A stretch of DNA of 64,000 bases. Origin: Candidatus Micrarchaeota archaeon. Its GTDB lineage: Archaea > Micrarchaeota > Micrarchaeia > Micrarchaeales > CABMGC01. Every line of letters starts with the position of its first letter. The stretch's first letter is position 1. Below, piece after piece: positions 1-64,000 of the stretch. The notes under the pieces are model-generated. The model searched no databases. It saw only the letters and a program-made list of their open reading frames with translations, and was not told the DNA's origin. A program made the translations under genes and the position numbers. The stretch spans positions 32,156 to 96,155 of the forward strand of contig JAJZZD010000002.1 in the NCBI GenBank assembly GCA_021797745.1. Direction: 5' to 3'.

Positions 1-1
1 C

Positions 2-544
2 TTTGAACGTGCAGGAAAGGAAGTATGGCTGATTACAGGAGACAACGAAAGAGTCGCCGAGGCGGTGGCAAAACAGCTTGGGATAAGGCATGTAATCTCC
101 AGTGCAAAACCAAAGGACAAGATGAAAAAAATCGCCGAGCTGCAGAAAAACGGGAAGATAGTTGCCATGATAGGCGACGGCGTAAATGACGCGCCGGCGC
201 TGGCAAAAGCCAACGTCGGAATCGCAATAGGCGCAGGAACTGACGTGGCAGTGCAAACGGGCAGCATAATACTGATAAGAAACAGCGTTTACGATGCTTT
301 CGTGGCACTCGAGCTGGGAAAACAGACCATGAGAAAAATAAAGCAGAATCTTTTCTGGGCGTTTGGTTACAACATAGTTCTTATTCCTATAGCGGCAGGC
401 GCACTGATACCTTTTTTTACGGTATCGGTTTACAATTTCTTGCCTGTGCTTGCCGCAGTTGCAATGGCATTTAGCTCTTTCACAGTTGTCGCAAACTCGC
501 TTCTGCTCGCAAAAGCAAGAATAGATAGCCGACCGCAAAAGTAA
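2..544 (+). CDS. copA: Heavy-metal (Cu-type, P1B) P-type ATPase, C-terminal part (5' truncated by window)
   Basis: Frame open from base 2 with ITGDN, MIGDGVNDAPALAKA, IKQNLFWAFGYN and AMAFSS motifs. Confidence 0.9.
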   Translation, partial: FERAGKEVWLITGDNERVAEAVAKQLGIRHVISSAKPKDKMKKIAELQKNGKIVAMIGDGVNDAPALAKANVGIAIGAGTDVAVQTGSIILIRNSVYDAFVALELGKQTMRKIKQNLFWAFGYNIVLIPIAAGALIPFFTVSVYNFLPVLAAVAMAFSSFTVVANSLLLAKARIDSRPQK

Positions 545-737
545 TTAGACTTGGAAGCTTAACAACGCTGTTATTTGTATTAGGGAGTCGGCGCTTTTTA
601 TCGCATCGAGTTTCAGACGTCGCACGAACTAACTCGGCTTCATTGCATATTGTTTCCTATCGGCATAAAGCGGTAATTGACGTACACAGAAGAAATTTTA
701 AAATATCTGAAATGCGCATTTAAATTAGATAAGAAAA

Positions 738-1985
738 ATGGACTCAACAATCGTAGCTAAACAGAAAGACGGACATGGTTCTAATCAGGATACCGCGTCT
801 AACGTGCCAAATTATATGAGGGCGCTTGTGGAGCTGGCTAGAGCTGAGGCAAACGCCACCCCGGAAATTAGAAGGAAGCGCGAATTAGATAGGCTTTGGC
901 TAGAAATTACCAACCTACTTACCAACGCATACAAAGACAAAGGACTTCCAGGAGATACTGCAAAAAAATTAGCTGGTCTTGCTGTTGCATTGAAACGATC
1001 AGATGCCCTGCTTAATCCAAAGAACAAAACAAAGAACTTAGAAAATGCAAACGTGCACATATACGATTCAAGAGGCGACGCAGAAAAGGCAGTCATAAAA
1101 GACAATATAGCGCATTTGAAATTCTCACAGCAAATACAAATAGCAAAGCGTGCACTTGAAACTTCGCCTCTGTCTGGGGCTCGTCAGGCAATAGCTAATA
1201 TAAGATTCTTGAGAGCCAGTGAAAAAAGTCAAATAAGGATGACGAAAGAGGAGATACGTTCTGCCATAGCTGCCAATATAATGCACGGGTTGGCAAGTTC
1301 CGTTTTAGATTCAGCAGATTTCGTTTTTGATGAAATAATGCTGAAAACCACGTCTCTTGTTTCATTGATATTCAAGCTATCCATTCCTTCGTTAATAGGT
1401 CCTACAAAACTGTTCGCGGCAGTAAACCAGATTCGGCAGAAACAAAAGTCAGAGGAAGAAGAATTCAAAGACAAGTTAATAAGAAGCAGGCATTCTGAAA
1501 TACAAAAAATAGAAGAAATGATAGAAAAAACAGATAAAAGCCAAAAAGGCAAGATACTTGAAACTGCGGATATGTTTTGGGAATTAGCAAAAAACAAATT
1601 TTCCAACAGCGTATATGAAAATCCGTATTTTTATAAGAAAGCGAGCATGGAAATAAACAGGAGGTTAGAGCTGTGGAAATACGGAAGGCACATTAGCCAG
1701 GCACGCAAGGAGGAAGACGACTTTGAAACTGATGTCTATATTTATGCGCTTCTTATTGCTGCTGAGCATGTGATAGGAAAGGAGAAAGATTACAAAGACA
1801 TGCTCGAGAGCAAGAAAAGTGATGTTGAAGCATGGCTAGAGTCAGGCCATGCTGTATACGCAAACGCAAACAAAAAGCAGTATCTGTATAAAAGTTCAGC
1901 AAACCTTCCGAAGTCAGAAAACGCAACGGAAAAAGGCGGAAAAAATGAAGTAAAACAGCTGATGCGCAAGGACAATAAATTTTAA
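738..1985 (+). CDS. Hypothetical protein (charged, helical)
   Basis: 415-aa ORF; TTTAAA/AT-rich promoter-like sequence just upstream; no recognisable motif. Confidence 0.6.
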   Translation: MDSTIVAKQKDGHGSNQDTASNVPNYMRALVELARAEANATPEIRRKRELDRLWLEITNLLTNAYKDKGLPGDTAKKLAGLAVALKRSDALLNPKNKTKNLENANVHIYDSRGDAEKAVIKDNIAHLKFSQQIQIAKRALETSPLSGARQAIANIRFLRASEKSQIRMTKEEIRSAIAANIMHGLASSVLDSADFVFDEIMLKTTSLVSLIFKLSIPSLIGPTKLFAAVNQIRQKQKSEEEEFKDKLIRSRHSEIQKIEEMIEKTDKSQKGKILETADMFWELAKNKFSNSVYENPYFYKKASMEINRRLELWKYGRHISQARKEEDDFETDVYIYALLIAAEHVIGKEKDYKDMLESKKSDVEAWLESGHAVYANANKKQYLYKSSANLPKSENATEKGGKNEVKQLMRKDNKF

Positions 1986-2178
1986 CAAAAAAATACGGTA
2001 AAGATACCGCACATAGTTTTGCATACACTGGTTTTGCATACATAATAGTCAAACACGGCATATATTCGGGAAAGATTTTTGACAAAAAGCCTGAATGCAA
2101 TGCAAAGTATTTGGCATATGGCAATAACCTTTTATTCTTAATCAGCATGTTACTTACCGGCATGGTACAGGCGCTGCG

Positions 2179-2997
2179 ATGGCAACAAGGGAAATATCAC
2201 AAAGGCCATTAGGACAAGAAACTCATGGCACTGGCGAAACGAAACAATTAGAAATCCGCGGCATGCTGCGCACGCAGGAAATGGATGCCAAAACTGAAAC
2301 AGCGGCCGCAAAGTCGGCAGTTACACATGAAATTTATGCGATTGATGAAACGGCTCGGCTTGTCGAAAAGATAGTAGGATCGCTAAACAGAGGCGACCGT
2401 GTCGCACTCCTAGTGTTCGGCAAGAAATTGGATAGAAAGGGCAGCACAAACGAAGAAACCGCAAAATCTGACGAGGGCAGGCAGGTGGTTGCCGGTCTTG
2501 CGCAGCTGTATGAAGAAATTGAGGCACGCGGTGGAAACATGAATAACTTAGAGGTCGTTTTGAGCGGTGGACATTTTCACCGCTATGTGCTCAGCGGCAA
2601 TTCCAAAAATATGACTACTGAGGCAGTACTCATGAAAAGATATTTGCATGAACTTGGCGTTGACCCCAAGAACCTAGTCCTTGAAAAGAAATCCTATGAT
2701 ACAGTAACGAATATACTTTTCTCGAAGCCATTGATAGAGAAATTCGGCGCAAAAACTGTTGTTGTAGTTTCGGAGGAGTTTATGGCACAGCGAGCGATGG
2801 AAACCACGGAAAGAATCATGGGAAACGAAATAAGCATATATGTAAAACCTGTTAAGCTGGAGATAAATCAGGCAGTAAAGGCGTATTACATGTTCAAGGA
2901 ATGGTTCGTCAGGCGCATGGTCCCGATTCTGATAGCAACTAGAAGGCGGGAAAACAATATGCATGAACAGAAGCGGCGAATGCAAGCAGTTGCATAA
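2179..2997 (+). CDS. YdcF/DUF218 family protein
   Basis: VLSGG...TEAVLMKRYL..LGV...LVLEKKSYDTVTNILFS and VVVSEEFMAQRA match the DUF218 pattern. Confidence 0.75.
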   Translation: MATREISQRPLGQETHGTGETKQLEIRGMLRTQEMDAKTETAAAKSAVTHEIYAIDETARLVEKIVGSLNRGDRVALLVFGKKLDRKGSTNEETAKSDEGRQVVAGLAQLYEEIEARGGNMNNLEVVLSGGHFHRYVLSGNSKNMTTEAVLMKRYLHELGVDPKNLVLEKKSYDTVTNILFSKPLIEKFGAKTVVVVSEEFMAQRAMETTERIMGNEISIYVKPVKLEINQAVKAYYMFKEWFVRRMVPILIATRRRENNMHEQKRRMQAVA

Positions 2998-3033
2998 CAG
3001 ACAAATTTCAAGGCAATTTTATTTGATGGCATC

Positions 3034-3978
3034 ATGAATCCGGCAGAATTCGAAGAAAAAATAACAGACGCTGTAAACAAGCTGAGCAAAAGCGTTGTGA
3101 CAATAAGGAGCGAAGGCGCTGCCAGAACCTCGTTTTTCGAAACCACACCGACTAAAAACGCAGGTTCAGGCTTCATAATTGATTCTAACGGCAATATAGT
3201 TACCAATTACCACGTAATAGAGAATGCAAGCAAGGTCGAGGTGATACTTAATGATGGAAGGTCGTTCAGTGGCAGCGTAGTAGGGGGAGACAAACCGACA
3301 GATGTTGCAATAGTTAAGATAGAGGGCACAAACCTTACAGTAGCCGAGCTCGGAGATTCCGAAAAGCTGAAGGTAGGCCAAATTGCGCTAGCAATTGGCA
3401 ACGCACTTGATTTGCCGGGAGCACCGACTGTTTCAATGGGGGTGGTAAGCGCACTGCACAGGCCCCTTCCGTGGTCGAACTTCATATTTGAGGGCTTAAT
3501 ACAAACGGATGCTGCGATTAACCCAGGCAACAGCGGCGGTCCCCTTGCAGACATTGAAGGCAGAATAATTGGAATTAACTCGGCAATTGTTCCTTTTGCG
3601 CAAGGTGTTGGATTTGCCATACCGGTTAACACCGCGAAATGGGTTATGGAGCAAGTACTAGAAAAGGGCAGGGTCACCAGGCCTGCGCTTGGCGTTCTTG
3701 TTATGGACATGAATCCTGCAATTGCAACAAGGTTCAATTTGCAGTCAAAGGATGGTGTCATAATAACCAGGGTGATTCCCAACAGTCCTGCACACCGCGC
3801 AGGGCTTCATGAGCTTGACATAATAGAAGGAATAGGGAATTATGCAACAAAAAACAGCAAAGACTTGCTCATAGCACTTTCGAAATTCAGCATAAACGAA
3901 ACAGTAGCGATAAAATTCGCACGGGGAAATAGGCTGCAGGAAACAATGCTGAAACTGGTAGAGGCTCAAGGGAGATGA
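3034..3978 (+). CDS. HtrA/DegP-like trypsin serine protease with PDZ domain
   Basis: GSGFII, TNYHVI, TDVAIVK, QTDAAINPGNSGGPL and a C-terminal PDZ (SPAHRAGL). Confidence 0.95.
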   Translation: MNPAEFEEKITDAVNKLSKSVVTIRSEGAARTSFFETTPTKNAGSGFIIDSNGNIVTNYHVIENASKVEVILNDGRSFSGSVVGGDKPTDVAIVKIEGTNLTVAELGDSEKLKVGQIALAIGNALDLPGAPTVSMGVVSALHRPLPWSNFIFEGLIQTDAAINPGNSGGPLADIEGRIIGINSAIVPFAQGVGFAIPVNTAKWVMEQVLEKGRVTRPALGVLVMDMNPAIATRFNLQSKDGVIITRVIPNSPAHRAGLHELDIIEGIGNYATKNSKDLLIALSKFSINETVAIKFARGNRLQETMLKLVEAQGR

Positions 3979-4009
3979 ACTTCGGCGTGCGCTGTTAGTA
4001 AATATGAAA

Positions 4010-4954
4010 CTAAATGAACAGAATGGCTCCGATTGCAAACAACGCTATTCCAAGAACAAATGATATGCGCGAGAGTAGTTTGTCGCTGCCGGACACTGCC
4101 GATTTACTTTCAGAAGTGAAAGAGAGCATCCTGCTTTCTCTGTCGAATACCATGGCCTTTACGGGTTTGCCGTTGAATGTCTTGCCAGTATCGATTACTC
4201 TTCCCATTGCAAAAACAGTTTCGCCTACGGGGATGATCCTCTCGAAAAGGGATAGTTCTCCGCCTCCAAATAAACTGAATTTAGACATTGAAGTAGTGTA
4301 CTGTGAAGAAAGAGATATGCCATTGTATGAAGGGTCAAAACTGTCCGGAGATCCTCCGATATATTCGGCGAGTTTCTTCCCTAGTTCATCACGTTCGTAA
4401 ACAATTTTATTCTGTTTATCAGTAGGATATACGCGGTTGGGAGAGGAAAATAACGAAGTATCAGAAATTTTATCCATATTTGCATGCTCCAAGTCTATTG
4501 CCAGGTAGCCAGTTCCGTCAGTCAGCAGTAACGGAATTCCTTTTGCGTATTTCTGTATAGTTACCCAGTAGGATCCGTTGCGCGACGTTACGAGATGCTG
4601 AAGTTCTACCTGATAAAATACGCAGTATTTTTTACCTATGGGGCTCATTAACTGCGCCGTGTCATACTGCGGGACCACTGACGCTTGAATCTCATTCAGA
4701 CCGTTTGCTGCGCCGTCTATTTTTACAGTAGGCGTATTTTCTATAGATTCCAGCAAAGAAAGCTCGGACCAGCCGAGGACAATGAACACGATTCCAAATA
4801 TGATTGCAACGGCCAAAAATGGAAGTGCAGTTACGCGCAGCGGTGCAAAAGATAAGTTAAAAGGCATCAGCGCAAAAACAGAGACCAAAACAAACGCGGC
4901 CAAAGCAGTTATGACCCTTCCATTAAGGTTCCTGCCGTTACCGTTAACTATCAT
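4010..4954 (-). CDS. GIDE-domain membrane protein
   Basis: N-terminal TM helices, IENTPT, LMSPIG..CVFY, LTDGTG...ID, ERIIPVGE.VFAMG, C-terminal TM; lies downstream of lemA; start placed at ATG 4954. Confidence 0.7.
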   Translation of the reverse strand: MIVNGNGRNLNGRVITALAAFVLVSVFALMPFNLSFAPLRVTALPFLAVAIIFGIVFIVLGWSELSLLESIENTPTVKIDGAANGLNEIQASVVPQYDTAQLMSPIGKKYCVFYQVELQHLVTSRNGSYWVTIQKYAKGIPLLLTDGTGYLAIDLEHANMDKISDTSLFSSPNRVYPTDKQNKIVYERDELGKKLAEYIGGSPDSFDPSYNGISLSSQYTTSMSKFSLFGGGELSLFERIIPVGETVFAMGRVIDTGKTFNGKPVKAMVFDRESRMLSFTSESKSAVSGSDKLLSRISFVLGIALFAIGAILFI

Positions 4955-5043
4955 GTCATCTGTCAAGAAGGTGCTTTTAGTTTTTGAAAGGTCTTTAGAA
5001 TAGAAAGGATGGTCGTTGCGGGCATAACTAAAACGGGAAAGGC

Positions 5044-5664
5044 TCAAAGTATCACATTTATTTTATCAGTAGAACCTGCGGGCGGCTGAAAGAACGGCAG
5101 CGGCTTGTATTCAAGAAGTGATGAAAATAAAACGAACGGAAATATTTGTATCTTAATGTTGTATGTGTTTACCGTGTCGTTGTAAAATTCTCTCCTGTCG
5201 GCTATCTGATTCTCCATTTCGGTTATCGCTTGCTGAAGCTCGAGGAAAGTCCGGTCGGCTTTGAGGTCTGGATAATTTTCTACATCTGCGAACAACGATT
5301 TAAGCGCCTGAGATATTTGATTAGAAGTTTTCATTTTTGCTTTTACATCAGGAACGTTCTGGATCTGCATCCATTCGGTTCTCATAGCTGTAACCTGCAC
5401 AAGGACTGTCCGCTCATATTTTTCATATCCTTTTACTACGTCTACGAGTCTGCTGATCAAATCATGCCTTTTTTCTAACAATACATCTATGTTTGCCCAG
5501 GCTTTTCGCACATTATTTCTGAGCGCAACGAGAACGTTGTAAATGATTATGGCTATTCCCAGAATGACTATCGCAATTGCGGCCACTACGTAGATAATGA
5601 GATTAAATAATGGCATAATCATCATTATGCCCATAAATTTAAAATCATCTCTGTTATAGGCCAA
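5044..5664 (-). CDS. lemA: LemA family protein
   Basis: YN.LV.LRN.V.KAW.NIDV.L..R.DLI, ENYPDLKAD..F..LQ, RREFYND.V..YN; true start probably a little downstream of the ORF start. Confidence 0.93.
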   Translation of the reverse strand: MAYNRDDFKFMGIMMIMPLFNLIIYVVAAIAIVILGIAIIIYNVLVALRNNVRKAWANIDVLLEKRHDLISRLVDVVKGYEKYERTVLVQVTAMRTEWMQIQNVPDVKAKMKTSNQISQALKSLFADVENYPDLKADRTFLELQQAITEMENQIADRREFYNDTVNTYNIKIQIFPFVLFSSLLEYKPLPFFQPPAGSTDKINVIL

Positions 5665-5682
5665 AACAACAAAACTAAAATT

Positions 5683-6198
5683 TCAAGTATAGCCTGACAG
5701 CACATCCCCTGCAGAAATGTTCACGCCGCTAATGTTCCTGTTGAGCTCCAGTACAAGTTTTCCGTAGTGGCATACTGATGCTGTGCTTTCTGGCGTGGCA
5801 TAATAAATATTAGTTATAGTGCCATTGCCATCAATCCATATCTGCATCAAAGGCTCCGGCGTGTTTTCCATCCAGAAGCATTGCTCGGAAGAGGTGTTTG
5901 AAACAAACAGCATTCCATTTATGCATTTACCGGCAACATTGCAGGTAAAATTGTAATACATCAGGCCTCTTTCCTGCTCGCCTGTCGTTACCGCTAGATA
6001 GACTTCAAAAACAGTTTGCGCGTGGTTTGAATTTGACGTCACAGTGATATTCGCTATTTTTAAACCGGCTAATGGATTTGCTAAAAATACTGAATAAATA
6101 ATTATTACGAGCAAAGTTGCAGCCATTATGAAAATAAGCGAAAAGAACACAACGTTCAGGCCGACAAATCTCATAAAAACACAGCCAGAAGTCATCAT
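5683..6198 (-). CDS. DUF192 family protein, membrane-anchored
   Basis: A.T..EQERGLMY, GMLFV, FWMENTPEPL..IWID, VLELN. Confidence 0.88.
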   Translation of the reverse strand: MMTSGCVFMRFVGLNVVFFSLIFIMAATLLVIIIYSVFLANPLAGLKIANITVTSNSNHAQTVFEVYLAVTTGEQERGLMYYNFTCNVAGKCINGMLFVSNTSSEQCFWMENTPEPLMQIWIDGNGTITNIYYATPESTASVCHYGKLVLELNRNISGVNISAGDVLSGYT

Positions 6199-6620
6199 TT
6201 ATTTGCATTTTCTTCAAAATAGTGCTTGCCTCTCAGTATGAACTGCTTGTCTATTTTACGAGGCTTGAAGAATTTATTCGTGAATTCGGCCACTTTTTCG
6301 GGGTCGTATTTTCTGCAGCTGTAAACGTCTATGCTCACGAAGCTGTTTTTTGTCAATGTGTGGATCACTATCGAAGAATCTGCCAAAGGAACCCAGCCAC
6401 TCAGGCCGGTCTTCTCGGGAAATTCCTTCCTGTCAGTCCTGAAAATAGATGGCGGAGCCTGCTTCTTCATGCCTATGAAATCAACAATCGCACTCAGGAA
6501 GTGGTAGCAATGGTCTAGACTGTCTACAAATTCCGGGTCGCAGTCGTAGCAATCGAGAAGGAGTTCGTAACCGAAAACTTCTTTTTCTGCTTTTTCTAAT
6601 TTTTCTACTTTTTTTGGCAT
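6195..6620 (-). CDS. S-adenosylmethionine decarboxylase-like proenzyme (SpeD/SpeH fold)
   Basis: FGYELLLDCYDCD, GLSGWVPLADSSIVIHT, SIDVYSC; cleavage-site motif deviates from E-S-H. Confidence 0.75.
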   Translation of the reverse strand: MPKKVEKLEKAEKEVFGYELLLDCYDCDPEFVDSLDHCYHFLSAIVDFIGMKKQAPPSIFRTDRKEFPEKTGLSGWVPLADSSIVIHTLTKNSFVSIDVYSCRKYDPEKVAEFTNKFFKPRKIDKQFILRGKHYFEENANK

Positions 6621-6647
6621 TAAACCACAAAATACAGTAACATATAG

Positions 6648-7451
6648 TCACATAAGCAATACTCCGCCGTCTACTACTATCTGCGAACCAGTCATGTAAG
6701 ATGACATATCTGACGCAAGGAAAAGCGCGACCTTTCCAATGTCGTCAGGCTCTCCCAGCCGTTTCATCGGTATCTTCGCAAGAAATCCTTGAAGCATCTG
6801 ATTCATATCCACTCCTTGCGGCAGGGGCATTGATTGCTGAAGCTTTTGAACCCCTGGCGTGAGTATCCCGCCGGGGGCTATGGCATTTACCCAAATCTTA
6901 TTGGGTGCAAGCTCAAGCGCTATATTTTTTGTAAACCCCCAGACTCCGTGTTTTGACGCATCGTAATGCGCCAAGCCTATGGACGACGGATGCAATGCGT
7001 CTATGGACGTGACATTGATTATCCTTCCTCCGTGTCCTTGCTTGATCATTTGCGCTGATGCATATTTGGTGCAGAGAAACACGCCCTTCAGGTTTATCGA
7101 AAGGACATTGTCGAAATCCTGCAGTGACATCTGGCTCAGCGGCATTGCAGGATATACGCCTGCGTTGTTTACCAGTATGTCTATAGAACCGAATCTGTTC
7201 ACTGTTTCGTTGACCATATTTCTTACCGACTGTTCCGAGGAAACGTCGGTTGTGACAGACATCACCTTAAAACCCTTTCCTGAAAGCTCTGTTGCAGCCT
7301 TATCGCCGGTCTCTTTTGTCCTGTTTGCGATAACGACGTTTGCCCCTGCTTCGGCAAGCCGGTATGCAATCCCGTACCCTATTCCCGCTGCGCCGCCTGT
7401 AACAATTGCGGTCTTGCCTGAGAGATTGAGAAGAGAATCCAATGATTGCAT
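6648..7451 (-). CDS. SDR family NAD(P)-dependent oxidoreductase
   Basis: TGGAAGIG, LVNNAG, YDASK catalytic motif, VNAIAPG. Confidence 0.95.
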   Translation of the reverse strand: MQSLDSLLNLSGKTAIVTGGAAGIGYGIAYRLAEAGANVVIANRTKETGDKAATELSGKGFKVMSVTTDVSSEQSVRNMVNETVNRFGSIDILVNNAGVYPAMPLSQMSLQDFDNVLSINLKGVFLCTKYASAQMIKQGHGGRIINVTSIDALHPSSIGLAHYDASKHGVWGFTKNIALELAPNKIWVNAIAPGGILTPGVQKLQQSMPLPQGVDMNQMLQGFLAKIPMKRLGEPDDIGKVALFLASDMSSYMTGSQIVVDGGVLLM

Positions 7452-7698
7452 AGCCTATTACAGAACGGAAAATAATAAATTTGTGTGCATTTTGAAAGCA
7501 ATTGATGCAGTAAAAATATGCAGTATCAACTTCGCAACAATCGGATTTAAATATTATTGCGCCAAAATCTCTTCAACACAGCAAGGTAAAGAATCAGCAA
7601 ATAAGAAAAGCTTAATGAAACAAACTTGGCAGAAAACAAAAGGCCAAAAACGAAATAGACAAAACAAAAAAAAGTCCGATTTATGCTAAGGTGAAACA

Positions 7699-8022
7699 AT
7701 GGCAGACATGAACGAGGAAAAACAAGAGAACCAAGTACAGAGGAGCAGCTCAATACCGGAAAATGTGGTGTACATAGGAAAAAAGCCCGCCATGAACTAC
7801 GTGCTGGCCGTTGTGACACAATTCAACAATGGGGCAAAAAGCATAAAGATAAGGGCCAGGGGAAACACAATAACTAGGGCTGTGGACGTTGCTGAAATAT
7901 CTAGAAACAGGTTCTTGCAGGACGTTAAGGTGGAGAACATAGCCATAAACTCCGAAGAGCTTCAGAACGAGGACGGCACTAAGTCAAAAGTAAGCACGAT
8001 AGAAATAAGCCTTGCAAGATAA
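7699..8022 (+). CDS. albA: DNA/RNA-binding protein Alba
   Basis: [41 protein letters not shown]; GGTGA SD upstream. Confidence 0.96.
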
Positions 8023-8137
8023 TACTGTTTTTCTTTGTTTTATTTTTATTCTTATTTTTATTCCTATTTTTATTTTTAGTTTCCTACGTTTTTATGTTTT
8101 CGCATTATTCTGTGAATTTGGTTATCCTGCACGCAGC

Positions 8138-8506
8138 TTACAATATTTTCTTCTTTATGCGCCTGGCAATTTCAGTTGCGGTTATCATGCCTGTGCATTG
8201 CATACTAAGACCGTCTTTAACAACTGGTATGCGACTCAAAACATTTTCCTCCATCACTTTTGCCGCTTTATTTATGCTGTCGCTTTCCAGCAGGTAGACT
8301 TTTTTCAAGCGCACCGACTTTATGGCATCTTTTGAGTCATTCTGTTCCGCCACGTCTTTTGTAAGTACTCCTGCTAGCCTGCGGCCATTTAGCACTGGCA
8401 GCGAACTTACATTTGCGCTGCGCATAAGTTTAAGCGCAGAGCCTAAGCTTGCAGCCGATGATATGCCAACTATGTTCTTGTGCATTATGTCGCTGACCAA
8501 TTTCAT
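8138..8506 (-). CDS. CBS domain pair protein
   Basis: VSDIM, LPVLNG..LAGVLT..D, AAKVM..N.LSRIPVV, GMITATEI. Confidence 0.88.
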   Translation of the reverse strand: MKLVSDIMHKNIVGISSAASLGSALKLMRSANVSSLPVLNGRRLAGVLTKDVAEQNDSKDAIKSVRLKKVYLLESDSINKAAKVMEENVLSRIPVVKDGLSMQCTGMITATEIARRIKKKIL

Positions 8507-8567
8507 GCTTAAACATATGAATCAAGTTTTTTAAGGGTTTATTGCCAAGTAATAACCGGGTATTTTC

Positions 8568-9056
8568 GTGAGGTTTGACGCGGAAGTGATAGACATTGAA
8601 AAAGACGCAGACACGCAGGTAATCCTAGGACACGCAGGATTCATCAAAACAGCAGAGGATCTGTATGAAGCAATGGTAAATGCAGTTCCTGGAGTGAAGT
8701 TCGGCGTGGCTTTCGCGGAGGCGAGCGGCCCTTGCCTCGTTAGGAGCGAAGGAAACGACAATGGCTTGCGGGGGCTTGCCGAGAAGAACATGCTGAAAAT
8801 AGGCGCCGGACACTCTTTCCTAATTCTTTTCAAATCGGCTTACCCGATAAACGTGGCAAATGCTGTGAAAAACGTGAACGAAGTTTCCAGGATATACTGC
8901 GCGACAGCGAATAAGCTACAGGTGCTAATCGCAAGCACAAAATTGGGAAGGAGCATAATAGGAGTAGTGGACGGAGAATCGACGAAAGGCGTAGAAAAGG
9001 AAACCGACAGGGCAACGAGAAGGAAGTTTATACGCGACATAGGTTACAAATTGTGA
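8568..9056 (+). CDS. Adenosine-specific kinase family protein (DUF355)
   Basis: ILGHAGFIKTAEDLYEA, FGVAFAEASGPCLVR.EGND, GAGHSF, YCATAN, IGYKL. Confidence 0.9.
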   Translation: MRFDAEVIDIEKDADTQVILGHAGFIKTAEDLYEAMVNAVPGVKFGVAFAEASGPCLVRSEGNDNGLRGLAEKNMLKIGAGHSFLILFKSAYPINVANAVKNVNEVSRIYCATANKLQVLIASTKLGRSIIGVVDGESTKGVEKETDRATRRKFIRDIGYKL

Positions 9057-9060
9057 TTTT

Positions 9061-9732
9061 TTGGCATTCAAACTGTTAAACGACAGGGACGCAGGGGAGG
9101 TAGTTACAATATTGGAGCGCGAGTACAAGGATGCGCACTACTATCTGAATTTCAAAACGCCGATAGACCTTGTTGTTGCCGCCATACTCTCGGCGCAAAC
9201 TCATGATGATGTAGTAAATGCGACAACGCAGGTACTTTTTTCTAAATATAAAACGGCAAAGGACTATGCAAACGCAAAGCCTGAAGACGTAATAAATATC
9301 GTGAAGAAGGTAAGTTTCGCAGGCAATAAAGCCAAGAACATAATAAACACGTGCAAGGCCATTGAAAAAAATTATGGGGGAAAGGTACCTGACAGAATGG
9401 AGCAGCTTGTAGAGCTGCCAGGCATAGGCAGGAAGACTGCCAATACAATACTGATAAACGCGTATGGAATTGTTGAGGGAATACCGGTTGACACATGGGT
9501 GATAAAGCTTTCCTATAGGATCGGCCTAAGCGGCAATAAGGACCCTGAGAAGATAGAACAAGACCTTATGAAAACAATAGTCAAGAAATATTGGCACAAT
9601 TGGGCTTACGTGATGAAAGCCCATGGGAAAAAGATATGCCAGTCCATTGTGCCCGTATGCAGCAAATGCCCGATAGGTCCCAACAGCACAAACAAAATAT
9701 GCCCAAGGAACGGGGTCACAAAAAGTGCTTAA
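9061..9732 (+). CDS. nth: Endonuclease III (HhH-GPD glycosylase with Fe-S motif)
   Basis: LVVAAILSAQT.D..VN, LPGIGRKTAN, IPVDT, C-terminal Cys cluster. Confidence 0.92.
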   Translation: MAFKLLNDRDAGEVVTILEREYKDAHYYLNFKTPIDLVVAAILSAQTHDDVVNATTQVLFSKYKTAKDYANAKPEDVINIVKKVSFAGNKAKNIINTCKAIEKNYGGKVPDRMEQLVELPGIGRKTANTILINAYGIVEGIPVDTWVIKLSYRIGLSGNKDPEKIEQDLMKTIVKKYWHNWAYVMKAHGKKICQSIVPVCSKCPIGPNSTNKICPRNGVTKSA

Positions 9733-11019
9733 ATGGAGTACATAGCCGAATTGCATACCCATTCTAAATATGCAGGTGCGTGCAGCGAGCAGCTGACTTT
9801 GGAGAATATGGACGCTGCTGCCCTTACCAAGGGATTAAATATATTGCTCACAGGAGATTTCACCCATCCGCTCTGGTTCAAGGACATAAAGAATAGGTTA
9901 ATTCCAAGCGAAGAAATGGGGCTTTACAGACTAAAGGGTTCAAAAACAGGAACAAAATTCATAATCGGAGGAGAAATAGCTACCATATTCAACAAGAGCG
10001 GTTCCGGCAAGGCCGGCGTTTTCGACGCCACTGGAAACGTCAGTAAGGTGCACCATGTTGTGCTTGTTCCGAACATTGAAACTGCAGAGCAGATAAATGA
10101 GACGCTTGGCAAACTGGGCAACCTTGCAATTGACGGTCGCCCGCAGCTGAACATGAGCGCCTCTGATTTGGTAGAAACGCTGCGCAAAGTAAGCAAAGAA
10201 GTTTTCGTGTTTCCTGCCCACGTGTGGACTCCGTGGTTCGGGGTCCTTGGGTCATTTTCCGGTTATGATTCGATAAAGGAGGCATATGAAGACCAGGCAC
10301 AGCACATACATGCGTTGGAAACTGGGCTAAGCTCAGACCCTGTAATGAATTGGCGCGTTTCTGAACTTGACAATTATGCGCTTCTTTCAGGAGGCGATGC
10401 TCATTCAATTCCAAAGCTTGGCAGGGAGGCGACTTTATTTGACATTGCTGAGAAAAATCTGTCGTACGATTCGATAATCTATGCGATAAAAAACAAGCAG
10501 ATAAAGGGAACGGTGGAATTTTATCCTGAAGAAGGAAAGTACCATTATGACGGTCACAGGAAATGCAGCGTTTCGCTCTCCCCCGAGCAGGCCAGAAAGT
10601 ACAATGGCATATGTCCTGTCTGCAGGAAGCGACTGACAATAGGCGTTCTTCACAGAGTGGAAGAGCTTGCCGACAGGGAGGAAGGATTTGTTCCTGACGG
10701 AGCTGCTCCGTTTGTGCATGCGATACCGTTAATCGAAGTAATTGCGTTTGTAAAAAAGAAAAGCACAGGTTCGGTTTACGTGGCGAAGACGTACAATGAA
10801 CTGGTCAAGAAGTTTGGAAACGAAATGAATGTTTTGCTTAAAAGCACAGTTGACGACATAAAGCACGTGGACAAGGAGCTTGGAAGAGCCATTGAAAACA
10901 TGCGCGAAGACAAGGTACACGTAGTGCCGGGATATGACGGCGTTTTCGGAATAATAGACATTGCAAACAGCGTAAAGGAAGCAAGAAGTCCTGCTCAGAG
11001 AACTATGTCTGAATTCTGA
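9733..11019 (+). CDS. Endonuclease Q family protein (PHP domain + Zn ribbon)
   Basis: LHTHSKY, TGDFTHP.W, DGRP, PAHVWTPWFG, ETGLSSDP.MN, DAHS..KLGREAT, GKYHYDGHRKC, CPVC...LTIGVLHRVEELADR, PGYDGVFG. Confidence 0.92.
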   Translation: MEYIAELHTHSKYAGACSEQLTLENMDAAALTKGLNILLTGDFTHPLWFKDIKNRLIPSEEMGLYRLKGSKTGTKFIIGGEIATIFNKSGSGKAGVFDATGNVSKVHHVVLVPNIETAEQINETLGKLGNLAIDGRPQLNMSASDLVETLRKVSKEVFVFPAHVWTPWFGVLGSFSGYDSIKEAYEDQAQHIHALETGLSSDPVMNWRVSELDNYALLSGGDAHSIPKLGREATLFDIAEKNLSYDSIIYAIKNKQIKGTVEFYPEEGKYHYDGHRKCSVSLSPEQARKYNGICPVCRKRLTIGVLHRVEELADREEGFVPDGAAPFVHAIPLIEVIAFVKKKSTGSVYVAKTYNELVKKFGNEMNVLLKSTVDDIKHVDKELGRAIENMREDKVHVVPGYDGVFGIIDIANSVKEARSPAQRTMSEF

Positions 11020-11052
11020 ACTCTGGCGCACAGAAAATTCTAATGAAATTGC

Positions 11053-12942
11053 GTGCAAATTAATTTATATTTTAATGGGCTTGTATATGTTAGTCAAAGT
11101 GACAGCATGATATCCAAACTGATAATTCCACTTCTGCTTTCGGCGTTTGTAATCGCGTCAGGATTCGGCTCTGCGTACGTTACATCAATAAGGGCGCCTG
11201 CCGTTTTGCAGAACCAGAACACAGGAGCTCTTACCACATTCACGCTCAATCTTACCGCAGGAAACGGAAATGTGACAGTAACAGGGCCCGCTCAGGTAGC
11301 CCAGGACACGCTCCAGTCTGCGCAACAGGCAGTTTCTTTTGCCAGCTCCTACTTGGGCAAGAACGAGTCGCATTACAACTTCGCGTTCACGATATCCGAC
11401 AATGAATCAAACGTTTCGGGCCCTAGCGGAGGAGTGGCGTTTACACTGCTTACAATATCCGCATTCGAAGGCAGGCAGCTTCCGGACAATTTTACTGTTT
11501 CCGGAGTCATAGAACAGAACGGAAGCGTAGGGGCAATAGGCGGAATGTATGATAAAGTGGGAGCAGCCAAGCGGTCAGGGCTGAAATACGTGATACTGCC
11601 GTATGTGCCAAACGACAGCGAGCAATATTTCATATACTACATTTCGCAGCAGGTATATGGAATACCTATAGTCGAGGCACAGAACATATCGCAGGAATTG
11701 CAGTATGTTTTCAACGGCCGCAAAGTTATTCCAATCGTTTTAAATGCATCACAGCATGAAAACGTAAATTCGCTGATGAATGCACAAATAAACTGCACTG
11801 AATGCAATCTATCTGCATTCGGAGAGCTAAGCTCAGGAATAATCTCGGCAGGCAATGCTACTGCGAAAACAATACAGGGCAATTTCAGCACTTTGAAGCA
11901 GGAATGGCTTAATAACCTCAAGCAAGATGGCGCGATTGCGGCAAAAGGCTACTTTTACACCTCTGCAGACTTGGCGTTTCTGCAGTATATTGACGAGTTC
12001 GTAGTGGCAAATATTAAAAACCTAACAGTGGCAAACGCCACGGAATCGATAAACAGCGTTAACGCGTACTGCTCTTCCCTAGTCATTCCGCAGATGAACA
12101 GCGGGAATTACGAATTCATAATAGGCGGCAACCTGAGGGCATTATGGGCAAACCAGACTCTCGGCATTGCGGCGCAGCTACTGAATCAGACAGAATCGAC
12201 AGACGGCATAATAGAAAGTTACAGCTACATTGCGCAGGCATATGGATGGTGCCAGGGCGCGGGCCAGCTGTACCAGATTGCCACGACCATCAACGGCACA
12301 GACGTATCAATTTCCGAAAATTCCCTGAAGTCTGCCGCGGCATACGAGATAAACAAGGCCAAAATGTTCGGAAACGCGGATTCACTTTACCTGAATGCGT
12401 CGCTTAGCAGCTACAATTCAGGAGACTACGCCACATCGCTTTATTCTGCCGTTTACGCAGATGTATTCGACAATCAATCGCTCGGCAGGAATATGACTAC
12501 TGCGCAGCTACTGAATCAGACCCTGCAGAACATGAACAAAACCAACATCGGGAACTGGCCTTCTGAATTCGGAGCGAGTGCCGAATTCTACATAAACCAG
12601 GCAAATTCAGAAACAAACATCAGCCAGAAAAACAGCTCTGTTTTCGAGGCATATGTATTTTCAGAGCTTGCCCTGGGGCTGCAGGCTGCCAACTCGCAGA
12701 TAAAGGGCGCATTTGCATATCCGAGCCTTACAGGCGCAACACAGCTCAACAGTCTTTCGAATGCCGTTAACAGAGTGTCATACGAAATCAAACTGCTCGG
12801 CTCCTTGCTTGTCGCAGTAGTGATACTGTTGATAGTGATATTCATTGTGCTAGCAATTGTACTCTACGAAATAAGGATGCACAGATACGGAAAAACTTTG
12901 GCAAACAGGCAGAGAAGGACAATGCGCAGAGGCAGAAGATAA
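11053..12942 (+). CDS. Secreted, membrane-anchored S16 (Lon-like) serine protease without ATPase domain
   Basis: Signal-like N-terminus, VSGPSGG (Ser) and VGAIGG.YDK (Lys) dyad, many N-x-S/T sequons, C-terminal TM with basic tail; start likely ATG ~11107. Confidence 0.85.
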   Translation: MQINLYFNGLVYVSQSDSMISKLIIPLLLSAFVIASGFGSAYVTSIRAPAVLQNQNTGALTTFTLNLTAGNGNVTVTGPAQVAQDTLQSAQQAVSFASSYLGKNESHYNFAFTISDNESNVSGPSGGVAFTLLTISAFEGRQLPDNFTVSGVIEQNGSVGAIGGMYDKVGAAKRSGLKYVILPYVPNDSEQYFIYYISQQVYGIPIVEAQNISQELQYVFNGRKVIPIVLNASQHENVNSLMNAQINCTECNLSAFGELSSGIISAGNATAKTIQGNFSTLKQEWLNNLKQDGAIAAKGYFYTSADLAFLQYIDEFVVANIKNLTVANATESINSVNAYCSSLVIPQMNSGNYEFIIGGNLRALWANQTLGIAAQLLNQTESTDGIIESYSYIAQAYGWCQGAGQLYQIATTINGTDVSISENSLKSAAAYEINKAKMFGNADSLYLNASLSSYNSGDYATSLYSAVYADVFDNQSLGRNMTTAQLLNQTLQNMNKTNIGNWPSEFGASAEFYINQANSETNISQKNSSVFEAYVFSELALGLQAANSQIKGAFAYPSLTGATQLNSLSNAVNRVSYEIKLLGSLLVAVVILLIVIFIVLAIVLYEIRMHRYGKTLANRQRRTMRRGRR

Positions 12943-12955
12943 AAAAGGCTGAACC

Positions 12956-13414
12956 ATGGAGCTTCAGGACCCTTTTTGCGACGAAGGAATATACAGGCAG
13001 GTCTTCTACGAAAGTGACAAATTCATAGTTGTGTATAACATACATCCAATTTTGCCCGGGCATTCCCTGATAATATCAAAGAGGCACGTGCTGCAGATGA
13101 CGGAATTGAATGAGGAAGAGTTCATCGACTTCGCAAAGGTGCTGAAAACAGTCATACCCAAGCTGCTAAAAGTTTATGGCGCAGACTCTTATAATCTATC
13201 TGTAAATTCGGGCGAAAAATCAGGAGCGAAGGTATTCCATTTTCACATGCACATAGTGCCGAGAGGGCGTGTAAAAAATTTCTTAGAAGGGAACTCTGAA
13301 TTCTACGAAACGCTAGAAGAGGAAAAATCAATTTTCAAGTCAGATTCAAACGACATAGAAAGGAACCTGCAACTTCTCAGGAAAGCCTTCAAATATTCGC
13401 AAAAGAGGAAATGA
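12956..13414 (+). CDS. HIT family hydrolase
   Basis: DPFC, PGHSLIISKRH, HFHMHIVPR histidine triad. Confidence 0.92.
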   Translation: MELQDPFCDEGIYRQVFYESDKFIVVYNIHPILPGHSLIISKRHVLQMTELNEEEFIDFAKVLKTVIPKLLKVYGADSYNLSVNSGEKSGAKVFHFHMHIVPRGRVKNFLEGNSEFYETLEEEKSIFKSDSNDIERNLQLLRKAFKYSQKRK

Positions 13415-14258
13415 GTATCGCCAAGAGCGCAATGGTCATAGCAAGCAGAGAAATGTTCCTGGAAAGGTCGTAAAAACCGCTTTTTTTGCTTTTGACAAGA
13501 ACATATCCTATTCCAGAATATAAAATCAATATGTCGCTCGCTGCCATCATGCTCAGGAATACAAGGTTGTAGGAGAAAGGAGCTACGTAAAGGAACAGGT
13601 ACACGCTAAGGGATATGGCAATCAGATATAAAATGAGCGCCAAATACGAAGAACCTCTGGTGCCAACAAGCTTTGGCAGATTCACTGATTCTCTTTCTTT
13701 TATATCTCCCCGATAGTCGCGTATAGTTCCGTGTATCTCCCTTGCGAGTCCACTTAAAAACACCATAATGGATATTGCAATAATCGCATACGGCAAAACA
13801 TTTGACACCACATAGCTTCCATATATGAATGGTATCACCATTGCCAGCGCTATGTAAATGTTCCCGACAAGCAGGATTTCCTTGAGCTTATAGCTGTAAA
13901 GAAACGCGAGTGCCGCAAATACTAGCGCTATTGCAAATGCGTAAAGGTTAATCATGGCGCTTGCGATTATTCCAAGGGAAAAGGCAAGCACAGCAGTATA
14001 CAGCGCAGTTTTGGGCTTAAGGGCGCCGCTGACAAGCGGCCTGCCCATTTTCTTGTTCAGCCTGTCGACTTTTATGTCGAAATAGTCGTTTATCGCAAAA
14101 GAGCCCATGCTTATCAAAATTGGAGTGAGAAGGCTTAATACGAGAATGTACATTGATGGAATTCCGAAAGCTATCCGTTCGGCAGCAAGAACCGCTATGA
14201 CAAGCATCATGCTGTGTTCTATCCTTGTCAGCTTGAGCAGCTCGATGATTTTGTTCAT
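13389..14258 (-). CDS. UbiA family prenyltransferase (DGGGP synthase-like)
   Basis: NDYFD...DRLN...RPLVSG, YSYKLK..L.GN, REI..TIRD..GD; multi-TM; start at ATG 14258. Confidence 0.88.
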   Translation of the reverse strand: MNKIIELLKLTRIEHSMMLVIAVLAAERIAFGIPSMYILVLSLLTPILISMGSFAINDYFDIKVDRLNKKMGRPLVSGALKPKTALYTAVLAFSLGIIASAMINLYAFAIALVFAALAFLYSYKLKEILLVGNIYIALAMVIPFIYGSYVVSNVLPYAIIAISIMVFLSGLAREIHGTIRDYRGDIKERESVNLPKLVGTRGSSYLALILYLIAISLSVYLFLYVAPFSYNLVFLSMMAASDILILYSGIGYVLVKSKKSGFYDLSRNISLLAMTIALLAILISSFANI

Positions 14259-14375
14259 GCCAACTCCGATCATTTCATGCAAATTAACCAATAAAAAGCC
14301 CGCCGTTAAGCGCAATTCCATTGCAATAGATAAGCGTATAAAGGAAAAAATGCATAATGATAGTGATGACTGCAA

Positions 14376-14930
14376 ATGCAGATATTACATGGGTTGCCGA
14401 CCCAATGTGATTTTGAAAGACGCGTCATTATAAGTGCAGGAGAGCTAAGTCCTAACGAATTAGACAGGCTAGTTGAAACAATTGGCGAAATTCCTAATTT
14501 TACAATAGAAAAACCTGAAAAAGACCCGATTTTAGGTTTACGCAGGGATGAGCAAGTACGTTCGCATGAGCCGCCGAGATATAATAGATGCACGCTGGAT
14601 GGCGCGCCGGCATTAGAGTTTTACGTGGTAATAAAAAGGCCTTGGGAAAAGTATGGAGAACAGACGCGCGAAAAATACTGCGTAATTTTGGCTGCCAGAG
14701 AGGCATTAATATTGCCGATAATGAGCGACGATAAGTATGATTCTGAGTCTCATAGGCTGGTGGCTACAATAAATAAAGTATACGAAAACGCCGGTTACAA
14801 ACGGTATGAGCGTATCCTCGAAGAAGCTCGAAACGAAGAGTGTAAGAGACTACTTAGGCACACAGGCGACGCGGACCTGAAATTGCCTGATGGACTTGAG
14901 CCGATAGACGGCGAGGCAGAATGGCTATGA
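14376..14930 (+). CDS. Hypothetical protein
   Basis: 184-aa ORF filling the gap, natural-looking composition, no motif. Confidence 0.5.
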   Translation: MQILHGLPTQCDFERRVIISAGELSPNELDRLVETIGEIPNFTIEKPEKDPILGLRRDEQVRSHEPPRYNRCTLDGAPALEFYVVIKRPWEKYGEQTREKYCVILAAREALILPIMSDDKYDSESHRLVATINKVYENAGYKRYERILEEARNEECKRLLRHTGDADLKLPDGLEPIDGEAEWL

Positions 14931-15049
14931 GCATATGCATGAAGAAATGTGGCGACACGCAATCAGAAAGCGGAAAAGTGCACTGTGCAGGTTCAATCAA
15001 AAAGCCGCTCTTTAATCGCAATATGAGAAAATTTACAAAATAATAAAAG

Positions 15050-15901
15050 ATGCAAAATATGGGAAACGCAGAAAAAGCACCTTCTGGATGTAACGACCAA
15101 AAGCAGTTGGGAACATCCACAAGAACAGTAGTTTATTCAATTGCTTATTCGGGCGAGGCAGAAAAATTCTCCCAGGATTCTTTCATTAACAGGCTAATAC
15201 AAAATTTCGTATCGAATGATTTCAAATCAGGTCATGCAACCCCTGGCGAGTCTGCCAAGATCATTCTGGTAAATAAGGATTATGACGTGATGATAGACAA
15301 CGGAAATGTATGCGCACGCTTTGCTGTTAGCAGCAAATTCGGTGATTTCGAAGTGCAGGTCATGCCTAAAGCAGGAGATGGGATAATAAACATAGAATCA
15401 GCCTGTGAAATTTCACCTGATCTGAAAAATTTCATAAACGAAATTGTCGAAAATACAGAAAGCGTTAACGAGCCTATCAGCGAAAACACATATTCGATAC
15501 AGAGTGATGACGAAAACACATTCGACATGCTGCTTAGGCTAAACGACACTGAATTTGACACATTTGCCGAACTTGTTAGCAATGGCGGATTTTCAGATGC
15601 AATAAAATCGTCCTTGGAAAAAGCCGGTTTTAAGGAGGAAAAGTTTCAGGGCGAACCAGTTGCATCGCCGGCTTTCTCTTTTCTTGCTTTTTCTTTAGGC
15701 AACGATAAATATGAGTGCATAATATCGATAGACAGCAAAAATGAAGAGTTGCGCTTAGAGATTATCGGAAATCAGTACAAATCGATGCAGATAATAGACT
15801 GCGTAAAAGAGGCTACGCAGAGGCTTAGGCGCTACATTGAATACGATTTTAGCGCAGGCACGAACACAATGGATGACCTGTGCAAGATAATGAAACGCTG
15901 A
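15050..15901 (+). CDS. Hypothetical acidic protein
   Basis: 283-aa ORF, no motif recognised. Confidence 0.55.
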   Translation: MQNMGNAEKAPSGCNDQKQLGTSTRTVVYSIAYSGEAEKFSQDSFINRLIQNFVSNDFKSGHATPGESAKIILVNKDYDVMIDNGNVCARFAVSSKFGDFEVQVMPKAGDGIINIESACEISPDLKNFINEIVENTESVNEPISENTYSIQSDDENTFDMLLRLNDTEFDTFAELVSNGGFSDAIKSSLEKAGFKEEKFQGEPVASPAFSFLAFSLGNDKYECIISIDSKNEELRLEIIGNQYKSMQIIDCVKEATQRLRRYIEYDFSAGTNTMDDLCKIMKR

Positions 15902-15942
15902 AAGCAGCAAGCATTATTTAATTTTCCAATTCTCAGATAGTA

Positions 15943-16770
15943 GTGTTTTGTGGTTGCTTGAAATACGTCGCACTATACTTCATCATATTTCTTGCAGTTA
16001 TTGGCATTTCGCATGCGGGCACTGTCACGCTTACCGGCACGTGCCAGGGTGCAGTACGCAACAACACTCTATCTTTTAGTCTTTCGAACAGCGGCAACGA
16101 TACTGCAATAGATTTCAGCGTGGTGCCAGTAGTGCAGGACGCCACTGTTTCAGGAGCATATTCGATAAATTCACTGGGTCCCGGTGAAACTTATCCTTTG
16201 CAAATCAAACTTGCTAACATAACTGCAAAGGGCACCTATGACGATTACATAAAGGCATCCTATACGCAGGGAGGTTCGGTGTTTAGCGCGGTATTCCCCT
16301 GCCAGCTCGTTTTTGGTATGCCGACGCGTTCGGTTCTGGCGCTTACGGCGCAGGTAAGCAACCAGAGCAACGGCGATAAAAACATCAGCATAAACCTTTA
16401 CAATTCAGGCAATTCAAGCGTGCTTGCGAACGTGTCATTGATAGCGCCGCCGTCGTTTGAATTCGCAGGTAAAAACAGCCAAATGGTTTCTATTCCGCCA
16501 TTCGAGTATGGCCAGCTGTCTTTCGATGTTCGGATACCAGAAACAGGCACCAATGCAACATATGAGGTTGCGGCGACAGCCGGCTATTTTGCAGGCGGTT
16601 TGCATTATGCAACATTATTGAACATAGCAGTAAGCGAAACGGGCAGCAGGGCAAATTCCGGCGATTTGCTGCTTTATATGTCAATTGCCGCAATACTGAT
16701 TTTATTGGCATTGGCGTTTATTGCCGCTTTGCGAAAAAGGCGAAAAAAGCAGATTCTTCTTACTGCATAA
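15943..16770 (+). CDS. Surface protein with signal peptide, Ig-like beta domains and C-terminal TM anchor
   Basis: Hydrophobic N-terminus, LSNSGND.A and LYNSG motifs, TM followed by RKRRKK. Confidence 0.7.
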   Translation: MFCGCLKYVALYFIIFLAVIGISHAGTVTLTGTCQGAVRNNTLSFSLSNSGNDTAIDFSVVPVVQDATVSGAYSINSLGPGETYPLQIKLANITAKGTYDDYIKASYTQGGSVFSAVFPCQLVFGMPTRSVLALTAQVSNQSNGDKNISINLYNSGNSSVLANVSLIAPPSFEFAGKNSQMVSIPPFEYGQLSFDVRIPETGTNATYEVAATAGYFAGGLHYATLLNIAVSETGSRANSGDLLLYMSIAAILILLALAFIAALRKRRKKQILLTA

Positions 16771-16787
16771 TATTGCGTTGCAGCATT

Positions 16788-18524
16788 TCATGAAAATCCG
16801 AAAATACGGTAGAATGCCACTGTTTCCCCGTTTCCTGCTCCTGCAGAAGCTATTGTTGAAATAGGATACGCGCTTTTGGCCTGGGCGCATGTCGTGCTTT
16901 CATATGGCGGCACCACGCACCAGTATCCGTAATCCACGACTACGCATGAATAATTTTTGAACGTGCTTTCCAAGCTCTGGTTGGCACCGAACAGGTAGTT
17001 GATTTCAGCAGATGTTCTGTTTACGTTATACCAAATTTCAGGAGTAAACGAAAACACCAGGCAGTTTGACGGCACTTTGCTATAGTTTGCGTAGAAGAAA
17101 TTCATAGCGTTAAGTATGACGCTCTGCTGCGGCATGTTTTGCGGCAGGATTGTCACATTGGGGATGAGCATGGCAAACGGAAACAACACAAATATTATTG
17201 CGAACGCAGAAAAAATGATTGCCTTGTAAACTGGCTTTCTGCCCGGGCTCTTGGATTCGCCGGATTTCGAATCTTCAATTTTATCGGTTATTACAAGTAG
17301 CGGAAGCGCGGCCAGCAGTGCGATGCATGGCATCAGTGAAAGCATGAACCTGACGTCAACCCCGTATGTTGCGGCGCCTGCGTAGAACGCAGTATAGAAT
17401 ATGAAGTATGTTGCGAACCAGAAAACCAGAAGCAAGAGGATACCAAATCTATTTTCGCGGCGTGAAAACAGCGCAACGGCAGCTATACCTGCCAGTGCCA
17501 ACGGAAACACGAGAACAGGAAAAGCCGTTGGATAATTGCCAATAGAATTGAATTCGCCAAGCAGATAGCCAGCGTTTATTGGAAAGTTATGCATGAAATT
17601 ATTCAAAGATATCACAGACTGGTTTGAGGGCTGGCCGTAAGACGGCTGACTTGACTCTATCGAGAAATAGTAGATTGCGGGCATCAGAAGAAGCAGAACA
17701 AGCACAAGCAGCAACAGCAGCTTAATGTCGTTCAGCAGGGCGTTTGCCACAAGTTTCAGCCGTTCCTTGATGGTTTTTAGTATTCCCGAGTCTCCGAAAG
17801 CGAAAAACAGAATAAGAAACAGGGGTATGAGCAAAATTCCCTCTATGCGCATGTAAACTGCCAGCACAGCGCTGAAAGAAAACATTGCAAAAGTCTTCTT
17901 GTTGGGTTTCTGCGAGAATACAACAAAGAAAAAGAATGCAAACACTGTAAGCATCATGAACGGCAGGTCTATGTCTGCCTGGGTTCTGGCCCATATGAAA
18001 AGCTCAGGCATCAGCGCAAAAACGGCAGTTGAAAAAACAGCTGCATACTTGTTTTTTAACAATATACTAGATAGAAGGAATACGCCTGCTATTGAGAGAA
18101 TGCCTACAAGCAGTTCGAGGGCGTATGCGGTAGACGTGGTTGTTCCGAAAACACCGAAAGCCATAGCTATGAATACCGACCATGCCGCAGGGTCATGGTA
18201 AAGTGAATCCACATAGCACACGTTCAAGTTGCCGGTTCCGTACTGGCACCACAGCGCCTGGCCGCTGTGCAGTATGTTCACTGCAATGCCCTGGTATATG
18301 TTCTCGTCGAAATACAGCTGCTCGGCAGGGTGCACGAAAAGCAGCGAGAACATGAGAAAAAATCCGGCAATCACGGCAAAAGACAGAAGCGAATGCCTGT
18401 TCACATTGCCTTTAATAAGCTGTGAAAGCTCGTGCCTTCCCTTGATTATAGAAAAAACCAGAAGGATGAATGAAGAAAGAACGGCAGCTGTTATTGCATA
18501 TCCAATTATCATATCGTCAGCCAA
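16788..18524 (-). CDS. GT-C fold (PMT/ArnT, GT39-like) membrane glycosyltransferase
   Basis: Multi-TM, FDENIY after the first helices, YMRIEG, DVRFMLSLMP. Confidence 0.75.
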   Translation of the reverse strand: MADDMIIGYAITAAVLSSFILLVFSIIKGRHELSQLIKGNVNRHSLLSFAVIAGFFLMFSLLFVHPAEQLYFDENIYQGIAVNILHSGQALWCQYGTGNLNVCYVDSLYHDPAAWSVFIAMAFGVFGTTTSTAYALELLVGILSIAGVFLLSSILLKNKYAAVFSTAVFALMPELFIWARTQADIDLPFMMLTVFAFFFFVVFSQKPNKKTFAMFSFSAVLAVYMRIEGILLIPLFLILFFAFGDSGILKTIKERLKLVANALLNDIKLLLLLVLVLLLLMPAIYYFSIESSQPSYGQPSNQSVISLNNFMHNFPINAGYLLGEFNSIGNYPTAFPVLVFPLALAGIAAVALFSRRENRFGILLLLVFWFATYFIFYTAFYAGAATYGVDVRFMLSLMPCIALLAALPLLVITDKIEDSKSGESKSPGRKPVYKAIIFSAFAIIFVLFPFAMLIPNVTILPQNMPQQSVILNAMNFFYANYSKVPSNCLVFSFTPEIWYNVNRTSAEINYLFGANQSLESTFKNYSCVVVDYGYWCVVPPYESTTCAQAKSAYPISTIASAGAGNGETVAFYRIFGFS

Positions 18525-18532
18525 ATGCCTCT

Positions 18533-20251
18533 TCAGGCGTTTTTATTCTCCACATAGAAATTGCCGAGAAACATGTACTTTGTCCTTGTCGCTTTCATTG
18601 TGTTTATTGCGTCCTCTGGGCTCAAGACTATCGGCATACCGTGAATGTTGAAGCTCGTGTTCAAAACAATCCCATAGCCCTGTTTTTTCCTTATGCGCTC
18701 CAGTACGTCGCGGTACCCGGAATTCTGGTCTGATACTATGTGGGGCCTTGCAGTCATGTCCACATGCATGACCGATTTCATCTCGCTCGCTTTGTCTTCT
18801 TTGACTTTGTAAGCCATTGTCATGAAGCTGTCGTATCCTTTTACGCTGTCGAAAAGTTTCCTGGCATCTTCCTTTAGCACGCTTGGAGCGAATGGCTGGT
18901 ACCACTCGCGCTGCTTAACATAAAGATTAAGCCTGTCCTTTACGTGTTCTGAATCTGCTTTTGCGATTATGCTTCTGTTCCCTAGAGCACGGGGCCCGTA
19001 TTCCATGCGATCCTGGAACCAGAATACGTAATTGTCACTTGCAATCAAATCTGCGGCATGAGAACCCTTGTTGCTATCGCGTTCGAACTCGATATGTTTC
19101 TCCGTTTTAAGCACTGTCTTTATTTCGTTATCGGAATAAGAATTGCCGAAATAAACATTCTTGAAATCGTAGCTGCTTACTCCGTTCAACGCGTAATTTG
19201 CATACATGGCCGAGCCAAGGGCTATTCCGCCATCGCCCATGTGCGGGAACACAAACCAGTTCCGCACACTTTTCATATTCCTGACTTCCATGTTTGCCTT
19301 GACGTTTGAAAATACGCCGCCTGCAAATGCAATGTCGTGTATTCCGAATCGCTCTATTGCGTTGCCTATGTACTTTGTAAGTGTGTTTTCTAGAAGCTGC
19401 TGCGCAAAATACGCAAGCTGCTCTCTTGGAGTCGACCATGAAATGGCTTCGAGCTTGCCGTACTGCGCGACAGGTCCGTATTTAGCAGACATGTCTATCC
19501 CGTTTACCGCAATGAAGTCCTTCAGCTTGTTTTTCTCGAATGCAAACGGAAAGGAATAGTCGGCCATGGCCATCACTTTTCCCTCGTCCTCTAGTTCTCT
19601 CATGCCCACCAGATTCGTGACCTGCTCGTATAGGATTCCGACAGAGTCCCTCGCTTTTATCTCATGTTTCCTCTCCAATTTTCCCTTGTTCAGCAAGCTT
19701 ATTGTGCTGCATAGCCCGTCTCCGTAACCGTCGACTGTTACCACAAGCGCCTTTTTGAAGCCGCTAGCAAACGCGGCCGATGCCGCATGAGCGGCATGAT
19801 GATTCACTACATGAAGCTTGAAATTCCTGAATCCTAAATGCCTGAGATGCCTTGCAACAACCGCCTTGCTCAGCATATTTCCAAGCGGGAGTACTCCGAC
19901 AAGATTTTCCGCGTATTTAAGCCGGTACTGGAAACCACGCGTTCTGTACATGAGCCCTTCGAATCCGCTGTTCGACAGCTTCCTCCTTCTCAGCTTGTAG
20001 TATTTCTCCATCTGGAACGGGAAAACCCGCGACACAGTCTTGGCGAATTCTGTTGTTGAGAACGCAATGTCGTGTATGTCGGCCGGTTTTATCCCAGCAT
20101 ATGAAAGCGCTGCGTTAATCGCGTTGTAAGGAAACTGTATTTCAAGCTTTCTCTTGGTGTACCTTTCTTCGTTGGCAGCGAACAATATCTTGTTGTCCTC
20201 TATGAGCGCGGCTCCTGAGTCATGTCCATCCCATACGCCCAAAACATACAT
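18533..20251 (-). CDS. Carbamoyltransferase (NodU/CmcH family)
   Basis: GHDSGAAL, NEERYTKRK, HHAAHAASA, VDGYGD, EGKVMAMA, GDGGIALG, EYGPRALGNRSI, REWYQPFAPS, LNTSFNIHG.PIV. Confidence 0.95.
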   Translation of the reverse strand: MYVLGVWDGHDSGAALIEDNKILFAANEERYTKRKLEIQFPYNAINAALSYAGIKPADIHDIAFSTTEFAKTVSRVFPFQMEKYYKLRRRKLSNSGFEGLMYRTRGFQYRLKYAENLVGVLPLGNMLSKAVVARHLRHLGFRNFKLHVVNHHAAHAASAAFASGFKKALVVTVDGYGDGLCSTISLLNKGKLERKHEIKARDSVGILYEQVTNLVGMRELEDEGKVMAMADYSFPFAFEKNKLKDFIAVNGIDMSAKYGPVAQYGKLEAISWSTPREQLAYFAQQLLENTLTKYIGNAIERFGIHDIAFAGGVFSNVKANMEVRNMKSVRNWFVFPHMGDGGIALGSAMYANYALNGVSSYDFKNVYFGNSYSDNEIKTVLKTEKHIEFERDSNKGSHAADLIASDNYVFWFQDRMEYGPRALGNRSIIAKADSEHVKDRLNLYVKQREWYQPFAPSVLKEDARKLFDSVKGYDSFMTMAYKVKEDKASEMKSVMHVDMTARPHIVSDQNSGYRDVLERIRKKQGYGIVLNTSFNIHGMPIVLSPEDAINTMKATRTKYMFLGNFYVENKNA

Positions 20252-20325
20252 AATTTCACTCCGAGAATGCCTCTGAAACACAGTGCGGTATTACTTAGAA
20301 ATGCACGTCTAATTTAAAATATTGC

Positions 20326-21057
20326 TTGCTTAAAGTTAAAAAAACAATCTCGAATGATAAGATGCGGAATAGCAAAGAGTTTCGTGCAAAGCCCATTTCT
20401 GTCGTAATTCCGACCCTTAACGAAGAAGGCAATATAGCAAACGTGATTAGCGGGATAGGAAAAGTGCTGAGAAATTACAAGTACGAGATAATAGTAGTGG
20501 ATGGCCATTCAAAAGACAAGACAGTAATGATTGCAAAGAGGCTTGGAGCAAGGGTAATCTACGACAATCTGGGAAAAGGAAGCGCACTGGTCAGAGGTTT
20601 AAACAAAGCTGGCGGAGACGTCCTTATTTCAATGGACGCCGATATGTCCAACGAACCGAAAGAACTCATAGCGCTCATAACTAACATAGAAAAAGGCTAT
20701 GACATGTGCGCAGGCTCGCGCTTCATGAAAGGCGGCGGCTCAGAAGACATTCCTTTCATAAGGAAAATAGGCAACAAGTTTTTTGTGCATCTAGTAAATG
20801 CGATATTCCGCGCGCAATTCACCGACATGTGCTATGGATACCGGAGCTTCAGCAGAACGGCATTCGGAAAACTGCGATTAAAAGAAAAAGGATTCGGGAT
20901 AGAAACTGAGATAAACATACAGGCCGTGATGGCTGGGCTGAAAATAAAGGAAATACCGAGCTTTGAAAAGAAAAGAGAGTCAGGCCAGGGCAAGCTAAGT
21001 ACTGTAAGAGACGGGTACGTGATACTCAAAACAATAATGAAAAACATGGGAAGATAA
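20326..21057 (+). CDS. GT2 glycosyltransferase (dolichol-phosphate sugar synthase-like)
   Basis: SVVIPTLNEE, VVDGHSKDKT, MDAD, GSRF, TDMCYGYR. Confidence 0.92.
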   Translation: MLKVKKTISNDKMRNSKEFRAKPISVVIPTLNEEGNIANVISGIGKVLRNYKYEIIVVDGHSKDKTVMIAKRLGARVIYDNLGKGSALVRGLNKAGGDVLISMDADMSNEPKELIALITNIEKGYDMCAGSRFMKGGGSEDIPFIRKIGNKFFVHLVNAIFRAQFTDMCYGYRSFSRTAFGKLRLKEKGFGIETEINIQAVMAGLKIKEIPSFEKKRESGQGKLSTVRDGYVILKTIMKNMGR

Positions 21058-21068
21058 TCAAGAGGGCC

Positions 21069-21209
21069 TTATTCGTCTGCATAGACGATGCGCCATACAT
21101 TGTGCCTTTCCGGAACCAATTTCACCGGCCTTTTATCATTCCTTACTGCTTCTTCGCGCATTTTTTCGATGCTTTTCCTGTTCATCACTTCTTCCAGCCA
21201 ATTTCTCAT
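21069..21209 (-). CDS. Small protein (46 aa), not in ORF track
   Basis: Translated by hand: MRNWLEEVMNRKSIEKMREEAVRNDKRPVKLVPERHNVWRIVYADE; ATGA overlap with the stop of 21206-21487. Confidence 0.55.
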   Translation of the reverse strand: MRNWLEEVMNRKSIEKMREEAVRNDKRPVKLVPERHNVWRIVYADE

Positions 21210-21487
21210 GCAATCACCTTTGCATTCTTGAAAGTGTAATGACTTTCACACGCAGAGCAGCAGTTTGAATTTTTTGCATATATTTCCTTCACGAATTTTT
21301 CCGCAACAGCTTCATCGTTTGATTCGGCAACTACGACAAATCCGAAATCGCCGCTTGTTATGTTCACCTCCTTCACTCCGCTTATCATTGAAATCCTCAT
21401 GGCAAAGTCCTTTGCATTCAGTTTTTCCTTCGGTTTGAGAAGGAAAAAGACTCGATGCTTATGTTTGTTGTTTTTCTTGCTGCGCAT
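21206..21487 (-). CDS. Stand-alone Lrp/AsnC ligand-binding (RAM)-like domain protein
   Basis: FFLLKP...FA..I..ISGVKEVNITSGDFGFVVVA matches the AsnC C-terminal domain pattern; no HTH. Confidence 0.7.
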   Translation of the reverse strand: MRSKKNNKHKHRVFFLLKPKEKLNAKDFAMRISMISGVKEVNITSGDFGFVVVAESNDEAVAEKFVKEIYAKNSNCCSACESHYTFKNAKVIA

Positions 21488-21678
21488 CAGACCACATCGG
21501 ATCTATCAAAACTGCAATCACTAAACTGGCGCACAGGGTGGGTGTGGGGACAGAATAACCGCTGTGCGCCAGATAAGCAGGAAGTGGGTGGGATGGTGGG
21601 AACTGGAAAATTTGGTAATCTTATGCAAAAGGAGTGAGGGAAACGAATAACGTGTATTTCGTTTTTCAAACCGTTCAT
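21487..21678 (-). CDS. Possible 63-aa leader ORF or structured leader RNA
   Basis: GGTGGGA SD-like element upstream, TTTTAAATA box at ~21715-21723, TGATG coupling to the next gene; atypical Pro/Cys-rich composition. Confidence 0.4.
   Translation of the reverse strand: MNGLKNEIHVIRFPHSFCIRLPNFPVPTIPPTSCLSGAQRLFCPHTHPVRQFSDCSFDRSDVV
21526..21572. repeat. Perfect 11-bp inverted repeat (CTGGCGCACAG...CTGTGCGCCAG) with 25-nt G-rich loop
   Basis: Read directly from sequence. Confidence 0.85.
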
Positions 21679-21927
21679 CTTCCCACCATCTAAATGTATT
21701 ATGACTTTTGTTTTATTTAAAAAGGAGAGGAAATAACAGTCAGGAAAAGATCGACTGTCTGAAAAATTATGATTTATTTCTGCATAAAGCTGTAAAGTCA
21801 GAAGTTTAACCCGTTGCGTTTACCCTCCGCGTAAATAACGTGTTTGACGAGAGAAAACGATGTCTATTTTCATGACAATGCTTAAATAGGCAAAAATTCA
21901 CAATATATGTTGTAAGGTGGGAATACG

Positions 21928-23364
21928 GTGGATTTGCCTGCGGGGATATCGAATAAACTGCATGAGCTGAAAGGCCAATACGACCACTACATCGAGGTCA
22001 AGAAAATACACAACAGCTACTGCGTGTTCCAGTCCATTACCAAATACGACAGGAAAAAGAAGAAGTCGAAGAAGGTGACCCATTATCTCGGCACGATACA
22101 CGAAAGCGGCGAATTTGTTCCTGCAGTTCACAGGTCGAAGTTCGAGAATGTGGAGAACGGCAGCGGAAATGAAACCGCAGAAGAAGGTACCGTTAAAATA
22201 AAAGACAACGCCGAAGAGAGAGAACTTGATAACAAGATACTCACAGCATTGAGCATGAACGCAAGAATCGAGATGCCAAATCTTGGCAAACTTGTCGGCG
22301 TGAGTGAAGGCACGGCGAGGAACAGGGTCGAGAAACTAAAGAAGAAGTACGGTATTTCTTCTACTGCATTCATTGATAGGTCAAAACTTGGCTATTTTAC
22401 CTTTATCTCATTAATAAAATTTAAAGACAGCGTCCCGAATCTAGGCGGATTAAAGGAGGCATTGGAAAATGAACCGAGAATTCTGCTTGCCATGTTCACA
22501 AAAGGTGACTATGACTTGATGCTACTTTTTATTGCCGAAGATAATAACGCAGTATCTGATTTTACCTGGCATTTAAGGAAGGATACTGTCCTTGCGAAAT
22601 ACAACATGAAATTCTACACATCGTCATTTTTCAAGCAGTACGGCAATATACCGATACGACAAAAAACGTTTGAACTTCTGAGTGATAAGGCATGGCATAG
22701 AACAAAGGAAAATCCAAGGCCGTTGCCAGGAGAATTAACACAAAGAGAAGTGAATGTGCTGAAAGAGCTTGCTTATGATGGTTTTGCAAAATTCATAGAT
22801 ATAGATAGAAAATATGGGTACGAACCTGGCGCGGCATACCACACATACACAAAGTTAAGAGAAAGAAACGTGATACGGAGGATGACTATAACCATACGTA
22901 ATTTGCCGATAAAATACTGCTCTGTACTGTTAATGGAAGACTCAAATGGAGTGGAAATGCTAGAAACTAGGGCAAATCTTCTTAAAGAGATAATAGACGA
23001 GACAGAGCATGAAATTAATAAGTATGCACTTGTAGGAGAGGTAGAACTGCCTAAAGGCTTTATTTTCATAATGCCCATCTTCGATGAAAATGAACTCATG
23101 CATACACAAGAAGAACTTCAGATAAAAATAAAAGGCAGAGAGATAAAAAGCCTAATTGCAACAAATATATTTGTTGGAACTCTCTGCTATGAAAGATATG
23201 ACAATACTGATATTTTATGTAGCCAGTATCAGATATTGGCAAATGAGTATAAGGAAGTGCCCTGGATAGAGCCCAAAAACTACTTTGATAAGTTTGCCTT
23301 TAAGAAAACTGAAAAATTTGACCTTATTAAGCCACCAAAACCTGTGAAGCACATAATTAACTGA
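21928..23364 (+). CDS. Large tandem Lrp/AsnC-family regulator with extra N-terminal domain
   Basis: LDNKILTALSMNAR..MPNLGKLVGVSEGTARNRVEKL (HTH), GDYDLML (RAM domain), second HTH LTQREVNVLKEL..DG...F..I, second RAM-like domain; GGTGG SD. Confidence 0.82.
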   Translation: MDLPAGISNKLHELKGQYDHYIEVKKIHNSYCVFQSITKYDRKKKKSKKVTHYLGTIHESGEFVPAVHRSKFENVENGSGNETAEEGTVKIKDNAEERELDNKILTALSMNARIEMPNLGKLVGVSEGTARNRVEKLKKKYGISSTAFIDRSKLGYFTFISLIKFKDSVPNLGGLKEALENEPRILLAMFTKGDYDLMLLFIAEDNNAVSDFTWHLRKDTVLAKYNMKFYTSSFFKQYGNIPIRQKTFELLSDKAWHRTKENPRPLPGELTQREVNVLKELAYDGFAKFIDIDRKYGYEPGAAYHTYTKLRERNVIRRMTITIRNLPIKYCSVLLMEDSNGVEMLETRANLLKEIIDETEHEINKYALVGEVELPKGFIFIMPIFDENELMHTQEELQIKIKGREIKSLIATNIFVGTLCYERYDNTDILCSQYQILANEYKEVPWIEPKNYFDKFAFKKTEKFDLIKPPKPVKHIIN

Positions 23365-23388
23365 TGCTATCGCTAACCTAAAACAAGA

Positions 23389-23421
23389 TTAGCCGTTCCC
23401 ATTTCCTCCTTCTCCTACCAT
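23389..23421 (-). CDS. Putative micropeptide MVGEGGNGNG (or small RNA)
   Basis: TTGGTAATCTT-ATG...GGC TAA; TTTAAA box ~31 bp upstream of the ATG; paralog at 23957-23998. Confidence 0.5.
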   Translation of the reverse strand: MVGEGGNGNG

Positions 23422-23449
23422 AAGATTACCAATGATATTTCAACGTAAC

Positions 23450-23508
23450 AGTTTAAAAAGGTATTGAAGACGCTTTTGTTGTAGAATAAACACTGCATTA
23501 TGCCTCAT
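23450..23508 (-). promoter_or_regulatory. Promoter-like 59-bp repeat, copy A
   Basis: Ungapped 44/59 match to 24587-24645, including identical CTGCATTATGCCTCAT and AGTTTAAAA. Confidence 0.65.
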
Positions 23509-23938
23509 GATTGTTGAAACGCATATCAATCTTCTTCGGGAGATAATAAGCGATACAGAGCAGGGAATCAACAAATACGCGCTTGTCGGTGATATTGAAG
23601 TTCCGAAAAGGGTCATTTTCTTCATGCCTGTATTCGATGAAAACGAGCTTGCACAAACACAAGAAGAAATGCAAAGAAAGCTAAAGGGCAGAGAAATAAG
23701 AAGCTTGATAGCTACAAATGTAATTGTAGGGGACTTTTGCTATAAAAGATTCGACAATACGGATATTTCTTGCAGTCAGTATCAGATACTGGCAAATGAG
23801 TACAAGATAGTTCCATGGGTGGAACCAAAAAGTTATTTTGACAAATTCGATGCATTAATGCATAAAAGCTCAGAACCGATAGAATTACCTAAATTAAACA
23901 TAAAGAGTAAATTAAATTACAAAATTAGCGAGATTTGA
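23507..23938 (+). CDS. Orphan paralog of the C-terminal domain of the 21928-23364 regulator
   Basis: About 70% aa identity by eye over ~113 aa, no indels or stops, many synonymous changes. Confidence 0.75.
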   Translation: MIVETHINLLREIISDTEQGINKYALVGDIEVPKRVIFFMPVFDENELAQTQEEMQRKLKGREIRSLIATNVIVGDFCYKRFDNTDISCSQYQILANEYKIVPWVEPKSYFDKFDALMHKSSEPIELPKLNIKSKLNYKISEI

Positions 23939-23956
23939 ACACTTTGCTCTGACGTT

Positions 23957-23998
23957 TTAGCCTCCGGAGGCGCCGCCTGCTTCTCCTTCTCCTAGCAT
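23957..23998 (-). CDS. Putative micropeptide MLGEGEAGGASGG (or small RNA)
   Basis: Same TTGGTAATCTT-ATG leader and GGC TAA end as 23389-23421; TTTAAAA box ~32 bp upstream. Confidence 0.5.
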   Translation of the reverse strand: MLGEGEAGGASGG

Positions 23999-24068
23999 AA
24001 GATTACCAATTATACATGGAAAAGTAGGCTTTTAAACCTTGCCTTACCCCTCGGCAACCGTTATTTTT

Positions 24069-24560
24069 TTACCTGTTTAAAGGTTTTTCCCAGACATAAA
24101 CACGTCGCATCCTGATTTTTCTTCTTAGCATTCTTATACGCTTATATCCGAGTTTTTTGAACATATCGTTTGATATGACATTACCTACCCTTACTCTGCA
24201 CTGTATCTTGTCCCAGCGCCTGGCTGGCTCGATTTCGAAGCTTCTAACAAGCAGTGTCCCGATTCCTTTGTGCCTATAGCTTTTTTTTACGGCAATCCAT
24301 GTGATCCAGCACACGCTGGGTATGGACGGATAAAGATCTGCTACAGCAATGCCGGCCATCGTGCCGCCGACCGTCGCTATCCTAAAGATAGACCCGCCGC
24401 GTCTCATCAAACGTTCTATATTTTCTGGAGAGTAGTCCTCTTTGTTTCTGAGTATATCACGCGGCGTATAATATGCCGCTAATCCTTTTATGACATTTAG
24501 CAGTAGCGAAGAGGCCGCCTTGACCTCAGATTGCTTAAGTTCTCTTATTGCTACTTTCAC
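24069..24560 (-). CDS. GNAT family N-acetyltransferase
   Basis: WIAVKKSYRHKGIGTLL acetyl-CoA motif, N..S..MFKKLGY; start placed at GTG 24560. Confidence 0.88.
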   Translation of the reverse strand: MKVAIRELKQSEVKAASSLLLNVIKGLAAYYTPRDILRNKEDYSPENIERLMRRGGSIFRIATVGGTMAGIAVADLYPSIPSVCWITWIAVKKSYRHKGIGTLLVRSFEIEPARRWDKIQCRVRVGNVISNDMFKKLGYKRIRMLRRKIRMRRVYVWEKPLNR

Positions 24561-24586
24561 GCAATCAATACCTACTTCGCCATAAA

Positions 24587-24645
24587 AGTTTAAAAGTGTA
24601 GCAAGTAAGATTTTGCAGTATACTAAGCGCTGCATTATGCCTCAT
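24587..24645 (-). promoter_or_regulatory. Promoter-like 59-bp repeat, copy B, upstream of the GNAT gene
   Basis: See copy A; TATA-like box ~29 bp upstream of the GTG. Confidence 0.65.
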
Positions 24646-24736
24646 TTTTCAGCCAGAGCCAAAGGCAGACTGATAGGCGGATATTTCTGTATTTGAAACT
24701 AGAACTGAGAAAAATACACAAGGCATTGCTGCTGAA

Positions 24737-25951
24737 TCAGTCGACGAACAGCTTCGCGAAGACCTTTGCGTCAGTCAGCATGTCATCGATATGCGCGTAT
24801 TCATTCGGGCTGTGGGCAACCTCCTCTATCTTTGCCCACACAACTGCTGGCCAGCCCTTGTACCTGAAAAATGCAGCAACTGTGCCCCCGCCTATTCCCA
24901 CAAATTTTGCCTTTGTTCCATTTACCGATAAAATGGATTTTTTAAGCAGCTTTGAAATTTCTGATTTTGGACTTGTAGGTTTGGCTGAATCTGCCCTGTT
25001 AAAAACGTCTATACTTATTTTAACGCCTTTGAAATCCTTTCCTTTCGCAATCCTTTGTACATCGGAAAGCACGCTGTCGAGGCTATATTCGGGCAACACC
25101 CTGCAGTCTATGTAAAATACCTCAGTACCTGGAATTATGTTGACACTGTCGACGTTTTTCTCATGCTTGGTCATTTCAAATGTAGAACCTGGCGCAATCT
25201 TGAACAACTTATTTCTCTTAGTATATTTCTTGTGCAGGTAAGCGTCTACTTTTTCGAGGAACTTTACAGAATACCTGAAGGCATTCTTCCCCATATGCGG
25301 TATGCTTGCATGCACCTGTTTTCCGTGAACTGTTATTTTCAGCCAAAGCGCGCCTTTTTCTGCTATTTCTATTTCGTCTCCTTTTGAATTTCCAGAGTCT
25401 GGCACAAGGTACATATCATTCTGCTTGAATATGCTTTCCTTAATAAGTTTCTTTACCCCGTATTCGCTTCCGAGTTCTTCGTCAGCAACAAGCGCGATAC
25501 CGTAATTGTATTTTATATTGGCTCTTGCTTCCTTTAGCGCCTTAAGCGCGAACATTGCAGAGATTACGTCCTGCCCGTTGTCGCTCGTGCCCCTGCCATA
25601 TACCTTTCCTCCAATTACCTTGGCTTGGTATGGATTGGTCTTCCACAACTTTATGTCTCCTTCAGAAACGGTATCTATGTGCGGCATTATCCACAATGTT
25701 CTTTTTTTATCACCGAAAACTCCGATTACGTTTGAACGGTCCGTTTTTGTAGAATCTTTGTAAGAGTATATTTTAGTGTGCAGACCCCAGCCTTCAAGTA
25801 CCTTCTTCAGGAATTCGGCGCGCTTCTTTTCCCCCGTACCACCACTTAGCGGAGAAACTGATTTTATGGCTATCATTTTTGACATGGTATTTATCATTTC
25901 TGGCTTGTAACCGTCTATTTTCTTAATTATTCGACTAAACTCTTTTCCCAT
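24737..25951 (-). CDS. M20 family metallohydrolase (DapE/ArgE-like)
   Basis: HIDTV, YGRGTSDNG, DEE.GS, AEKG..W, GKQVHAS.P, GGGT, AHSPNEY. Confidence 0.93.
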   Translation of the reverse strand: MGKEFSRIIKKIDGYKPEMINTMSKMIAIKSVSPLSGGTGEKKRAEFLKKVLEGWGLHTKIYSYKDSTKTDRSNVIGVFGDKKRTLWIMPHIDTVSEGDIKLWKTNPYQAKVIGGKVYGRGTSDNGQDVISAMFALKALKEARANIKYNYGIALVADEELGSEYGVKKLIKESIFKQNDMYLVPDSGNSKGDEIEIAEKGALWLKITVHGKQVHASIPHMGKNAFRYSVKFLEKVDAYLHKKYTKRNKLFKIAPGSTFEMTKHEKNVDSVNIIPGTEVFYIDCRVLPEYSLDSVLSDVQRIAKGKDFKGVKISIDVFNRADSAKPTSPKSEISKLLKKSILSVNGTKAKFVGIGGGTVAAFFRYKGWPAVVWAKIEEVAHSPNEYAHIDDMLTDAKVFAKLFVD

Positions 25952-26050
25952 GCAGGTACATTCAAAATAAGACTTTTAATCATTTGCCTGTCTTGCCGAA
26001 ATTTCAAGCCAAAATTTAAATAGGGCCTATGCTGAAATTATTTGAAAGGC

Positions 26051-26755
26051 ATGACAAAACTTAGCGCTGATACTTCAATATTTCAAAGGACGTATTATGA
26101 TAAGCAGGATAATGATTCAGTAGGCGTAAAATCCCTTCACGTTTTGCTGCGGGAATTTTACAAAAGGGAAAAATTAAACAGCAAGGGGACTCTGATCATC
26201 GGAGCAAATGATGGATCTGAGACTGAAAACACTTTTGATGGTACGCTGCTGGATATTAATTTTGAAGCATGCCAGAAAGCAGCTGCTATCAGGCCGCTTG
26301 CGCGCGTAAAATGCGCAAATGCCATCGAACTGCCTTTCAAAGATAACGAATTTGATTATTCAGTTTTGTCATTGGTCCTATCGCAGATAAATTCAGAAGA
26401 GCCCGCGTGTGTCACAGAAGCGTATGCGGAGGCGCTGCGCGTTTCTAAATACGCGGTTTGGATAGTAGATACTACTGAACGCATCACAATAAGCAGCTAC
26501 GAAGACAAAAATAAAGACACCAAAGAAACAGAAAAATATTTTTCGCCAATATATCTCGACCCAGTAAACATAAGGAAAATAGGCGGTTCTTTCGAATGGG
26601 AAAAGGTAGCACCTATTTTGCAGACAAGCTTTCCTGGCAATTGCGGAATCACAAGGGATCCTACCGGAATAAGTTATACTGTAGAGATATTCGCGGTCAT
26701 GAAAGATAGCAAGGCTATCTCGCGCTCACAATCTTTATCACGTCGTTGTCCTTAA
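26051..26755 (+). CDS. Class I SAM-dependent methyltransferase-like protein (divergent)
   Basis: LIIGANDG, LDIN, ANAIELPFKDNEFD, EALRVSK. Confidence 0.55.
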   Translation: MTKLSADTSIFQRTYYDKQDNDSVGVKSLHVLLREFYKREKLNSKGTLIIGANDGSETENTFDGTLLDINFEACQKAAAIRPLARVKCANAIELPFKDNEFDYSVLSLVLSQINSEEPACVTEAYAEALRVSKYAVWIVDTTERITISSYEDKNKDTKETEKYFSPIYLDPVNIRKIGGSFEWEKVAPILQTSFPGNCGITRDPTGISYTVEIFAVMKDSKAISRSQSLSRRCP

Positions 26756-27881
26756 GCACGTAGTCCTTTCCTATCCTTGTCTTCCTCTTTGCGTCGATTG
26801 CATAGAGCATGCCTTTTGCAAGTTCTGTATGTATCTTTGCAGCAAGGTCCTGCGCGTTCGACCCGATCTGCAAAAGTATGGCATCTGGCAAAACGTTTCC
26901 GTTATGGTCAGTATACTTGTTTTCATCCTCTACAGGATACACGACCATGTTTTTCAAGAGGTCGAATGTAGCAGCATTGATGAGCTCCTGAATGCCCGTA
27001 GTTTTATGCACATTAAGATAGCCTGAAATATAATCAAGGGCTTTTTTCTGACCGCCCGATACCTCTTTTTTTATCTCGAACGAGGAAGAGCCTGGCACAT
27101 AATCGATTATGCCGCTCTTAGCCGCTTTTACCAGCGTAAGTTCTATCGCGCCCGAACACCCTATCACGATATTGTCCTTGAGCCTTGATTTCAGCGCCTC
27201 CAACGCGCCATCTTTTGCGGCATCCTGCTTGTTCGCAGCCACTATTATGGGCTTGTTTATTTTTATGAGGCTGTCGGCGAACGCGTATATGTCTTCCTTC
27301 TTCCATTTTATCTCAGATGTCCTAAGATAGCTCATGTCTGCAGCTTTGCGTATCTGCTCGAGCGAAATGTTAAAGCCTGCAAGTATTTCCTTCAAAGCCG
27401 CATCGCCATCCGGCCTTCTGTAAATGTTTGCCATGTGCTTTTCGAGTATGCTGCCTAGCCAATTGGCAATCTCTTTTTTTACCATTAACACCTCGTCGGC
27501 GGGGTCTGAATGCTCGCAGTGGTTCCCTTGCATGTCTGTCTTGCTGGTCAAATCCACCACCTGTATGAGAGCGTCTGCCTGCATGAGGTCGTTCAGGAAC
27601 TGGTTGCCCATGCCTTTTCCAGAGCTTGCATCCGGCACGAGCCCGGCAACGTCGACTATGTTTATGGGCATTCTTCTTATTCCATTAATGCACATCGAGT
27701 TCCTGGGATTGCACTTGACATTCAATTCCTGGTCTACGCAGGGTTTGTTTGCATACGCGACTCCGAAATTCGGCTTTATTGTCGTGAACGGGTAGTCGGC
27801 TATGTCCACATCTGTTTTCGTGACAGCAGAGAAAATCGTGGACTTGCCCTTGTTGGGCGCCCCTACCAATCCTATTATCAT
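26715..27881 (-). CDS. ychF: YchF/Obg-family ATPase (archaeal type)
   Basis: GAPNKGKST, YPFTTIKPN, DVAGLV, GMGNQFLNDL, ANKQD, C-terminal TGS domain. Confidence 0.93.
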   Translation of the reverse strand: MIIGLVGAPNKGKSTIFSAVTKTDVDIADYPFTTIKPNFGVAYANKPCVDQELNVKCNPRNSMCINGIRRMPINIVDVAGLVPDASSGKGMGNQFLNDLMQADALIQVVDLTSKTDMQGNHCEHSDPADEVLMVKKEIANWLGSILEKHMANIYRRPDGDAALKEILAGFNISLEQIRKAADMSYLRTSEIKWKKEDIYAFADSLIKINKPIIVAANKQDAAKDGALEALKSRLKDNIVIGCSGAIELTLVKAAKSGIIDYVPGSSSFEIKKEVSGGQKKALDYISGYLNVHKTTGIQELINAATFDLLKNMVVYPVEDENKYTDHNGNVLPDAILLQIGSNAQDLAAKIHTELAKGMLYAIDAKRKTRIGKDYVLKDNDVIKIVSAR

Positions 27882-27973
27882 TAACGCACCTGCAGGTCAG
27901 TTTTAGGAAGCAATTAATAAAAATATGAGAGTAAGAAACAATACTGCATGGTGCCAAGCCTATGCGGCATAAA

Positions 27974-28059
27974 GCAGGGGTGACAGAGTTTGGCCAAATG
28001 TGACAGGTTCAGGGCCTGTTCTCTTTGTGAGTGCGTGAGTTCAAATCTCACCCCCTGCA
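27974..28059 (+). tRNA. tRNA-Leu(CAG)
   Basis: GCAGGGG/CCCCTGC acceptor, ACAGG-TTCAGGG-CCTGT anticodon arm, long variable arm, GTTCAAATC T-loop, discriminator A. Confidence 0.92.
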
Positions 28060-28140
28060 CATTATATTTACTTTTCAACATTCATTCTTTTGAAATGTGA
28101 AGCACTTAATGTATTTAATAATTAACTGACTAATTTCGCT

Positions 28141-28484
28141 ATGGAATTACTGAATGATGCAGACATCGTAGAAATTAATAAAAAGGTTGGCGAAAAGGGA
28201 GTGGTATTGAATAAAGCCAACCTCGAATTTGTTGTATATGCTTTAAGCAAAAATGCCCCGCTTGAGAAAAAGGCCGGCGATTGCTATACAATATCATAAG
28301 TTCGCATATTTTTCTGGATGGAAATAAGAGAACTGCTTTTGTTTGTGTAGCCACATTTCTTGAAATAAACGGCAAAAAATTCAATCTAAAAGATGACGAC
28401 GTTCTCAATCTTGTGTATGGCGTAGCTAACGGCAAGTATAATATATCTGAAATTGAAGATATTATAAAGGGTCACGTAAAATGA
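28141..28484 (+). pseudogene. Fic/Doc (death-on-curing) toxin, frameshifted near 28275-28281
   Basis: ATG 28141 frame gives MELLNDADIVEINKKV...LEKKAG then stops; HIFLDGNKRTA Fic motif lies in another frame. Confidence 0.8.
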
Positions 28485-28591
28485 GAACTTTTGTTGAAAA
28501 GGTCGTAGATAAGTTGATTCGTGAAAGGAAGAAGTTACTTGAAGAAATGGCTAGCGAAACTTACGCGAAAAAACTTCGCAAGGCACAGTGA
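28481..28591 (+). CDS. 36-aa putative Doc antitoxin-like peptide
   Basis: MRTFVEKVVDKLIRERKKLLEEMASETYAKKLRKAQ; ATGA overlap with the doc stop. Confidence 0.5.
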   Translation: MRTFVEKVVDKLIRERKKLLEEMASETYAKKLRKAQ

Positions 28592-28712
28592 TCCCAGCAC
28601 CACGATGACCTACATAAGCACTAGGAAAGAAGAACTATACAAGGAAATAAACAACGCTTTCGGAATTAACGAAGCAGTCGGCCTGAAAGCAAGGCTGTCA
28701 AGAGTATAGAGC

Positions 28713-29111
28713 CTACCGTTTTCTATAGCCGAAGATTTTGTCGTATTCTTCATGATCTATTATATCCAGTACATCAAGCCAGATTGAGAGTATCTCAACT
28801 TCTGTGTCCTCTCTCTGTGGCTGCTTTATAGTGTATATCATGCGCCAAGCTCCTGAGAGATTGACCTTCCATAAGTTTGTAACTTCATAGAGCGAGATGT
28901 ATTTCTGAGCTACATTCTTCTTTGGTATGTGGATTCCGTAGTCATAATCAACCTTCAATATGGCTATCTTGTTATCTATTGATTTCAGGAGCGTCTGGTG
29001 GAAGGAGTCAGTTATGCCTTTTGACGTATCCTCCGCAACTTTCTTCTTTATGGCTAGGTAAGCGTCTTTTGCATCCCCTAACAGCTTTATCGAAACTCGT
29101 TTCTCTACCAA
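28713..29111 (-). CDS. RelE-like putative toxin
   Basis: GIHIPK, NLWKVNL.GAWRMIYTI, ILDIIDH.EYDKIFGY-type motifs; start placed at TTG 29111. Confidence 0.6.
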   Translation of the reverse strand: MVEKRVSIKLLGDAKDAYLAIKKKVAEDTSKGITDSFHQTLLKSIDNKIAILKVDYDYGIHIPKKNVAQKYISLYEVTNLWKVNLSGAWRMIYTIKQPQREDTEVEILSIWLDVLDIIDHEEYDKIFGYRKR

Positions 29112-29115
29112 GTCA

Positions 29116-29382
29116 TCACACCGGTAAGCCTTCCTGCTCGGCCTTCTCCAGCTTCTTGCTGGGGTTGAATGTCCAGATGAAGCCCTTCTTGGTCTCAAGC
29201 ACCATGCCACGCTTCTCCATGTAGTCAAGCGCAAGGTTAAGGGTCGAGCGCATTACACCAGTCTGCAATCTAGCCAATATCTGGTTCCGGCTGACTGGGT
29301 TGTTGGCCTTCTTGACTACCTCCTCTATTGCCAATATTGTCTTAAGTGTGGGATAATGAACGACCTCTTTCTGTAGCTGCAT
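29116..29382 (-). CDS. Winged-HTH putative antitoxin
   Basis: HYPTLKTILAIE, SRNQI...L...VMRSTLNLALDYME..G...IWTFNP; directly upstream of the RelE-like gene. Confidence 0.6.
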   Translation of the reverse strand: MQLQKEVVHYPTLKTILAIEEVVKKANNPVSRNQILARLQTGVMRSTLNLALDYMEKRGMVLETKKGFIWTFNPSKKLEKAEQEGLPV

Positions 29383-29602
29383 AATTTAACACCTAATAAG
29401 TATATACCCTAATAGATATATAAGCCTTTCTACAAATTTAGAGGCCTCTCTACATGCCTTCGATTCCTCTACACGACTTTTCCAATCCATGTGGAGAAAA
29501 GTCTCAACGAAAGTCTCAAAACGAGCTTTTTTGTTGAGGAACTTATGCACATCAATATTAGAGCCGTCCATGTAGAGTTTCATGTAGAGAAACTCCCGCC
29601 TT

Positions 29603-29794
29603 GCAGCCGCCGCCCGTCCAAAAGACACCTTCGGTGTCGCACGGCGGGCTGCGGCGGCTGCGGCTACTTTGTAGGACATGGGCTGCGTTAAGACTGATTT
29701 TGACCCCCACGCAAAATCAGCCGCTTGCTAGGTTGCTAGTTTAAAGTCCGTTGGGACGTCAGGGAGCCACCTCGCGAGCTTGCGCAAGCAAGCG
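29603..29794. other. GC-rich non-coding cluster of inverted repeats
   Basis: GCAGCCGCCGC(29603)/GCGGCGGCTGC(29651), inner GACACC-TTC-GGTGTC, CTGATTTTG/CAAAATCAG (29694-29720), GCTTGCGCAAGC palindrome. Confidence 0.7.
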
Positions 29795-30027
29795 ATAGAG
29801 ATTGGCGAACCAAGGAAGGAGATTAGTTTGAATTCAATGTATAACGTAAACTGATAGAGATAGTATAGTGAATAAACCAGCAAAAATCGGCCACAACAAG
29901 AAAGCTCATACAAATGTGCCTAGGAAGCTAGAAGCGCAGCTAGAATTATTGGAGTATACTATTGAAGTATTAAGTTTAAGACTGACATATATAACCACTT
30001 ACTTCTAGTGAGCTTTTCATACTTTCA

Positions 30028-31081
30028 CTAGGAACTTGACAAATTATTAACTTTTTTGCATAATAAAGAAACTAACTGTTTTCTCTTCTCTTTTACTGCC
30101 GTAAATTTGTAAGAACAGAGCTCCTGTGGGCGACATTATGAATGTCGTCCGCCTTGCCAGGAGATAATGCAATGAAAATATACGAGATAAGAAATAAAAT
30201 AGTAGAGGTTTGGGCAGCTGCACGCATAATAGTGCAAAGATACGGTCATACAAAGAAGTTTGCAAAACATTTTGTTGCATTTGCATTAAAACAAATGTTG
30301 CATTTTACAGATAATGAACTTGCAGAATTTCTTGGAAAAGACGAAATCGGTAGGGAATTAGGATATGCAAAGGCACCGCATATTTCTACATTCTCGAAAG
30401 TGCGCAAGAGATCAGACATAAGAATAATGCAAGAATTGACTGATTGGCTCGTAATCAATCATTTCAAGGGCAAACAAATATCCCTGATTGCGCAGGACAG
30501 CACAGATATATCTGCATATGCACATAAAGATAAATCTGCAAGATACGGACACAGGACACCTTCGAAAAAGGAGCAAAGAACTCTTAAGGAATTTACTAAA
30601 ACATTGTTCTTTGGCTTCAAAGTACACATGATTGCAGAAGTGAATGAGGAAGTGCCACTATGTTTTTCTGTAGAACCGGCGAATATACATGATAAGAAAT
30701 TATTCACAGGATTGTTTGCAAATGTAAAAGAAAAATTTGTTTTGCAGTATATGGCAAAATACCTTGCCGATTCTGCATATGATTCTACAGACATAAAAAT
30801 GGAATTAAGAAACAGCAATGCAGCACAGGTAATTTCAACGAGCAGTAGAGGTCATTTCAAATCAGAAGTGCCTAAGGACAAGGATTATGAGAAAAGATGG
30901 GCAATTGAAAGAATTTTCTCAAGACTAAAAGAGGTGTTTGGTCTTGCAAAAAACAGGTTCGTCGGCATAAAGAATATCGCAATGCATGTTCATGCCTGCA
31001 TCCTCGCATACATGATAAAATACGTGCTGTGATGGGTTTTGTATTTGACGAGGTGACGAAATGTAAATGTCAAGTGCCTAG
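30028..31081. mobile_element. Insertion sequence bounded by inverted repeats CTAGG(A/C)ACTTGACA
   Basis: 13/14 inverted match at 30028 and 31068-31081, both ending in CTAG; encloses a DDE transposase. Confidence 0.75.
30172..31032 (+). CDS. DDE transposase (IS5/IS4-like, DDE_Tnp_1)
   Basis: PHISTFSK.R, QDST, FFGFKVH, PANIHD, LADSAYD, Y..RWAIERIFSRLK. Confidence 0.92.
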   Translation: MKIYEIRNKIVEVWAAARIIVQRYGHTKKFAKHFVAFALKQMLHFTDNELAEFLGKDEIGRELGYAKAPHISTFSKVRKRSDIRIMQELTDWLVINHFKGKQISLIAQDSTDISAYAHKDKSARYGHRTPSKKEQRTLKEFTKTLFFGFKVHMIAEVNEEVPLCFSVEPANIHDKKLFTGLFANVKEKFVLQYMAKYLADSAYDSTDIKMELRNSNAAQVISTSSRGHFKSEVPKDKDYEKRWAIERIFSRLKEVFGLAKNRFVGIKNIAMHVHACILAYMIKYVL

Positions 31082-31139
31082 CCATATGCCAAATACCTAC
31101 ACTTTTAAACCTTGCATAATAATATTATTCGGTGAATTC

Positions 31140-31388
31140 ATGGCAAGAGAAAAGGAAACTTTTGATAGATACTTGAAGTACAAGGCAAAACACACGGGAT
31201 GGTACATATTCAGGTCCCTCTACTGGGCAATATACTTCATAGCAATAGGGATTGTACAGATAGCATACGGAAATGTTTTTCCAGCACAGGACTATCTGGG
31301 CTTTGTGCTGGTTCTTTTCGGGCTGATGCTCGCAATTTATGGACTGGTGGAAAACCTTCACCACAAGCTGATGGAAAGATATGCCTGA
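31140..31388 (+). CDS. Small two-TM membrane protein
   Basis: GGTGA SD before ATG 31140; two hydrophobic helices. Confidence 0.65.
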   Translation: MAREKETFDRYLKYKAKHTGWYIFRSLYWAIYFIAIGIVQIAYGNVFPAQDYLGFVLVLFGLMLAIYGLVENLHHKLMERYA

Positions 31389-31488
31389 ATGCATAATTGC
31401 CTAATTGACTGCGGCTTAACCCCGCATTACAGAATTGGCATGGATGTGCCACAGGCAGGAGATACTTTGAAACGTGCAGCTGGATTAG

Positions 31489-32643
31489 ATGCGAATACCT
31501 AACATATACGAGTCGAAAAACCTCAAGCTATTCATAGCTATACCCATAGCGTTGCTCTTGTTCGGGCTGTACTTCTCGACGCGCATAAACCTTGACAGCT
31601 CACTAAGCGGCGGTGTGGCGATAACGCTTCAGACAAACACTACTGTGCAGATATCGCAGATAGCAAGCCAGGTAAGCTCTGTTTTGCACGTCAGCAACCC
31701 GCAGATACAGACCGCCCCAGGTGGCATACAAGTAACGCTTTCGGCCAACAAGACTCTTGTAAGCGCCTACAATTATCAGATAAACTTTTTTGAGTACCTC
31801 AACAACTACTCAACCGGCACTTACGACCAGGCGATAGCAGCGGCGGAGCTGCAGAAGAGCCCGGGCAATGAAAGCCTGATAAGCAATCTTAGCACCATAA
31901 ATACAAGCGTAAGGACTGCGCTGGGCGGCATGATTGCGTCGCTCAGAGGCGAGCTGAACGATACTGCGCAGTTCGGAGTTGTGTATGCCATAAACACCAG
32001 CAACCCAACACAGATGCAGGGCGTTGCGGTGAAGGCATATACAAATGCAAGCAATGCATATGAAAAAAAGGTTATAAGCGGATTGCATAGCGTTGTAGGT
32101 TTCTCGCAGTATTCATATCAGCAAATAAGCCCAACGCTTGCTTCCAATTTTCTTGCGAGCATGGAAAACGTGCTCATAGTGGCATTCGTGCTTGTCTTCA
32201 TAGCAGTGTTCTTTGTGTTCAAGTCGCTAGTGCCTTCAGCAACTGTGGTGTTCGGAGCTGCAAACGACCTGGTGGTTGCTTTGGGCGCGATGGGTCTGTT
32301 CGGCATACCGCTAGGAGTCACGAGCATAGCAGGATTGCTGATGATAATAGGATACGCAATAGACGTAGACGTACTTGCTGCAATAAGGATTCTCAAGCGG
32401 ACAGAGGGCAGGGCCGAGGAAAGAGCATACGGAGCTATGAGGACGGGCATGACCATGACAGTCACTGCAACTGTGTCGTTCGGCGTTCTTTTCGTAGTTT
32501 CGCTGTTTACCTACGTGCCTACTTATTATGAGATTTCTGGGGTCGTGCTGTTCGGGCTGATAGGAAGCCTGTTTACTACATGGTTCGGAAATGCGCCGAT
32601 GATACTCATGTACAAGAGGAGAAAGGAAAGGAGAGCACAATGA
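31489..32643 (+). CDS. secF: Protein translocase subunit SecF (archaeal)
   Basis: N-terminal TM with L.GG, QISPTLAS.F, IAGLLMIIGYAID.DVL, six TM segments. Confidence 0.9.
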   Translation: MRIPNIYESKNLKLFIAIPIALLLFGLYFSTRINLDSSLSGGVAITLQTNTTVQISQIASQVSSVLHVSNPQIQTAPGGIQVTLSANKTLVSAYNYQINFFEYLNNYSTGTYDQAIAAAELQKSPGNESLISNLSTINTSVRTALGGMIASLRGELNDTAQFGVVYAINTSNPTQMQGVAVKAYTNASNAYEKKVISGLHSVVGFSQYSYQQISPTLASNFLASMENVLIVAFVLVFIAVFFVFKSLVPSATVVFGAANDLVVALGAMGLFGIPLGVTSIAGLLMIIGYAIDVDVLAAIRILKRTEGRAEERAYGAMRTGMTMTVTATVSFGVLFVVSLFTYVPTYYEISGVVLFGLIGSLFTTWFGNAPMILMYKRRKERRAQ

Positions 32644-34235
32644 ATCTGATGAATTACATAAAGGACAGAAGGATCGCATTACTCTTAGGCTTAGTCATAC
32701 TTCTCGCGCTCGCCGATATAAAGTACGGCGGCCCAAACGGGCTTCACCTGGGCGTCGAGTTCGTCGGAGGGACAACAATACCTGTTGAACTTCAGCATCC
32801 TATAAATCCGAGCAACTTCACCGAGCTTTTGCAGATATTGCAGCAAAGGACCAACAGCTTCGGGCTAAAGCAGGTGACTGTCGAGGGCCTGGGAAACTAT
32901 GCGGTTTATGTAACGATACCTACCGCATCTGCGTCAGAGATTGCGAGCACGATATCGATCATACAGAGCCAGGGAATTTTCCAGGGAATTGTGAGCGGAA
33001 GGCTGGCACTGAACAGCAGCTCGCTGCTGAGCAGCAGCATAGCGGCATTGCAGCCGACTGCGCAGAACGGCAGTGTTTCGTGGAGCGTACAATTCTATCT
33101 GACGCAACAGGCGGCGCAGAAATTCGCAAAGGTTGTTTTCGGCCAGGCAGACAAACCTGTTTACATGTTCCTAGACAGGCCGACAGGCTACATATTACTG
33201 ATGAACTCGTCGATACTTCTTAACCTGCAGCTCAATGGGCTAAACGAAAGCGCCCTGCTGCTCACGCTGCAGAATGCCACGCAACTAATTCCTAATCAGA
33301 CTATACCGATAGAACTGTACAGCAAGGGCAACCTCAACTCAGCGCTCGCTTTCATCTCAGCCAACAGGAACAAGTACGACGGCGTGATAATGGAAAACGA
33401 TGCGCCGCAGGAACTTGTGCAGAATGCTACCGCATTGAACTATTCGATGAAATACGTAAGCTTACGCAACATGACCCCGCAGGTCACTGCTTCATCGACA
33501 CCGCAGGGCTTCCAGGTGCTGCTTAATGCATGGCCTGCCATAGGGCTTTTGTCTGCGCCGCTGCTGAACCCAAGCATAACTAACGGCAACATATCAGTAA
33601 GCTATGTAATAACTGGCAGCGCGCCCAGCAACCTGTCCCAGATAGCGCAGTCGGCCTATGCAATCAACCAGTCAAACCAGATAGTCAGCATACTCAAAGG
33701 GGGCGCACTTCCTGTGCAGGTGATAGTCGGAACGCCTTACACTGTACCTCCCACCCTCGGCTCGCATTTCGAGACGATAAGCATATTCGCCCTGGGAATC
33801 GCAGTTCTTGCAGTGTCAATAGCCATCGCATTGAGATACAAAAGGCTTTTCCTTGTCCTGCCGATAATACTCACGACGCTCGCTGAGCTTTTCATAATAA
33901 TGTCGATAATAGGAACAGTTGGAACGATAGACTTGCCGGCAGTTGCTGGAATGATAGCAGTAATAGGAACTGGCGTTGATGCGCAGATCATAATAACAGA
34001 TGAGGTATTGTTCAAAGGCACGGAGCACACGATGAGCATGAGGCTCGGCAATGCGTTCTACATAATATGGGCAGACGCAGCGCTGCTGATAATAGCGATG
34101 CTCCCTCTTTTCTTCTCTACAGGCCTTGTTGACATAATAGGGTTCGCAGAATCAACAATATTGGGAGTTTTGTTCGGAGCCCTTGTCACCAGGCCGGCAT
34201 ATGGGGCCATAATATCGAAGCATTATGCAAGCTGA
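32640..34235 (+). CDS. secD: Protein translocase subunit SecD (archaeal)
   Basis: LHLGVEFVGGT, RTNSFGL, ILKGGALPV, PPTLG..F, IDLPAVAG.IA.IGTGVD..IIITDE, TRPAY. Confidence 0.92.
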   Translation: MNLMNYIKDRRIALLLGLVILLALADIKYGGPNGLHLGVEFVGGTTIPVELQHPINPSNFTELLQILQQRTNSFGLKQVTVEGLGNYAVYVTIPTASASEIASTISIIQSQGIFQGIVSGRLALNSSSLLSSSIAALQPTAQNGSVSWSVQFYLTQQAAQKFAKVVFGQADKPVYMFLDRPTGYILLMNSSILLNLQLNGLNESALLLTLQNATQLIPNQTIPIELYSKGNLNSALAFISANRNKYDGVIMENDAPQELVQNATALNYSMKYVSLRNMTPQVTASSTPQGFQVLLNAWPAIGLLSAPLLNPSITNGNISVSYVITGSAPSNLSQIAQSAYAINQSNQIVSILKGGALPVQVIVGTPYTVPPTLGSHFETISIFALGIAVLAVSIAIALRYKRLFLVLPIILTTLAELFIIMSIIGTVGTIDLPAVAGMIAVIGTGVDAQIIITDEVLFKGTEHTMSMRLGNAFYIIWADAALLIIAMLPLFFSTGLVDIIGFAESTILGVLFGALVTRPAYGAIISKHYAS

Positions 34236-34309
34236 GCATGCAACATTTAATGAATGCGCTTCTAAATAAGAGTGGAATGTCAAGAAATCCGAGTTGAAGC
34301 GTGAGTTAA

Positions 34310-35104
34310 GTGGCAGGCGTAAAGGCGAAACGGGAACAAGCGGCAATAGACTTACTGCTGACATACGGCATTGCATTTGTAATAGTCGCGGCAGTCGTGT
34401 CTATTCTTTATATCCTGCTTTTGCAAGTGCCGAGCTCAATACCGTCAAACTGCGTTTTTGAAATCGGGATAAGCTGCAGCATCATAAGCATAGGGTCGAA
34501 TGCATCTGGCACAAGCATAATCCTGATAGCAAGCAACCAGGAAACTTACCCAATATTTTCGCCAACAGCTGAAGTCGAGTTAGGAGGGGCACAGTATTCA
34601 TTCGCATGCATACCTTCTTTAGTCATTCAAGGCGGCACTATAGCGTGCAACACGACAGTTTCAAAAACTTTTTCAGAAGGAACGCTTGAATCAGGCACAA
34701 TAAACGTGGCTGCAACTCCTTGTCTTGGAGCCAACTCCACGCAGTGCACGCTCCAGAAACAGAATTTCACTGGCACGTTCAGCACGCACATACAGCCGTT
34801 CGAGAAAATTTCTTATGGCATAAACGTATCTGCAGAAAACAGCACTGTATCTACCGATACAGATGACAAGATATTTGCGCATGTAACAATAGAGGTTAAC
34901 CGCGTTTTGTATCCGTTTGTTGGAGTAACCGTAAACTTCATCTTAAATTCGACAGGCGCATCGTTCAATAAAACTAATTCGATAACGAGTGAAGGCGGCA
35001 TAGCTTTGACAGGGCTGACAAGCTCTTCGACTGGCAATTACATAGTCAAAGCAAAGTTCGGGAACATAAAATCGGCCAACGTGACAATAACCTTCAAAAA
35101 ATAG
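34310..35104 (+). CDS. Class III signal peptide (type IV pilin-like) protein with C-terminal Ig-like domain
   Basis: KREQ-AAIDLLLTYG.AF prepilin motif, paired Cys, GVTVNF...T...GIA...LTSS..G.Y.V.A Big_1-like end. Confidence 0.8.
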   Translation: MAGVKAKREQAAIDLLLTYGIAFVIVAAVVSILYILLLQVPSSIPSNCVFEIGISCSIISIGSNASGTSIILIASNQETYPIFSPTAEVELGGAQYSFACIPSLVIQGGTIACNTTVSKTFSEGTLESGTINVAATPCLGANSTQCTLQKQNFTGTFSTHIQPFEKISYGINVSAENSTVSTDTDDKIFAHVTIEVNRVLYPFVGVTVNFILNSTGASFNKTNSITSEGGIALTGLTSSSTGNYIVKAKFGNIKSANVTITFKK

Positions 35105-35197
35105 GCAAAATGGAATGCGCGCTAAACATCAAATGCGCTTGCCGAATCTCATTAGGATACACTTAAATAGTTAAATTGATTTGTAGTTTAGAATTCG

Positions 35198-36016
35198 ATG
35201 ACAGAGATGCATGCTGATAAATTGCGCGGCACAAAACACGCCCAGGCCGCAATAGACTTCCTTTTGACGTACGGACTGGCATTTCTGATAATAGGCGTGA
35301 TAATTGCAGTGCTTTATGTCGTACTGCTCCAGGTGCCTAGCTCCATTCCCTCAACATGCAGCTTCGAAACAGGCCTCGAGTGCAAAGCAGTAATATTCGG
35401 CTCAAACGCGCTAAACACTACATTTACGCTGCTTGTAAGCAACAACGAGCCCTACTCGGTGATGAATCCCGCGGCGAACGCAATATTCGACGGCGCTGCA
35501 CATGCGCTTGCGTGCACGCCTTCATTCGTGCTCAGAGGCGGCACAATAGTGTGCAACGTGACGCTGGCCGGAACTTACACGCAGGGCTCGCTCAAATCAG
35601 GCAGCATAAACATAATAGTAACGCCGTGCCAGAGCGACAGCGCTTCGCCATGCACGCTGCAAAAACAGAATCTTACTGGCACGTTCAGCACCCAAGTACA
35701 GCCGAAAACCCTGATATTATCATACAGCATGAATGTCATCGCTGAAAACTACACCCCGTCAGTGAACCAAAAGGATCTGATAAATGCGACGATATACCTC
35801 GAAGAAGGAAGCACCAAATACCCGATCTCTGGCGCAACGGTAAACTTTACCTCAAATTCAGTTTACGCGACGTTCAGCCCGCAAAAGTCAACTTCGAGCG
35901 CAAGCGGGGTTGCCAGGACATACGTGGCCAGCTCTGCAGCAGGAAATGTCCTGATAACAGCTGCTTTTGCAAACACAATTTCGGCAAACACGGTAATAGG
36001 TTTTAGCAGACATTAA
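35198..36016 (+). CDS. Class III signal peptide (type IV pilin-like) protein, tandem paralog
   Basis: KHAQ-AAIDFLLTYG; shares LLQVPSSIPS.C, GGTI.CN and CTLQKQN.TGTFST with the upstream gene. Confidence 0.82.
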   Translation: MTEMHADKLRGTKHAQAAIDFLLTYGLAFLIIGVIIAVLYVVLLQVPSSIPSTCSFETGLECKAVIFGSNALNTTFTLLVSNNEPYSVMNPAANAIFDGAAHALACTPSFVLRGGTIVCNVTLAGTYTQGSLKSGSINIIVTPCQSDSASPCTLQKQNLTGTFSTQVQPKTLILSYSMNVIAENYTPSVNQKDLINATIYLEEGSTKYPISGATVNFTSNSVYATFSPQKSTSSASGVARTYVASSAAGNVLITAAFANTISANTVIGFSRH

Positions 36017-36164
36017 ACACGTCAGTGTGATATTAAACAAATTAGCTGCAATATGCATTTCTGATTCATAAAGTTTTAGAGCTATGGCTTTCATAATGAC
36101 CTAAAATTATCAATTTATGTCTTTATAGTGACATATTTAAGGCTTTGCATTCGTTAATAATATC

Positions 36165-37442
36165 ATGGATATTGAATCGCTTAAGTACGTATTGAAGGAC
36201 CAGAAGGAATCTATTATGAGCCAGGATACCGGCAGGATGCGGTCGGTTACAGCCAAAATACTTCAGATGGTGGATTCAAAAGAGATTATAACAATATCAG
36301 GAGTAAGAAGATGCGGCAAATCAACGTTACTAAGGCAGATAATACACGGACTCATGAAGAATGGCATACCTGTTGAAAACATATTGTACGTAAATTTCGA
36401 AGATGAGAGGCTAAGGGAGTTTACAAGCAAGGATTTTGACAGCATGTACAATGCGTATGTACAGCTGTACAAACCCAAAGGCAAGGTGTTCATATTTGTG
36501 GATGAGATTCAGAATGTGCAATTCTGGGAGAAATGGGCTTACAGAATGCGCGAATTCACATCTGCAAAACTGTTCATCACAGGAAGCAATAGCAGCATAC
36601 TGAAATCAAACATATCCAGTTCACTTACTGGAAGAAGCATAATCATCGAGGAGTATCCGTTTTCTTTCAACGAGCTTATTGAACATCCTGATCAGTATAC
36701 AAGAAAAGGAGTAAGTAGCATACGGGAAACATTTGACAGATACGTAAAATACGGAGGATTTCCGGAGGCCGTTCTCAATAATAACAAGGAAATACTTTCG
36801 TCTTACCTGAGAGACATAATAAGCAGAGACATAATGTCAAGATATGAAATAAGGAATGTCAAGGAAATGGAAGATTTTATGTTCTACTTATTAAATCTTT
36901 ACGGCAAGCGGTTTACATTTGCCAAACTTAAGAACATATTTAATTTGGGAAGCCACAATACAGCAAAGAACTTCGTAAATTATGCTGAAAGCGCATATCT
37001 CATCTTTACTGTAGAAGATTATTCAAGCTCTATGAGTGAGGTCATAAGGGCGCCAAGGAAGCTATATGTCATAGACCATGCCATTGCGTCGCAGGTTTCA
37101 AGCAATCCGGTTACAGATATGGGCGCGATACTCGAAAACATAGTGTTTCTGGAGCTTAAAAGGAGGTTAGCATTCGATGAGAGCATATTCTACTGGAGAG
37201 ACGAAAAAGACAGAGAAGTTGATTTTATCATTAAAAAAGCCAGAAAGGTGGAAAGGGCAGTGCAGGTATCATACGAGTTAGGCAGCAGAAAAGAGCAGGA
37301 GGTGGATGCTCTTCTTAAATCTATGGAAAAATTTGGGCTTGCAGAAGGGCTTGTTATAACAAATGATTATGAAGGCACTGAAAAAATAGGAAGAAAAAAA
37401 ATAATATACAAACCTGCTTGGAAGTTCCTGATCGGGCTTTGA
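36165..37442 (+). CDS. AAA_14/DUF4143 ATP-binding protein
   Basis: GVRRCGKST, FVDEIQ, TGSNS, YGGFPE, KLYVID, LENIVFLEL, EVDF, QVSY. Confidence 0.92.
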   Translation: MDIESLKYVLKDQKESIMSQDTGRMRSVTAKILQMVDSKEIITISGVRRCGKSTLLRQIIHGLMKNGIPVENILYVNFEDERLREFTSKDFDSMYNAYVQLYKPKGKVFIFVDEIQNVQFWEKWAYRMREFTSAKLFITGSNSSILKSNISSSLTGRSIIIEEYPFSFNELIEHPDQYTRKGVSSIRETFDRYVKYGGFPEAVLNNNKEILSSYLRDIISRDIMSRYEIRNVKEMEDFMFYLLNLYGKRFTFAKLKNIFNLGSHNTAKNFVNYAESAYLIFTVEDYSSSMSEVIRAPRKLYVIDHAIASQVSSNPVTDMGAILENIVFLELKRRLAFDESIFYWRDEKDREVDFIIKKARKVERAVQVSYELGSRKEQEVDALLKSMEKFGLAEGLVITNDYEGTEKIGRKKIIYKPAWKFLIGL

Positions 37443-37485
37443 TAAACTGCAGATTTTGAAATTATGCGCAGTCATGGACTTAGAA

Positions 37486-38541
37486 CTAGTAAATTGCGTT
37501 TATTTCTCTGTATTCGAACTTTTCAGGTTTTGCGCCATCCATGAAAATCTTGTATCCGCAGCTTTTGCACCTGTTGTCCTTAGTCAGATTCCACTTCATT
37601 ATGTAGTGCGCGTATCTGTCGACTGCCACCGACCCGCATCCGGGGCAGTACGTATCTTCATACGGATTTCCTGGCACGTTGCCTATGTATACATAATTGA
37701 GTCCGTTCCTTTTTGCCATATCATAATGCTTTTTTAAAGTCTCGTAACTAGTTTCTGGATAATCAAGCATCTTGTAGTCCGGATGAAATCTTGTGAACTG
37801 AATCGGCGTGTCACTGCCAAGATTATTAGCGATCCATTTCGTGAGTTCGTTGCATGCATCCAATGACTCCCCCGCTCTCGGGATTATCAGATCAGTAAGT
37901 TCAACATGTATCCCTGCTTTTTTCAATTCAAGAAGGGCTGCTTTTATGGGCTCGTTCGACACCACCATTTCATACTTGTTCGCAAACTTCTGCTCGCCGT
38001 TTCCCTTATAATTTACCACTGCGGCGTCGATATGCCCTTTCATGGCCTGCACAGCCTCTTTTGTAAGATACCCGTTCGTCACGAAAACGTTGAACAAGCC
38101 TTTTTTGTGAGCCAGTCTTGCTGTGTCAAGAGCATACTCGATGAATATGGCAGGTTCGTTATACGTATAAGCAATTCCCTTGGTATCGTTGTCCAATGCC
38201 ATCTGCACAACCTGCTCCGGCATAAGGTCCTTCCCATCTATTTCGCGCTCCTTTGATATGTTATGGTTCTGGCAGAACTGGCATCCCCAGTTGCATGAAC
38301 TTGTTCCGACGCCAAATATGTATGTGCCTGGCATGAAATGGTTGAACGGCTTCTTTTCAATAGGGTCTATCTGAAGTGCGGCAAGTGTGCCGTAATTCAT
38401 CAAATACAGTTTGCCGCCCTCGTTTCTCCTTACGAAGCAGAAACCGTGAGAGCCATCTGGTATTTTGCACAGCCTGGCGCACGCTACGCATTCAACTTTA
38501 TTTTCAGGCAGCTTCCTGTAAAGCACTGCTTCCTTTTCCAT
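37486..38541 (-). CDS. amrS: AmmeMemoRadiSam system radical SAM enzyme
   Basis: DPIEKKP..HF.PG, CNWGCQFCQN, AYTYNEP, FVTNGY, RFHPDY, YVYIGNVPG, CP.CG. Confidence 0.9.
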   Translation of the reverse strand: MEKEAVLYRKLPENKVECVACARLCKIPDGSHGFCFVRRNEGGKLYLMNYGTLAALQIDPIEKKPFNHFMPGTYIFGVGTSSCNWGCQFCQNHNISKEREIDGKDLMPEQVVQMALDNDTKGIAYTYNEPAIFIEYALDTARLAHKKGLFNVFVTNGYLTKEAVQAMKGHIDAAVVNYKGNGEQKFANKYEMVVSNEPIKAALLELKKAGIHVELTDLIIPRAGESLDACNELTKWIANNLGSDTPIQFTRFHPDYKMLDYPETSYETLKKHYDMAKRNGLNYVYIGNVPGNPYEDTYCPGCGSVAVDRYAHYIMKWNLTKDNRCKSCGYKIFMDGAKPEKFEYREINAIY

Positions 38542-38618
38542 GTTCGCCAGTAATGTATGCCTTTCTGATATATTTATAGGTTTTTACGGCAGCTTTGCCT
38601 GAAAGCGACACATACCTG

Positions 38619-38900
38619 CTACGTCCGTTTGGCATTTTGGTATTTTTTCACTTCGTCAACTTTTTCCTGCACGTCCTGCGGCAGGGCCTCCGATTCGCGA
38701 TAATAGGAAGGGTCTGAAGGCAGCGTTTCGACCCACTTTCCATTTATGTTGCAGTGGTAATCGCGCTGCTGCCGGTCTTCAATCAGAGTAACGTGGTCTA
38801 TTCCGCCGCTTGTTGTGCGGTAAATGAAAATGTCTGAATTGCCTACGCGTGCATGCACTTCCAGAGCCTTGCTCGCTATTATTTTGATGTACGCCGCCAT
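38619..38900 (-). CDS. Hypothetical protein
   Basis: 93-aa ORF in its own intergenic gap. Confidence 0.45.
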   Translation of the reverse strand: MAAYIKIIASKALEVHARVGNSDIFIYRTTSGGIDHVTLIEDRQQRDYHCNINGKWVETLPSDPSYYRESEALPQDVQEKVDEVKKYQNAKRT

Positions 38901-39038
38901 TTTCCTAATTCTTTATCCGCATTAAAACTTATAGCCAAATGCCTTTGATTCGCCGAATGACTAATGCCAGGCAGCTAACCGGCAACCTCGGTGCATGAAA
39001 AATAAAGGCATAAATATTGAAATATGCCATTAACGAGC

Positions 39039-40331
39039 ATGTCAAAAATACTTATAGAAACATACGGCTGCACGCTCAACCAGGCTGACAGCGGAATAAT
39101 GAAAACACTGCTCACGCTGCAGGGCCATGAAGTTACAGAGGGGAAATACGACAGCAGAAAGCAGGATTACGATTGCGTGATAGTGAACACGTGCACAGTG
39201 AAAACGCCTACCGAGCAGAAAATTCTGCACAGACTTAAAGAGGCAAAGGAAAAAGGGAATAAATTGATAGTTACTGGATGCATGGCAAGCGCAAACAAAG
39301 ACATCATATTCAAAACAGTGCCGAATGCGAGCCTGCTCAGCACAAGCAACGTTAGCAGCATAGCTTATGCAGTTTCTGAAATAGAAAAAGGCAGGCAGGT
39401 AATCTTGGATAAATACAACTCTACAGACAAGATGCTGTTCTACGGAATGGGCAGCGCGGCCGGCACAATAGCAAAAATACCGATAAGCGAAGGTTGCCTG
39501 AGCAGCTGCTCTTTCTGCGAAACAAAATACGCCAGAGGTCCGCTGAACAGTTTTTCCGAAGAGCTAATAATCAAAGCAGTGCAAACCTGCGTGAACAGAG
39601 GCGCAAAAGAGATAGAACTTACTTCGCAGGATACTGGCGCTTACGGCAGAGACAAAAAGACCAACATTGCAGAATTAGTCTCTAAAATTTCAGACATAGA
39701 AGGTGACTTCAAAGTGCGCATAGGCATGCTCAACCCCGAACATCTGAATAAATACTTCGACCAGCTGCTAGATGCTTACAAGAGCGAAAAGATTTACAAA
39801 TTCATCCACCTGCCGGTGCAATCCGGAAGCAACAGGGTGCTCAGGGACATGAAAAGAAATTACACAATCGAGGAATTTGAAGGATACGTGAAAGAAATCA
39901 AGGAAAAAGTAAAAGGCATAGGAATAGAGACGGATGTAATAGTTGGCTATCCTACGGAGAGCTCAGAAGATTTCGAGCAGTCCAATGACATGCTTGAAAG
40001 GATAAAGCCGATGGTCACAAACATTTCCAAGTTCGGGTCAAGGCCTCATGCAATTGCTTCGAAGCTGAAGCAGATAGGCAACCTGGAAATGAAGAAAAGG
40101 AGCACTGAAATGGCAAGGAAAGTAAGGGCGATGCAAAAAACAGAGAGGGAAAAGTTAATAGGAAGTGTGCAGAAGGCGCTGATTACTGAAAACAACGGAA
40201 CGTCGTTACTCGGGAGAAATGCTGGTTACATGGCAATCGCAGTAAACGGCTCGCACGCAAAAATAGGCTCATACATCGATGTGAAAATAACCGGCGCGAC
40301 TTCGGCATGCGTAATAGGAAACGAAGTCTAG
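39039..40331 (+). CDS. tRNA methylthiotransferase (MiaB-like, archaeal e-MtaB type)
   Basis: ETYGCTLN, NTCTV, GC, EGCLSSCSFC, SQDTGAYG, LPVQSGS, C-terminal TRAM domain. Confidence 0.92.
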   Translation: MSKILIETYGCTLNQADSGIMKTLLTLQGHEVTEGKYDSRKQDYDCVIVNTCTVKTPTEQKILHRLKEAKEKGNKLIVTGCMASANKDIIFKTVPNASLLSTSNVSSIAYAVSEIEKGRQVILDKYNSTDKMLFYGMGSAAGTIAKIPISEGCLSSCSFCETKYARGPLNSFSEELIIKAVQTCVNRGAKEIELTSQDTGAYGRDKKTNIAELVSKISDIEGDFKVRIGMLNPEHLNKYFDQLLDAYKSEKIYKFIHLPVQSGSNRVLRDMKRNYTIEEFEGYVKEIKEKVKGIGIETDVIVGYPTESSEDFEQSNDMLERIKPMVTNISKFGSRPHAIASKLKQIGNLEMKKRSTEMARKVRAMQKTEREKLIGSVQKALITENNGTSLLGRNAGYMAIAVNGSHAKIGSYIDVKITGATSACVIGNEV

Positions 40332-40379
40332 CCGCTCCTCTGCAAAGTGTTTTTAAAAAGAATCGTTGTATTAACAAGC

Positions 40380-41714
40380 ATGTATTCGAAGGAGATAGAG
40401 CAGGTTCTGAAAAAGGGAAAAATAACCCCTGGAAATTACGTGCATGTGGCTAATCCTAACTTTTCCTCAGATGGCGTGCTAATACCGCGGCCTAATTTCG
40501 GGGATGAGTCAATATTAGTACTCAAGCTTTCGAATGGCTACAACGTAGGCATAAGGTATGACGCGAAAACAAAGATAATAAAATTGAATAAAGTAGCAGC
40601 AAAATTCTCGTTTCCGGAAAACAAGCTAAAGTTCGACAAAAGCAAGCCAAAAGTAACGCTGATAACAACTGGCGGAACGATCGGAAGTAAGGTAGACTAC
40701 AGAACAGGCGGAGTGCATATGCTCTTGAAACCCGAGGAGCTGCTTTACGATGTTCCAGAACTCAGCAGAATAGCAAACGTAGAAGTAAACAATTTATTCA
40801 GCATAGCCAGCGAAGACATGGGCTACAAGCAGTGGCAGGATCTCGCGAAAGGCGTTGAGAGCGCGTTCGAAAACGGGTCGCGTGGGGTAGTGATATTCAC
40901 AGGAACAGATACTATGCATTACATATCCTCTGCGCTCAGCTTCATGCTGGAACGCCTTAACGGTCCTGTTGTAATAACTGGCGCGCAAAGGAGCAGCGAC
41001 AGAGGCTCAAGCGACGCATTCATGAATATGATATGCGCTTTCCATGCGGCTGCGGAGAGCGACGTAGCGGAAGTGGCCGTTTGCATGCACACGGGCAGCT
41101 CCGATGACACATGCAGCTTGATGCGCGGCACAAAGGTCAGGAAGATGCATACGTCGCGCAGGGACGCCTTCAAGCCGATAAACGCCAGGCCAATCGCAAA
41201 GATAAGTGTGGAAGGAAGGATTGACTACATTTCTGAATACAAAAAGATAGATGCAGGGAAAGGAAGAAAAGTCGATTTAATGACAGGGTTCGAGCCAAAG
41301 GTAGCTCTCGTTAAATTCTACCCCAACTCCGACCCTGAAATACTGGATTATTACGTGGAAAAAGAGTACAAGGGAATAATAATAGAAGGCACTGGGCTCG
41401 GCCACATGGCAGTGAATCCCACAGAGGCAAAATATTCGTGGATTGCACCGCTGAAAAAAGCAGTAGGAAAAGGGGTTGTGGTGGGAATAACTTCGCAGTG
41501 CCTGTTCGGCAGGGTTCATACAAAAGTTTACAGCAACCTCAGGATAATATCAAATACGGGAGCAATATACTGCGAGGACATGCTTCCTGAGGTTGCGCTG
41601 GTCAAGCTCGGCTTCCTACTCGGGAATTACAAAACAGAAGAAGTGAAAAGGATGCTTAACAGGAACATTGTCGGAGAGATAACTGCAAGAACTGAAGTTG
41701 ATTGGTTCGTCTGA
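40380..41714 (+). CDS. gatD: Glu-tRNA(Gln) amidotransferase subunit D
   Basis: KLSNGYNVG, TGGTI.S.VDY.TG, GTDTM, GAQRSSDRGSSD, KMHTSRRDAF, GTGLGH. Confidence 0.96.
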   Translation: MYSKEIEQVLKKGKITPGNYVHVANPNFSSDGVLIPRPNFGDESILVLKLSNGYNVGIRYDAKTKIIKLNKVAAKFSFPENKLKFDKSKPKVTLITTGGTIGSKVDYRTGGVHMLLKPEELLYDVPELSRIANVEVNNLFSIASEDMGYKQWQDLAKGVESAFENGSRGVVIFTGTDTMHYISSALSFMLERLNGPVVITGAQRSSDRGSSDAFMNMICAFHAAAESDVAEVAVCMHTGSSDDTCSLMRGTKVRKMHTSRRDAFKPINARPIAKISVEGRIDYISEYKKIDAGKGRKVDLMTGFEPKVALVKFYPNSDPEILDYYVEKEYKGIIIEGTGLGHMAVNPTEAKYSWIAPLKKAVGKGVVVGITSQCLFGRVHTKVYSNLRIISNTGAIYCEDMLPEVALVKLGFLLGNYKTEEVKRMLNRNIVGEITARTEVDWFV

Positions 41715-41727
41715 AAGATATGAGACT

Positions 41728-43566
41728 ATGCACGACGAAAAATATTACAAAGACATTGGCTTCATGTGCGGCCTCGAAATACATCAGAGGCTTGCGACAA
41801 AGGAAAAGCTCTTCTGCAGATGCAATGCGATGCTGGAAAAGGACGCGCAGATAGCAGAAATAAACAGACGCCAGCGGGCAGTGGCAGGCGAGCTGGGCAA
41901 GGTGGACACAGCCACGGAGTTCGAGAGCCATAGGCAAAGGAGTTTTACCTATCAGGTATTCAGGAACACATCGTGCCTTGTCGACGCCGACGAAGAGCCG
42001 CCGCACGAGCTGAACAACGAAGCTCTCGAAGTGGCGATGAAAATAACTGCTTCATTCGGAGCCAAAATTCCTGACGAGATAGAGCCGATGAGGAAAGAGG
42101 TTGTAGATGGCAGCGACCCGAGCGCATTCCAAAGGACAATGCTCATAGGCTATTCAGGCACATTGAAAGTAGGCAAGAAAGAAATCAACGTGCCATCAAT
42201 ATTCTTGGAGGAGGAGAGCAGCGGGATAGTGAGCGTAGACGCGAACAAAGGCGTTTACAGCCTGAATCGCTTCGGCATACCTCTTGTAGAAGTGGACACC
42301 GACCCGGAAATATCTAATCCGAACGAGGCGAAAGAGGCCGCAGAAAGGATCGGCCTGATGCTCAGGCTTACAGGCAACGTGCAGAGGGGCATAGGCTCAA
42401 TCAGGCAAGACGTGAACGTTTCGATAAAAGAAGGCACGCGTGTTGAGATAAAAGGATTCCAGGACCTAGGCACAATGCCCGATATAATAGAAAATGAGGT
42501 TGAAAGACAGGTCAACCTTGTAAAAATAAGAGACATGCTGAAAAAAAGAAAGGCAGGCGTATCAGAACCCTTTGACGTCACCGACATATTTGCAAAAACT
42601 GAAATAAAATTAATACGCAAGAACATTTCGGAATCAGGAAAGGTCTATGCATTGAGATTGAAGGGCTTCGAACAGATAATAGGATATGAAATAAATCCCG
42701 GAAGAAGATTGGGAAGCGAGATAAGCGACTATGCAAAGCTGGCGGGAGTCGGTGGCATAATACACAGCGACGAAGACCTTGATGCATACGGCTTTTCCAA
42801 CAAAGAAATAATGGAATTGAGGCAGAGGTTGGGCATGAAACCTGGAGACGCGTTTCTTTTGGTATCGGGAAAAAAGGACATTTGCGAATCTGCCATAAAA
42901 TACGCGAAAACAAGAGCTGAACTTGCGCTCACGGGAGTGCCGGGCGAAGTAAGAGGCGCTGACAGCAAGTTGCTCATAACCCGTTTCCAGAGGCCGCTTC
43001 CCGGAGGCTCGAGGATGTACCCAGAAACAGACACAACTCCGGTTCTTGCCGACAGGAATTACTACAACGACCTTCTTTTAGACAGAATTGATGCTGACGC
43101 GATACTGAAAAAGCTGAAAAAAGAAATAAAGAACAATCAGCTTGCCGAACAGATGCTATGGTCCCCGCAGATCAGCCTTTACGACAGAATAATATATGTT
43201 ACACATGCCGATCCTGCAGTTGTCGCGTCGATTCTTCTTGAAAAGCTCAAGGAACTCAAGAGGAGCGGAGTAGATGTTGACTCGATTTCCGAAGAAGCTT
43301 TTGTGGAGATTTTCCAGAGCTACAAAACTGGCATTATAACTAAAGCAGCGATGGAGGTTATAATAAAAAGCGTGCCTAAGCGTGCGGCCGAAGTTGCGGA
43401 AATAATAAAGAGGCACAACCTGAAAAGGATATCTGGAAAGGAGCTGGAAAACATAGCAGCAAATGCAAAGGGAGAAAGCAGGCAGGATAAAATAACCGAG
43501 ATAATGTCAAAGTACAGGCTCACTGTTGACGGCAGCGAGCTGCTGGGCATATTAGACAAGAAGTAA
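41728..43566 (+). CDS. gatE: Glu-tRNA(Gln) amidotransferase subunit E
   Basis: GLEIHQ.L, DEEPPH, MRK.VVDGS, GIGSIRQDVNVSI, RVEIKG.Q, GGIIHSDE, RPLPG..RMYPETD. Confidence 0.96.
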   Translation: MHDEKYYKDIGFMCGLEIHQRLATKEKLFCRCNAMLEKDAQIAEINRRQRAVAGELGKVDTATEFESHRQRSFTYQVFRNTSCLVDADEEPPHELNNEALEVAMKITASFGAKIPDEIEPMRKEVVDGSDPSAFQRTMLIGYSGTLKVGKKEINVPSIFLEEESSGIVSVDANKGVYSLNRFGIPLVEVDTDPEISNPNEAKEAAERIGLMLRLTGNVQRGIGSIRQDVNVSIKEGTRVEIKGFQDLGTMPDIIENEVERQVNLVKIRDMLKKRKAGVSEPFDVTDIFAKTEIKLIRKNISESGKVYALRLKGFEQIIGYEINPGRRLGSEISDYAKLAGVGGIIHSDEDLDAYGFSNKEIMELRQRLGMKPGDAFLLVSGKKDICESAIKYAKTRAELALTGVPGEVRGADSKLLITRFQRPLPGGSRMYPETDTTPVLADRNYYNDLLLDRIDADAILKKLKKEIKNNQLAEQMLWSPQISLYDRIIYVTHADPAVVASILLEKLKELKRSGVDVDSISEEAFVEIFQSYKTGIITKAAMEVIIKSVPKRAAEVAEIIKRHNLKRISGKELENIAANAKGESRQDKITEIMSKYRLTVDGSELLGILDKK

Positions 43567-43570
43567 GTTT

Positions 43571-43909
43571 ATGGATGTGAAAAAAATCAAAAAAGAAGCG
43601 CAGGAAACGCGAAGCCTTGAAGCATATATGCAGAAGAATGGAGTTGATAGGCAAGACGCAAAGCAGTTAGTAGCAGAAGCGAAGAGGCTGTACAGGTATG
43701 CGTCAACTAAGGGGCCTGAAAGCGGGCTGGTGTACGGCGAAAAACGCCCCGAAGATTTCGGGCAACCGTCGCTGCGGCGCATAGTGGAAAATCTCGCCTT
43801 TTTACGCAGCAGAAACATGAATGTGAAACGTGAAGTCCAAATACACCCGCTCCGGATTATATTCGGCAAAGTAGACGCAAAACAAGATTGCTTAAAAATA
43901 AAAAGATGA
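43571..43909 (+). CDS. Hypothetical basic protein
   Basis: 112-aa ORF starting 4 bp after gatE. Confidence 0.5.
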   Translation: MDVKKIKKEAQETRSLEAYMQKNGVDRQDAKQLVAEAKRLYRYASTKGPESGLVYGEKRPEDFGQPSLRRIVENLAFLRSRNMNVKREVQIHPLRIIFGKVDAKQDCLKIKR

Positions 43910-43992
43910 TGCAAGGCACTGCGCCGTTTGGCAGGTTTCAAGTTGAAAGGATTGCGCTAATCAAGTATTGGCAGGATATGGAGTGCACCATT

Positions 43993-45744
43993 TTATTTCT
44001 TCTGCCGCTTTATCTTTGATATCTCGGCAAGCAGGTCCTTTTCTTCGTCGTTGAGAAGGTAGCTGAACTTCGTTTTCAGGAGCTGCTCCTCCTCGTCGTT
44101 CACGTGAGTGTAAAGGATTTCTCCCTCTTTTATCTGCCTGCCGAAAGTAATTCCGTCTATTGATATCGCGGCACTCTGCCCCTTTGCTGCTTCCTCCATG
44201 CTTATCCCGTTGTTCTGTATTTCTCTCACTCTGCCTATCGTGTCGCCAGACTGGTTCATCAGCAGGACAGATTTCCTGAGCCTGCCGGCAACAACGTCGA
44301 CTCCAAAAACTGCGGGTTTGGAAACGCGGAACACGTGATTAGGAAGCGACTTTATTACGGCAGGAAAAGTCAGTGACTTGGACGCGTCTTCCCTCTCGAC
44401 TTTTTTCTGGTTTTCAAGCCATTCTTTGTAATCGTTTATTACCTGGTACACTATGTTCTCGCTCACTATCCTGACATTTGCGGCTACGCTTTCGGCTACG
44501 GCATCTTCGTCTGTTTTGACATTGAATGCGAGAACTACAGCGCTGTATGGGTCGGTTATCCTCATCGCGAATGCGTCGAGCACGTCACGCTTGGAGACGT
44601 TTCCTATGCCTTTCTTGCTTATGTTAACTCCTGCATCCTTGAGCAGCTTCGACAGCGCTTCTATGCTTCCTATTGTATCAGCTTTTAGTATTACACCCTG
44701 CTTGTCTGTGCCAAACACCTCCTTGATTTCTGCATTTATTTCCTGCTCATAATTTGGCGCAGATGTGCTCATCACAAGCGAACCGGGAAGTGCCTCCTCA
44801 AGGCCCACTGCGCTTATCTTAACTCCGGATGCCGCACTGACAGAATCCAGATAATCGAATTTGTTCGCTGATTCTGCGCGCATCTCTCGCAGCGGCTTAG
44901 GCTTTAGAAGGGCGCGCACCTTTGCGGTTCTCAGCCCCTCTGGTGTTGCGAACGCTATTGTGTCGTTCGAATGCAAAGTTCCGTTGTATATTATTACGTC
45001 TATTGTTGTGCCGAGCCCGCGTTCCTCTTTTTTCTCGAGTATGCTCCCAATTCCGGGGCCTTTTACCTCTATGTTAAGCCTCGATTCGAGGAATTTCTGC
45101 GAAAGACCCGCAGCGAAAGCAAGGAGCTCTGCGATTCCCTCGCCTGTTTTCGCGCTTACAGGTATTATCGCAACTTCTTTCCTGAAATCCTTTATCCTGT
45201 CGAAACGTTCGCTATTGAAGCCCAACTCTCCGAGTTTTCCGACGATTGAATATATTTTGGCGTCGAGTTCGTCGGCGACGTTGCTTGTCTGCTTTTCTAT
45301 TGCTTCTGCAAAACTGGCAGAGCCGCTCGCGTGCCATCCCATCATCAGGTCTATCTTGTTTGCAGCTACTATGAACGGTGTCTTGTATTCCCTTAGTATA
45401 TCAAGCGCTTCATACGTCTGCGGCGCGAAGCCGGTGGACACGTCAACGACCAGTATCGTCAGGTCGGAAACCGAGCCGCCGCGCCTCCTAAGGTTTGTGA
45501 ATGCCTCGTGTCCAGGCGTGTCTATGAACAGAAGCCCGGGAATAGCAAGCTTTCCGCCGAACTGCCTGAGCACTTTGCCCGAAATGTCATCAATAACACT
45601 AAGAGGTACTTCGCTTGCTCCTATGTGCTGGGTTATTCCTCCTGCTTCCTTGCTCGCTATTGCACTATGGCGTATCTTGTCAAGCAGGCTAGTTTTCCCA
45701 TGGTCTACGTGACCCATCACACATATTATCGGCTGCCGTATCAT
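43993..45744 (-). CDS. infB: Translation initiation factor aIF5B (IF-2)
   Basis: RQPII.VMGHVDHGKT, EAGGITQHIGA, DTPGHEAF.NLR.RGG, NKID, SAKTGEG, GRQIKEG. Confidence 0.97.
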   Translation of the reverse strand: MIRQPIICVMGHVDHGKTSLLDKIRHSAIASKEAGGITQHIGASEVPLSVIDDISGKVLRQFGGKLAIPGLLFIDTPGHEAFTNLRRRGGSVSDLTILVVDVSTGFAPQTYEALDILREYKTPFIVAANKIDLMMGWHASGSASFAEAIEKQTSNVADELDAKIYSIVGKLGELGFNSERFDRIKDFRKEVAIIPVSAKTGEGIAELLAFAAGLSQKFLESRLNIEVKGPGIGSILEKKEERGLGTTIDVIIYNGTLHSNDTIAFATPEGLRTAKVRALLKPKPLREMRAESANKFDYLDSVSAASGVKISAVGLEEALPGSLVMSTSAPNYEQEINAEIKEVFGTDKQGVILKADTIGSIEALSKLLKDAGVNISKKGIGNVSKRDVLDAFAMRITDPYSAVVLAFNVKTDEDAVAESVAANVRIVSENIVYQVINDYKEWLENQKKVEREDASKSLTFPAVIKSLPNHVFRVSKPAVFGVDVVAGRLRKSVLLMNQSGDTIGRVREIQNNGISMEEAAKGQSAAISIDGITFGRQIKEGEILYTHVNDEEEQLLKTKFSYLLNDEEKDLLAEISKIKRQKK

Positions 45745-45892
45745 AAGATCATCAGACAGAATTGCTATTGCAAAACAGCTATTACAAAATACTGATTATG
45801 TTAATTATATTATTATAGCGGGTTGTGCCTTTTTGGCTTGCAATTTTTAAGCCAATTCACGCAACTGTTTTTAATTGTAAGTGTTGTCAAAT

Positions 45893-45952
45893 ATTGAAAG
45901 GGATATTCAAATAGACATTGAAAGATATATTGAAAGGGATATTGAAAGAGAT
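45893..45952 (+). repeat. Five tandem 12-bp units, consensus ATTGAAAGRGAT
   Basis: attgaaagggat/attcaaatagac/attgaaagatat/attgaaagggat/attgaaagagat. Confidence 0.8.
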
Positions 45953-45974
45953 TTCAAAAACGAAATGTGATAAA

Positions 45975-46535
45975 ATGGAAAAAACATTGGTTATCATAAA
46001 ACCGGACGGCGTACAGAGAGCACTGATAGGAAAGATAATTTCTACTTTCGAAGACGCAGGACTTAAGGTTGTCGCAATGAAAATGGTTTGGGCGACAAAA
46101 GAACTCGCAGCGAAGCATTATGCGAATGATGAAGACTGGCTGCTGAGCGTAGGTAAAAAAACTAGGTCATCGGCAGAGGCAAAAGGAATCAGAATGGACG
46201 AAACAGACCTGCAGATAGGACAGAGAATACGGTCTTGGTTAATGGACTACATTACTTCCACTCCGATAATAGCACTGGCCATAGAAGGACCTGAAGCCAT
46301 AACTGCTGTGCGAAAGCTTGTGGGCTCGACAGCACCTGCCAAAGCAGACCCTTCCACGATAAGAGGCAAATATTCAACAGAGTCTTACGAATACGCAGAC
46401 GCAAAGAAAAGGCCCGTTAAAAACCTAGTACACGCATCTGAAGATGCAAAGAACGCCGAACGTGAGATAAGTATTTGGTTTACCAAAAAAGAGATATTTG
46501 ATTACAAGAGGGCAGACGAGGACGCGGTGCGTTGA
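45975..46535 (+). CDS. ndk: Nucleoside diphosphate kinase
   Basis: EKTLVIIKPDGVQR.LIG.II, RKLVG.T.P, TIRG, NLVHAS..A.REI..WF; long insertion after HY. Confidence 0.95.
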   Translation: MEKTLVIIKPDGVQRALIGKIISTFEDAGLKVVAMKMVWATKELAAKHYANDEDWLLSVGKKTRSSAEAKGIRMDETDLQIGQRIRSWLMDYITSTPIIALAIEGPEAITAVRKLVGSTAPAKADPSTIRGKYSTESYEYADAKKRPVKNLVHASEDAKNAEREISIWFTKKEIFDYKRADEDAVR

Positions 46536-46637
46536 GCTCTTAGGTCAATTCGGCGAAAATTACCGATAGTTTCACGAAAACATTAGTTTTTGAGACCCAT
46601 AATTTGAGTAAAGCCCGAAGAGGTAAACATCGCAATT

Positions 46638-46949
46638 TCAGATGCCAACTCCCATTTGGGCTTTGTACTCTTCGCTAATCATCTCAGGGCTCCACGCGGG
46701 CTCCCATACTAGGTCAACATTGACCTTTCCTATGCCTTCTATGTGATCGAGCCTGAGCTCAGCGTCAGCAAGGATTATGCTCGTTACCGGGCACATTGGG
46801 CTTGTCATAGTTATCTTAAGGTCGACGTTGTTTGCTTCGTCTATCTTTATCCCGTACACCAGCCCCAAATCCACTATGTTTATCCCTATTTCAGGGTCCA
46901 CCGTTTTCTTGAGCGCATCTATCAGCGAATTGATTGTTATTTTATCCAT
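46638..46949 (-). CDS. SufT/DUF59 (MIP18-like) Fe-S assembly protein
   Basis: VDPEIGINIVDLGLVY, MTSPMCP, LVWEPAWSPEMIS. Confidence 0.92.
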   Translation of the reverse strand: MDKITINSLIDALKKTVDPEIGINIVDLGLVYGIKIDEANNVDLKITMTSPMCPVTSIILADAELRLDHIEGIGKVNVDLVWEPAWSPEMISEEYKAQMGVGI

Positions 46950-46964
46950 TTGATTCGCCTATTT

Positions 46965-49949
46965 TTACTTGCATCCCTGTGATTTTATCCACCCGCAGCT
47001 CGAAGCCATTGAGCAGATGTTGCCGCCTAGGTCTGTGTTTGTAGAGTTTATCGCGAGGTTCGAAGGGCACAGTATGCTGCTGTTGGAAACGCCAGTTATG
47101 ATGTTGTTCTGGAAGTTGTTCTGCGATGCGTTCACCAGAATTCCGACGTTTGCGTCGGTTACGTTGTTGTCAGAGTAAGTTGTGAACATGCCCGAAACTA
47201 CTTTTATGCCTATTTTTGACTGCGACACAGTATTGTTTTCCACAGACCCGTAGCTGCTGTTAAGGAGCGTTATTCCGTATGTCGAATTGCGGATTATGTT
47301 ATGGTTTATCCGCCCGCTGCTGCTTGAGTTGAAAGATATTGCTGTGCTTGAAGCATTGAATGTGTCGTTGAATATCGACACGGAAGACCCTTTCGAAACA
47401 ACAATCGGGTTCGTGAAGTTTTCTAACACGCAGTTTTCTATAGTCACATCAGATACGTTTCTGAGGTCCGCGAATTCGCCTCCGTCAGTCGCCCTTATCA
47501 CGTGACCATTGCAGTTTATTGTAGTTCCGGTAGCCGAGAAATTATGACTCGCATAAAGGTCGAAGCACGTTGTCCCATACGGGTAAAGCTCGTCGGAGAA
47601 GAAAGACAGCGAGCTCGAAGCGCTGACTCCGGCGCATCCGGGGTTCTGGCTGATTCTGGGAAGCACAACAAGCCAGTCGCACTGGTTCTTAGTAAGCCCT
47701 GAATTGACGCCATTCTTGTTGGCGTAAATTCCGCTGATTGAAGCACCGCAGAAATAATCGCCGCGGTTGTTGGAAAACGCAGAGTTGTTGCGTATCTCGT
47801 TGTTCCTCGAGTTTATGAATTCAAATCCGTAGCCGGGATTTGAAGTGGCGTTGTTGAAGCTCAAATTCGAGCCTGTGACGTTGTCTACTATGAATCCCGT
47901 TGAGTTCAGCAGGCTCTGCCTGGCGAAGCTGCCGATAATGGTACTGTTCGATATTTTTGAAAGCCTTATCCCGAAAAGCGAGGCACCTGAGACGCCAGAA
48001 AGATTCAGAGTGCTGTAAGAAAGATTGGAAAGCGCTATGCCGGAATTGCTCTGCGATACGGTGACATTGCTTATGCGTATTCTTGTCGAGTTGCTCACGT
48101 TCACGCCGGTTAAAAATTTTGAAATTGGGCAATTTTCTATGCTTACGTTCTCAATTCCGTTTGCACGGAACGCATCGCCCTTGTCTGCGCCAATGATTAT
48201 CTTTCCGGCGCAGTTGAATGTTACGTTGCTAGCTCTTATGTTGAAGCACGTAGCGCCTGCGATTATGTTGCTTGTCAGCGTGTAGTTTCCTGGTGCATTT
48301 ATCGACGAACAGCTGGTCAGCGGGTATACTGAAAGCTGAGGCACCGAATATATGCTGCAGGCACTTGCCCATTTGCATGTGGTTACGCCGCACTGCGTTT
48401 TCAGCGACTTCTGGAACTGGTCCGATGTTTCATTGTACGTGCTCTGACTGCAGTATGCATCTGCCTTTGTGTTGTTTACCAGTATGCCGTTGTTGAATAC
48501 GTCGCTGCTCCCGCTGCCGAAGTAAAAGCCGTATCGGTTACTGCTGGCGTTGAATCCGCTCATTGTCAGCCCTAACGTGGAATTCAGGAAAACGCCATAG
48601 CTGTTCCCTTTTGCGGATACGTTGGAAATAATGCCGGATATGGACTTGTAAAGGTATATGCCGTAAATCGAATTGTCGGTGCTGGTGTTGTAGATTGCGT
48701 CATTTATGGAATTGCTTTCGTAAATTCCATAAGCATTGCCGCTCAATTTGCAGTTTGAAACGCTTGCGTTGCCTGGCGAATCTACATATATAGCATAGCC
48801 TGCGTTTGTTATGCTGTGCCCGTTGCAGTTGAGCTCAACGTTAGGAGCAGATATCTTTAGGCATATTTCCTGGCCCTGCAGCGGGTTTGAAGTGTTAACA
48901 TAATCCGATAGGTTTATGTCATTTGAAAGCGTGTATGTGCCTGGCGAAACTATGGCACCGCACGTGCTTATGCTTTTCCCTAGCACGTTGTCGGTGAAAT
49001 TGACTGGCTTGTTTACGAGCACGCAGTTGGTGAAGCCGCAATAGTAGTTGACCGCGCAGAGAGAGTCAGAGAATATGTTCGAGTTTTTCAGGCCCGCGGG
49101 ATAGCTGCATTCTATATCCACAGGCTTGTTGTTCTCGAAATTGCTTCTTGAGAACGTATTGTTGGTAGAATTGACTACCAGTCCGTAGTAGTTGTTAGTG
49201 TCGGTGTCGTTGATAAAATTGTTCCTGCCACCTGATTGCAGCGAGATTGCGCCCTCCTGGCCAAGCGCACCTGATATTTTGCTGTTAATCACAGTACTAT
49301 TGGTGGTATTATACAGATATATCCCGGAAATCGACGCGTTAAGCGAATCCACACCCTGCAGTTTTGATTTTCTGACGTTCTGCAGGTACACGTTATAGGA
49401 AAAATCAGTCAGGAACAAAGATTTAACTGTAACGTTAGAAACGCCGCTTAGTTCTATTCCATAGGAATACGGACCCGATGAAGACAGCGGCGCATTGCCC
49501 GTAACCTTTTTACCGTTGCCTACGAGAAGCACGTTGTTCGCTTTGACCAGAAGGCACGGACCTGTAGCCGAGCTTGTGTTTATGTCAGATGCCACGCTGT
49601 AGGTGCCGGATCTGTTTATTATTCCGCAGCCGGTTATGTTCTGCGCCGAAAATTGCGATATTGTTGTTGATACAGTTGTGCTATTCTGGCCTTTTGGAAA
49701 CTTCAGAATGCCGCCGACATAAAGGCCGGCGATTGCTATCACTATAACCACTGCAGCTGCGATTATGACCCTGAGATTTATGCGCATGCCGTGTTCGGGC
49801 AAAGGTGCAGGTGCGGGTAATGGCTCCATTCCCTGCGCTCCCTGAGGCATAGCGTTGGAAATGCTGCTTTCAGTGCTTTCGTTATTTTCGCTGCTTTCGT
49901 TGCTTTCGGGAACGGCACCGCCTTCTGGCGTTGAATTGTCACTTGGCAT
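46965..49949 (-). CDS. Large membrane-anchored surface protein with NosD-like parallel beta-helix repeats
   Basis: Acidic N-terminal tail, one TM, repeated I..C..I..[SP]G.Y.L..[DN]I / C..I.A.NV..NC modules, GI.L..S.N repeats, many sequons. Confidence 0.85.
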   Translation of the reverse strand: MPSDNSTPEGGAVPESNESSENNESTESSISNAMPQGAQGMEPLPAPAPLPEHGMRINLRVIIAAAVVIVIAIAGLYVGGILKFPKGQNSTTVSTTISQFSAQNITGCGIINRSGTYSVASDINTSSATGPCLLVKANNVLLVGNGKKVTGNAPLSSSGPYSYGIELSGVSNVTVKSLFLTDFSYNVYLQNVRKSKLQGVDSLNASISGIYLYNTTNSTVINSKISGALGQEGAISLQSGGRNNFINDTDTNNYYGLVVNSTNNTFSRSNFENNKPVDIECSYPAGLKNSNIFSDSLCAVNYYCGFTNCVLVNKPVNFTDNVLGKSISTCGAIVSPGTYTLSNDINLSDYVNTSNPLQGQEICLKISAPNVELNCNGHSITNAGYAIYVDSPGNASVSNCKLSGNAYGIYESNSINDAIYNTSTDNSIYGIYLYKSISGIISNVSAKGNSYGVFLNSTLGLTMSGFNASSNRYGFYFGSGSSDVFNNGILVNNTKADAYCSQSTYNETSDQFQKSLKTQCGVTTCKWASACSIYSVPQLSVYPLTSCSSINAPGNYTLTSNIIAGATCFNIRASNVTFNCAGKIIIGADKGDAFRANGIENVSIENCPISKFLTGVNVSNSTRIRISNVTVSQSNSGIALSNLSYSTLNLSGVSGASLFGIRLSKISNSTIIGSFARQSLLNSTGFIVDNVTGSNLSFNNATSNPGYGFEFINSRNNEIRNNSAFSNNRGDYFCGASISGIYANKNGVNSGLTKNQCDWLVVLPRISQNPGCAGVSASSSLSFFSDELYPYGTTCFDLYASHNFSATGTTINCNGHVIRATDGGEFADLRNVSDVTIENCVLENFTNPIVVSKGSSVSIFNDTFNASSTAISFNSSSSGRINHNIIRNSTYGITLLNSSYGSVENNTVSQSKIGIKVVSGMFTTYSDNNVTDANVGILVNASQNNFQNNIITGVSNSSILCPSNLAINSTNTDLGGNICSMASSCGWIKSQGCK

Positions 49950-50008
49950 TAGAAATACCTAAAACTTATTTAACTTCCCAGCATATAAATTTATAGCTGT
50001 CGGAAAAT

Positions 50009-50122
50009 GCCCCGGTAGCTCAGTGGTAGAGCGCCTGTCTCGTAAGAAGCTTTTGAAAAAAGCTTCAGCAAAACTGCGAACGTGAAAACAGGAGGTCGAG
50101 GGTTCAATTCCCTCTCGGGGCT
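50009..50122 (+). tRNA. tRNA-Thr(CGU) with 42-nt intron at canonical 37/38 position (50045-50086)
   Basis: GCCCCGG/TCGGGGC acceptor, TAGCTCAGTGGTAGAGC D arm, CCTGT-CTCGTA|A-ACAGG anticodon arm after splicing, GGTTCAATTCC T arm. Confidence 0.9.
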
Positions 50123-50307
50123 TGAAGTCAATGGGGTTGTATATAGAAGCCCCAAATGTTACCTTTCTCTAACATAGTTTTAGTATGCAAACAACTCAAG
50201 TGTGTTCTCCAACGTGTTAATATCTTGATTTATAGTTTCTTAGTATAATGCAACGTATAATGCAACGAACGGCAGAGGCTTCTACAAACCAAAAAGCCAA
50301 AAACCAG

Positions 50308-50485
50308 GAATATGGCAGGAGATGGGCCATAGCAAGGATCTTCTCAAACTCAAGGAAATGTTCACCTTGCAAAAAATAGGTTCATTGGCATAAAGAAGGT
50401 AACAATATTTGTGTTATTATGCCTTATCGCCTGTCTAATGAAGTATGTGTTGTGACCTGCGGTTTGTACTCACTTACGAGGTGAG
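50308..50485 (+). pseudogene. Decayed 3' end of a transposase related to 30172-31032
   Basis: tatggcaggagatgggccatagcaaggatcttctca...aagtatgtgttgtga...acgaggtga parallels 30885-31056. Confidence 0.75.
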
Positions 50486-50539
50486 AAAATCTGCATTGAA
50501 ACGAAATAAGGAAACAAAATCTGGCTTTTAAGCCAAAAA

Positions 50540-50824
50540 TCACTCCCTTTTTAGTCCTTCGAGTTCACTAGCAGTAATAGCGGCCTGAAGCCACAGAAAC
50601 GAAATAAATGTAACTGCCTTTTCGTTTGCTTCTTTGATAGGGTACTCTGAATACCACTCGTTTAACAAGCTTTTATAGTTTCCCCTAATTTTCTCTCTAT
50701 CTGTTGGATCAGGAATGACTTTAATAAAGTTTCTTGAATCTACGAAGTCATCTATTTCATTGGTCGCACGCTTCAGAGAAGTTACTCTTTGCGCTAATGG
50801 AGTTACATTTTCTTTTGTTTTCAT
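50540..50824 (-). CDS. Hypothetical protein (island)
   Basis: 94-aa ORF, AT-rich. Confidence 0.5.
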   Translation of the reverse strand: MKTKENVTPLAQRVTSLKRATNEIDDFVDSRNFIKVIPDPTDREKIRGNYKSLLNEWYSEYPIKEANEKAVTFISFLWLQAAITASELEGLKRE

Positions 50825-50937
50825 TTTATCATCTATTTATTTTTGGATTTTCCTGTATTTAAATATTTCTATTAAAAAGACTTTGTAGTTCAATTATCAA
50901 TAAAACTACAGATTAGGGAATAAAACTACAGAAAGTA

Positions 50938-51156
50938 TTAGCGTTTTCTATATTTTACCTTCTTTTTAGGAGGCCTTGGGTAAAGAACATAGAGGTGATT
51001 GCCAACATGAAATATCAGAAATCCAATCGCATATTGTGTCAGATAAGTAGGTATGCTATTGAAGAATAATAAAACCAATATTACAATACTTATTATGGCA
51101 GAAACAAATATCGCTGCTGGTTCTGTTTCTTTGCCTACGGAGAAAAAGTCAACCAT
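50938..51156 (-). CDS. Small two-TM protein (island)
   Basis: Two hydrophobic stretches and a basic tail; a short zinc-ribbon coding stretch (CNNCG...CSNCG) ends immediately upstream. Confidence 0.55.
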   Translation of the reverse strand: MVDFFSVGKETEPAAIFVSAIISIVILVLLFFNSIPTYLTQYAIGFLIFHVGNHLYVLYPRPPKKKVKYRKR

Positions 51157-51243
51157 CTAATCAAGCCCAAATCCGCAATTAGAGCAAACCTTATTCTCCT
51201 TTGGGTTCTCGAAACCACAATTATTACATCTCTTATTACTCAA

Positions 51244-51630
51244 TATGGCAGCTTTGCAATAGTAGACTACAAGACAGTTAAATATACTGGAAATCAAGAT
51301 CAGCTTATGCCAATATACCAGATACAGCTCAATGGCTATGCTTACATAGCAGAAGCAATAGGGCTTAAGCCTGTAAAAGACCTTTATCTAGTCTATTTTG
51401 AGCCTCCTTACAAGGAGACTTATGAAGCAATAACTGATGGCCATACTAATGTAGATGGATTTAATATGCCGTTTAAGCCAGTTATACATAAGATAAAGAG
51501 AGAGCCTAAAGAAATTGATAAATTACTCGAGAAGGCAAGCAAGACATACTAGTTAAGCAAGCCACCTAAAGGGCTTGATGGATGCAAAGACTGCCTTAGA
51601 CTTGACGCCCTAGTGAATATGATTAATTGA
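51244..51630 (+). pseudogene. PD-(D/E)xK nuclease (RecB/Cas4-like) C-terminal remnant
   Basis: In-frame AIVDYKT...QIQLNGYA; internal TAG at 51550 followed by PPKGLDGCKDC; 5' part missing. Confidence 0.7.
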
Positions 51631-51637
51631 TGATATA

Positions 51638-52040
51638 ATGGATGCCCACGCTACACCATTTTTAAGTATTTTTGAAAAAAAAACTTCGCCTTGAGGTCTC
51701 ACTCTTTCAACGCCAATATGTATGGAACCTTGAGCAACAATGGAAACCACTGTGAGAAGATATATCTCTAAAGTTTACTGAGGCCTTAGATAAAAGAAAG
51801 GATGCGCCACCACATTTCTTAGGAGCCATTGTACTAGACCAAAAAAATGACTCCAACTACATATGTTGAAAAACGTCAGGTAATAGATGGTCAACAACGT
51901 ATTATAACTTTTCAAATTTTCTTGTCTGCATTACGTGATTTTTGTAAAATACAAGGCTTCGAAGGTCTATCCTTGGAGGTAGACTCATTTATTTTAAATA
52001 AAGGTATTATGGCTGATCGGTCAGTTGAACAATTTAAATT
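51638..52040 (+). pseudogene. DUF262 (GmrS/SspE-like) N-terminal remnant
   Basis: FQRQYVW, HFLGAIV and VIDGQQR motifs spread over frames; two A-run frameshifts and one in-frame TGA. Confidence 0.8.
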
Positions 52041-52165
52041 ACCCACGCCTAAAGGCGCGGGATTTTCATCAAGTTAACAATCTCTTCTGTTTGTAAGTAA
52101 GACACATTTACAAAAACTGCGGTTTTTTCATCCTCATGCGTAAACGCAAGGGATTTCAAAGCCCC
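52037..52165. mobile_element. IS200/IS605-type miniature element (two hairpin ends, no gene)
   Basis: CCCACGCC-TAAA-GGCGCGGG and TTCATCCTCATGCGT-AA-ACGCAAGGGA hairpins; truncates the DUF262 remnant. Confidence 0.55.
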
Positions 52166-52260
52166 TAAAAAACATTAAAGAAAAGGATCCACTATTATAT
52201 GAATTTATACAAGACTTAATGGAGGAGGTGGAGGAATAAAGACCATCAAATCAGTTTAAT

Positions 52261-52494
52261 TTATATTTTTTTCAATTTGCGATTAATGTACCACAGGATT
52301 AAGGCTACAGCAATCAATCCTGAAATTGTTGCTTCCCAATAAACTTTAGTCCATTCATAAACAAATATAGCTACTGTAAAAGCGATGACATAAATAGACA
52401 ATACAAAATTTATGTATGTCTGCTTTTTAAGTTCCTGCAGTATATCACGAAGTTCTACTTCTTTTTCTCCATTTATTTTATTCATATATATCAT
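52261..52494 (-). CDS. Small two-TM protein (island operon)
   Basis: Hydrophobic helices; overlaps the upstream stop. Confidence 0.6.
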   Translation of the reverse strand: MIYMNKINGEKEVELRDILQELKKQTYINFVLSIYVIAFTVAIFVYEWTKVYWEATISGLIAVALILWYINRKLKKI

Positions 52495-52733
52495 CTATTT
52501 CTATTAGCAAGCCATCTAGCACCCTTGGGATACGTCAAAATAAGTCCTATGGCGATCAATACTGCACCTATAATTATACCTACTAAATCCCAAAATATGC
52601 CAGAGAATAAGAAGGTAAAGTTAGAGGTGCTTATCGTTTTATGATAGCTAGTTATGTAGGCATTATACGATAAAGCGAGGATAACTATCGCTATGATGAT
52701 GAGAACAAGGCCTACACGCCGTTTGCTGTCCAT
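52491..52733 (-). CDS. Small two-TM protein (island operon)
   Basis: Two hydrophobic helices; GTGA SD-like element. Confidence 0.6.
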   Translation of the reverse strand: MDSKRRVGLVLIIIAIVILALSYNAYITSYHKTISTSNFTFLFSGIFWDLVGIIIGAVLIAIGLILTYPKGARWLANRNR

Positions 52734-52765
52734 CTATTCACTTTTACTTTTTGATTTTTAGCCAC

Positions 52766-53689
52766 CTAAAAATGAACCTCTGTTCGAGAGGGCATAAGCG
52801 TTTTGGCGTAATACTTTCTTTCTTCTTCTGTTTTGGGGTTTAAGCAGTTAAGTGAAATTACGTTACCAATGTAATACTCTTTTTTATTCGAATCATAAGA
52901 GTGAACTTCACCACAAATCTCGCACTTTACCTTTATCTTTATAGATTCGGGTATTTCATACAATGTATTCAAAGCCTCTGTTATTCTTATTAAAGCATAC
53001 TTGGCATCTTCATCTTTTATAATATCTATACGGTGTATTAAATTTCTTAGAGAGCGAAGATACTGCAGTACTTCTTTTTTGTCGGGATAATACACTCTTG
53101 CTGCTTCAATCAAGTTGGACAGATTTATATCGTTTAATGGATCTTGATTTATGTGTTTTTTAATTTGAGCTAATTTGATATTAATATTATTAATAAACTG
53201 GCTTTCTTTTGGTGATAGGGTAGTTTGTTGCTTTAACAACGTATACAGTTCTTTTATTCCTGCTTCTAAACATTTTACTAAGGCAGGGAGTGATGCGTTT
53301 GGTAACCCATAAAGATAGCTATATACACCCTCATAATATATATTTCTAAAATTATCATTTACGGTAAAAAAGGCATATGGCATTATAACAGTGTCATTTT
53401 TAATATTAGAAACTCTACTAGTCAGGTTAGGACTAGTCGAAGGGCTGCCACCATATAAGTAACTATATTCATCTATAGTTGTAGATAAATATACAATAGG
53501 TACAGTTACAATTATGGCTACCACAATCAAAGATACTAAAATAGCTATACTGTATTCACCAAGCTTTAAGTACCCAAACGAAATGAAGAGATACAAAATA
53601 AGTAGAAGAATAATAATACCTAAAGGTATTGGTATTAATGAATTTCTTTTTGCCTTCAATGCTATTAAATCATGTCTGTCCATAAACAT
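52766..53689 (-). CDS. 2TM + HEPN/DUF4145-like domain + Zn-ribbon protein
   Basis: Two N-terminal TMs, YE...Y..G...AS.....KCLE..IK, LSNLIE.A, RSLRNLIH, C-terminal CEICG...C. Confidence 0.55.
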   Translation of the reverse strand: MFMDRHDLIALKAKRNSLIPIPLGIIILLLILYLFISFGYLKLGEYSIAILVSLIVVAIIVTVPIVYLSTTIDEYSYLYGGSPSTSPNLTSRVSNIKNDTVIMPYAFFTVNDNFRNIYYEGVYSYLYGLPNASLPALVKCLEAGIKELYTLLKQQTTLSPKESQFINNINIKLAQIKKHINQDPLNDINLSNLIEAARVYYPDKKEVLQYLRSLRNLIHRIDIIKDEDAKYALIRITEALNTLYEIPESIKIKVKCEICGEVHSYDSNKKEYYIGNVISLNCLNPKTEEERKYYAKTLMPSRTEVHF

Positions 53690-53699
53690 TCTGTAGCCT

Positions 53700-54869
53700 T
53701 TAATGTTCCATATCTACAAAAGCTTTTCTTTGATACTTAGCGTGTTGACCTTTTACCCTTTCTAAAATACTTTTTCTTTCTTCCAGTTTTCCCTTATATT
53801 GCATCAAATCGAGTTTTGTCGCTTCCTTTTCGTATTCTGTCTTTAATGCATGCCATAATTTACTTTTGTTATATGACGAATTGTTCACCTTTTCTTCAGC
53901 TTCTTTTATAAGTTCTTCGAAGACCTCCAAGTTTTTCTGTGCTTTATCTGTTAACTTTTCAAATGTGCTTACTATGAGATTACGCTCGCTAATTGCTTTA
54001 TCTAGCTCTTTCTGAGCATCAATCAGTTCTTTGCGTTTTTCCTCAACAGCCTGTGCAGCTTTGTCGATTACCTTTTGTGATTGTAGCTCGGGATATTGTT
54101 TTATGAAGTCAGTCATGCTGTTAAAATTCATTTCATCTACATCAGAATATTTAATCTTAGGTGCATTCTTTTGTACTCTAATTTGCCTACTTTTCTGTGT
54201 AGTCTTCCACATCTCCCATTCATGTTGTTTAGTTTTCTCCAAGATATTTCCTAGACTAGTTAATGACTCTCTCCATTCTTTTTCGATAATAGTCAATGTC
54301 TTTTTAAGACCAGGAATTGAGGTATCAAGTTTATCAAATTCAACGTTTTGTTCGTTAATTTTCTCTATAGTGCTATCAAATTCCTTCCATATCTCATTAA
54401 GCTTGTCTTCATACTTTTTCTTCTGATATATTGCGCCAGTACGCCCAGTAAGTCTTCCAAATAACCCAACTTTTTCTTTCGGCACTCTAAAAATTACCGA
54501 CTTTTCTTCCGGAGTACCTTCACGATCCTCTAATCCATACTCACTTTTTTCACCGTGTTTTTCTTCGGCCATATGCTCATCGTTTTTAGCGTCAATTATC
54601 AAATGATAATATGCCGTATGCCCAGATATAGTTTTACTAAATTCGCATATAGAATGTGGCACAAATCTTTGTACTTTTTGACCATTCTGCATATACCATA
54701 TCTTTACTTTATCCCCTAAAATGTCAAACCCACCATAGTGTTCTTCTAATGAATCTTTGTCTTGCTCTTTTCTAAAATAAATTATTACATATGCTTTACT
54801 ATGATGCCTGTTCCAACCATTATATTCGGTATATTCTTTTGGTCTCCAATATCTCAAGTCTTCTCCCAT
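53700..54869 (-). CDS. Coiled-coil protein with LemA-like segment
   Basis: K/E-rich heptads; QYPELQS...AVEE...IDAQKELD.AIS.RN resembles LemA ENYPDLKA...YN. Confidence 0.6.
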   Translation of the reverse strand: MGEDLRYWRPKEYTEYNGWNRHHSKAYVIIYFRKEQDKDSLEEHYGGFDILGDKVKIWYMQNGQKVQRFVPHSICEFSKTISGHTAYYHLIIDAKNDEHMAEEKHGEKSEYGLEDREGTPEEKSVIFRVPKEKVGLFGRLTGRTGAIYQKKKYEDKLNEIWKEFDSTIEKINEQNVEFDKLDTSIPGLKKTLTIIEKEWRESLTSLGNILEKTKQHEWEMWKTTQKSRQIRVQKNAPKIKYSDVDEMNFNSMTDFIKQYPELQSQKVIDKAAQAVEEKRKELIDAQKELDKAISERNLIVSTFEKLTDKAQKNLEVFEELIKEAEEKVNNSSYNKSKLWHALKTEYEKEATKLDLMQYKGKLEERKSILERVKGQHAKYQRKAFVDMEH

Positions 54870-54873
54870 AATC

Positions 54874-55041
54874 TCATTTGAAATATTCTTTTTCCGTTAT
54901 ATTCTTTGGTTTTATAACTACCTCAAAATGCTTTATCATACTTTTGATGGCTTCTTGCTTTGTTTTCAGTCTATTGGCTAGCTTGTAGACATCAACAATC
55001 CTATTTTCTTCGTCAGTTAAATCTATCTGTATCTTCACCAT
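54874..55041 (-). CDS. Small RHH-like protein (DUF2683-like), not in ORF track
   Basis: MVKIQIDLTDEENRIVDVYKLANRLKTKQEAIKSMIKHF...; TTTATATA box upstream; first gene of the operon. Confidence 0.65.
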   Translation of the reverse strand: MVKIQIDLTDEENRIVDVYKLANRLKTKQEAIKSMIKHFEVVIKPKNITEKEYFK

Positions 55042-55269
55042 TATAACACTGCAATATTCTATATATTATGAAGATATATAAATCTTGCTGTTAAATTACT
55101 AATAACGGCGGGTTCCTTATCGAGAAGAGGGCACTCTCTCGGGGCTTGAAGTCAATTGGTACGGTTATCACCTGCGGTCTATATAGCAGGACGGGCAACA
55201 AAAAAGCACGGAAAGAGTGAAGAAAGAAGCGAATAACGCCAACGAATCTGTTGTCTCCATTATGCATAT

Positions 55270-56175
55270 TCATGACTGGAACCTGCCAGCCACACCGAGT
55301 ATAAGATCAGGGAGCCTCTTGCTTACAAAGTCCTCTTGGCTTACTGGAACAGTGACTCTCACCGCAACCCCATAATTGCTGAGGTTTATGTCGGTTATGC
55401 GGATATCGATCTTGCTGCCTATCAGCCTCTCAAGCTTCTTATCAGCATGTATCTTCTTCACAACCTCGTCAGAGAATGATTTGAACTGCGTCTTCACCAA
55501 CTCAACCCTGACTAACACGTCCTTGCTGTTAGATATCGAGTAGTTCATTACTACTGCCTGGTTAATTATCGCATTAGGAACAAACGTGAACGGCCCGTCA
55601 TCAAGCTTGATCTTTGTATACATGAGCCCTATACTGTCTATGACACCTGAGAATCCCGGAAACATTGCGTGGTGGGAATACGAAGGCGGCAGCATTCCGT
55701 ACTGCCACGTCGTGAACGTTATCCTATCACCTTCAGCAAACGGCTTTGCAGCCATCATACTTATTCCAGAAAAGAGATTTCCTAGGGTGGCCTGGGCCGC
55801 CAATCCTACGACTATTCCAAGGAAACCAGCACCAATTAATAATCCAGTTAGGTTCACCTGGAACGTGACAAGTAGTATGAAAATGATTACTAGGTAGCCG
55901 AGCACTTGCACCACCTTGGCAAGAGATCTCTCGTCCATTCTCTGCTTCCCTTTTCCGTAAGCCATTATCAATGACTCCAATTCGTGTGTGGCTATATAGC
56001 CAAACAGGACAATCAGAAGCGCCTGCAGTACCATGGCATAAATTGCTGTGCCGTTTAAGAAAGACTTGTAGAACTGCGGTATTAGAAGTATTAATGCCAC
56101 TCCGACTATAACGGCAATCAGGAATGCGGCCACGTTAAGGTAAATTCTTCTCATAATGCCACCAGTCAAGGTCAT
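55270..56175 (-). CDS. mscS: Small-conductance mechanosensitive channel
   Basis: GAGFLGIVVGLAAQATLGNLFSG, KPF..GDRI, IGLMYT, VPN. Confidence 0.93.
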   Translation of the reverse strand: MTLTGGIMRRIYLNVAAFLIAVIVGVALILLIPQFYKSFLNGTAIYAMVLQALLIVLFGYIATHELESLIMAYGKGKQRMDERSLAKVVQVLGYLVIIFILLVTFQVNLTGLLIGAGFLGIVVGLAAQATLGNLFSGISMMAAKPFAEGDRITFTTWQYGMLPPSYSHHAMFPGFSGVIDSIGLMYTKIKLDDGPFTFVPNAIINQAVVMNYSISNSKDVLVRVELVKTQFKSFSDEVVKKIHADKKLERLIGSKIDIRITDINLSNYGVAVRVTVPVSQEDFVSKRLPDLILGVAGRFQS

Positions 56176-56565
56176 TCTATCGTATATGTCTAGATATTAG
56201 GATCCTTTACGCACGCCCGCATTATAAAAATCCGTCAATGCTCCCGCGGCGTACGCTTATATTTCACACGAAGGGTATAAATCATTTACGCGACCCACAC
56301 CAACCTGCTGTATTATCTGGAGCTATTTGGGCGACAGTCCTGGAAGTCAATATCAAAGCCTATCAGTATTTCATACGTCATATTCTCTGCAGTACAAAAG
56401 GCTATTGACGGGTAAATTTGTTATGCAATAACCTTGTGGGATGCGATGTTTACTAAGAATTTAATACCCAAATAACTTATGCCTATTGCATAAACACCTT
56501 TCGCGGCTTTTGAAATTCCGTTCAGGTATCACAAGGCATAAATAGTCCGGCAGGGAAACGGAATC

Positions 56566-57060
56566 ATGGCCAGTAGGATACTCAATAGATACAGGCTTGA
56601 GGACACAGCAAAGATACTCATTGCCATTGGATTGCTGCTTGTTCTTTTTTCCTGGATTGTAGGAAATTATTATTTCGGGATCACGGGAAAGCTTACGCTG
56701 TTCGTAGTGCCTTTCATATTCACCTCCGTTCTGGCAGTTCTCCTTTTGATAATCAAATACAGATACACGCTATTTGAAAAATATCCATATCTTATGAATC
56801 TCCCCTCATTGTTCTACCGCATCAAAGAGCGGAAAGGCGCAAATAGGCAAAGCATTGCATTCAGCATGATATTCACAGTGCACGCATTGGCTATTGCCTT
56901 CCTGGGGCTATTAAGCCTGGTTTTGACAATCAGCATAGGTTCTGGTATCAAGAGCGGCTCTGCTTCTCCGTTTCTGTACACATACCTGTTTATAATTGCA
57001 ATTTTTGTTGCATCTGTGCTCTTGCAGTACCGCAGGATTTACATCAGGTTTGCGAAGTGA
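56566..57060 (+). CDS. Four-TM membrane protein
   Basis: Four hydrophobic helices, YPYLMNLP. Confidence 0.65.
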   Translation: MASRILNRYRLEDTAKILIAIGLLLVLFSWIVGNYYFGITGKLTLFVVPFIFTSVLAVLLLIIKYRYTLFEKYPYLMNLPSLFYRIKERKGANRQSIAFSMIFTVHALAIAFLGLLSLVLTISIGSGIKSGSASPFLYTYLFIIAIFVASVLLQYRRIYIRFAK

Positions 57061-57167
57061 GCAGCTGCTGGCTTAAACTTTTAAGCATTGCCGCGCAATA
57101 CATATGAAATTAAAGCTTAATTTAAAGCTTATTTAAAGTTTAATCTTGATTACTGAGTTGTTATTCA

Positions 57168-59579
57168 ATGACTGACGAAAAACCCGAATCCGTACTTGAA
57201 AACAAAGTAGAAGCTGCAGCCGGCGGCATAAAGACATCTCACTCTGCAGCGGGAATTCTGCAGCACGGCAAGACGCACGTAAAAAACTGCTTCAATTCAA
57301 TAAAAAACCACAAGAAACTCATTGCGGCGACAGCCGCGATATATCTCGCCATATCGCTAGTGATGTTCTGGCCCGTGACGCTGCACATAACGAGTACAGT
57401 CGCAGGCTACGGCGGGGACCCTTACCAGACTCTCTGGGGCATGTGGATAGTAGAACACTCTATTTTTGTAACGCACCAGAGCATATGGAGCACTAACCTA
57501 GTTTTCTGGCCTATAGGCGCCAATCTTGTTTATCAGACATTTTTTCCTATTGCATCGGTCCTCGTGACACCGTTCACTGCAATAAGCCTGCCTTTCGCAT
57601 ACAATCTGCTTTTCTTCTTCGGCTTCGTATTTTCGGGCCTGACTATGTTCCTGCTTGCAAGATACATAGTCAAAAACAATTACGCAGCATTCATAGCGGG
57701 ACTGATATTCGCCTTCAGCTCATTCCACATATCACAGTCTTACGGACATCTGAACTGGACAAACATAGAGTGGGTCCCGCTTGCGCTTTATTTCTACCTT
57801 AAGGTGATAAGGGAGGAAAATTCAAAGTATTTCAACGCTGTCATGCTTTCTGTTTCTGTGATACTGGCGATGTTCTTCGGCGACGTCGAGATGGGCATCA
57901 TGCTCGTGTTGGTCATGCTGTTGATTTTCATTTATCACCTGTTCTGGAAAAGCAAAAGGCAGCTGGTGCTCAGCAAAGGCTTCTATGCTTCGGTGGCCAT
58001 TTTTGTGCTGCTCACGGCGCTGCTGGGCAGCTGGGCTTTCCTGCCGATGTTTCATGCGCTTTCAACAAGCGGCCTGAGTGCAGTCAATTACCAGAACGGC
58101 GCGGGCACTGAAAAAATCTGGAGTTCTGACCTTCTGGCATTTTTCCTGCCTAACTATTACAACGGCATATTCAACGGGATTGCGCAATCCTACATAAATG
58201 TTTTCCATGGCGACATGGGAGAGACGGGAGCGTACATAGGATATGTCGTAATAGCTTTGGTCATTATAGGTCTGGCAAAGAAATTCAAGGGCAATAAGCT
58301 GGAAATGGGCATGTGGCTTTTGCTGGCTGTGCTGGCCTTCCTGTTTTCCTTGGGGCCGGTGATACAGATAAACGGCGTGTCTACGGGAGTGCCGGGCATA
58401 TACGGAATAATAAACAGCATACCGATACTGAATGTACTCAGGGAACCGGGCAGGTTCAACCTGATATTTACTTTGGCGTTTGCCATTCTTGCCGCGTTCG
58501 GCTCTAAATTTGTGTACGAAAAACTCGAAGCCAAATATGCGGGGAGCAGACTGTTGAAAAGAAACGTTATGTGCGCATTTGCAGTGATATCGGTAATTTT
58601 CCTTATAGAAAGCAACGGCATGCCGCTGTCTTCCGGCTTTGCAAACCAGATAACGACAAACGCGACGCAGATACCAAAGCTTTATTACGAGCTGGGCAGC
58701 ATTCCTTACAACTTTTCAGTTCTGGCGCTGCCGTCGCTGCTCAACGGCTACAGCCATGATCCAGAACTGTACCCTGCAATGAATGAATATTTCATGACTG
58801 CGTCGGACAAGCCCATGATAGGCGGCTATACTACCAGGGAAAACAGCTCCCAAATAGTCAGTATGCTTGACATACCGCTGACTGAGCAGGCGACGGGCCT
58901 GGAATATTCCCAGAACATAAACTCTTACGCATCGCCTGTCAGCGAGAATTATACCAATGAAACGCTGCTGACCCTTTACAACTACAACACTGCGTATGTA
59001 ACGCTGGATAAGAACGCGTACAATAACGCCTCGCTTTACATACTTGCAGAATACCTTTTCAACACGTTCGGAAATCCGGTTTATAACGACAACAGCACAA
59101 TCGCATTCGCGACCTCGAACGCGATAAACAATTCCATATATAGGAGTTTCGTGGCGTATCCGAACCTGAATGAGTGGAGCCCTGAAGTTTTGCAGGCCCC
59201 GAACGGTACGCTTGTCTCAGTTTGGGTCCCGTCCAAAGGAGGCAGCGTCGTTGTGTTCGCGCCGTATCCGAACAGCACATCAAAGGTGCCGATATCGACA
59301 TTGTTGGCATCAGGCAACCAATATAGCGTAAAAACCAGGATAAGCTTCGATGCGCTGTCTTTAGACGCATATGACAATTACCTTAACATAGGCACGGTCG
59401 TAGGCACAGGCGGCAGCCTGAAAGAAATAGGCACGGTGACAGTGGGACCAAAACCCGCAGCGTATTCGGTAAATGCCACGCTGGTCGCGGGGCCGTTCGG
59501 CAACGGCGTGTACTTCTACCAGAACAACACCGTAAACAGCACAGTGGCGGTCTACAACATAACGCTTTCCGGAAACTGA
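57168..59579 (+). CDS. GT-C-like (YfhO/PTPS-related) multi-TM protein with extracellular C-terminal domain
   Basis: GGDP.Q..W..W, AFIAGLIFAFS.FH, DLLAFFLP, AYIG, SLGP, LREPGRF, PMIGGY..R. Confidence 0.75.
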   Translation: MTDEKPESVLENKVEAAAGGIKTSHSAAGILQHGKTHVKNCFNSIKNHKKLIAATAAIYLAISLVMFWPVTLHITSTVAGYGGDPYQTLWGMWIVEHSIFVTHQSIWSTNLVFWPIGANLVYQTFFPIASVLVTPFTAISLPFAYNLLFFFGFVFSGLTMFLLARYIVKNNYAAFIAGLIFAFSSFHISQSYGHLNWTNIEWVPLALYFYLKVIREENSKYFNAVMLSVSVILAMFFGDVEMGIMLVLVMLLIFIYHLFWKSKRQLVLSKGFYASVAIFVLLTALLGSWAFLPMFHALSTSGLSAVNYQNGAGTEKIWSSDLLAFFLPNYYNGIFNGIAQSYINVFHGDMGETGAYIGYVVIALVIIGLAKKFKGNKLEMGMWLLLAVLAFLFSLGPVIQINGVSTGVPGIYGIINSIPILNVLREPGRFNLIFTLAFAILAAFGSKFVYEKLEAKYAGSRLLKRNVMCAFAVISVIFLIESNGMPLSSGFANQITTNATQIPKLYYELGSIPYNFSVLALPSLLNGYSHDPELYPAMNEYFMTASDKPMIGGYTTRENSSQIVSMLDIPLTEQATGLEYSQNINSYASPVSENYTNETLLTLYNYNTAYVTLDKNAYNNASLYILAEYLFNTFGNPVYNDNSTIAFATSNAINNSIYRSFVAYPNLNEWSPEVLQAPNGTLVSVWVPSKGGSVVVFAPYPNSTSKVPISTLLASGNQYSVKTRISFDALSLDAYDNYLNIGTVVGTGGSLKEIGTVTVGPKPAAYSVNATLVAGPFGNGVYFYQNNTVNSTVAVYNITLSGN

Positions 59580-59830
59580 GGAGCAGAATAAATGTTGCAG
59601 GCATGGGCAGTTGTGCTAGCCTGTTTTAGAAGTTAGCTGTTTTAACGTAGCCTTGTATGTCTGTTCTATTATTATTTGCATCACGGCTTCGAAACGCATA
59701 GCAAGCTCTTCGCTGCCAAATACTATTACCAGCTCTTCGTGCGCCGCTTTGGCATCAGAATGCGGCGGATCAGGGAATATTATTTTGTTCAATTCGTTTA
59801 TTTTGGCTCATAAAAACCAAAAACATAAAA

Positions 59831-61171
59831 ATGGTTAAATATGGGGAAAATAAAGCAAATTTAGATAATATGACAAATGAAACCGTGATAACAAAAGAGG
59901 AAAAAAGAGATGCACTTAACCGAGAACTTATTGAGGCAGCAATACATGGCGATGTAAATAAGGTACGCGAGCTCATAGGCAAGGGAGTAGACGTAAACGT
60001 TACAAATCCTGATCCTGAGCGTGAGACAGCACTGATTGTGGCCGCGGAACACGGCAATGCAGATGTTGTGGAGATTTTGATTAAGGGTGGAGCGGAGGTG
60101 GATGCTACAGGTGAATATGGAAAAATTGTGCTGATGACGGCTGCGGAACACGGCAAAGTGGAGGTTGTGAATGCTTTGATTGAGAAGGGAGTGGATGTAA
60201 ATGTGGCAGATAGAGAAGGAAAAACGGCGCTGATACTGGCTGCGGAGAATGGCAAAGCAGAGGTTGTGGATACTTTGATTAAAGGCAAGGCGAAGGTGAA
60301 TTCGAAGGACAAATGTGGTAGGACGGCGCTAATGGGGGGTGCGGCATATGGCGACGCTGAGGTTGTGAAGGCTTTGATTAAGGCTGGAGCGGAGGTGGAT
60401 GCGAAGGATAAGTATGGAAGTACGGCGCTAATTGGGGGTGCGGCATATGGCGACGCTGAGGTTGTGAAGGTTTTGATTGAGAAGGGAGCGGATATAAATG
60501 CGAAGGACATGTGGGATAGTACGGCGCTGATTGCGGCTGCGGAATTCGGTAAAGCGGAGGCTGTGAGAGCTTTGATTGAAAAGGGAGCGGAGGTGGATGC
60601 GAAGGACAACATTGGTGAAACGGCGCTGATGGAGGCTGCGTGGAATGGCAAAGTGGAGGCTGTTAAGGTTTTGATCGATAACGGCGCAGACGTAAATGCG
60701 ACTGATAGAGATGGTAAGACGGCGCTGATATTGGCTGCGGAGAATGGCAAAGCAGAGGTTGTGGATACTTTGATTAAAGGCAAGGCGAAGGTGAATTCGA
60801 AGGACAAATGGGGTAGGACGGCGCTAATTGAGTGTGCGGCATATGGCGACGCTGAGGTTGTGAAGGTTTTGATTAAGGGTGGAGCGGAGGTGGATGCGAA
60901 GGGCAACATTGGTGAAACGGCGCTGATGGAGGCTGCGTGGAATGGCAAAGTGGAGGCTGTTAAGGTTTTGATCGATAACGGCGCAGACGTAAATGCGACT
61001 GATAGAGATGGTAAGACGGCGCTGATATTGGCTGCGGAGAATGGCAAAGCAGAGGTTGTGGATACTTTGATTAAAAGTGGAGCGGAGGTGGGTGCGGCAG
61101 ATAAAGAGGTATTGCCAAGAATAAAAAGAGGGGCAGGCGATAGCAAAAACGAGCCGAACGGGCTTGCGTAA
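59831..61171 (+). CDS. Ankyrin repeat protein (about 12 repeats)
   Basis: Repeated G.TAL..AA..G..EVV..LI..GA.V[ND]A.D units of 33 aa. Confidence 0.96.
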   Translation: MVKYGENKANLDNMTNETVITKEEKRDALNRELIEAAIHGDVNKVRELIGKGVDVNVTNPDPERETALIVAAEHGNADVVEILIKGGAEVDATGEYGKIVLMTAAEHGKVEVVNALIEKGVDVNVADREGKTALILAAENGKAEVVDTLIKGKAKVNSKDKCGRTALMGGAAYGDAEVVKALIKAGAEVDAKDKYGSTALIGGAAYGDAEVVKVLIEKGADINAKDMWDSTALIAAAEFGKAEAVRALIEKGAEVDAKDNIGETALMEAAWNGKVEAVKVLIDNGADVNATDRDGKTALILAAENGKAEVVDTLIKGKAKVNSKDKWGRTALIECAAYGDAEVVKVLIKGGAEVDAKGNIGETALMEAAWNGKVEAVKVLIDNGADVNATDRDGKTALILAAENGKAEVVDTLIKSGAEVGAADKEVLPRIKRGAGDSKNEPNGLA

Positions 61172-61245
61172 AAGAGTATTTGGGCAAACGTGCGTATGTG
61201 ATTATTGTAAAGAATTAGACCCGACTTTTGTCCCAAAGCCTGAAT

Positions 61246-61941
61246 TTACGAACGTTCATCGCTAATGTTCAAAATGTCCAAAAACAACCTTGCGTTGCCG
61301 AGCATATCGTGGTCGTTGTTGAAAAACGCGAACATTTTTTTAGGATTCGCCAACTTTGCTTTTCTAGCCATGTCCTGCAACTCTTTTTCGCTGTATTCGT
61401 AGCTGTACCACGACCTTCTGCCGTGGAATCTTAAGTATACTAACCTGTTATCAGAGACAACGTGTCCGTTGAACTCTGGGGAATCTGGGCTTACTATGAC
61501 GCCATCGAAATCCAGTTTTGAGAAATCAAAATCATACCAACTCTTGTGCCTGAACTCCAATGCCGTTTTTTGACTTCCGAACGAAGCCATAAAATCCTGA
61601 AGCCTGTTCTTCAGGTTAGTGCTGAAGTTAGGAGGCATTTGAAACAGGTAAAATGAAATGCTCTTATCAAGGGGCTTGAATATCTCCATAAATTTTTCGC
61701 ATGTGCCTTCTGCTTTATCGTTCAGCATGTGGACGTGCGTTACCTGCCTGTTCATTTTCACAGACCAAGACAAACGCCCACCTTTTCTTGCCCAGCCCTT
61801 TACCTGGTTCGGAAACGGGAATCTGTAGAAGCTGGCGTTTAGCTCTATCGCGTTGAGCCCAGAATTTGCCAGGTACCAGTCAAGCGTGCCTTCCTTGTTC
61901 CACGAATAAAGCCAGCCTGACGTTCCTACAAAATATTTCAT
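61246..61941 (-). CDS. DUF72 (YecE-like) protein
   Basis: VGTSGW.Y, IELNASFYR.P, SVK..R.VTH, LFQMPP, ALEFRH.SW, YLRFHG, Y.YS..EL, FFNND. Confidence 0.93.
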   Translation of the reverse strand: MKYFVGTSGWLYSWNKEGTLDWYLANSGLNAIELNASFYRFPFPNQVKGWARKGGRLSWSVKMNRQVTHVHMLNDKAEGTCEKFMEIFKPLDKSISFYLFQMPPNFSTNLKNRLQDFMASFGSQKTALEFRHKSWYDFDFSKLDFDGVIVSPDSPEFNGHVVSDNRLVYLRFHGRRSWYSYEYSEKELQDMARKAKLANPKKMFAFFNNDHDMLGNARLFLDILNISDERS

Positions 61942-62070
61942 GCAAAACACTGCAATATGCACGCTTGCGGGTATAAAGTTATCGCCAAGATATTGCATTG
62001 CACATGCAGAGTGCTCTGTTTCAAGCAAGATTTTTATGCTTAACCAGAGTAGCTACTTAGGGTCACATCC

Positions 62071-62847
62071 ATGGCTGGCAATGTTAAATACGTGGTCGAG
62101 CCTTATTCTGAGGAAAAACGCCTATTTGGAAAATTTTTGCGCACTGAGCCAGCAAAGTCATTGGTTCTGAAGGAATTTGTGGATAGAATCGCAGATACCA
62201 TAAGAAACAAAAACGATCTGGACGCAAGCTACGTAGACGTAGGTAAGCCAGTCACGCAAAGCAACGCGGAGAAATTTGTCAGCGGCAGGCGGGCATCGCC
62301 TGGTCTTCTCGGGGATTTGGATAAACAAATAAAGATACTCCAGGATGCAAACGACCCGAACGGAGAACTTTGCGATTATTATCTAGTTGCTTCGAAAGTT
62401 GCGACACAGCTTGCAGAACAGGCAGACAAAAAGGGCAAACATGACGAAGCACTCGATTACCGGAACAAAGCCGCGGCGTATTACGATGGCGGGGAAAGAG
62501 GTGCGCTCGACAAGCTAAGACACAAAGTGCTTAACCTTGAACTGGACACCCTAAAAAAACTGCAGAATATGGGGGCTACTGAAATAACAGTGGGCATAAT
62601 TGTTGTGGGCTTCGAGGTAAAGGTTACGTTCGAGATAGATAAGCTTATAGCATATCTGGAAAAGGAGAATGCAGGAAAGCCTTCTGCAGGGAAGTTCCTC
62701 GCTGAAAAATACGATTTAGCTGCGGGTTCTGAAGGCGGTAAAGCGGGTCTGGATTTAGGGGACAATGTATATGCAATTTTCGGCACGGAAAAATTGCAGC
62801 AGCAAATCAGAACCGAGTCGGCAGATGGGCGTTTGCTCAGGAAATAA
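62071..62847 (+). CDS. Hypothetical protein
   Basis: 258-aa ORF with natural composition. Confidence 0.55.
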   Translation: MAGNVKYVVEPYSEEKRLFGKFLRTEPAKSLVLKEFVDRIADTIRNKNDLDASYVDVGKPVTQSNAEKFVSGRRASPGLLGDLDKQIKILQDANDPNGELCDYYLVASKVATQLAEQADKKGKHDEALDYRNKAAAYYDGGERGALDKLRHKVLNLELDTLKKLQNMGATEITVGIIVVGFEVKVTFEIDKLIAYLEKENAGKPSAGKFLAEKYDLAAGSEGGKAGLDLGDNVYAIFGTEKLQQQIRTESADGRLLRK

Positions 62848-62888
62848 AGGCTTATTTGAAAGTTATATAAGCTTATTCGTGCCTTATT

Positions 62889-62903
62889 TATAACTCAGTT
62901 ATA
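62889..62903. promoter_or_regulatory. Palindrome TATAAC-N3-GTTATA, candidate operator
   Basis: Perfect 6-bp inverted repeat 21 bp upstream of the HTH gene, overlapping a TTTATA box. Confidence 0.5.
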
Positions 62904-62924
62904 CATAATAGGTTAGGTTAGTTT

Positions 62925-63278
62925 ATGCCAAGCATGTACGAAATTGCAGCTGACGAAACAGTGCCGGCAGCGAGAGCGATGATAGCCAAAATGCTGATTG
63001 AAAAATACGGCATGAAAGAAGCCAAGGTTGCTGAGCTTATAGGTGTAACACAGGCGGCAATCAGCAAATATGTAAACAAAAAAATGTACAGGGTAAACGA
63101 AAAAATAAAAAATATAGAGAGCAAGCTGGGCGATGAAAAAAAGCTTCTTGAAACATATGTTAAAAATTTATCTGAAGACCACAAAGAATACGTCGATGTT
63201 TACATCTGCACGCTGTGCAATAAAGTCAATGGTTTCAAATGCGCTTTGTCACATGCCGAACAGGCATGCAGCAAGTGA
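62925..63278 (+). CDS. HTH transcriptional regulator with C-terminal Cys cluster
   Basis: PAARAMIAK.L, KVAELIGVTQAAISKY, CTLC...C...H...C; TGATG-coupled to sufB. Confidence 0.82.
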   Translation: MPSMYEIAADETVPAARAMIAKMLIEKYGMKEAKVAELIGVTQAAISKYVNKKMYRVNEKIKNIESKLGDEKKLLETYVKNLSEDHKEYVDVYICTLCNKVNGFKCALSHAEQACSK

Positions 63279-64000
63279 TGTCAATGGTAGCTGAAGAGGT
63301 ACAGAAAATCATAGAGTCAGAGGAGTACAAGGAGCGCTACGGCTTCTCGGCAGACGTCGCTTATGAAAGTTTTGAAAAGGGTCTCAGCGAAAATGTCGTT
63401 AGGAAAATATCAAAGCTGAAGGGAGAGCCTGAATGGATGCTGGAAAAGCGGCTTCTCGGATACAAGGTTTTCGAAAGCAAGCCTATGCCTCAATGGGGTG
63501 CAAACCTTAACGACATAAACTTCGACGAAATCTATTACTATAAAATGCCAAAGTCAAAGGAAGGAAACAATTGGAAAGACGTACCGCAGGAAATAAAGAG
63601 CACGTTCGACAAGCTTGGAGTGCCTGAAGCTGAGAGGAAATTCTTTGCGGGCGCAGAGGCCCAGTTCGATTCGGGAGTTGTTTACTCTAACGTAAATGCT
63701 CAATTGGAGAAATTGGGGGTTATTTTCACAGATACAGATACCGCAGTCAAAAAATATCCGGAACTTATGAAAAAATATTTCGGGAAGATCATACCTCCGA
63801 CAGACAACAAGTTTGCTGCGCTTAACACTGCAACATGGAGCGGAGGAAGTTTCATATACGTTCCGAAAGGCGTTAAGGTGCCGATGCCGCTTAACGCATA
63901 TTTCAGGATAAACGCGAAGAGCTCCGGACAGTTCGAAAGAACTCTGATTATCGCGGACGAGGGAGCAGATGTGGTATATTTAGAGGGCTGCACCGCGGCC
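63278..64000 (+). CDS. sufB: Fe-S cluster assembly protein SufB (3' truncated by window)
   Basis: Translated by hand: KGLSENVVRKIS..KGEPEWML..RL, W.DVP.EIK.TFDKLG.PEAE, DNKFAALN.A.WSGGSFIYVPKG, GQFERTLIIAD, YLEGCTA. Confidence 0.95.
   Translation, partial: MSMVAEEVQKIIESEEYKERYGFSADVAYESFEKGLSENVVRKISKLKGEPEWMLEKRLLGYKVFESKPMPQWGANLNDINFDEIYYYKMPKSKEGNNWKDVPQEIKSTFDKLGVPEAERKFFAGAEAQFDSGVVYSNVNAQLEKLGVIFTDTDTAVKKYPELMKKYFGKIIPPTDNKFAALNTATWSGGSFIYVPKGVKVPMPLNAYFRINAKSSGQFERTLIIADEGADVVYLEGCTAA

Follow-up and report, generated by a model that had tools for sequence, protein, structure and literature searches.

The 64,000-nucleotide stretch of DNA analyzed here, referred to as the window, contains a cassette, one of several in the genome of a Micrarchaeia-like (DPANN) archaeon, in which the starts of two micro-genes are exactly complementary to a short site in the 5' leader of a neighboring small gene. 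In this cassette a tandem Lrp/AsnC regulator gene is accompanied by a divergent small gene, whose structured leader is ~200 nt long, and by at least one convergent micro-gene. Each micro-gene appears to carry its own TATA box and to encode a glycine-rich peptide of 7-13 codons. The best reading of this arrangement, which we favor tentatively and somewhat short of an even chance, is that the RNAs may pair in trans, thereby masking the translation start of the micropeptide or remodeling the leader. The relevant features are provided in Table 1.

Table 1. Features of the cassette, in positions of the window.
Feature	Coordinates	Strand	Description
Small stand-alone RAM-like protein gene, 93 aa	21206..21487	-	divergent from the regulator gene; AsnC_trans_reg E 5.6e-4, below the Pfam cut-off
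Structured 5' leader of the small RAM-domain gene	21488..21691	-	5' end placed from a TATA-like box at ~21714-21723
Hairpin D2	21521..21577	-	stem co-varies, loop sequence conserved; inverted pair I3; 6/6 cassettes of this genome
Long-range stem P1	21592..21690	-	21592-21602 predicted to pair with 21680-21690; encloses hairpin P2 (~21641-21665) and the antisense site
Antisense site	21612..21626	-	complement of micro-gene 5' UTR and start codon: 14 nt versus micro-gene 1, 15 nt versus micro-gene 2
478-aa regulator	21928..23364	+	N-terminal beta-rich domain and two tandem Lrp/AsnC units (HTH plus RAM-like)
Micro-gene 1	23389..23432	-	14-mer at 23419-23432, then 10-codon Gly-rich ORF at 23389-23421 including stop, then short T-run
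TATA-like box, micro-gene 1	23452..23459	-	near-palindromic; read from the sequence; repeat D2 of the repeat scan (not hairpin D2)
143-aa "orphan" copy of the regulator C-terminal domain	23507..23938	+	72% identity over 113 aa; repeat D1, 300 nt at 74%, spacing 553
Micro-gene 2	23957..24009	-	15-mer at 23995-24009, then 13-codon Gly-rich ORF at 23957-23998 including stop
TATA-like box, micro-gene 2	24029..24037	-	read from the sequence

The window holds the shared 14-mer exactly three times, at 21612-21625 on the plus strand and at 23419-23432 and 23996-24009 on the minus strand, and there is no fourth copy even with up to two mismatches allowed. In shuffled versions of the window 0.62 matches are expected, and three or more were observed in 0 of 100 shuffles. 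A repeat scan recorded a perfect 15-nt inverted pair (21612-21626 and 23995-24009) and a 31-nt inverted pair (21612-21642 and 23402-23432) at 74% identity. Genome-wide (806,443 bases), the 14-mer with at most one mismatch occurs six times, namely the three copies in the window and three on contig C4. The latter trio has the same layout, with the plus-strand copy upstream of a paralogous regulator gene and the minus-strand copies downstream. The reversed 14-mer, employed as a control, has no genome match at up to one mismatch. When the search was relaxed to a 12-nt core with one free position, eight matches were found, three in C1, four in C4, and one in C9. The last of these precedes an unrelated ORF of 126-137 aa, and a Pfam search of the C9 ORFs sharing the 12-mer core gave nothing significant. 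The original prediction of one plus-strand and two minus-strand sites is thus confirmed, and these window and genome counts bear out the exactness and specificity of the complementarity. The further loose similarity that it described is weak; the flanks outside the perfect cores are identical, without gaps, at 77 of 266 positions, which is close to the random expectation.

On the minus strand, the copies of the 14-mer constitute the short 5' UTR, with its near-consensus ribosome-binding motif, and the start codon of both micro-ORFs. No 16S rRNA is assembled in this genome, so the anti-Shine-Dalgarno sequence is not readable, and the ribosome-binding consensus was derived from 540 long ORFs. 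Micro-gene 2 is 94% identical to micro-gene 1 over 32 nt (repeat D3), and as read from the sequence a T-run follows the micro-ORF in these micro-genes. The TATA-like box of micro-gene 1 may also serve the downstream plus-strand orphan ORF. In all six micro-genes with a match, a TATA-like box is positioned 20-24 nt ahead of it. The distance from TATA box to transcription start is well established for archaeal promoters, and the match thus coincides with the predicted transcribed 5' UTR. This geometry agrees with the proposal that the minus-strand copies would lie at the very 5' ends of short transcripts; what had been termed micro-transcripts are conserved micro-ORF genes, the 14-mer being their 5' UTR and start codon.

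Conservation of the micro-ORF class is evident from position. A Gly-rich micro-ORF convergent to a tandem Lrp/AsnC regulator is present at 31 of 66 homologous loci versus 1-2 of 66 at control positions, the count covering those of 75 loci that have enough flank. The detector was a heuristic of our own (4-20 codons, at least two glycines, at least 25% glycine, and a TATA-like hexamer 22-75 nt upstream); the evidence lies in the positional enrichment and not in the glycine content. Type I toxin-antitoxin systems, in which the mRNA for a small hydrophobic membrane toxin is bound by an antisense RNA, were considered and rejected, for the peptides here are 7-13 residues long, rich in Gly with Asp/Glu/Asn, and contain no hydrophobic stretch.

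The plus-strand copy has no TATA box, as had been stated in the original prediction. Given the predicted 5' end, it lies ~70-85 nt from the start of the leader, where the RNA enclosed by the long-range stem is predicted to be mostly unpaired. The leader folds with an energy of -60.8 kcal/mol, and its promoter is conserved among paralogous cassettes. Stem P1 is predicted in the minimum free energy folds of the C1, C4b, and C9 leaders, each with a different sequence. Alignment of the six D2 hairpins with MAFFT/RNAalifold misaligned two of them and yielded only -5.4 kcal/mol, and single folds were therefore used instead; these gave z values of -3.8 to -5.7, with 0 of 200 shuffles each, for three different stem sequences. 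Three of the four imperfections in the D2 stem are wobble-compatible on the minus strand only. The mean unpaired probability of the antisense site at this locus is 0.63 versus 0.43 for the whole leader. Indeed, the site is more accessible than the leader average in 6/6 leaders (0.54-0.75 versus 0.36-0.49).

This region had been described as the mRNA of 21487-21678, which spans a 63-aa ORF. A tblastn search with that ORF against the genome and 30 homologous loci recovers nothing other than the ORF itself. Given this lack of protein relatives, and stems P1 and D2 that change in sequence yet keep their pairing, the region is RNA-like rather than protein-coding, and the coding unit is replaced by a structured leader of the small RAM gene. 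Paralogs of that 93-aa gene adjoin four other cassettes. In a related strain, among the differences listed up to position 22174, none falls at 21614-21671 and nine fall at 21561-21613; a T>G change is observed at 21613. An Rfam scan of 20500-25000 at E <= 1 returned no matches.

The complementarity recurs elsewhere with other sequences. Exact matches of 14-16 nt are found in two cassettes (C1 and C4), even though identity between their regulators is only 33% and their flanks show no other resemblance, and in C4 the match extends by 4 nt of its own past the start codon to reach 16 nt. In another genome of the family, G007, a different micro-gene 5' UTR has its inverted copy in the corresponding position in each of three cassettes. 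The matches there are 12 nt at -261 and -252, with a third motif of 11 nt at -306, as compared to -317 and -265 in G000. The total is three motif pairs in five loci of two genomes, plus one candidate, and given the near-identical flanks of cassettes within the same genome, such as L057 and L074, the independent observations number about three motif types and not six. Cognate matches of at least 11 nt were observed for 6 of 84 micro-ORFs versus 83 of 10,668 non-cognate comparisons, a count restricted to loci having at least 620 nt of upstream sequence (128 of 135). The other 78 micro-ORFs are without complementarity, at the background level of 5-9 nt. Duplex energies single out the same six micro-genes and one wobble-rich candidate in a third genome (L077), with 7 of 42 having z <= -2.6 and ranking 0-3 of 71. 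Sixty further loci gave no new matching case. Within this genome the C4a, C5, and C6 cassettes have no match, and the C9 leader keeps the site with its own micro-gene matching over only 8 nt; cassettes L054 and L067 of G007 display decayed matches. The outcome for the idea that upstream site and micro-genes co-vary at homologous loci is accordingly divided: they do so in five loci of two genomes and the 14-mer is rare genome-wide, but 78 of the 84 micro-ORFs have no upstream partner.

If the favored reading is correct, the micro-mRNA and the leader, each with a predicted transcription start, would pair in trans over 12-16 nt, the micro-ORF being presumably translated. Such pairing would hide the micropeptide translation start and/or open the local hairpin of the leader, and would tie the amount of micropeptide made to small RAM protein expression, in whichever direction the control may run. 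The predicted extended duplex has an energy of -41.9 kcal/mol, a value that does not distinguish RNA pairing from DNA identity and may owe much to purine-rich versus pyrimidine-rich composition.

The repeats could instead be a single DNA site read by one protein, namely an operator at the micro-gene starts with an auxiliary site in the leader, bound by the cassette's own regulator or a shared factor and possibly looping over 1.8-2.4 kb. Binding across the transcription start is common among Lrp-type repressors of archaea, and the micro-gene copies do span the predicted start. Moreover, base changes classed as transitions in the flanks outside the cores comprise 33 wobble-compatible and 31 incompatible cases, thus showing no excess. 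With such neutral flank statistics the sequence gives no separation of RNA pairing from DNA-site identity, and the latter explains the matches equally well. The motif, however, is without dyad symmetry as read from the sequence, and its upstream copy lies inside the predicted transcribed leader and not in the promoter. C1 and C4b share the motif, yet the identity between them is only 43% in HTH1, 38% in HTH2, and 25% in the N-terminal domain, which is no higher than their identity to motif-free paralogs. The nearest relative of C4b, L057, has a different motif, which it shares with the distant L074. On a regulator tree (FastTree without bootstraps, 127 of 135 proteins, eight having been dropped for stops, short length, or partial hits) the motif is scattered. 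That it follows neither the regulator phylogeny nor the DNA-reading helices argues against a cognate operator, and is expected if two non-coding ends need only match each other. The operator option in the original prediction is thereby weakened, and we consider it unlikely.

A relic is likewise not very probable. According to this explanation a micro-gene was duplicated in inverted orientation long ago, and the upstream copy is what is left of it and has no present role in pairing, its conservation arising from some other local constraint or from recent exchange of flank modules. The 31-nt pair with micro-gene 1 does make the upstream copy look like an entire micro-gene that has degenerated, flanks of cassettes undergo exchange or homogenization within genomes, matches decay in C9, L054, and L067, and most cassettes do without one. 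Yet both ends in C1 and C4b retain the 12-16-nt core intact and nothing of its surroundings, which have diverged, a pattern pointing to selection on the core rather than neutral decay, and G007 has the same arrangement with other motifs at the same relative position.

Pairing in cis may also be envisioned. The micro-genes, the antisense strand of the regulator gene, and the leader follow one another in that order on the same strand, such that read-through of the terminators would produce a long minus-strand RNA antisense to the regulator gene, the ends of which, 1.8-2.4 kb apart, could form a panhandle for processing or stability. The short T-runs that follow the micro-ORFs and the conserved promoter of the leader itself make this version distinctly improbable.

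Inverted repeats of 14-15 bp flank the regulator gene, and many members of the family are located at contig ends, as is typical of repeated DNA. For these reasons the repeats might be viewed as bounding a mobile element or an invertible segment acted on by a site-specific recombinase. The enclosed gene, however, encodes an Lrp/AsnC-fold protein, and none of the seven ORFs scanned belongs to a transposase or recombinase family. An insertion sequence or transposon was rejected on these grounds together with the divergence of the copies, which are 30-35% identical and not near-identical, and the lack of a direct repeat just outside the arms. Three conserved parts of the cassette (the D2 hairpin, the small gene, and the micro-gene promoters) are not enclosed by the repeats, and the near-identity of the G007 flanks continues past the upstream repeat. 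An invertible switch was also rejected; the related strain is collinear across 21526-24100, and no inversion joints are present in the contigs of four runs, although contigs hide rare forms. The mobile or invertible option of the original prediction has thus become extremely improbable.

The 478-aa protein is predicted to have the AsnC-type winged HTH and the RAM (alpha-beta sandwich) fold of the Lrp/AsnC (FFRP) family. It scores 35.2 bits against PF13404 (HTH_AsnC; cut-off 27), whereas its RAM-domain Pfam score (19.7) falls short of the threshold (25). The second unit is homologous to the first, the HTH part at 93% probability in hhalign. The structure model has a pLDDT of 90.6, and its best fold match is the fused Lrp-like NirDL (4ch7, E 5.7e-13), followed by many Lrp/AsnC chains. 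The orphan ORF and micro-gene 2 form a second tandem unit.

The gene family is present in 33/53 and 59/75 genomes of two families, both belonging to one order, with 1-5 or more copies in a ~0.8-Mb genome; the same query gave matches in 0/172 genomes of 28 other families of the phylum. The unpublished genome G050 (locus L022) is counted in the loci and genome tallies, with L022 left out of alignment A1 (54 of 115 eligible sequences), and the unpublished genome G034 enters only one genome tally of the family search; no individual claim depends on either genome. A metagenome scan with the 478-aa protein gave 96 pattern matches, none of which was confirmed. The leader (21487-21715) and micro-gene 1 (23375-23470) were also compared at the nucleotide level with 117 other genomes of the family, which gave marginal matches in one and two genomes, respectively; the one inspected (L147) is ordinary sequence. 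The organism is a tiny acid-mine archaeon. DPANN archaea have ~0.8-Mb genomes and are host-dependent, and for genomes this small several copies with a regular Gly-rich micro-ORF partner represent a sizeable investment, which points to an important regulatory function. To our knowledge, very little work has addressed regulatory RNA pairing, or small proteins at large, in these archaea. The cassette, the micro-ORFs, and the pairing are not described in the article texts searched, passages of PMC5498576 among them.

The cassette might be a DPANN peptide-sensing module, with the tandem Lrp protein as the receptor, its variable C-terminal RAM-like domain recognizing the cognate convergent micropeptide, and the antisense site setting a threshold by masking the start. 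Domain and peptide would then diversify together and leave orphan arrays behind. Between L057 and L074 the peptide-coding sequence changes along with the regulator, and the expression signals are conserved. Peptide binding to the RAM-like domain is pure conjecture, and the module as a whole is a long shot. If true, it would be the first case of a ribosomally synthesized micropeptide serving an Lrp-type regulator as its ligand, as well as a candidate signaling system in host-dependent archaea. It resembles the RRNPP and arbitrium systems in the tiny peptide gene immediately beside the regulator gene, and Rhs/CDI orphan arrays in the downstream copies of a C-terminal domain, each with a peptide gene of its own here. 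Unlike RRNPP systems, it has no TPR receptor and no signal peptide or pro-peptide, the peptides being 5-18 residues as encoded.

With respect to its proteins, the cassette is comparable to Lrp/AsnC (feast/famine) regulators with stand-alone RAM partners, having the HTH_AsnC and RAM fold and a small RAM-only protein encoded alongside, and to NirDL (PDB 4ch7) in its two fused Lrp-like units. It differs from both in an extra N-terminal beta-rich domain without an assigned family, and from Lrp/AsnC loci in the convergent Gly-rich micro-ORF considered with it here, which is not described for Lrp loci in the literature searched. With respect to the putative pairing, the closest likeness is to dual-function, trans-acting small RNAs, which act by base pairing and in addition code for a small peptide, such as SgrS/SgrT and RNAIII in bacteria, and to the 5'-end-seeded sRNAs known from archaea. 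What the micro-genes would share with these is a short transcript from its own promoter, with a 5' seed of 12-16 nt against the leader of another gene and a tiny ORF. Here, however, the partner is the leader of a neighboring gene in the same cassette, the potential for pairing is kept in only a minority of cassettes, and the predicted seed coincides with the region where the ribosome would bind the micro-ORF and with its start codon, such that pairing and translation would be mutually exclusive. The exact complementarity offers a handle on the function of the cassette that can be tested cheaply, with a single protein and a pair of short RNAs. Should the pairing prove real, the design is an unusual one in which the ribosome-binding region of an mRNA doubles as the seed of a riboregulator.

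The 14-mer and its three noted positions are borne out by the search. Three exact copies are present in the window, and no further copy was found there even when two mismatches were allowed. From shuffled sequences, 0.62 matches are expected by chance, and three were reached in none of the 100 shuffles. The inverted pair at 21612-21626 and 23995-24009 is perfect over 15 nt, and a longer inverted pair of 31 nt, formed with 23402-23432, shows 74% identity. Inverted copies might base pair in cis as a panhandle within a read-through antisense RNA, an arrangement we regard as distinctly unlikely. In the whole genome (806,443 bases in nine contigs, 90.6% complete), only six copies of the 14-mer were found at one mismatch or less, and the motif is therefore not a frequent genomic word. 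Three of these are the copies in the window. The other three lie on contig C4 in the same layout: a single copy on the plus strand precedes a paralogous gene, and copies on the minus strand follow it. In a fourth downstream unit on C4 the motif differs by one more change. The repeat is real and specific, and selection acts on it in two cassettes or more. A 12-nt core of the motif also occurs on contig C9 at ~43393 (L138:1094-1105), where it lies ~23 nt past a TATA-like box and opens an unrelated ORF of 126-137 aa that is without a Pfam family and is followed by a 152-aa paralog. This ORF may be a further target or a user of the same translation start.

Features of the cassette and their window coordinates
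Feature	Position	Strand	Remark
Divergent small RAM-like gene	21206-21487
Hairpin D2	21521-21577		6/6 cassettes of the genome
Long-range stem	21592-21602 with 21680-21690		leader fold
14-mer, upstream copy	21612-21625	+	exact
Local hairpin	~21641-21665		leader fold
478-aa regulator	21928-23364		Pfam: AsnC-type HTH above cut-off, RAM domain just below cut-off
Micro-gene 1 ORF	23389-23421	-	10 codons, glycine-rich, then stop and T-run
14-mer, downstream copy	23419-23432	-	exact
143-aa ORF (C-terminal remnant)	23507-23938	+	72% identical to the regulator's C-terminus
Micro-gene 2 ORF	23957-23998	-	13 codons, glycine-rich, then stop and T-run
14-mer, downstream copy	23996-24009	-	exact

The promoters at the locus are of the archaeal TATA type. 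Each downstream copy of the 14-mer is preceded on the minus strand by a strong TATA-like box and has an ATG at its end. The same micro-gene arrangement is observed behind all six paralogs of the genome and behind relatives in other genomes. When a simple micro-ORF detector was applied up to 280 nt past the regulator's stop codon, matches on the convergent strand were obtained at 31 of 66 loci, as compared to one of 66 on the other strand. Upstream, two of the 66 loci matched on the plus strand and two on the minus strand, and random windows of this genome gave 8 matches in 2000. The micro-ORFs employ all four glycine codons, and those of close paralogs differ by in-frame insertions. Pentamers that are enriched 4.8-6.4-fold before 540 long ORFs of this genome stand 4-6 nt before the micro-ORF ATG in other genomes, and the micro-genes of this genome carry a one-letter variant of the motif. 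On the basis of the box/ATG layout, the detector enrichment, the codon use, and the pentamer spacing, the 14-mer is read as the 5' UTR and start codon of real micro-genes, the translation of which we infer.

The upstream copy lies in a region of a different kind. A 63-aa ORF at 21487-21678 was rejected as a real gene, for neither the genome nor 30 homologous loci contain a relative of it at the protein level; the region is, rather, a structured leader. The pairing site proposed on the minus strand at 21612 would be hosted by a non-coding leader instead of a coding message. A minus-strand TATA-like box, conserved across the paralogous cassettes, stands upstream of the region, which folds into the long-range stem, the local hairpin, and D2. 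A long-range stem equivalent to that in the window is formed from different sequences in the leaders of C9 and of C4b, a cassette on C4. The D2 hairpins (L007:3250-3301, L139:1162-1213, L140:50-91, L141:48-86, and L142:52-90, in addition to that in the window) display co-varying stems, of three different sequences, about one conserved loop. Their folds have z values of -3.8 to -5.7 each, with none of 200 shuffles folding as well. Such changing arms about a constant loop are characteristic of an RNA hairpin and not of a DNA palindrome bound by protein. No D2-type hairpin was detected elsewhere in this genome beyond the six cassette leaders, and no Rfam match was found; as an RNA element, D2 is a candidate for protein binding. 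The stretch complementary to the 14-mer is flanked by the local hairpin and by the 3' arm of the long-range stem. This antisense site is predicted to be mostly unpaired, with a mean unpaired probability of 0.63 versus 0.43 for the leader, and its accessibility is above the leader average in all six leaders tested. Note that at most loci the leaders abound in short G-runs on the regulator's strand, corresponding to a C-rich leader RNA, and that this richness of the upstream regions holds across genomes, even where there is no antisense site.

The proposal that micro-gene starts and upstream sites vary together holds for a minority of the loci. A total of 135 cassettes were collected, and each micro-gene start (-22 to +8) was compared with its own and with every other upstream region. 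Matches of at least 11 nt to the cognate region were found for six of 84 micro-ORFs, as against 83 of 10,668 non-cognate comparisons, part of which are cross-matches between paralogs sharing one motif. The remaining 78 micro-ORFs are at background (5-9 nt). The six comprise the two micro-genes of the window, with matches of 14 and 15 nt, a C4 micro-gene whose 16-nt match is lengthened past the ATG by that locus's own letters, and three in a second genome, G007, which bears two other motifs (12 nt in loci L057 and L074, 11 nt in L016). Since the flanks of L057 and L074 are nearly identical, about three motif pairs can be counted as independent. Relative to the regulator start, the upstream copy is found at -252 to -306 in G007 and, in this genome, at -317 and -265. 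The same six micro-genes are singled out by duplex energies, together with a 24-nt candidate, rich in wobble pairs, from a third genome (L077). In all six, the distance from the TATA-like box to the start of the match is 20-24 nt. Archaeal transcripts are expected to begin about this far past the box, so that the match essentially coincides with the 5' UTR. The last 60 loci added yielded no new cognate match, and three cassettes of this genome have none. The C9 leader retains the site, its own micro-gene having drifted to an 8-nt match, and two G007 cassettes show decayed matches. That the upstream copy is a relic would fit the sequences, and most relatives are without a match; we consider this rather unlikely.

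The most economical mechanism would be pairing in trans, in which the micropeptide mRNA, by its 5' UTR and start codon, would seed on a partner site, accessible for pairing, in the leader that precedes the divergent small RAM gene. It is preferred tentatively, with somewhat less than even confidence, because most relatives lack a match and the sequences alone also fit a relic or a shared DNA site. The first option of the original prediction, trans RNA pairing, is accordingly kept in altered form: its small RNAs would be micro-mRNAs that seed by their own translation start. Regarding a DNA site, matching cassettes are scattered over a tree of 127 regulators, and at least three changes are needed. 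The nearest relative of C4b, L057, bears another motif, which recurs in the distant L074. C1, the contig of the window cassette, and C4b share the 14-mer at identities of 43% for HTH1, 38% for HTH2, and 25% for the N-domain, as for any paralog pair. The motif is thus part of the cassette's non-coding frame and not of the regulator. This weakens the predicted operator bound by the regulator; it does not weaken a site for a shared third factor, and a shared DNA site of some kind is regarded as fairly unlikely. In L057 and L074 the conserved frame consists, on one side, of the small gene, the leader, and the leader promoter and, on the other, of the promoter and 5' UTR of the micro-gene, as far as the ATG; the coding part of the micro-ORF differs, and with it the regulator gene. 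Outside the cores, wobble-compatible transitions number 33 versus 31 incompatible ones, which is neutral for RNA pairing, and flank identity is 77/266. The extended duplex of 34 bp (-41.9 kcal/mol) may therefore be largely compositional.

The predicted mobile or invertible segment is highly improbable. No transposase or recombinase is encoded by the seven ORFs scanned, the inverted arms are without flanking direct repeats, and no inversion joint was seen in the contigs of four runs, which a rare form could escape. The cassette copies are old paralogs, conserved parts are located outside the repeats, and a related strain (~97% identity) is collinear over 21526-24100. The differences listed for that strain include nine at 21561-21613, one of them a T>G change at 21613, the 14-mer's second base. 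None is listed at 21614-21671, where the core and the remaining antisense stretch lie; at just 58 nt, this is a weak hint. Similarity to the strain (sequencing runs X2 and X3) ends leftward at 21526, inside D2, with other sequence beyond, suggestive of an exchange of the small-gene module. A direct repeat of 73 nt (23436-23508 and 24573-24645), at 73% identity and without differences in its last 16 nt, flanks the 143-aa ORF, micro-gene 2, and a GNAT acetyltransferase gene at 24069-24635. One 67-nt X3 contig departs from the window sequence at 23508 and from there on matches the letters just after 24645, which hints that a strain without this 1.1-kb block exists.

The window DNA is present in mine-drainage, tailings, and sediment metagenomes from three studies, and the sole named relative of the 478-aa protein is from Candidatus Micrarchaeia. 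Residues 99-212 match solved feast/famine regulators, and residues 246-440 form a second, diverged copy of the HTH-RAM unit (hhalign, HTH part: 93% probability, E 2.9e-7). An AlphaFold model built from 54 sequences (pLDDT 90.6) is structurally closest to the fused Lrp-like NirDL (4ch7, E 5.7e-13), followed by ~30 Lrp/AsnC chains. From the profile matches, the second unit, and the NirDL-like model, the protein consists of an N-terminal β-rich domain and a tandem, pseudo-dimeric Lrp/AsnC. The genome contains six full-length paralogs (28-35% identity; 73% for one pair), five of them beside a divergent small RAM-like gene. Of 301 genomes in the phylum, 93 carry the family at E ≤ 1e-40, with carriers in 33 of 53 and 59 of 75 genomes of two families of one order and, with this query, in none of 172 genomes in 28 other families. 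Copies reach five or more per genome, many near contig ends. A large share of the members (for example in G053, G055, G059, and G261) lies no more than a few hundred bases from an end, which suggests that assemblies break at the conserved flanks of the cassette and that the copies are undercounted.

In a full-text search of the literature, neither the cassette nor the micro-ORFs were found described. The micro-genes are often tandemly repeated, with remnants of the regulator's C-terminal domain between the repeats. In the window, the TATA-like box of micro-gene 1 (23452-23459) is near-palindromic and lies ~48 nt before the 143-aa remnant ORF; it may be a bidirectional promoter for both. Elsewhere, up to four to six micro-gene/remnant units are found. 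Arrays of two to six glycine-rich micro-ORFs follow the regulator genes at L030, L031, L032, L099, L113, L127, L130, L132, and L134, with remnants between them where the spacing is 300-600 nt. In their arrangement, these arrays resemble the orphan-module arrays of polymorphic systems.

What the first reader, a model, noticed from the sequence alone, without database searches (positions are those of the whole stretch)
21928..24040. Candidate new system: tandem-Lrp regulator paired with convergent Gly-rich micropeptide genes
Seen: 18-24 bp after the stop of both the full regulator and its orphan C-terminal copy, a minus-strand micro-ORF ends: MVGEGGNGNG (23389-23421) and MLGEGEAGGASGG (23957-23998). 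They share the leader ATTGGTAATCTT (GGTAA is SD-like), the codons GGA GAA GGA and the GGC TAA end. They differ by exactly 9 nt (frame-preserving), and each has a TTTAAA box 31-33 bp upstream. Established: Lrp RAM domains bind amino-acid-like ligands, and bacterial RRNPP receptors sit beside tiny cognate peptide genes. Inference: a cognate receptor-micropeptide (or dual sRNA) module. No signal peptide is present, so it may act intracellularly. Gene callers would miss these ORFs.
Basis: partly seen in the sequence, partly recalled or inferred. Interest (0 to 1): 0.88.

Follow-up and report, generated by a model that had tools for sequence, protein, structure and literature searches.

The report
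Lrp regulators paired with glycine-rich micro-genes
In a group of tiny symbiotic archaea, each copy of an expanded family of double-Lrp gene regulators is followed, tail to tail, by its own miniature gene for a 5-20 residue glycine-rich peptide, a pairing not found described in the literature searched and invisible to gene callers.

Summary
Both minus-strand micro-ORFs exist exactly as described.

Own genome (0.8 Mb, Micrarchaeia-type): 6 of 6 full-length family genes have a convergent micro-ORF with a TATA-like box and an SD-like motif. Only 5 of 595 other long frames do, and none of those is Gly-rich.

Related genomes: 47 of 69 regulator 3' ends pass the same rule, which uses no glycine criterion. 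Five or six more pass a relaxed rule. The peptides are 32-36% Gly, against 6.7% in the proteome.

Evidence for translation:
- GGN triplets are in frame (171 against 19 and 25).
- Conserved glycines use different synonymous codons.
- The SD-like motifs complement the 16S 3' end of relatives.
- No Rfam family matches and no RNA structure stands out.

The protein is a confident tandem Lrp, confined to two sister families of one order.

Peptide-to-regulator binding, expression and function remain untested. My best reading is a translated micropeptide gene coupled to its regulator, either as a paralog-specific partner or through 3' antisense overlap. None of five literature searches found this pairing described.

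The parts
21206..21487 (-). Divergent upstream gene for a 93-aa stand-alone RAM-like protein. It is a frequent but not universal third component of the module.
   Evidence: ORF. Pfam AsnC_trans_reg E 5.6e-4, 20.2 bits, below the cut-off of 25. A homolog on the opposite strand 300-900 nt upstream of the regulator is found in 19 of 49 loci by single-sequence tblastn.
21928..23364 (+). 478-aa tandem-Lrp regulator. It has an N-terminal alpha/beta domain (1-65), a disordered linker (69-92), wHTH1+RAM1 (95-239), wHTH2+RAM2 (272-416), a helix (432-441) and a disordered tail (457-478).
   Evidence: AF2 model pLDDT 89, pTM 0.77. Foldseek top hit is the fused double-Lrp protein NirDL 4ch7 (E 3e-12, 360 columns), followed by many single Lrp/AsnC regulators.
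23389..23421 (-). Micro-ORF A: 10 codons plus TAA, Gly-rich, ending 24 nt from the regulator stop.
23422..23433 (-). 12-nt leader of micro-ORF A with an SD-like GGTAATC. It is identical in copy B.
   Evidence: The 16S 3' end of relatives reads ...GATCACCTC, whose complement is GAGGTGATC.
23452..23457 (.). TTTAAA TATA-like box, 36 nt before the ATG of micro-ORF A. It also lies about 50 nt before the orphan ORF's ATG on the other strand.
   Evidence: Promoter function is inferred, not shown.
23507..23938 (+). Orphan 143-aa copy of regulator residues about 343-468 (RAM2 without its first strand, plus the C-terminal helix). It is kept under protein-level selection.
   Evidence: 65% identity, E 1e-53. 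85 of 125 codons encode the same residue, 38 of them with a different codon; pN/pS is 0.23 with pS saturated.
23957..23998 (-). Micro-ORF B: 13 codons plus TAA, Gly-rich, ending 18 nt from the orphan's stop.
23999..24010 (-). 12-nt leader of micro-ORF B, identical to that of A.
24031..24036 (.). TTTAAA TATA-like box inside AAGGTTTAAAAGCC, 38 nt before the ATG of micro-ORF B.

Best explanation
This is a lineage-specific gene pair that is inherited and duplicated as one unit. One member is a tandem-Lrp (double wHTH+RAM) transcription regulator. The other, tail to tail with it, is a separately promoted micro-gene translated into an unprocessed, cytoplasmic, hydrophilic, Gly-rich peptide of 5-20 residues.

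Shown by sequence: the pairing, its conservation, the promoter-like and SD-like signals, coding-type constraint on the ORF, and co-duplication of the regulator's C-terminal (RAM2) part together with a micro-gene.

Inferred: the peptide is the paralog-specific partner of its neighbouring regulator, as an effector or modulator acting on the RAM2/C-terminal unit. The micro-genes of all paralogs in a genome would be switched on together through their near-identical promoters. Because most pairs lack a terminator signal between the two genes, the convergent transcripts probably overlap at their 3' ends, which would add antisense coupling between regulator and micro-gene.
For: Own genome:
- All 7 family members (6 full genes plus the orphan copy) have a convergent micro-ORF.
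- 6 of 6 Gly-rich micro-ORFs with TATA and SD in the whole genome lie there, against 0-2 in shuffled genomes.
- 6 of 6 family genes pass the rule, against 5 of 595 other open frames of 200 aa or more, none of them Gly-rich.

Other genomes:
- 32 of 50 ends pass the rule, which has no Gly criterion.
- Replication gave 11 of 16 ends in genomes not sampled before, and 5 of 5 in a paralog cluster.
- Combined, 47 of 69 ends pass, plus 5-6 under relaxed rules.
- Density is 1.84 per kb in the downstream windows against 0.04 per kb elsewhere in the same loci.

Coding signal:
- Gly is 32% and 36% of residues, against 6.7% in the proteome.
- GGN triplets in frame number 171, against 19 and 25 in the other frames. 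GGA use is the same before GGN (64%) and elsewhere (62%).
- Synonymous codons vary at conserved Gly, and one clade conserves Pro in GG-P-x-GG.
- GGTGA-type SD motifs complement the 16S 3' end of three relatives.
- No Rfam hit at E<=1, and RNA folding z-scores are +0.10, +1.43, -0.41 and +0.01.

Unit behaviour:
- The orphan C-terminal copy with its own micro-ORF is under purifying selection.
- A second array of C-terminal fragments, each with a micro-ORF, lies on contig C4.
- A 55-nt-period array of SD-ATG-7-codon units occurs in L026.
- In five paralogs with 35% protein identity, the 60 nt upstream of the micro-ORFs are 82% identical while the peptides differ.
- Only 5 of 47 pairs have a T5+ run between regulator stop and micro-ORF.

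Regulator fold.
Against: - No transcript, ribosome or peptide evidence exists.
- Binding was not tested.
- Gly-rich, low-complexity peptides are poor candidates for specific recognition, and known RAM pockets bind single amino acids (passages of PMC2995911).
- The promoter and 5'UTR are more conserved than the peptide body (0.69 against 0.53 over 40 related pairs). This fits a function of the act of expression as well as it fits a peptide function.
- 14 of 69 ends have nothing convincing, and 3 of 69 have an unrelated ~60-aa convergent gene instead.
- About a quarter of the peptides have only one or two Gly.
- Paralogs share micro-gene promoters, which argues against each regulator controlling only its own micro-gene. 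The palindrome/operator idea was not significant.
- The genomes are kin, so the counts overstate independence.
Confidence: 0.4

Rival explanations
1. Cis-acting expression device. What matters is transcription and translation of the micro-ORF next to the regulator's 3' end, and the peptide is a by-product. Convergent overlapping transcripts give antisense or transcriptional-interference control of the regulator. The run of Gly codons could make ribosome transit depend on charged tRNA-Gly, as in a leader peptide.
For: The orientation is strictly convergent and the gap is small (median 42 nt). A T5+ run lies in the gap in only 5 of 47 pairs on the regulator strand and 15 of 47 on the micro-gene strand. 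The promoter and 5'UTR are the best conserved part. The 31-of-33-nt island in the window covers the leader and first codons only. Composition is conserved while sequence is not.
Against: Clade-specific non-Gly residues are conserved, such as Pro in GG-P-x-GG and Asp at position 2. Tandem arrays of up to five or more complete SD-ORF units suit dosage of a product better than a sensor. There is no alternative-hairpin structure. No co-directional gene lies downstream to be attenuated. Some peptides have only 1-2 Gly. Orientation may simply be inherited from the ancestral unit.
Confidence: 0.3
2. The micro-gene is an independent small-protein gene whose product acts elsewhere in the cell, or on the host through cell contact. 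The adjacent regulator is only its dedicated controller or a linked neighbour.
For: The evidence for translation is as above. Micro-gene promoters are near-identical among paralogs, suggesting co-regulation as a set. The lineage is host-dependent with very small genomes (0.6-1.2 Mb), yet it keeps up to 8 or more copies.
Against: In the own genome no such micro-ORF occurs away from a family member. The regulator's C-terminal part and the micro-gene duplicate together. The peptides have no export signal and no conserved sequence that would suit a common external target.
Confidence: 0.15
3. Non-coding element. The conserved feature is an sRNA, or the pyrimidine-rich (CCUCC-like) 3'UTR of the regulator mRNA, and the ORF is incidental.
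For: GGA is over-used (107 of 171 Gly codons, against about 31% in long ORFs of the genome), so the strand is purine-rich. The regulator transcript probably runs through the region.
Against: ATG sits at a fixed distance from SD and TATA in 47 of 69 units. GGN is in frame (171 against 19 and 25). GGA is not preferred before GGN. GGC, GGT and GGA alternate at conserved Gly positions. There is no Rfam family and no significant fold on either strand.
Confidence: 0.07
4. The protein is not a regulator but an enzyme-like double-Lrp protein, as NirDL/AhbAB siroheme decarboxylases are. The micro-ORF would then be unrelated to gene regulation.
For: The best structural match is NirDL (4ch7, E 3e-12).
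Against: The match reflects the fused two-unit architecture at 12% identity. The first unit matches DNA-binding Lrp regulators by sequence (E 5e-16; Pfam HTH_AsnC above cut-off). There are 5-9 diverged copies per genome of about 1 Mb, which is unlike a single biosynthetic enzyme. Catalytic residues and haem-pathway genes were not examined.
Confidence: 0.03

Closest known systems
Archaeal Lrp/AsnC (feast/famine, FFRP) regulators and stand-alone RAM proteins (FL11/PH1519, LrpA, DM1)
   Same: They share the AsnC-type wHTH followed by a beta-alpha-beta-beta-alpha-beta RAM domain. A small RAM-only gene sits next to the regulator in 19 of 49 loci. This recalls the FL11-DM1 hetero-oligomers described in passages of PMC2995911.
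   Different: Here two complete units are fused in one chain, with an extra N-terminal domain of no known family. The family is confined to two sister families of one order. It is linked to a micro-ORF. The words 'tandem', 'fused' and 'fusion' do not occur in that review.
NirDL / AhbA-AhbB siroheme decarboxylase (fused or heterodimeric Lrp-like proteins)
   Same: The overall two-unit Lrp-like architecture is the same, and NirDL is the best Foldseek hit.
   Different: Identity is 12%. These are single-copy enzymes of haem pathways, with no linked micro-ORF known to me (recalled). In the present family the first unit scores as a DNA-binding regulator.
RRNPP and arbitrium receptor-peptide pairs (Rap-Phr, PlcR-PapR, PrgX-cCF10/iCF10, AimR-AimP); recalled, not tested by any search
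   Same: A regulator gene sits beside a tiny gene for its own short peptide, with many paralogous pairs carrying different peptides. In pCF10, prgQ and prgX are transcribed towards each other with antisense interplay (recalled).
   Different: Those receptors are TPR proteins, and here the fold is Lrp. Their peptides are made as precursors that are secreted, processed and re-imported. Here the whole ORF is 5-20 codons, with no room for a signal or pro-region. Those systems are in bacteria and phages, and this one is archaeal.
Leader-peptide attenuation (his, trp, phe, ilv leaders); recalled
   Same: A very short translated ORF is enriched in one amino acid (Gly 32-36%), with sequence otherwise free to vary.
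   Different: There are no alternative hairpins, and no co-directional downstream genes, since the ORF points into the 3' end of the regulator. Arrays of several ORFs occur.
Small proteins of archaea found by Ribo-seq or peptidomics (for example in Methanosarcina mazei; only the listing and abstract of PMC11456600 seen)
   Same: These are unannotated, independently transcribed small ORFs in archaea.
   Different: Those are mostly tens of residues long and are not described as a family tied to one regulator family. The present ORFs have a median of 9 codons and are exclusive to one gene family's 3' ends.

Membership tests
Lrp/AsnC (FFRP) transcription regulators | AsnC-type winged helix-turn-helix | tested here: met
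   Pfam HTH_AsnC-type 35.2 bits (cut-off 27), residues 99-138. The PDB profile search matches PH1519 at E 5e-16. A second wHTH at 272-312 is seen only in the model.
Lrp/AsnC (FFRP) transcription regulators | C-terminal RAM (beta-alpha-beta-beta-alpha-beta) domain | tested here: met
   Met by fold: strands and helices at 144-239 and 316-416, with TM 0.6-0.8 on the target side to many Lrp/AsnC structures. By sequence the Pfam match is below cut-off (19.7 against 25 bits).
Lrp/AsnC (FFRP) transcription regulators | Sequence-specific DNA binding and an effector response | not testable with these tools
   A palindrome around the micro-gene TATA box was not significant (2.45 against 2.25 +/- 0.22 complementary pairs of 8).
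RRNPP / arbitrium peptide signalling | TPR-type peptide receptor domain | tested here: not met
   The model is all wHTH plus RAM units and every significant Foldseek hit is Lrp-like or a ferredoxin-like barrel. No TPR family appears in Pfam.
RRNPP / arbitrium peptide signalling | Peptide made as a secreted, processed precursor | tested here: not met
   The ORFs are 5-20 codons (median 9) and hydrophilic (hydrophobic residues 16%), leaving no space for a signal peptide.
RRNPP / arbitrium peptide signalling | Peptide gene adjacent to its receptor gene, with paralogous pairs carrying distinct peptides | tested here: met
   The peptide-receptor interaction itself was not tested.
Leader-peptide transcription attenuation | Short ORF enriched in the sensed amino acid | tested here: met
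   Gly is 32% and 36% of residues, against 6.7% in the proteome. About a quarter of the ORFs have only 1-2 Gly.
Leader-peptide transcription attenuation | Alternative terminator/antiterminator hairpins followed by co-directional structural genes | tested here: not met
   There is no fold better than shuffles for the two window transcripts. Downstream on that strand is only the antisense of the regulator gene.
Type I toxin-antitoxin | Small hydrophobic membrane toxin | tested here: not met
   Hydrophobic fraction is 0.16, Gly 0.32-0.36, and length is 5-20 residues.
Known RNA families (Rfam 15, including C/D-box sRNAs) | Match to a covariance model | tested here: not met
   There are 0 matches at E<=1 in window 21000-24700, both strands. 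Only the window copies were tested.
Convergent cis-antisense gene pair | Overlapping 3' ends of the two transcripts | tested here: inconclusive
   This is predicted only. A T5+ run lies between the genes in 5 of 47 pairs (regulator strand) and 15 of 47 (micro-gene strand). No RNA data are available.
NirDL/AhbAB siroheme decarboxylase | Catalytic residues and haem-pathway gene context | not tested
   Only fold similarity was seen.

The most novel reading that the evidence does not exclude
This would be the first ribosomally made, unprocessed, intracellular peptide effectors of RAM/Lrp-type regulators, and the first peptide-regulator circuits in Archaea. Each of the 5-9 paralogous tandem-Lrp regulators of these ultra-small symbionts would read its own private 5-20-residue Gly-rich peptide. 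The micro-genes would be fired together from a shared promoter type, giving a bank of orthogonal switches. These might be used in the host-dependent life cycle, or the peptides might even pass to the host.
Probability: 0.28. Interest if true: 0.9.

Novelty: new variant of a known kind. Interest (0 to 1): 0.78.

Why it matters
These archaea have genomes of 0.6-1.2 Mb and few regulators, yet they keep up to eight or more diverged copies of this 450-aa regulator, each with a micro-gene that no gene caller reports.

If the peptides are made, they are among the shortest independently promoted genes known, and they form a family defined by composition and position. If they act on the neighbouring regulator, they extend the ligand range of RAM domains from amino acids to gene-encoded peptides, and they bring peptide-based regulation into Archaea. 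If instead the act of translating them matters, this is a new 3'-end control device.

Either way the pairing gives a concrete, testable entry point into gene regulation of DPANN symbionts, some of which are now in co-culture. It also warns that ORFs under 20 codons can be conserved genes.

Tried and rejected
- Operator idea: the TATA boxes of several units sit in AAGG-TTTAAA-CCTT-like palindromes, but across 33 promoters the flank complementarity was not above shuffles (2.45 against 2.25 +/- 0.22). TTTAAA-N0-2-CCTT is not specific to micro-genes in G000 (7 of 22 sites).
- SD-mimic idea (Gly codons as a by-product of selection for GGAGG): rejected, because GGA use is the same before GGN and elsewhere.
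- C/D-box sRNA idea (TGATGA and CTGA seen in two units): there was no Rfam hit for the window copies. It was not pursued in other loci.
- Structured sRNA: no significant fold.
- Remnant-of-a-longer-gene idea: only 3 of the 45-95-aa convergent ORFs form a family, and the rest look spurious.
- RNA evidence: no RNA holder was listed. Three metatranscriptome contig sets offered from the same study laid 0 contigs on window 21200-24700. This is no evidence either way.
- 16S rRNA was not found in G000, so the anti-SD was read from three relatives.
- N-terminal domain: the Atlas gave only unnamed small-protein clusters and Pfam gave nothing above cut-off.
- Complex prediction of peptide with regulator was not run, because the tool asks for chains of 30 residues or more and the peptides have 5-20.
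- Literature: five searches gave no paper on a tandem-Lrp/micro-ORF pairing. I read passages only of PMC5498576 (a different Lrp in a copper island), PMC2995911 and PMC8975820 (which mentions RNA-seq of a co-culture but not this family).
- Rows dropped from counts: L022 (unpublished genome G038) was left out of every count. G210 was never fetched. L029, L055 and L072 had too little downstream DNA or no complete 3' end. Loci re-fetched that duplicate earlier places, and L073 (which lies inside L092), were not counted twice.
Full report
**What is in the window.**
- A 478-aa ORF lies at 21928-23364 (+).
- 24 nt after its stop, a minus-strand ORF of 10 codons ends (23389-23421; MVGEGGNGNG).
- A 143-aa ORF at 23507-23938 (+) repeats residues about 343-468 of the first protein (65% identity, E 1e-53).
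- 18 nt after its stop, a second minus-strand ORF of 13 codons ends (23957-23998; MLGEGEAGGASGG).

The 28-nt leader plus first codons is found only twice in the window (0 expected) and only twice in the 806-kb genome. In the alignment of the two copies it forms an island of about 33 nt with 2 mismatches inside diverged flanks. A TTTAAA box lies 36 and 38 nt before the two ATGs.

**The protein.**
- Pfam recognises an AsnC-type HTH above threshold, and a RAM domain below threshold.
- A profile of 45 family members matches solved Lrp/AsnC regulators over positions 99-244 only (PH1519, E 5e-16).
- AlphaFold2 with that alignment gives a confident model (pLDDT 89, pTM 0.77). It has a small N-terminal alpha/beta domain, a disordered linker, two successive wHTH+RAM units, a helix and a disordered tail.
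- The best Foldseek match is NirDL, a natural fusion of two Lrp-like units (E 3e-12, 360 columns). Dozens of single Lrp/AsnC regulators follow it.

So 'tandem Lrp' is right. The N-terminal domain has no family. One database member is named by NCBI as an Lrp/AsnC regulator of a Candidatus Micrarchaeia archaeon.

**The pairing in this genome.** The genome (0.8 Mb, 9 contigs, 90.6% complete) has six full-length paralogs at 30-37% identity, plus the orphan copy.
- All seven are followed on the opposite strand by a TATA-like box, about 30 nt of spacer, and an ATG opening a short Gly-rich ORF, for example MLGGTN, MEGGMGGQ and MDDPGNGD. Two more distant homologs lack one.
- An unbiased scan found 6 micro-ORFs in the whole genome with at least 30% Gly, a TATA-like box and an SD-like motif. 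All 6 are convergent downstream of a family member. Shuffled genomes gave 0-2.
- With a rule that has no glycine criterion, 6 of 6 family genes have a convergent micro-ORF. Only 5 of 595 other open frames of 200 aa or more do, and none of those is Gly-rich. The rule requires ATG, 4-20 codons, an SD-like motif 3-14 nt upstream and a TATA-like box 28-55 nt upstream.
- The box RGGTTTAAA occurs 20 times in the genome, 9 of them before such micro-ORFs.
- On contig C4 a full gene is followed by two degenerate C-terminal fragments, each with its own micro-ORF. This is the same architecture as in the window.

**The pairing in other genomes.** The family is found in 31 of 41 relatives with the single protein. 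With the profile it is found in 32 of 35 and 49 of 56 genomes of two sister families, but in only 3 of 109 genomes of 23 other families of the phylum sample at E<=1e-30. Some genomes hold up to 8 or more copies.

Counts of regulator 3' ends with a convergent micro-ORF:
- Strict criteria (at least 30% Gly plus SD, within 300 nt): 24 of 49 ends. Density was 1.84 per kb in those windows against 0.04 per kb in the rest of the same loci.
- Rule without a glycine criterion: 32 of 50 ends.
- Replication on genomes not sampled before: 11 of 16 ends.
- A 19-kb cluster of five paralogs: 5 of 5.
- Combined: 47 of 69 ends, with 56 micro-ORFs, a median of 9 codons and a median gap of 42 nt.

Of the 22 misses, 6 have a Gly-rich micro-ORF that fails only my TATA or spacing rule (one of these is dubious). 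3 have a ~60-aa convergent gene of one small family. The remaining 14, counting the dubious case, have nothing convincing. These genomes are kin, so the counts are not independent events.

**Coding or not.**
- Without selecting for it, the rule-defined ORFs are 32% and 36% Gly, against 6.7% in the proteome.
- GGN triplets fall in the ATG frame 171 times, against 19 and 25 in the other frames.
- GGA is over-used, but equally whether or not the next codon is GGN (64% against 62%). The glycines are therefore not a shadow of GGAGG motifs.
- At conserved Gly positions, related units use GGC, GGA and GGT. One clade conserves Pro within GG-P-x-GG.
- The motifs before the ATG are mostly GGTGA-type. 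The 16S rRNA of three relatives ends in ...GATCACCTC, which is complementary to them. G000 itself has no assembled 16S.
- One locus has a 55-nt-period array of complete SD-ATG-7-codon-stop units.
- No Rfam family matches, and neither strand of either window copy folds better than shuffles.

Together this favours a translated micro-gene over an sRNA. No expression data could be obtained.

**What is constrained.**
- Over 40 related pairs, the 60 nt upstream of the micro-ORF are as conserved as the regulator's coding sequence (0.69 for both). The ORF body is less conserved (0.53).
- In the five clustered paralogs, the proteins are 35% identical but the micro-gene upstream regions are 82% identical. 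The regulators' own upstream regions are 65% identical.
- The peptides differ between paralogs.
- The orphan copy in the window is old and selected. pS is saturated at 0.80, pN is 0.19, and 38 of 85 identical residues use different codons. It lacks only the first strand of RAM2.
- By the oligo-T criterion for archaeal termination (established knowledge; my threshold was T5), only 5 of 47 pairs have a signal between the regulator stop and the micro-ORF, and 15 of 47 on the other strand. A 3'-3' transcript overlap is therefore predicted for most pairs, but it is not shown.

**Interpretation.** What is shown is a conserved, co-duplicating pair of a tandem-Lrp regulator and a micro-gene with translation-type constraint. 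What is inferred is how they are coupled.

I rank first (0.4) that the peptide is the paralog-specific partner of its regulator, probably at the RAM2/C-terminal unit that duplicates with it, with antisense overlap as an added layer. The pattern of shared expression signals with variable peptides fits this, as do conserved non-Gly residues and dosage arrays.

I rank second (0.3) a cis device in which transcription and translation of a Gly-codon-rich ORF at the regulator's 3' end is what matters. The better conservation of promoter and leader than of peptide fits that.

Lower-ranked rivals are an independent small protein, a non-coding element, and an enzyme-like role of the double-Lrp protein.

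**Comparison with known systems.**
- The regulator is a member of the Lrp/AsnC fold family in a fused form.
- The module is not an RRNPP system. It has no TPR receptor and no precursor, although it may work like one inside the cell.
- It is not a classical attenuator, because it has no alternative hairpins and no downstream genes.
- It is not a type I toxin-antitoxin pair, because the peptide is not hydrophobic.

Five literature searches and passages of three papers gave no description of the pairing. Supplements were closed.

**Verdict.** I rate it a new variant of a known kind (a regulator with a linked small-peptide gene), in a domain of life and with a receptor fold where none is known. 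Interest is high.

Noticed in passing
window 21206-21487 (-); L006 817-1113 (-): A divergent ~93-98-aa stand-alone RAM-like gene sits upstream of the regulator. A homolog in the same position is detectable in 19 of 49 loci with one tblastn query. This recalls the DM1-type RAM-only partners of Lrp proteins.
   Followed up: partly
window 23452-23457 and 23507-23938: The TTTAAA box of micro-ORF A is palindromic and also lies about 50 nt before the ATG of the orphan C-terminal ORF on the other strand. It could serve both genes. The orphan is under purifying selection (pN/pS 0.23), so it is probably a working small protein.
   Followed up: partly
G000 contig C4:55030-55920 (L006 2898-3800): A full regulator gene is followed by two degenerate C-terminal fragments (77 and 52 aa). 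There are three micro-ORF units about 355-400 nt apart with near-identical promoters and leaders.
   Followed up: partly
L026 1123-1325: A tandem array with a 55-nt period holds complete SD-ATG-7-codon-stop units of the type M-G/S-G-S/A-G-G-G-G/S. At least five units lie on the strand convergent to the regulator.
   Followed up: partly
L092 (G122:C11:39000-58900): Five paralogous regulator genes lie on one strand within 19 kb, each with its own convergent micro-ORF. The proteins are 31-41% identical but the micro-gene promoters are 77-87% identical.
   Followed up: yes
L023 1222-1413, L035 1241-1423, L047 1238-1417: In three loci the convergent position is held by a ~60-aa gene of one small family (pairwise E 1e-7 to 1e-15) with no Pfam family. 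A similar ORF was seen once in a locus of an unpublished genome, which was not used.
   Followed up: partly
many places listed: Many family genes lie within a few hundred bases of a contig end in draft genomes. By my reading of the list, about 20 of the listed places start between bases 31 and 762 of their contig. This suggests that the paralogs, or the repeats next to them, break assemblies.
   Followed up: no
L081, downstream of the regulator: A 73-aa convergent ORF contains a Cys-x-x-Cys motif and looks to me like the C-terminal end of a TnpB-type protein. That reading is recalled, not tested.
   Followed up: no
window 24069-24635 (-): The next gene after micro-gene B's promoter is a GNAT acetyltransferase (Pfam Acetyltransf_1, 43.1 bits). 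No link to the module was examined.
   Followed up: no
G000 whole genome: No 16S rRNA gene is assembled in this genome.
   Followed up: yes
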